Shown here piece by piece: positions 1 through 20,000 of a stretch of 20,000 nt of DNA (positions are counted from its first letter, which is position 1; each line of letters opens with the position of its first letter). The notes beneath the pieces were generated by a model. That model searched no databases and was not told the DNA's origin. It worked only from the letters and a program-made list of their open reading frames with translations. The translations under genes and the position numbers were made by a program. The stretch is from an uncultured virus (IMG/VR IMGVR_UViG_3300025121_000020). Lineage: Duplodnaviria; Heunggongvirae; Uroviricota; Caudoviricetes. The stretch lies in the IMG/VR virus record IMGVR_UViG_3300025121_000020; one strand, given 5' to 3'.

Positions 1-1
1 G

Positions 2-148
2 GCTATGGCGCGGGCGCTGGCGGAAGGGCTCGAGGATGCGGACTGGATCGGCGGGCTCGAAGATGATGACGGAACGGAGCGGCCGCTGGACGAGGACGCG
101 CGGGAGATGGCGGGAAGTGTGGAGGAGCCTGCGGATCAGGCGTACTGA
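2..148 (+). CDS. 3' end of an upstream gene (partial), acidic C-terminus
   Basis: Frame +2 reads AMARALAEGLEDADWIGGLEDDDGTERPLDEDAREMAGSVEEPADQAY* with TGA at 146-148. It is open to the window edge and has GC3-rich codons. Confidence 0.55.
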   Translation, partial: AMARALAEGLEDADWIGGLEDDDGTERPLDEDAREMAGSVEEPADQAY

Positions 149-343
149 GGTTACCAACCATCAACGAACCGTCCGGCATCAGGTGAGCCGGAAGTCCCGA
201 CCTAGCCCAATCGGGCGGGTGACTCGATTCATCCCAGTCCCCGGCTATGTCCCGTGAAACGGGAAGTGAGTTCGTACACACGACGCGTCCCTCGCATGAA
301 ATCAGGAACTGAACGCGTCGCTGGGGATCAGGGTTTATTTTTC

Positions 344-504
344 GGCAGGGAGCGCTCCCGACTCCCCACTGACGAAACATCGGGAGGGCGGGTGGCACCG
401 CGCGCTTTTTATAGACCTTTGGAGCAAAGCAGCCAAACCGAAGGATGCTGGCAAGAGCATCCTTTGACCCAGCGGGGGAGGCCGCGTGCCTGACAGCGGG
501 ATTT
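344..504 (+). ncRNA. Putative structured RNA element, copy 1 of a ~160 nt repeat
   Basis: Aligns end to end with 960-1117. Stems include CTCCCGA/TCGGGAG, GCTTT/GGAGC and AAGGATGCT(441-449)/AGCATCCTT(456-464). G-U pairs favour the + strand. Confidence 0.6.
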
Positions 505-649
505 TACTACTCAGGGAGCGCTAATCTAGCCCCGGTAGTGGCTTCGTCGGGATCTTAATTCGCCTGCGGAGTAATCGGTCGATCTGGACCGCCCCGGGAA
601 ACAGGTATTTCGCATACCTTTGGGTATGTAGAGAGAAGCAGGATTCCAG

Positions 650-913
650 ATGGACGACATGCACATTCGCGACGCTCTGCAAGCTTTCAAGCGGTCTGCG
701 GAAGTTGGGGTCGAGGAAATAGAACGGAACCGCTGTAGAGTCGAGAACGGGTGGCTCGTGCTCCAGAAGAGTGGGAAGCCGCACACGGCTTCTGACGGCG
801 TAGAATACGCCCCGCTCGATCCGATCGTGTACTTCGACGAGTTTTTCGCCAGAGTCGTGGCGAAGTCGATCGAGGGGTCGGTGGTGACGGTGAGAGAGTA
901 TTTGGAGGGGTGA
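650..913 (+). CDS. Hypothetical phage protein (87 aa)
   Basis: Natural-looking composition, purine-rich upstream sequence (GAGAGAAGCAGG) and same orientation as the arm. Confidence 0.7.
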   Translation: MDDMHIRDALQAFKRSAEVGVEEIERNRCRVENGWLVLQKSGKPHTASDGVEYAPLDPIVYFDEFFARVVAKSIEGSVVTVREYLEG

Positions 914-959
914 TGCCCTCGATACCTCCTGATCGCTTTTCAAAGTAATCTAGTGCGCA

Positions 960-1117
960 GGCAGGGGAGCGCTTCCGACTCCCTGGCTCCAGAACATCGG
1001 GAGGGCGGGTGGCACCGCACGCCCTGAATATCTCTCGGGGCAAAGCAACCAGACCAGGAATGTGTTGGTGCACATCCTGACCCAGCGGGGGAGGCCGCGC
1101 GCCAGACAGCGGGATTT
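960..1117 (+). ncRNA. Putative structured RNA element, copy 2 of a ~160 nt repeat
   Basis: Shares blocks AACATCGGGAGGGCGGGTGGCACCGC, GCAAAGCA, TGACCCAGCGGGGGAGGCCGCG and GACAGCGGGATTT with copy 1. The variable segments still fold: GCCCTGA/TCGGGGC and CAGGAATGTG/CACATCCTG. Confidence 0.6.
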
Positions 1118-1144
1118 ATTATCTATAACTCGAGGTGCGCGTAC

Positions 1145-1990
1145 GTGAACCACCACCACATCAAGCAGGCACTCTCCCTTCTTGGCTTCGACCCTCTCCC
1201 GTCTCCAGATCGCGCCGGCATGCTCGATCAACTCGACGTCGCCGCGCGGTCCGTCGGGTACGACGTTTCCTGGTACCTGACTTCAGACGCCACTTTCCAC
1301 CGTGGTTACGTGCTGGGGTCGCTCGGTTGCGCTCTCCTGGACGGCGTCGCGGGGTACGAGGGGGAGCACGTGGCCGCTTACCGTGACGGGTACCGGTTGG
1401 GCCTGGCGAGTCGGGAGCGCCTCAGCCCCCCCTCTCATCGCGATGTCACGCGGGGGGCACCGCTGCCTCTCTCGGATACTACTCCCGATCGACGCGTAGC
1501 GCAGCCCATGGTGTTCGGTCGCGGCGCTGATGGGTTCTTCGTTCCCGTCGGGCACGCGGTCCACGTGCTGAGCGAGCGCGTGGATGTGCACGGGAACGCC
1601 TACCTGCTCGCGGAGTGGGGAGGATTCCTCATGCTGGTGGGGGAGCCCGAGCGGAAGCTCGCGCCCGTCGCGGGGTTCGAGAGAGACGTCGACCGCGCGG
1701 AGATCCTGCGCGAGTGGTTCGAGGGGCCGGATCCTGGCATCTGGGAGGAGGACGCCGTGCTGCACGCCCGTCTGCTTGAGCTGGTGCCCACGGCGGGGAA
1801 GCGAGACGTGCAGACCGCACGCACGGCGTACGGTCGGCGCAAGGATGACCAGGCTCTCGGTTGGGTGCAGGCCAGAGTGTACGCTATGAAGGAATGGCGT
1901 AAGACCGATACATCGCTGTCTTTTACGGATCGTTTCGCGTCCCTGCCCGAACTGACCCGCTTGTCGTGCGCGTGCGCGAGGGGCATGTGA
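1145..1990 (+). CDS. Hypothetical phage protein (281 aa)
   Basis: GAGGTG RBS before the GTG start. Its TGA overlaps the polymerase GTG start (GTGA, 1987-1990). Confidence 0.8.
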   Translation: MNHHHIKQALSLLGFDPLPSPDRAGMLDQLDVAARSVGYDVSWYLTSDATFHRGYVLGSLGCALLDGVAGYEGEHVAAYRDGYRLGLASRERLSPPSHRDVTRGAPLPLSDTTPDRRVAQPMVFGRGADGFFVPVGHAVHVLSERVDVHGNAYLLAEWGGFLMLVGEPERKLAPVAGFERDVDRAEILREWFEGPDPGIWEEDAVLHARLLELVPTAGKRDVQTARTAYGRRKDDQALGWVQARVYAMKEWRKTDTSLSFTDRFASLPELTRLSCACARGM

Positions 1991-4827
1991 CGGAAGACGC
2001 TGCATACCTGGCAGGATACTCCCTCTGCCGCACCGCGGACGAGTGGCGCGCGTGTCTCCGTGATGCGCAGGACGCCGCGGAGGTAGCGGAAGACTACGAG
2101 ACGCGTCCTGCGCCGGATATGTACTCGCACGAGAAGAGCCCGCTCCGTCCCGAGCAGGGAGCGCTCATTTGCGGTATTTCCCTCGCGTGGAGGGCGGGGG
2201 GCGCACTGCGCTCCTGCTACGTCGGATTCCGCCACGACCCGCGCTGGCAAGTTGGGTCGCAACCGGACGCGGAGGAGGTGCTCGAGGCGTACAGGGAGTG
2301 GTGCAGGAAACGAGAGAAGATCTACCTATTAGACCGATGGCGTGGTCTTCGCATTTGTCACAACATGCGAATGGAGGACTCCCAGAACCTCCGGGAACAG
2401 ATTCCCTGGCCGCTGCAGGGGCAGCGCCACGACACGATGCCCGCCTATCGCATCACGTCTCGTGGTGTCGGGATCCGGGAAGTGATCGGCTTGAAGTCCT
2501 TGCGCAACAAGTGGCTCCCGGGGCGGGGATACGCGGATCAGAAGGACGAACTGGACGCGTGGCTCAAAGGTAAGGGCTACAAGGCGGGGCGCGACATCTG
2601 GCGCGCGCCGATAGAGCTGGCAGGCAAGTACGGGGCCGGTGACACGTGCTCGAACCTCGAGCTCTGGGAGCTGGTGAAGCCCGAGCTGTTCCGCCCGCAC
2701 GACGGCGGGCTCGGCTGGTGGTGGCAGCGCGGGCACTTCGAGATCAAGGGGGAGCAACCCCTCGCTGACCTGTACGAGCTGGAGATCGAGACGTGCGCGC
2801 AGGCGGTCCTGATGGGGCACGCTGGGAGCCGCTTCGACTTCGCGAAGGCCGAGAAGCGCGCGGCACAGGCTCAGGCACTGCGAGACGCGTGCGACGCGTG
2901 GGTGCGTGACCACCTACCTGCCGATGCTGGGTGGATATCTAAGGGGAAGGAGTTCAACGCTGGTTCCACTCAGCACGTCCAGCGCCTCTTTTTCGGGGAC
3001 GGAGGAGAGCACGCGGGCTTCGGGCTCGAGGTGTCCGCCGAGCACATGAGCCAGAAGTTTCAGGAAATGAGCGCGGCGCAGCAGGAGGCAGCGCTGGCCG
3101 ATCCGGTCAAGAAGATCCACTACGCGGCGCTGGACGTCGCTGCGATGGATCACTACGCCAGGGAGTATCCGGAGCATGGGGACATCATCTTCATGATCGG
3201 CGTGCGGCGCAAGATGATGACGGTGCTCACGTGGGCGCAGAAGGTACCGGATCGTTACGCTGTGCGCGCGTGTCCGGATCCGTGGTGGGACGCGACAGAC
3301 CCGGATCGACCGTCGGTGGATTTGATATTCCATCAGATCGGCACGGTTCAGACGATGCCGGGGCGCATGAGCAGCTCGGACTACAATGGGCAGAACGTGA
3401 GCGCCGACAAGGTACTGCAGATCAAGGGGAGGGCAATGGCGCTGCTGTCCGCGCACATGGACGTGGATGCCTTTGGCGCGCTATCGCGTCTCCTGGAACC
3501 TCGGGCGGACGGGAGCGTCGATCTGGGGATTCGGTGCCTGTTTCTGACGCGGGAGGGTAGCGCGGGAGCCCCGATCGACATGTCCCAGATCGAGGTGCGA
3601 GGGTTCGCCGGCCTGACGAAGAACAAGATGCTCTGCGAAGGGTACGGTGTTCCGCCGACGCAGGAACAAGTGGCCGCGGAACTTGGCCTCCTGCGGGCAG
3701 TCGGAGAAGGTAGGCTGACGACTGAGGAGTACCTGGCGCAGTGCGTGCTGGACCCCCTCCGGCACTGGCGCGGTGTCCCGATCGACGCGCACAGCCTGGT
3801 GGCGTCCATGACGCTGGATGACGCCGACGTCCGCAAGATGCTGGGGGTCGACGTCTCGCGCGAAGTCTTCGACGACGTATTGCAGCTCGTGGCGTCTGAT
3901 GAAGAGCGTGCCGCGCTCCTGTCCCTGATGATGCTGGGGGACGTGGAGGTGGACCAGGACCAGGACGCGGCCGCAGTCGCCGTAACACACGCGAGGAAGG
4001 GGACGTCTCCAGCGGGGGCGTTGGTTCGGGAGATGCCCATTGAGGCGATTCGAGACGCTGTTCGCGGTTTAGACCCTCAGCGTGTAGGGTCCGTCGAAGC
4101 ATTCGTAGACATGCTCGTGAAGCTTCGAAAAGGCAAGAAGAGCATCACGTTCGGCATCATGTACGGCATGGGTGCCGCGAAGCTCGCTCGGAGCCTGGGA
4201 ATGACGTATCTCGAGGCGCGCGACTTCCTGGACAAGAAGTATTTCGCGCGCTTCCCAGAGGCGAAGACGATCCCGAAAGACATCGAGCGAGCGATCATCC
4301 GGCGCGCTAATGCGGGCAACGACTGGGTAGGGTGGATGCGGAACCCGAGCGGGCGCAAGTTTACCTTCCGCGTCGAGTGGCAGCACTACCCGTCCGATCC
4401 GAAGTGCTCGGCGTGCGGGAAGCTCCCGGACAGGACGCGCTTCCGCCCGTGCGACAAGTGCCACCTGTCCGCCGTCGGGGCGTACGTGGCGGTGAACAGG
4501 TTCATCCAGGGGTACGCGGCGGCGCTCTACAAGGTGGGGTATGTGCGGGCGAACCAGCTCCTGGGGATGCGCACCTTCGGGGGAGGTGCCGTGCACCCGG
4601 TCACGCGACGACCGACGCAGAAGAGTTTCGGGGAGCGGGCGATCCACGACGAGACGATTTTCATGCTCCGGAAGGAGATCGACACCCCGCTCACGGATTA
4701 CTGCCTGCGGAGCGCGATGACTCTGATGACGGGGGTGGGTGTGCCGCTCGAGACGAGCTCGGAGAGGTACGAGAGAGAGTGGGGGAGGAAGAGGAGCGTG
4801 AAGTTTACGAGGTTTGAAGTAGCGTGA
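1987..4827 (+). CDS. polA: Phage family A DNA polymerase (3'-5' exonuclease + polymerase domains, no 5'-3' exonuclease)
   Basis: ExoI DYET, ExoII HNMRMED, ExoIII YGAGD, GRMSSSDYNGQN, motif A DMSQIEVR, motif B RKGKKSITFGIMYG, AVNRFIQG and motif C IHDE. Start placed at GTG 1987 (GAGGGG RBS, overlap with upstream stop). Confidence 0.93.
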   Translation: MTEDAAYLAGYSLCRTADEWRACLRDAQDAAEVAEDYETRPAPDMYSHEKSPLRPEQGALICGISLAWRAGGALRSCYVGFRHDPRWQVGSQPDAEEVLEAYREWCRKREKIYLLDRWRGLRICHNMRMEDSQNLREQIPWPLQGQRHDTMPAYRITSRGVGIREVIGLKSLRNKWLPGRGYADQKDELDAWLKGKGYKAGRDIWRAPIELAGKYGAGDTCSNLELWELVKPELFRPHDGGLGWWWQRGHFEIKGEQPLADLYELEIETCAQAVLMGHAGSRFDFAKAEKRAAQAQALRDACDAWVRDHLPADAGWISKGKEFNAGSTQHVQRLFFGDGGEHAGFGLEVSAEHMSQKFQEMSAAQQEAALADPVKKIHYAALDVAAMDHYAREYPEHGDIIFMIGVRRKMMTVLTWAQKVPDRYAVRACPDPWWDATDPDRPSVDLIFHQIGTVQTMPGRMSSSDYNGQNVSADKVLQIKGRAMALLSAHMDVDAFGALSRLLEPRADGSVDLGIRCLFLTREGSAGAPIDMSQIEVRGFAGLTKNKMLCEGYGVPPTQEQVAAELGLLRAVGEGRLTTEEYLAQCVLDPLRHWRGVPIDAHSLVASMTLDDADVRKMLGVDVSREVFDDVLQLVASDEERAALLSLMMLGDVEVDQDQDAAAVAVTHARKGTSPAGALVREMPIEAIRDAVRGLDPQRVGSVEAFVDMLVKLRKGKKSITFGIMYGMGAAKLARSLGMTYLEARDFLDKKYFARFPEAKTIPKDIERAIIRRANAGNDWVGWMRNPSGRKFTFRVEWQHYPSDPKCSACGKLPDRTRFRPCDKCHLSAVGAYVAVNRFIQGYAAALYKVGYVRANQLLGMRTFGGGAVHPVTRRPTQKSFGERAIHDETIFMLRKEIDTPLTDYCLRSAMTLMTGVGVPLETSSERYEREWGRKRSVKFTRFEVA

Positions 4828-4871
4828 GGTGCTCTCCAGAGCTGATTCAATACTTGAGGAAAGGATGTTCA

Positions 4872-6044
4872 ATGTCCGACAGAACTAACGTCACCATTGT
4901 TGCCGACAGTCGCAACGTTGCCACCGGTGACCGCATTACTACCTTTCTCCTCTCAAACCTTATGGCGGTTGAGTTGATCGACCTCCGGACGCACCGGGCT
5001 ACCTCGTGGTCGGTGCGCTCGAGCCGGACGATGCCCCCGGACGAGTTGCGGCAGTCGTGCTGTGACACTCCCAACGGCCCGGACGCGTGGTACACTCCAG
5101 GGGAGGGAAAGATGGGGAGGGGAGATATTCTAAAGAGCGATACCTTTCCTTTTCTGTGGAAGGAAGCGGCCGGGAGTGCAGCATCGTTTCACGCTGTGTT
5201 CTGCCAGTACGGTGCCCACACCGAACTCGCCAATATGCTCCTCCTACCCTTCCTGCGCTACTCGGCCGTGGTTACGACTACGGAGTGGGGCGGGTTCTTC
5301 GCTCAGCGTGCAGTGCTGGACGATGAGAAGCACGGTCCGCGGCGGGACGTGCGCTTGCGGGTTCTGGAGATGCGGAAGCAGTACGAGGCATCGGCACCCG
5401 TACTTCTCACCCCAGGAGAGTGGCACCTTCCTTTTGTGACGCGGACGGAGCGTGCGGGCTCGAGCGCGGAGGACTGTGTCAAGCTCAGCGTCGCCCGTTG
5501 CGCGCGAGCGTCAACAGGCAAGGAAGGCGCGGGGGGCGCCGGCCTCTACGACTGGCTCCTTCGGCAGACACCGATGCATACCGGGCCGCTAGAGCACGCG
5601 GCGGAGGCTGCGCCATTCTCCGGGAGATTCGGAAACCTAGTCGGGTGGCGTAGCGTGCGGAAGGGTATCCCCGGGGAGGCGAACGGGGACTACACCAAGA
5701 AGATCGAGGTGGTCTACGTCGCCGGTCCGTTTCGCGCCGCTACAGGATGGGGCATCGAGCAGAACGTGCGTAGGGCAGAGCAGGTGGCGCTCGAGGTGGC
5801 GCGGCGGGGGTACACGTACCTGTGCCCGCACATGAACTCGAGGTACTTCCACGGGGAGGGGAGCGAAGCCTACTGGCTCGAGGTGACACGGAAGCTCATG
5901 CGGCGCAGCGATGCGCTGGTGCTCGTTGAGGGATGGGAAGAGAGCCGTGGAACACTAGGGGAGATCAAGGAGGCGAAATGGCTGGGGATGCCGGTGTTCG
6001 AGAGGGTGGAAGACTTGCCTTGTATTAACAATCAGAGAGGTTGA
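4872..6044 (+). CDS. thyX: Phage ThyX-like (FAD-dependent thymidylate synthase) domain fused to a C-terminal nucleoside 2-deoxyribosyltransferase-like/DUF4406-like domain
   Basis: N-terminal motifs IVADS..RITTF, THRATSWSVRSSR (RHRxxSxxxxSxR-like), GEWHLPF, SVARCARAS, PLEH and GNLVGW. C-terminal motifs YVAGPF...CPH...SDALVLVEGWEESRGTLGEI. ATG 4872 follows GAGGAAAGGA. Confidence 0.8.
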   Translation: MSDRTNVTIVADSRNVATGDRITTFLLSNLMAVELIDLRTHRATSWSVRSSRTMPPDELRQSCCDTPNGPDAWYTPGEGKMGRGDILKSDTFPFLWKEAAGSAASFHAVFCQYGAHTELANMLLLPFLRYSAVVTTTEWGGFFAQRAVLDDEKHGPRRDVRLRVLEMRKQYEASAPVLLTPGEWHLPFVTRTERAGSSAEDCVKLSVARCARASTGKEGAGGAGLYDWLLRQTPMHTGPLEHAAEAAPFSGRFGNLVGWRSVRKGIPGEANGDYTKKIEVVYVAGPFRAATGWGIEQNVRRAEQVALEVARRGYTYLCPHMNSRYFHGEGSEAYWLEVTRKLMRRSDALVLVEGWEESRGTLGEIKEAKWLGMPVFERVEDLPCINNQRG

Positions 6045-6045
6045 G

Positions 6046-6603
6046 ATGCTCATCTGCTTAGAAGGAATCGATGCCTGCGGGAAGGACACGCAGGCTCAAC
6101 AACTGGTCGACGCCCTTCCTGGGGCGGAAACGCTGCACTTTCCGGTCTATGACTCTGTGACCGGCAAGGTACTGCGAGAGATAATGCAGGGGGAGGAGAT
6201 CCACCCGCTGCTCTTCCAAGCTCTCATGACCCTGAACCGCCTGGAGGCTCTCCCCCTCCTGCGCAAGCCAGGTACACTGGTGCTCAACCGGTACTGGCAA
6301 TCCGGAGTCGCCTACGGGGCTGCAGACGGCTTAGACCCAGAGTGGCTCGAGGCGCTCCACAGTGTGTTGCCCGTCCCGGACCTGTGCATGCTGATCGACG
6401 TCCCGGCCGAGGTGAGCATGCTCAGGCGCTCATCGCGGGACGACGCTTACGAGACGGCGGAGCGCGTTACGCTTGCTCGGCAGCACTACTTGGACTTATG
6501 GGCAAGGCATCGGGCGGATCCGGGGTGGTACGTGGTCGACGGGACGCAGAGTGTGGAAGATGTTCACCAGCAGATCGTGGAGCTGGTAGGAGACAAGGTA
6601 TGA
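6046..6603 (+). CDS. tmk: Thymidylate (dNMP) kinase
   Basis: P-loop LEGIDACGKDTQ, LNRYWQSGVAYG (DRY motif variant), PDLCMLIDVP and VVDGTQSVEDV. Confidence 0.9.
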   Translation: MLICLEGIDACGKDTQAQQLVDALPGAETLHFPVYDSVTGKVLREIMQGEEIHPLLFQALMTLNRLEALPLLRKPGTLVLNRYWQSGVAYGAADGLDPEWLEALHSVLPVPDLCMLIDVPAEVSMLRRSSRDDAYETAERVTLARQHYLDLWARHRADPGWYVVDGTQSVEDVHQQIVELVGDKV

Positions 6604-6944
6604 TCGTCCTGGGCAAGAACGGCGAACCCTTCGCTACTATCACGCAGCCATTCCGGTCCGCGAAATTTCCACTTTCTGGTAAAGTGACGGCGGACTATCA
6701 AGGGTTCCACCGTGGAGACGCGGTCGCAGCCCTTCCCAGTTCTACAAAAGACGGGATTGTCCGGGTCATACTGATTCGTGTGCATGCGACGGACGAAGAG
6801 TTGGTGCGGGATCCGAAGCCCCTCGTAGTCGACGGGTGGGTCGCGGGGAAGCCCAGTGCGGCGCTTGAGCACGTGTATGACGACATCATTGCCGCGTCGA
6901 AAGAGTTGAACGCTTGTCTCAAAGAGGAGAAGCGGCGTGGCTGA
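6600..6944 (+). CDS. Hypothetical protein (114 aa, MIVLGKNGEPF...)
   Basis: ATGA overlap with the tmk stop gives the true start at 6600, inside the listed 6342 ORF. It overlaps the next gene. Confidence 0.75.
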   Translation: MIVLGKNGEPFATITQPFRSAKFPLSGKVTADYQGFHRGDAVAALPSSTKDGIVRVILIRVHATDEELVRDPKPLVVDGWVAGKPSAALEHVYDDIIAASKELNACLKEEKRRG

Positions 6945-7323
6945 GTCAACCGCTACCACAGCGCTCATGCGAGATCTCCGGAAGGTCGAGTGCCACGTTC
7001 AGAAGCTGGCGGGGTCGTTTTACCAGACGGGGGTCCCGGATCTCTACGTGCTGAATGCGCGGGGCAGGCACGTCTGGATCGAGATGAAGTACGCCGTACG
7101 CAAGCCCTCAGACGTGATCGGTTGGCTCACTCTCTTCGGTAGTCGCGGACGTGCGTTACAGGATGAGTTCACCCGCGCCGTGTGCGAGCGGGACCCGCTA
7201 GGGGCGTGCGTCGTGGTGGCTCACCCGGAGCTGTGGGCGCTCTACCAGCCGATAGACAGGCCGAAGTACAAATTGTGCGTGACGGGGCGGGATGCCGTCC
7301 TAGAATGGATATTGCGTGGATAA
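6937..7323 (+). CDS. VRR-NUC / PD-(D/E)XK nuclease (Holliday junction resolvase-like)
   Basis: N-terminal E, GVPDLYVL, WIEMK and a downstream LQ, the typical VRR-NUC pattern. Confidence 0.85.
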   Translation: MAESTATTALMRDLRKVECHVQKLAGSFYQTGVPDLYVLNARGRHVWIEMKYAVRKPSDVIGWLTLFGSRGRALQDEFTRAVCERDPLGACVVVAHPELWALYQPIDRPKYKLCVTGRDAVLEWILRG

Positions 7324-8215
7324 GCTTGACGACATCAACGGTCTCCTTGACAGCATCGGTGCACCTGAGCACGAACATAAGCACGAGTACGACGTCGCGA
7401 TCATCGACGGGGGCGGCATCGTCCACCCATGCTTCGCGATCGTCCGGAAGGACGATGCCCTGCCCGACGACGCTTTGATCCGTGAGGTGTGCTCACTGTT
7501 TTGGGGAACGGTGGATCCTTACTTGGATGACGGCGCTGAGTGCGTTATTGCCTGGGACCCGAAGGACAACCGAGACTACCGCGCGGCCATCCTCCCCTGC
7601 TACAAGCACGGGAGGGGAGCACGGGATCCGCTTCTCAGGGGGAGCATGATCGAGATCTTCAAGCAGGCGCGGGCCAAGGGATACAGGCAGGTGATCGTAC
7701 CGGGCTACGAGGCGGACGACGCGATCGCGTCCCTGGTTCGGGAGATGCGCGCGACGAGGCGAGTCCTGATCGTGTCTGAGGATCGTGACTTGCATCAGCT
7801 CGTGGGGGACAACGTCAGGCAGGCTCACCCCCGAGCGGGTATCACATGCGACGAGGCCGTCATCGAGACGCGGTCCGAACATTCTGCGGAAGACCACACG
7901 GCGCGGAAGGCAATCAAGGGGGACACGGGGGACAATGTGCGCGGTTTGCCTGGAGTGGGAGAAAAGAAGGCAGATGCGATCTTGGTTGTATACCCGGATT
8001 TCGTGGACGACTGCCAGGGAGGGGTGGTAGAGTGGAACAGACTGCCCGCTGACATCCTGAAGGCGCTGATAGGGGCGGGCCAATTGATGGTCCATCCGGT
8101 GCGAAGCAAGGCGGATAAGAGGGTGTGCCGGGAGGTAGACGCGCTCGTGGTGGTGAGGGACGCGGTGAGGGAGACGTATAGGCTGGTGGCGCTGGAAGAC
8201 GGGCTGGGGGTATGA
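7316..8215 (+). CDS. 5'-3' exonuclease / flap endonuclease (PolI N-terminal, T5 FEN-like)
   Basis: IIDG, YK, YEADDAIA, SEDRDLHQL and H3TH motif GDTGDNVRGLPGVGEKKA. Confidence 0.93.
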   Translation: MDKLDDINGLLDSIGAPEHEHKHEYDVAIIDGGGIVHPCFAIVRKDDALPDDALIREVCSLFWGTVDPYLDDGAECVIAWDPKDNRDYRAAILPCYKHGRGARDPLLRGSMIEIFKQARAKGYRQVIVPGYEADDAIASLVREMRATRRVLIVSEDRDLHQLVGDNVRQAHPRAGITCDEAVIETRSEHSAEDHTARKAIKGDTGDNVRGLPGVGEKKADAILVVYPDFVDDCQGGVVEWNRLPADILKALIGAGQLMVHPVRSKADKRVCREVDALVVVRDAVRETYRLVALEDGLGV

Positions 8216-8331
8216 CGGCCACAGGCGGTACTACATAAGACCGTCTTAATTCACCACAGTCCAGATCCCCCTCCAGAAGTGTGCAACGTGCGCCCGCCCT
8301 CTCTTGAAGTCGCGGTACCGCTGGTGTGCTC

Positions 8332-8460
8332 ATGTCTTCCGAGCAGAGCGAGAGCCTGTGCGTCGAGTGCTTCGCTATGGAGAGGTGGACGTGCGCGTTC
8401 TGCGGGAAGGCTATGGTATGGCTCGAGGCAGATGACATCATACCAGAGAGGACGAAATGA
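8332..8460 (+). CDS. Small putative zinc-ribbon protein (42 aa), below the ORF-track cutoff
   Basis: MSSEQSESLCVECFAMERWTCAFCGKAMVWLEADDIIPERTK*, with CxxC...CxxC. The stop overlaps the next ATG (ATGA 8457-8460). RBS is weak. Confidence 0.55.
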   Translation: MSSEQSESLCVECFAMERWTCAFCGKAMVWLEADDIIPERTK

Positions 8461-8726
8461 GCTTACGAAGATTATTAGCGAAAGCAGAGGTAGAGAAGCA
8501 GCGCCTGGCGGAAGGTATCACCGCTGAGACCGTCGGGTCCGTCGCCGAGCTCCTGACCGAGGTGATCGGCGCGATCCGAGGCATGCTCGACAAGCGCAAG
8601 CGCCCGGTGTGGTCGATGGGATACGCGAATGACCATCGAACTATCCAGATCGACTCGGAAGGAACGGCGTGGTATCTGGATGAAAATTGCAAGTGGCAGA
8701 AGCTGCCGGGTGTGCCGGAGGAGTGA
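8457..8726 (+). CDS. Hypothetical protein (89 aa)
   Basis: AGAGAGGA RBS. Helical N-terminus and Trp-containing beta-rich C-terminus. Confidence 0.75.
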   Translation: MSLRRLLAKAEVEKQRLAEGITAETVGSVAELLTEVIGAIRGMLDKRKRPVWSMGYANDHRTIQIDSEGTAWYLDENCKWQKLPGVPEE

Positions 8727-8838
8727 GGTTGCCTGTTGGCACGATGGATCACAAATTGTTTACCGCGTTGCTTTATATCTCAGCAATAATGTGACCTACG
8801 CCACGATGATGCTCGCACAAAGGGGAGGAAGGCTGCCG

Positions 8839-9264
8839 ATGCCGGCGATTGAATTAGCACAAGCCAGTGACATCGTAGATATCCACGATCTCGAGACATC
8901 CATTTGGGGCCACGAAGTTTCCTCTCGTTACGATATCGCGGCAGCCGTCCGTTACGGGTGGGTGTACGTCGCGCGAGATGAGCATATCGTTGGCGTCGTG
9001 TTCGGCTTGATCACACGTGACGACGCGATCTTCGTCGAAGATCTGGTAGTGGCGGAGTCTGTCAGGGGGCAAGGCGTGGGGAGGAGCCTTCTCCGTGCGC
9101 TTGCGAGTCATGGACGTCTTGAAGCGTTCGTGGACGTGGGCAACGAGCCGTCCATCCGGATGTGCCGGGCATGCGGACTTCAGATCGTTGAGACGCTCGA
9201 TGATCCGTACCAAGTACAACCCGGGTGGCGCATGTACCTGATGCGCCAAGTAAAGAGAGCATGA
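8839..9264 (+). CDS. GNAT family N-acetyltransferase (RimI-like)
   Basis: Acetyl-CoA motif DLVVAESVRGQGVGRSLL and NEPSIRM..ACG. Strong GGGGAGGAAGG RBS before ATG 8839. Confidence 0.88.
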   Translation: MPAIELAQASDIVDIHDLETSIWGHEVSSRYDIAAAVRYGWVYVARDEHIVGVVFGLITRDDAIFVEDLVVAESVRGQGVGRSLLRALASHGRLEAFVDVGNEPSIRMCRACGLQIVETLDDPYQVQPGWRMYLMRQVKRA

Positions 9265-9719
9265 CGTTCCTACCCTCCCACATTCAGATCGCCCTCGCGG
9301 AGCTCGGTTATCGCGAGACCGCCCCCAACGTGACGAAGTATACCGCTGCATACGACGCACACGGCACATATTCCTACCAGGGGCAGGCCTGGTGCGCGAT
9401 CTTCGCCTGGTGGTGCCTGCAGGAGGCGGGAGTTACCCTGCCCGTCATGCAGTACGGTGCTTACCCAGGCGCCGCGTCTGTGCGGTACCTTCTGGCGGGG
9501 TGTGAGGCTCAAGGGTGGCCCGTAACCGTGCCGGAGCCTGGTGACCTGTTTTTCCTGGACCATCACGTGGGCTTCGTAGTACGGGTGATTGGGGAGTTGA
9601 TCGTGACGGTGGAGGGGAACACGAGTGGGCCTACTCCAGCATCGGAATGGGTCTATGTTCACACGAGGAAGATTGTCGATTGCCTTGGGTTTGCGAGGGT
9701 GCCGCGATACTTGAAGTAA
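9261..9719 (+). CDS. CHAP-domain amidase/peptidase (putative endolysin, catalytic domain only)
   Basis: ELGYRE...NVTKY, AWCAIF (catalytic Cys), PGDLFF..HVGFV (His) and TVEGNT. ATGA overlap with the GNAT gene. Confidence 0.88.
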   Translation: MTFLPSHIQIALAELGYRETAPNVTKYTAAYDAHGTYSYQGQAWCAIFAWWCLQEAGVTLPVMQYGAYPGAASVRYLLAGCEAQGWPVTVPEPGDLFFLDHHVGFVVRVIGELIVTVEGNTSGPTPASEWVYVHTRKIVDCLGFARVPRYLK

Positions 9720-10165
9720 CCCCGGTTATCGATTACCCCGTGCGCGGGCTGTGCGTGCTTCCCTACGGGGGAGACCATCCGCGCGGGTGTCCCAATTTTG
9801 GGAAGTGCGACATGTGCCCACCTTGTGCCCCCAAGTTCGATGTAGTGTATCACTCGACGAAGTGCTTCGCTGTGGTGAACGAGTTTGACCTAGCCGCGCA
9901 TAGGGAAAAGATGCGAGCGGCGCATCCCGCATGGAGTGAGCGACAGCTTGTCAATTGCCTCTATTGGCAAGGTACGGCGCGGAAGAAACTTCGGGAACTC
10001 GTGCGTGCTTTTCTGCTCGAGCACCCCGATTACCGCGCGGAAGAAACTCCGGAGGCGATGGGGGTCAACGTGACCGCAACGCTTCGCGCGGTGGGAATAG
10101 AGCTGGAGTGGCCTCCTGTTCAGATCGTTCGACAGGTTGCGCTGTGCGCGGTACCCCTCACCTGA
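9647..10165 (+). CDS. DUF2284-like Cys-rich predicted metal-binding protein (start uncertain, possibly ~9707-9740)
   Basis: C...GCPNFGKCDMCPP and EAMGVNVTAT resemble the recalled DUF2284 pattern. Confidence 0.65.
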   Translation: MGLCSHEEDCRLPWVCEGAAILEVTPVIDYPVRGLCVLPYGGDHPRGCPNFGKCDMCPPCAPKFDVVYHSTKCFAVVNEFDLAAHREKMRAAHPAWSERQLVNCLYWQGTARKKLRELVRAFLLEHPDYRAEETPEAMGVNVTATLRAVGIELEWPPVQIVRQVALCAVPLT

Positions 10166-10640
10166 TGTGACGTATCCTATACGTTGTTTCAGGTACCTTC
10201 ATCGCGTACACATCTTTCCAAGCCAAAGACGAGTTGTAAGCATTGTTCGCATACTCGATCTTGTAAGAGCACTCCGCAGCCACTCCAATCCCTGCGTAGA
10301 AGTTCGGGGTTTTCTGGTAGCAAGTCGGTTCCGGCAGCACGACTCCGGTTGTGACGCACGTGTACGGGGGAGCGCATGTGTCTAGTGACTGTGGGCAAGC
10401 TGAGCCCACACAATCACACGAAGTCAGCAAGTAGTGATTCAGCCTCTCCGGGTCACGCGTGTACTCCAAAATTGCGTAGGTGACGCGTTCCGTATAGACG
10501 GTACCGTCCGAGTCGGACACGATCTTAGTGTACTCTTCGTCGCATGCGATCGGTGCGTCGGGAGACGTGGCATCGTCGTCGTCTGACTCATTACACGCCG
10601 TGATAGCAAACAACAGTAGGACGCTACATCTTAGTAGCAT
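10158..10640 (-). CDS. Cys-rich predicted lipoprotein, paralog of the adjacent gene
   Basis: Signal MLLRCSVLLLFAITA-C (lipobox-like), acidic linker NESDDDD and GGGGAG RBS. Confidence 0.8.
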   Translation of the reverse strand: MLLRCSVLLLFAITACNESDDDDATSPDAPIACDEEYTKIVSDSDGTVYTERVTYAILEYTRDPERLNHYLLTSCDCVGSACPQSLDTCAPPYTCVTTGVVLPEPTCYQKTPNFYAGIGVAAECSYKIEYANNAYNSSLAWKDVYAMKVPETTYRIRHIR

Positions 10641-11040
10641 ACACTTCTCCCCATGTTAGCTCGGTGTGATTCCCGCTCGGGTAGTCCACTCGATAGCTGC
10701 AGCGAATTGCTACTCCTATCCCTGGGTAGAAGTACGGCACCCCTTGATAGCACGCTGGTTCTGGGAGGGGGACTCCCGCCACAGTGCACGTGTAGGGAGG
10801 GGCGCACTCGTTGGTGGAATAGGGGCACGCCGTCCCCGCGCAGTCGCACGCCGTTACCAGGTAATGATTCGTGCGGGACGGGTCGTCCGTGTCTTCCAGC
10901 ACCGCGTAAGTGACCGTCTCCATATACGCGAGGGACCCGTTTTCGCTGAAGACGCTCTTGGTGTACGACTCGTCGCAGGGAACCCCCTCAGCGCGCACAC
11001 TTGCGCAAACCAGGAACATTGCCAGAAGTGCTACTCTCAT
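10624..11040 (-). CDS. Cys-rich predicted secreted protein, paralog of the adjacent lipoprotein
   Basis: Signal peptide MRVALLAMFLVCASVRA. GAGGTG RBS before ATG 11040. Eight Cys align with the neighbour. Confidence 0.8.
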   Translation of the reverse strand: MRVALLAMFLVCASVRAEGVPCDESYTKSVFSENGSLAYMETVTYAVLEDTDDPSRTNHYLVTACDCAGTACPYSTNECAPPYTCTVAGVPLPEPACYQGVPYFYPGIGVAIRCSYRVDYPSGNHTELTWGEVYATKM

Positions 11041-11047
11041 ACTCACC

Positions 11048-12970
11048 TCAACTCGCCAACGTCTGCTGCCCTGCCACCGGGATGACCGGTTGAACCACCA
11101 GCGCCGCCGCCGCGTCGCTCGATGCCTGGTACGCCAACCAGAGCATCCCGTTCCTCGTCTGCGCTATGCTCAGGTGCGTGTAGTGGAAAGCGAGAGCGCC
11201 GCCGCCCGTATAGATCGGTATCCGCAACTGGTGGTATCCGGCGCTCAGCGGGACGAGAGACGCCCCGCTGTCGTTTATCGCGACGGGGGACGCGACAATG
11301 TCGATGGACTGGTTCAGGTAGTGGACCTCCCCCACCACGTGCGCGTCCCCGTGCTCGCTGACCCATACGCACCCCTCCTGCCCTGCGTTCAGGACCGTGG
11401 CACTGTACCCGGTCAGCCCCAGCGTGCTCTTGGTGGCGAACATCGTCGAACTCGCGACTCCCGTGGTCGTCGCGTAGACGTATCCGCGTCGGATATCCTG
11501 CCAGAAGCGGGCGCGGGTGACGCCCGCCGCCCCAAAGGTGTAGCCGCTCCCGGCGTTAGTGACCCACGATGCCCCGTACGTGTCACTGTACACCAGGCGG
11601 ACGTCTGCGAGTCCGGTGACGTTCGTCGCCACTAGGATCCGGTGATTCTGCAAGACGATGGCGCCGTTTTCCTCCGCAGACCAGGCTGGGTTCGTTGCGT
11701 GGGGGTCCCAGACTGCTACGGCAGCTCCCGGCCAGGTGGCTCCCTGGTCTGTGGACTCCTTGAAGTAGAGCACGGTCCCGTCTGTGTAGTAGCACTGCAA
11801 CTTGTACCCGAATGCGCCGTTAGGGTAGGGTACCTGAATGATCGCGGGCCATTGTGCCGTGGCGTCGACGGTGACTTCCGCACCCACTGCCAGAGAAACC
11901 GGGTTGAACGTCCGCGTATAGACCCCCGCCCCGTTCCGCGAGTACGCGACGATGAGCCCGTTCCCATCCAGGGTGTCGTTCCATGTGACGTCTACTCCGG
12001 TATAGTTGTCGGCCGCAGCTCCCGCCACCAGGTTCGCGTAGTCGATGACCAGTGCTCCCGTACCCGTTGATATCGGGATGGCTCGAGGTTGCAGCACCAC
12101 AGGTCGTGCACAAGGCTCCTTCGCGTACGCCACCCCTTGGCGCCGTCTGTCGACGATGGTCATCACCCCGCCGGTCCGGTACACGTCGGCCAGGATTACA
12201 TCGTTCACTCCCGCTTCCCGTGTGCGGGCCAGGAGTGCGAAGGTAGGTACCTGCCGAACGTGTTCGTCCCTGCTCGCGACTGCGGGGGGAGTTCGGTAGT
12301 CTCCCGCGATCGTGAAGGGGATGCTCCCCACCGTTACAGGCGCTGCTGCGGTCAGCGTTGCCGTCGTACCAGACAGGATGGTCGCGAGTTCGTAGACTCC
12401 TGCCCCCAAACCACTGTCAAATGCGCCGAGTGCGGCTTCATCCGCGGCAGCTATTCGGATGTACGTCCCGTGAACTCCCCCCTCCGCGTAGGAGCTGTAC
12501 CGTGCGAATGCCGTGCCGGTGCCGACCAGGTTCACATCGGAGGAGAATGCCAATGTTCCCGGCTCGTACGCCGTAAACCCAGCCCGCAGGACAAGGGTGT
12601 ACCACGTCGCCGTGTCTGGCACGGTGAGTAGCAGCGCCCATGGGGACGTCAGCGTGTAGGGGCGGTGCTGGTTCGAGATCTGGAGTACGCGCCCTTCTGC
12701 GGTTACGGCGCACTGCGTTCCGGATGTCGCCGTCCCGTAGACCAGGCACCCGGGGTTCAAGGGGTCCTCACTGACGAGCCAGTCCGCCTCGAGGAACCCG
12801 TTCGGGCGGTGGTTGATCAAGAGGCCTGTCTTGCGGAACTCCCCTAACAGTGCCAAACGTGCGTCTTCGTCCTGCTGGTACTGATCCCACGCCAGCTCGT
12901 CGAAGCCGAGGCGCAGGTAGCTGCTCGTGCTTGCCTTGTGCTTCAATCCCTTGCTCACTGCGGTAGTCAT
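11048..12970 (-). CDS. Tail fibre/tailspike-like receptor-binding protein with C-terminal BNR (Asp-box) beta-propeller
   Basis: Start MTTAVSKG via TGATG overlap at 12970. Asp-boxes STDQGATW and SDTYGASW. Located at the end of the baseplate operon. Confidence 0.7.
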   Translation of the reverse strand: MTTAVSKGLKHKASTSSYLRLGFDELAWDQYQQDEDARLALLGEFRKTGLLINHRPNGFLEADWLVSEDPLNPGCLVYGTATSGTQCAVTAEGRVLQISNQHRPYTLTSPWALLLTVPDTATWYTLVLRAGFTAYEPGTLAFSSDVNLVGTGTAFARYSSYAEGGVHGTYIRIAAADEAALGAFDSGLGAGVYELATILSGTTATLTAAAPVTVGSIPFTIAGDYRTPPAVASRDEHVRQVPTFALLARTREAGVNDVILADVYRTGGVMTIVDRRRQGVAYAKEPCARPVVLQPRAIPISTGTGALVIDYANLVAGAAADNYTGVDVTWNDTLDGNGLIVAYSRNGAGVYTRTFNPVSLAVGAEVTVDATAQWPAIIQVPYPNGAFGYKLQCYYTDGTVLYFKESTDQGATWPGAAVAVWDPHATNPAWSAEENGAIVLQNHRILVATNVTGLADVRLVYSDTYGASWVTNAGSGYTFGAAGVTRARFWQDIRRGYVYATTTGVASSTMFATKSTLGLTGYSATVLNAGQEGCVWVSEHGDAHVVGEVHYLNQSIDIVASPVAINDSGASLVPLSAGYHQLRIPIYTGGGALAFHYTHLSIAQTRNGMLWLAYQASSDAAAALVVQPVIPVAGQQTLAS

Positions 12971-14871
12971 CAGCTTCTCTCCAGCACTTTTCGAATTATT
13001 GGCGGAGTCGCCGCCGCGTAGGGGTACGCTCCCACCACCGTCGTCAATACCACGTGCGTGGCGTCCGGCACCCCGGCCACCGTACACGCTTCAGAGGACA
13101 CATTGTCGAAGCTGCGCAGCTTGACGCTGTCTCCCAATGCGAAGCCCTTGCTGGCCTCCACAGCCACCGAAACCGCTGCCCCCGGCGCGATCACAGCCGT
13201 CGCGGCCGTTATCAGGCATGCGTAGTATTGCCGCTCTTCCACCGAGACCGGTAAGAAATAAAGGACGATCAGGTGCGCCAGCGCAGTCAGGGATCGGATC
13301 ACGCTCCCCCAGGCGAATTCGACGTAGATGTCTCCCAGGTCGCTGACCAGGTCAAGCCAGATCTCCGGGGGGAAGGTGACGTCAAGGATCCACTCGGCCG
13401 GCGTCATCTCCGAGACCACGTACACGCGATCCGTCGCGCATAAGCGTCTTAGCTCGCACTCGAGGCCCCGCTGCGTCGCCCGGATCGGCAGGGTGTCAAA
13501 CCTGTGGTCGAGCCACGCACGTAACTCGTCCGGACGCTCCGACCCGGACGGGAAGAACAGCCTCTCCGCCGCGAGCTGCCGGAGGTATGGCCTAAAAGAC
13601 TGGTCACTCAGGTACCTGCGAACGGAGAAGTTCTCGATGTCGTATCGGGACCCAGATACGAAGGGGAGGACTACGAGCGCTTGCATTCCCAGGCCGAGGG
13701 TGGCCGGTAGCTGTGAGTAGAGGCACCGGTTCACGACAGCACCGTTTACGGACAAGAGGACCCAATCCCCTGTCACCCGCAACTGTATGTCGTGCGGCTC
13801 ATACGCGTTGACGGGCCACACTCCGCGCCCAGACGTCGTCCCGCCGTACCCTATCCGCCACCCGAGTGCGGCGGTGCCGTAACGGTGCAACCCCGCGCAG
13901 AGGAACTTCACCCCGTCGTCGAGCGCCAGGTAGAGTCCAGCGGCGTTACCGGGTAGGAAGGTGGGTACGTCGAGCACCGTGACGTTGGCCTCGATCGCCG
14001 TCTCGACTTCGGTGGGGCGCGTCGCGAGCGTCGTGAAGTAGTACCCCACCCCTAGACTCGCGTCTAGCCGCAGCCTCCCGCGTACGACCGAGGGAACCAC
14101 CGGCCCGACGTTCGTCCAGATGGTCGGGTCCGGGACAGCGGCTCCGGATATCTCCGCGGAATCCACCTCGATCCTGTCGCACCCGCGCAACTTGCGCAGC
14201 TCTTCGTACTGATCCTGAGCGCACCTCGCCACCCCCACCTGCGTCATCAGAATGCCACGCATCACCGCGTTGTAGTCGGGCTGGAGAGGACCGGGGAGGG
14301 CGTACCGAACGCGCTCCACCTGCTCATAGGGGGCGGTGAGCGTGTTCAGGCCAACCTCGTACCAGCGAACGCGTCCGGTGGCGATGGCCGCGCCTGCCAG
14401 CATCCCGATCCTGAAGTAAGGTACCGCCGCATCTTCGGGGGCGAGAAGGTAGGGCAGCTCCGCCACCAGCACGCCGTCCACGTGCAGCGTCCACCGCCCC
14501 GTACCACGCTTGCGCAGGCGCAGGACGTTGGATCGTCCCGGGGGCACGGGAGAGACGGGTACTTCCCAGTTGATCGTCACGGCAAAGTTCGCCGGGTCCA
14601 CCCAGCGCGTTATTGGTCCCAGAACCAGCGCGATCGCGCGCGCTCCGTCCCCCATCGCGATGCCGAACGCGTCGGTCAGGCGGCTGATGTCGACTTGGAT
14701 CTCCACGTCATCTGCAGCGCGCGAGGTGGGCAGGCGATCAGACGCGAAGAAGGGGACGGTGATCCACGCGTTCGCGAAGTCCCACCCGTCCGTCCCGAGC
14801 GTGATGGCGCCCCCCGTCGGTGTTGGCACCGAGTGCGCGTCAGAGCTGGCGTAGAGGTAGTTGCGATCCAT
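12970..14871 (-). CDS. Baseplate wedge/tail protein (gpI-position) with beta-rich, lectin-like segments
   Basis: Immediately downstream of baseplate J and coupled by TGATG. Segments such as VLRLRKRGTGRWTLHVDG and HDIQLRVTGDWVLLSVNG look ConA/LamG-like. Confidence 0.55.
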   Translation of the reverse strand: MDRNYLYASSDAHSVPTPTGGAITLGTDGWDFANAWITVPFFASDRLPTSRAADDVEIQVDISRLTDAFGIAMGDGARAIALVLGPITRWVDPANFAVTINWEVPVSPVPPGRSNVLRLRKRGTGRWTLHVDGVLVAELPYLLAPEDAAVPYFRIGMLAGAAIATGRVRWYEVGLNTLTAPYEQVERVRYALPGPLQPDYNAVMRGILMTQVGVARCAQDQYEELRKLRGCDRIEVDSAEISGAAVPDPTIWTNVGPVVPSVVRGRLRLDASLGVGYYFTTLATRPTEVETAIEANVTVLDVPTFLPGNAAGLYLALDDGVKFLCAGLHRYGTAALGWRIGYGGTTSGRGVWPVNAYEPHDIQLRVTGDWVLLSVNGAVVNRCLYSQLPATLGLGMQALVVLPFVSGSRYDIENFSVRRYLSDQSFRPYLRQLAAERLFFPSGSERPDELRAWLDHRFDTLPIRATQRGLECELRRLCATDRVYVVSEMTPAEWILDVTFPPEIWLDLVSDLGDIYVEFAWGSVIRSLTALAHLIVLYFLPVSVEERQYYACLITAATAVIAPGAAVSVAVEASKGFALGDSVKLRSFDNVSSEACTVAGVPDATHVVLTTVVGAYPYAAATPPIIRKVLERS

Positions 14872-16259
14872 CAATACACCTGTGCCAGATCGTCACCATA
14901 CGCGTAGCCGGTCTGCGTGTCCGTCAACACTAATCTTCCCAGTTTCGGAAAGACGGTCACCACCACGTCGTTCGCGGGCAGGAAGGTCGGCAGGTCGACG
15001 TTGGCGATCTCCGCGTCTTCGGTGACCCGCTCCAACAAGTCAGACTCCGGAACGTCCGCCCCCTCCACCCAGTATCGCAGGTCGAGGTAACCCGCCAGCG
15101 CGCTCGCGATCCTGGCCCACATGGCGCGGAAGCGCGCCTGCCTCGCCGCTGCAGTCTCGCCCGCCGGCCCGGAGGCGAACGTCACGATGGCGCTCACTTC
15201 TACGGAGGTGAGCGTGATGTTCGTGAACAGAAACGTCATCCCGGGGGAGGACATGCCCGCCAAGAACAGGGCCAGGTCGCTCTTCTCGTCCGCGGTCAGA
15301 GCGCCTAGAGACGTGCTGAGCGCCGCGAGGGATATTGTGCTGAGGAGAGACGTACTGTTCAGAGATAGGCGCAGGCACCTGGGGTTGAACTGCGCGCTGA
15401 GTGCCTCGAGCGCCTTGATCGGTGTCTTTACCAGAGCTTCTGGCGCGTGCGCCACGGCATACTTGACCGCGAAGTCGTCCTGAGAATCCTGCCCCCCTGT
15501 CGCGGGCAGAGGGTTGAACACGCGCTTCACCCCCCGGATGGGCGTAACCAATCCGAGCGCCGTCATTCGAGCGACGTTACCGCGCGCGCCCCCAGTCGTG
15601 CACTCGCACCAAGCCTTGTCGAGCAGGGACAGGTCCGTTCCCTCCCCAGCCATGATCGGGTTGGCCGTCCCCGTCGTCACGGCGGCCAGCGTCTGGAAGA
15701 CGACGCCGCCCTGGTAGTTCACCAGGGAGTCCTGTGGCACGGTGGCTTGGAACAGCACCATCACGGTCCTACCGGCGGCGATGTCGGCCACGTAGGACGC
15801 GAAGTGCGTCAGGATGGGGGTCTCAACCGTACCAGCACCTATGCCGGCTACGGTGCGGTACTCGTACTCCGTGCTGCCTATGATCGTGAACACGTCCCCC
15901 ACCTGCCACCCAGAGTACCCCGTCACAGATATGACGTAGGGGGGAGCCAGGTCGACGACGCTCGTCACGACGGCTGTTTCCGGCACGAACACCGTGTACG
16001 CGTGCGCTCGCAGGAGCGTACCTCTCGCGCGACTGGCCTCCTCCGCCAGGTCATCGAGGTACGCGCCGGAGGATGCTTTGAGGAATGTACGCCGGTAGGC
16101 TTCTTCCAGGTCGGCTTGAAGGTTCGCGGCCCCTGCCGCTATGGCGTCGGCTATGGCCGTGGACACTGCGTCCGGTCCGAAGTAGGTCAGGTCGGGTGTC
16201 GCGGCGATTAGCCGCACGACGGCTTGCTGCAGTAGTTGCGATCGGTCCAGTAGCTCCAT
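14871..16259 (-). CDS. Baseplate J / gp47-like wedge protein
   Basis: FLKASSGAYLDDLA....RARG, TVPQDSLV...GVVFQT, CTTGGARGNV and VFNPLPATGGQDSQDD. Confidence 0.88.
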   Translation of the reverse strand: MELLDRSQLLQQAVVRLIAATPDLTYFGPDAVSTAIADAIAAGAANLQADLEEAYRRTFLKASSGAYLDDLAEEASRARGTLLRAHAYTVFVPETAVVTSVVDLAPPYVISVTGYSGWQVGDVFTIIGSTEYEYRTVAGIGAGTVETPILTHFASYVADIAAGRTVMVLFQATVPQDSLVNYQGGVVFQTLAAVTTGTANPIMAGEGTDLSLLDKAWCECTTGGARGNVARMTALGLVTPIRGVKRVFNPLPATGGQDSQDDFAVKYAVAHAPEALVKTPIKALEALSAQFNPRCLRLSLNSTSLLSTISLAALSTSLGALTADEKSDLALFLAGMSSPGMTFLFTNITLTSVEVSAIVTFASGPAGETAAARQARFRAMWARIASALAGYLDLRYWVEGADVPESDLLERVTEDAEIANVDLPTFLPANDVVVTVFPKLGRLVLTDTQTGYAYGDDLAQVY

Positions 16260-17896
16260 CAGACCCTCACGTCGGTTCCGTCGATTGCGTGCAGTACGAT
16301 CGACGCCGTAACGGTGGCGTCTCCATCCGAGGTGACCGAGACGTCGGCGGAAGATACGCGCCTGTCCTGCTCGTAGATCCCACGCAGTCTCTCCGACAGG
16401 ATAGATAGCATCACTTCTTCCGGAAGGTCGTCGTCGACTCCGGCTGACGCGTCTGCTTCGTACTGGCGTAAGTGCGCACCCTGCAAGAGGCAGTCCGTCC
16501 CCTGCACTGTAGCATAGTCGCCGTCAGAATTCACTATCGGAGGATACTGCGGATCCCTTCCCAGCGCTTCGGACCCCACGTGGGATCCAAAAACCGGCAA
16601 ACCGTCGATCTCCTGCGCTCCCCACGAGCGGACGCGCGGGATGCCGACCTCCTGCCCCGGGATCAGCAGCTCATCCGTCGTCCGCCTGTTCAGGCGGACG
16701 ACGTCTTGCCATGTGACACCGTACTGCTGCTCGATCGACGCGGGTGTGTCGCGAGGCGTCGTGGTGTGTACCACGGTGGTTCGGATGTCGGGGGGTCTCC
16801 CTCCCAGCGTTCCTCCCGCTTCGAGGAAGGCGCGCCCTTCCTCGTTGCTCATTCCGTAGAACCGGCACGCGACCTGTTGGAAGGCCAGTGCGTCGATCAG
16901 CTCCCACAGGGACTGCGTCTGCGCGAAGGTGTCTAGGGCGGGGTCGGACACGTCGCGCGACCAGTCCAGGTCTGACACGGTAGTGGCGGGGGCGTGCGCG
17001 TTCGCAGCCAGGTCGTCTGCGATGCCCTTCAGGTCCGCGATCGCCTGTCCCGCCGTTCCGAGCATCTGGGAGAGACCCACGTCTGCGGCGGAGAGCGTAC
17101 CGGCCATCAGCGCCGTGGCAGAGGATACCTGCCCGGCGACGGCTGCGATGGACTCGGCGAGCGCAGATACCCCCATCTCCCCCAGGTCTCCGATAGCGGA
17201 GATCAGGGCAGTGGTCGTGGTACTGGAGATCACAGAGTTGACGCGCTGCCAGACGGGCAAGACGTCCATCAGGAAGGCCAGGAACTTGTCGACTTGAGCG
17301 CCTCCGCGAACCGGTTCCGCGTACGCCTGGAAGGAGATCTGGTACTGGTCGACCCCTACGGCACCGCCACCTCGAGCATTGAAGGTGGAGCTGTAGGTGA
17401 GCTTCCCGATCCGGTGGACATGTGGGGCGTTAAAATCGTATACGTTGCAGTAGGTTACGTCGCGGTCTGGGTCAAAATTCTCCAGTTTCTGACGCAGGAC
17501 GTTCCCTATCGAGATGCTTGTCGGTCCGATCGCGCCCTTCCGCATCACGGCGGCTATGCCGTCCTTCGTGACCGCACTAAAAAGTGCGAACACCTCGTTC
17601 TCCCAGCGGCGCCTGCGCTCTATCCCTGTTCCAGATGTCAATCCCAGCGTCTTCGCCGAGTAGGCGAACGTGCCGCGGATCGTGCAGTTCCACGGTCCCT
17701 CCCCGGCCTTGACGTGCGTAGCGCCTCCGACGGTGCGCTGCACGTCGTCCGACGACGCGACGTTCCAAACGATGGAGTTTGGCGCCACTGCGAGGGGATG
17801 GAGGAGGACGGGGACAGGGATGGCAACGTCGCGTCCGTAGTGGGTTATGGTCCGGAGGACACCCATCTCGAAGAGGATAGGGAGGTCGAATGCCAT
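16259..17896 (-). CDS. Baseplate protein with N-terminal tube-initiator-like region, LysM domain and C-terminal gp25/W-like domain
   Basis: LysM: HTTTPRDTPASIEQQYGVTWQDVVRLN...LIPGQEVGIP. gp25-like: DGDYATVQGTDCLLQG...EQDRRVSSADV. Confidence 0.72.
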   Translation of the reverse strand: MAFDLPILFEMGVLRTITHYGRDVAIPVPVLLHPLAVAPNSIVWNVASSDDVQRTVGGATHVKAGEGPWNCTIRGTFAYSAKTLGLTSGTGIERRRRWENEVFALFSAVTKDGIAAVMRKGAIGPTSISIGNVLRQKLENFDPDRDVTYCNVYDFNAPHVHRIGKLTYSSTFNARGGGAVGVDQYQISFQAYAEPVRGGAQVDKFLAFLMDVLPVWQRVNSVISSTTTTALISAIGDLGEMGVSALAESIAAVAGQVSSATALMAGTLSAADVGLSQMLGTAGQAIADLKGIADDLAANAHAPATTVSDLDWSRDVSDPALDTFAQTQSLWELIDALAFQQVACRFYGMSNEEGRAFLEAGGTLGGRPPDIRTTVVHTTTPRDTPASIEQQYGVTWQDVVRLNRRTTDELLIPGQEVGIPRVRSWGAQEIDGLPVFGSHVGSEALGRDPQYPPIVNSDGDYATVQGTDCLLQGAHLRQYEADASAGVDDDLPEEVMLSILSERLRGIYEQDRRVSSADVSVTSDGDATVTASIVLHAIDGTDVRV

Positions 17897-19125
17897 CAGA
17901 TGCTCCTCAATGCTACGCCCGCCCCGAAAAACACACTACCCGGCTGCGTCCCGTCTGACACCCACCGGAGCCCCAACCGCAGCCAGTCCCCCGCGCCGTC
18001 GACTCCCGACCATGCCGCCGGGGTTGACCAGGTGACGAACGCAGAACCTGCACCTGCAGAGCGTTTGCCGCTTACTTGGAGAGTCGCAGTGTCAGTCGTT
18101 TTAGACGCAAGACCAGTGAAGAGTGCCTTTATTTCGGCGTCTGACGTTGCTCCGGCGTCGTCGATGTCCAGGATTTGGAGCGCCGTGGACGCGATATCAT
18201 AACCCGCGCCCCATGTCGGGTAAATCTCGCCATCAATCGGCGTGCCCATTCCGCGATCATCATAGTATAGCACCCGGAGTTGGTTCGTACCCCCTACACT
18301 ATTGCCGCAGTAGTAGCCTGCGGACATGCCCGTGGTATCTGGTAGCCCGCCTGTGCCCTGATTCGAAACTCCGAGCGTCCATCCACCGATAGGAGGAGTT
18401 GCGCTGAAAGTCGCGTTCTGCCAGCCCCACACGTACCCCCGGGAGTCGATCATAATTCGAAACCAGACACCGTTAGCCGCCGTCGCAGGAGTCACAGTCA
18501 ACATCGGCCCGGTCACGCCTGCGTTGTTTTGCGTCCCGCAAAGGACGTTGGCACCCGAACGCTGAAAAAATGAACGAATGAATTTACCAGTGTCTGCAAT
18601 ACCATGGATCATGATCCCGGAAACATCACCCACCGCCGCGCAGTTCGTCGCGAGTCGAGCTGTGATAAACTGAGTCTTCTGGTTGCAGGGAAACAGCTTT
18701 GTGCGCTTCGGTGCCGTGTATGTCGCAGGATACCAGTCCTTCGCGGCGCCTCCCGTAGGATTGATCGTCACCTGCCCGGGATTACTGGTGTTCTCGTTGG
18801 CGCTTGCGACGTTGGCACTGTTGATGACGTTCCAACCATACTCGGCACCGTCCGCCAGCAGGATGTTTCGCGACTCGTAAAAACCTGTGCGATAGCGAAG
18901 CCCCATCCACCCGTCCACGATCTCGTGTCTGGCTCCCGGTGTGATTGTGTCCGGCCGGATGATGATCGGCTGGCTCCCCCCTCCCCCGCCAAGCTCGTCA
19001 ATCACGCCACGCGCGACAGCGGTCACGAGACCGGCCTTCTCCGCAGTGCGCAGCGTGCCCGTATACCCGCTCACGAGTGATGCCCAATAGGCGTCAATAC
19101 CGTCCCTCAGAGTCTGCCAGCTCAT
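17896..19125 (-). CDS. Virion structural protein / short fibre with putative lectin-like beta-sandwich
   Basis: Start MSWQTLRD (TGGAGG RBS, ATGA overlap at 19122-19125). GGGGGS linker followed by a G/T/N-rich beta region with VWFRIMID. Confidence 0.6.
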   Translation of the reverse strand: MSWQTLRDGIDAYWASLVSGYTGTLRTAEKAGLVTAVARGVIDELGGGGGSQPIIIRPDTITPGARHEIVDGWMGLRYRTGFYESRNILLADGAEYGWNVINSANVASANENTSNPGQVTINPTGGAAKDWYPATYTAPKRTKLFPCNQKTQFITARLATNCAAVGDVSGIMIHGIADTGKFIRSFFQRSGANVLCGTQNNAGVTGPMLTVTPATAANGVWFRIMIDSRGYVWGWQNATFSATPPIGGWTLGVSNQGTGGLPDTTGMSAGYYCGNSVGGTNQLRVLYYDDRGMGTPIDGEIYPTWGAGYDIASTALQILDIDDAGATSDAEIKALFTGLASKTTDTATLQVSGKRSAGAGSAFVTWSTPAAWSGVDGAGDWLRLGLRWVSDGTQPGSVFFGAGVALRSI

Positions 19126-19889
19126 TCGGCCTCCAGATGAGTGGATTTCCACGCACCGGCATTCAGCAGCGCGATCGTCAGCGCGACGTTGACAGCAGGT
19201 GCGCCGAATGCGGCCATGAAGGCCTGTACCTCAGTTAGCGCAGCAGCTAGTGTGGTGTGAAAGCTTACCGCTACCCCGTCCACGATTGCGGCACTGGTGA
19301 CACCGCTCCCGTGTATCGTCGTCTTTCCCCCGTGCGTGATGACCTCTATTGCGTCTGCCTCGATCGTCGTGTATCCCGCCGCACTCAGGGAGAGATCTTC
19401 CGACGTGTTGATAGCCGTAGATCCGCTCGTAGAGATGGTGAACCCTGCCTGTCCGTTCGCGCACAACTCCGCCAGCACTTGCCCGCGCTCGTCACCGGTG
19501 GACGGGTCGATCGATAGGTATTTGAGCGCCACGCGGTCGTCGTCGGTCACATCGTTGTCGAGCCAGTCGTCCTCTGCGACGCGGCACGATGCCATCACGA
19601 CGGGTTTTCCCGCGTATCCGGTCACGTAGTCCACGAAGACGGGCTCGGGGGGAGTTACCCAGGACTTCCCATCCCCGGTTCGTACCCCGGGACGAGGGGT
19701 CAGATTCGATCCGTACGGGCGCGCGACCAGGTAGTACCGGGGGGAGTAGGCGATGGGAGCTCGGCCGTCCCCGCGGGCCACCACGAGCCACACGTCGTCA
19801 CCGCGGCGCTCGAGCCACCCGCGCGCGGGGCCTGTGTAGCCTCCGCGATCAGTGTAGGGGATGGGGGATTCGTAGCCGCGCTCGTCCAT
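19122..19889 (-). CDS. Putative baseplate spike (gpV/gp45-like)
   Basis: PVFVDYVTGYAGKPVVM resembles the end of an OB-fold. Repeating beta-strand segment FTISTSGSTAINTSEDLSLSAAGYTTIEADAIEV. Position upstream of the gp25 and J genes fits. Confidence 0.6.
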   Translation of the reverse strand: MDERGYESPIPYTDRGGYTGPARGWLERRGDDVWLVVARGDGRAPIAYSPRYYLVARPYGSNLTPRPGVRTGDGKSWVTPPEPVFVDYVTGYAGKPVVMASCRVAEDDWLDNDVTDDDRVALKYLSIDPSTGDERGQVLAELCANGQAGFTISTSGSTAINTSEDLSLSAAGYTTIEADAIEVITHGGKTTIHGSGVTSAAIVDGVAVSFHTTLAAALTEVQAFMAAFGAPAVNVALTIALLNAGAWKSTHLEAE

Positions 19890-19893
19890 AGGA

Positions 19894-20000
19894 TCCTAAG
19901 TCGGGAATACTCCTAAGTCGGGAATACTCCTAAGTCGGGAATACTCCTAAGTCGGGAATACTCCTAAGTCGGGAATACTCCTAAGTCGGGAATACTCCTA
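19894..20000. repeat. Perfect 17-bp tandem repeat (TCCTAAGTCGGGAATAC), at least 6.3 copies, truncated by the window edge
   Basis: Directly visible: six identical units plus TCCTA, with no spacers. Confidence 0.97.

Follow-up and report, generated by a model that had tools for sequence, protein, structure and literature searches.

Two copies of a candidate structured RNA ahead of the replication genes of a phage-like genome

Introduction

What is the element of about 160 nt that occurs twice, on the same strand, just ahead of the replication genes of a phage-like genome, and is it selected as an RNA? We addressed this question in a stretch of 20,000 nucleotides from an uncultured virus (IMG/VR record IMGVR_UViG_3300025121_000020), hereafter called the window. 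A sequence-only reading of this DNA had described two collinear copies with near-invariant blocks at 344-504 and 960-1117, had noted hairpins at matching positions and a possible pseudoknot, and had suggested that the element is a structured RNA outside the known families. Here we report what further analysis of the two copies, their surroundings and their possible relatives revealed, and which functions may be considered for them.

Results and Discussion

Genome context of the element

The window has a G+C content of 62%. A replication and nucleotide module lies on its + strand and includes a family A DNA polymerase gene (1966-4827), together with genes for a fusion of a thymidylate-synthase-like protein and a deoxyribosyltransferase, a thymidylate kinase, a 5'-3' exonuclease, a GNAT acetyltransferase and a CHAP lysin. 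The structural genes, including that of a baseplate J-like protein, lie on the - strand. The fusion protein (406 aa, 4824-6044) matches a thymidylate-synthase-like PHROG family over residues 54-302 and DUF4406 over residues 296-391, the latter forming a nucleoside 2-deoxyribosyltransferase-like C-terminus; this hints at a role in modified-nucleotide metabolism. At the end of the window (19877-19995), upstream of the - strand structural operon, we also observed about seven head-to-tail repeats of the 17-nt unit TCCTAAGTCGGGAATAC, which might function as iterons, in packaging or in regulation.

A 54-kb JGI metagenome contig (locus L015) has the same sequence as the window and carries, upstream, a gene for a Dam-type methyltransferase and a 380-aa gene without known function whose end corresponds to position 148 of the window. 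The sequencing runs that carry the stretch are labelled as groundwater or soil metagenomes, and in the runs of two further studies (P5 and P6), which carry no flag as a possible source, 60-72% of the sampled words were present. None of the listed runs carrying the stretch is an RNA run.

The DNA polymerase (953 aa) has a single clear relative. A search of proteins in 5.8 billion clusters returned three proteins at E<=0.001, one of them the polymerase itself; of the remaining two, one showed 50% identity and the other was marginal (E 7.5e-4, with 6% of the query covered). The tblastn search with the polymerase against GenBank phages (50,697 records) gave no match, megablast of positions 1-6000 against the same records gave no DNA match, and no relative was found in IMG/VR either with the polymerase protein or with the two-sequence polymerase alignment. 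By these searches, the phage lineage is very isolated.

Two + strand open reading frames (ORFs) adjoin the element. One (650-913, 87 aa) lies between the copies, and the other (1145-1990, 281 aa) begins with a GTG at 1145 directly after the second copy and overlaps the start of the polymerase gene at 1966. Their G+C contents at the three codon positions (0.62/0.38/0.74 and 0.73/0.49/0.78, respectively) show the pattern of certain genes, as in the thymidylate kinase gene (0.70/0.39/0.75). Neither ORF matched a Pfam or PHROG family. The 281-aa protein had no sequence match in the PDB, its AlphaFold model was unusable (pLDDT 35), and its matches in the ESM Atlas were all below 0.8.

Two copies of one element

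Copy A occupies positions 346-504, between the 380-aa gene and the 87-aa ORF, and copy B occupies positions 962-1117. Both are intergenic, both lie on the + strand, and they are 617 nt apart. The collinear copies described earlier are real, with starts at 346 and 962. Their mean column identity in a MAFFT alignment is 81-84%. We built a covariance model from both copies (R1), a check that the sequence-only reading had proposed, and scanned 26.7 kb (the window and L015, both strands, filters off). Copies A and B scored 201 and 191 bits, respectively, and the next-best match only 14.5 bits; thus, there are exactly two copies in these 26.7 kb. Four DNA runs were also examined, and no diverged copy of the element was found in them; one contig from the DNA runs carries a C1018T variant of copy B.

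The similarity between the copies begins sharply at about 346 and 962 and mostly ends at a conserved GGGAUUU, with weak similarity persisting beyond the U-rich tract into the ribosome-binding region. The 3' end of each copy has a conserved CGGGA followed by this U-rich tract, at 497-508 in copy A (GGGAUUUU) and at 1110-1121 in copy B (GGGAUUUAUUAU), which may mark where the fold ends or serve as the tail of an attenuator. The 11-nt sequence that opens copy A at 346-356, CAGGGAGCGCT, is found a second time at 512-522. This second occurrence is perfectly complementary to 352-359, and it aligns with the ribosome-binding region of copy B, GAGGTGCGC (about 1131-1139). In addition, each copy contains three GGGAG segments and two segments of the CUCCC type.

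In a structure-guided alignment of 161 columns, built from coordinates, 39 columns differ between the copies. The differences are unevenly spread: they affect 26 of the 42 columns in hairpin loops or indels and 8 of the 42 stem bases, but only 5 of the 77 columns in junctions and tails (Fisher p 9e-11, a value that is descriptive only because the three classes were set after the alignment had been viewed). Seven single-column gaps separate the copies and correspond to five indels, each 1 or 2 nt long, which are incompatible with a shared reading frame. We also considered whether the element encodes a leader peptide, and rejected this reading: the indels disrupt the frames, the frame opened by the AUG at 445 stops after six codons in copy B, and the ORF at 254-493 that overlaps copy A lacks the codon-position G+C pattern of coding DNA.

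Hairpins conserved by compensatory change

Three hairpins are present at matching positions in both copies, as the first reading had held. P1 has 7 bp in each copy (355-361/380-386, spanning 355-386, in copy A; 972-978/997-1003, spanning 972-1003, in copy B), and in copy A it closes an 18-nt loop with a variable 5' part and can be extended by pairs 352:389 and 353:388. P2 has 5 bp, two of them U.G, in copy A (404-408/421-425) and 7 bp in copy B (1021-1027/1035-1041). P3 has 11 bp and a 6-nt loop in copy A (439-449/456-466), and 9 bp with a bulged A in copy B (1055-1064/1071-1079).

The internal segments had been described as almost completely different in sequence between the copies while still forming hairpins. 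The first half of this description was overstated, given that 7 of the 9 shared P3 pairs and 3 of the 5 shared P2 pairs are identical, but what did change is compensated. In P3, pair 448:457 changes from C-G to U-A and 449:456 from U-A to G-C, and a 2-bp indel is itself paired (440-441/464-465). In P2, pair 406:423 changes from U-A to C-G and 407:422 from U.G to C-G, and copy B gains two extra pairs. The C-to-T change reported in the first stem is likewise tolerated through wobble pairing, pair 357:384 of P1 being C-G in one copy and U.G in the other. There are thus three doubly compensated pairs (406:423, 448:457 and 449:456) and two one-sided changes that pass through G.U (357:384 and 407:422). 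Although eight stem bases changed, each of the 21 stem pairs that the copies share is canonical in A as well as in B; when eight stem changes were placed at random in 200,000 permutation trials, all pairs stayed canonical in a fraction of 5e-5.

Across both copies there are five G.U pairs. On the opposite strand these would be A.C, and therefore the fold belongs to the + strand, which is also the strand of the flanking genes. The compensated stems, the five wobble pairs, the freely varying loops and the near-invariant junctions together support the earlier proposal of selection on a + strand RNA structure. This covariation comes from two paralogs in one genome, since no homolog was found in the collections searched, and gene conversion could be an alternative cause of the invariant blocks. 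Nevertheless, two paralogs are sufficient to reveal a constraint on the hairpins.

Searches for known families and homologs

The element matches no known RNA family. In agreement with the earlier impression, the Rfam scan proposed at that time (Rfam 15, 4227 models, whole window) gave no match at gathering score, and searches at E<=10 on 1101 nt and on 196 nt returned nothing relevant; the best sub-threshold matches over the element were to unrelated families, at 12-15 bits. ARAGORN called neither a tRNA nor a tmRNA.

We also looked for relatives in phage and metagenome contigs, as had been suggested. A blastn search with the element against GenBank phages (50,697 records) found no homolog. 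Scans of IMG/VR for exact or degenerate blocks gave 3, 9, 2, 87 and 11 loci, all of them chance matches; the first two sets were judged by eye and the others were scored with R1 (80 loci in the case of the 87-locus set), the best score being 13.9 bits. A two-block pattern found three loci in JGI metagenomes, two of them chance matches and the third in L015, that is, in the same phage, and four loci in GTDB genomes, all by chance. Hence the search returned no homolog besides the phage itself, although diverged relatives may have been missed, because the block scans require exact matches to the chosen blocks. The element is probably a structured RNA that has not been described before; with two paralogous copies behind this claim, we treat it as a candidate and not as an established class of RNA.

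Long-range pairing and folding energy

The sequence-only reading had also proposed a pseudoknot between the P1 loop and the downstream tail. The complementarity exists, CUCCCC at 362-367 facing GGGGAG at 475-480, but it is no better than chance: when the tail was shuffled 2000 times, a 6-bp match arose 572 times for copy A and 1736 times for copy B. Both ViennaRNA and RNAalifold favour a different long-range helix, in which 387-390 and 392-396 pair with 481-485 and 487-490 (387-396 with 481-490 in copy A; 1004-1013 with 1094-1103 in copy B). ViennaRNA gives it a pair probability of 0.74-0.79 in both copies, and the difference U487C, which turns G.U into G-C, strengthens the predicted helix. 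Outside P1-P3 the fold is ambiguous, because both copies accommodate, equally well, a number of 4-6-bp helices that exclude one another. The folding energies are unexceptional, with z-scores of -1.84 and -1.17 (10 and 24 of 200 shuffles, respectively, folded equally well), and this counts against the functional reading that we favour below.

Other noncoding features around the copies

Further noncoding sequences near the copies have features of their own. Positions 549-641 (about 93 nt, between copy A and the 87-aa ORF) contain the hairpin GGTAT-TTCGC-ATACC and recur in contigs from other runs, with flanks unlike those of the window; one such contig of 151 nt has a single difference, and three others span 531-645 at lower identity. 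This segment has the appearance of a small module of its own, either conserved or mobile. Upstream of copy A, the noncoding stretch 180-332 is matched, with two differences, by a 153-nt contig that comes from a run of another study, and other conserved noncoding elements may be present in the 500-nt intergenic region. The sequence TAATCTAG occurs exactly twice in the window, on the + strand both times, just after copy A (522-529) and just before copy B (946-953); it might represent a -10-like box or belong to the unit that was duplicated.

A possible cis-acting leader

What, then, might the element do? We consider it quite possible, if somewhat short of probable, that it is a new cis-acting structured leader RNA that controls the downstream replication genes. 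The distance from copy B to the GTG at 1145 is 28 nt, in which a GAGG is found; this gap leaves no room for a separate promoter, and copy B must thus be part of the mRNA of the 281-aa ORF. Because copy B lies within this mRNA, because the weak similarity extends into the ribosome-binding region, and because 512-522 repeats the opening of copy A and is complementary to part of it, we favour action in cis. The distance to the next start codon is 146 nt for copy A and 28 nt for copy B, which excludes a simple distance-dependent mechanism common to both. A scan of positions 1-2200 called neither a sigma-70-type promoter nor an intrinsic terminator (consensus terminator scan).

According to this proposal, transcription of the + strand would yield the element as the 5' leader of genes of the replication module, with copy B leading the 281-aa ORF and the DNA polymerase, and copy A leading the region of the 87-aa ORF. 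P1, P2 and P3 would be joined by the highly conserved junctions and by the predicted helix 387-396/481-490, and the conserved 3' tail would finish with a U-rich tract immediately upstream of the ribosome-binding site. The conserved core may bind some factor, and in response alternative pairings of the repeated GGGAG and CUCCC segments may set transcription or translation into the downstream genes; the U-rich tail and these segments would be where read-through or ribosome access is set. Near-invariant junctions beside freely varying loops are to be expected where an RNA has a specific partner or a specific pocket for binding. Besides the folding energies, the lack of a called promoter or terminator, the missing homologs, the competing helices and the unequal distances to the start codons, it counts against this leader that there are only two sequences, paralogs of one genome.

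Such an arrangement resembles riboswitch leaders built around multi-helix junctions, which share with the element variable peripheral hairpins around near-invariant junction strands and a conserved 3' tail, U-rich at its end, which in our case precedes the ribosome-binding site of copy B. The element differs from them in that it matches no ligand class among the 4227 Rfam models, forms a family of two sequences, and has no clear terminator/anti-terminator pair.

Alternatively, each copy might be a small RNA in its own right, about 160 nt long and paralogous to the other; the two would have their own promoters, end at the U-rich tract and act in trans, for example by pairing of their CUCCC segments with ribosome-binding sites of the GGGAG type. 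The abrupt start of similarity at about 346 and 962 and its end, for the most part, at GGGAUUU are what a discrete gene and its 3' end would show. Hexamers rich in AT stand shortly upstream (TATTTT at 336-341 and TAATCT at 946-951), and each copy has two CUCCC-type and three GGGAG segments. However, no promoter or terminator was called, the stem before the U tract is weak, and the weak similarity continues past this tract into the ribosome-binding region. Moreover, ViennaRNA predicts the C-rich segments to be paired and not looped out, and read-through would be required in any case, since the 281-aa ORF starts 28 nt past copy B with no room for a promoter. We consider stand-alone RNAs unlikely.

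Another explanation is that the element, like the HK022 put RNAs or Bacillus EAR, acts in processive antitermination: the nascent folded RNA would bind the RNA polymerase that transcribes it and allow read-through of terminators farther down the early/replication operon. The put RNAs are smaller than the 160-nt element, and put also has two related copies in one phage. Both put and EAR act as RNA elements without protein factors, according to PMC11658703. The element would share with them the character of a folded RNA of a mobile element that heads a long operon, in cis if our proposal is correct; it is a phage element with two related copies heading early-type genes, and it combines several hairpins with conserved unpaired segments. 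However, it shows no likeness in sequence or model to put and EAR, nor to any Rfam family. It is also larger, its copies stand in series on one strand, 617 nt apart, and not behind separate divergent promoters, and no terminators were called in the + strand operon right after them. This explanation is improbable.

About equally improbable is an element that proteins would read at the level of DNA; it could be an operator or promoter region in duplicate, a replication-origin module or hairpins of single-stranded DNA. The element does adjoin replication genes, GGGAGCGCTCCC at 348-359 is a perfect 12-bp palindrome, the 11-nt direct repeat flanks copy A, TAATCTAG is present exactly twice in the window, and G.T pairs are tolerated in hairpins of single-stranded DNA too. 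However, protein sites in double-stranded DNA keep their sequence and not their pairing, and here the stems change while the pairing is kept. In addition, the five wobble pairs fit one strand only, and there are neither iterons nor an AT-rich unwinding block in 149-1144.

A T-box core-like motif

A hairpin followed by the T-box core GGGUGGCACCGC(G/A), the order seen in T-box discriminators, is present in each copy. We noticed this motif after the fact and then checked it against the output of the tools. The 13-nt core GGGUGGNACCGCG is matched exactly at 390-402 of copy A, which reads GGGUGGCACCGCG, and with one mismatch at 1007-1019 of copy B, which has A at the last position; at up to one mismatch, 0.34 matches are expected per window. 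For comparison, the Rfam consensus of four Streptacidiphilus T-boxes reads AGuG-[Stem III]-AAaU-aGGG-UGGUACC-GCGag...cuCGU-CCCu, and 23 actinobacterial T-boxes have GGUGGNACCGC in common (23 of 30 loci; five from unpublished-flagged genomes and two partial loci without this domain were left out). With core profiles of 23-28 columns, the two best matches in the window were the two copies, at marginal E-values of 0.06-0.08 and 0.18-0.36.

For the T-box discriminator, PMC7583486 gives the order 5'-RRRxG, Stem III, 3'-AA purines. The upstream layout of the element (GAGCG, hairpin P1, purines, G-rich strand, UGGCACC, GCG) is collinear with the discriminator as described there. By eye, in the two sequences, GAGCG (350-354) precedes P1, and GG (387-388), not AA, follows it. 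Where UGGN forms the 5' edge of a 7-nt bulge in a T-box, ViennaRNA pairs GUGGC with 481-485 in the element. The 11 A1/A2 pairs have no mismatch in 20 of the 23 actinobacterial T-boxes, and their 3' strands abut after a short loop. Such abutting A2/A1 3' strands are absent from the element, in which CGCGU, a possible A2 partner seen by eye about 80 nt downstream, has GCCU instead of CCCG after it.

A dedicated discriminator model built from the 23 actinobacterial T-boxes (R2; filters off, E<=10) gave no + strand match on either copy. The T-box model RF00230 had no match at gathering score, nor at E<=10 on 1101 nt or 196 nt, and in a control it recovered four T-boxes in genome G003. Neither a Stem I nor a specifier codon is present, and the genes after the element (the 87-aa ORF, the 281-aa ORF and the family A DNA polymerase) are not amino-acid related. 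Because the A1/A2 antiterminator helices and Stem I are absent, neither model matches, and the downstream genes are of another kind, we rejected the identification of the element as a T-box. What the element and T-box riboswitches have in common is the 13-nt core, a variable hairpin with purine-rich flanks upstream and a leader-like position ahead of genes; in addition, the GGAGGG of actinobacterial T-boxes resembles the G-rich 5' strand of the element. In contrast, T-boxes have a short A2 loop after the core where the element has about 80 nt with two hairpins, they have a Stem II or pseudoknot that it lacks, and they precede genes for aminoacyl-tRNA synthetases and for amino-acid biosynthesis or transport, not phage replication genes.

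We also considered the possibility of a T-box-derived sensor of the tRNA 3' end. In this case UGGC would take the GCCA end of an uncharged tRNA as its partner in place of the internal GCCG (481-484), and the 3' tail would be re-set, so that the expression of replication genes would be coupled to the charging or damage of host tRNA. The element would then be related to the T-box discriminator, in a minimal form carried by a phage; it would capture the NCCA of uncharged or damaged host tRNA through UGGC-ACC and switch the replication genes on, with a new fold around the sensor and no codon-reading Stem I. The core match, exact in copy A, the ranking of both copies at the top of the profile search, the collinear layout and the predicted pairing of UGGC with the internal GCCG are in its favour. 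However, the profile E-values are marginal for a motif noticed after the fact, copy B and its C1018T variant (one contig) deviate inside the motif, and the missing model matches, A2/A1 strands, Stem I and specifier, together with the kind of genes downstream, weigh against it as they do against T-box identity. We consider such a sensor, and likewise a minimal discriminator with a new fold, quite improbable. A literature search for T-box elements in phages returned unrelated papers only.

Likeness to self-cleaving ribozymes

HDV-like ribozymes form a nested double pseudoknot (P1, P1.1, P2, P3/L3 and P4) with a G.U at the cleavage site. The strand order of the element resembles their layout: the 5' strand of P1, a pseudoknot strand, a short insert, the 3' strand of P1 and GG are followed by a large variable domain and a second pseudoknot strand, P1 having 7 bp and the junctions being highly conserved, so that P1 (355-361/380-386) and the pairing of CUCCCC with GGGGAG (475-480) would permit a nested double pseudoknot. 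However, a self-cleaving ribozyme is very improbable here, given that no Rfam ribozyme matched, the pseudoknot is not above chance, the copies share no conserved P3/L3 hairpin, and P1 opens with a C-G pair where G.U is typical. The remaining probability falls to explanations outside those named.

Implications

The embedded T-box core offers a concrete and testable candidate partner for the element, namely the tRNA 3' end. We know of no earlier leader in a virus that senses the end of a tRNA, and if such capture were true of this element, it would be the first. More generally, if the cis-acting leader that we tentatively favour is real, it would represent a new family of folded regulatory RNAs, placed at the entrance to the replication module of an almost unknown phage lineage.
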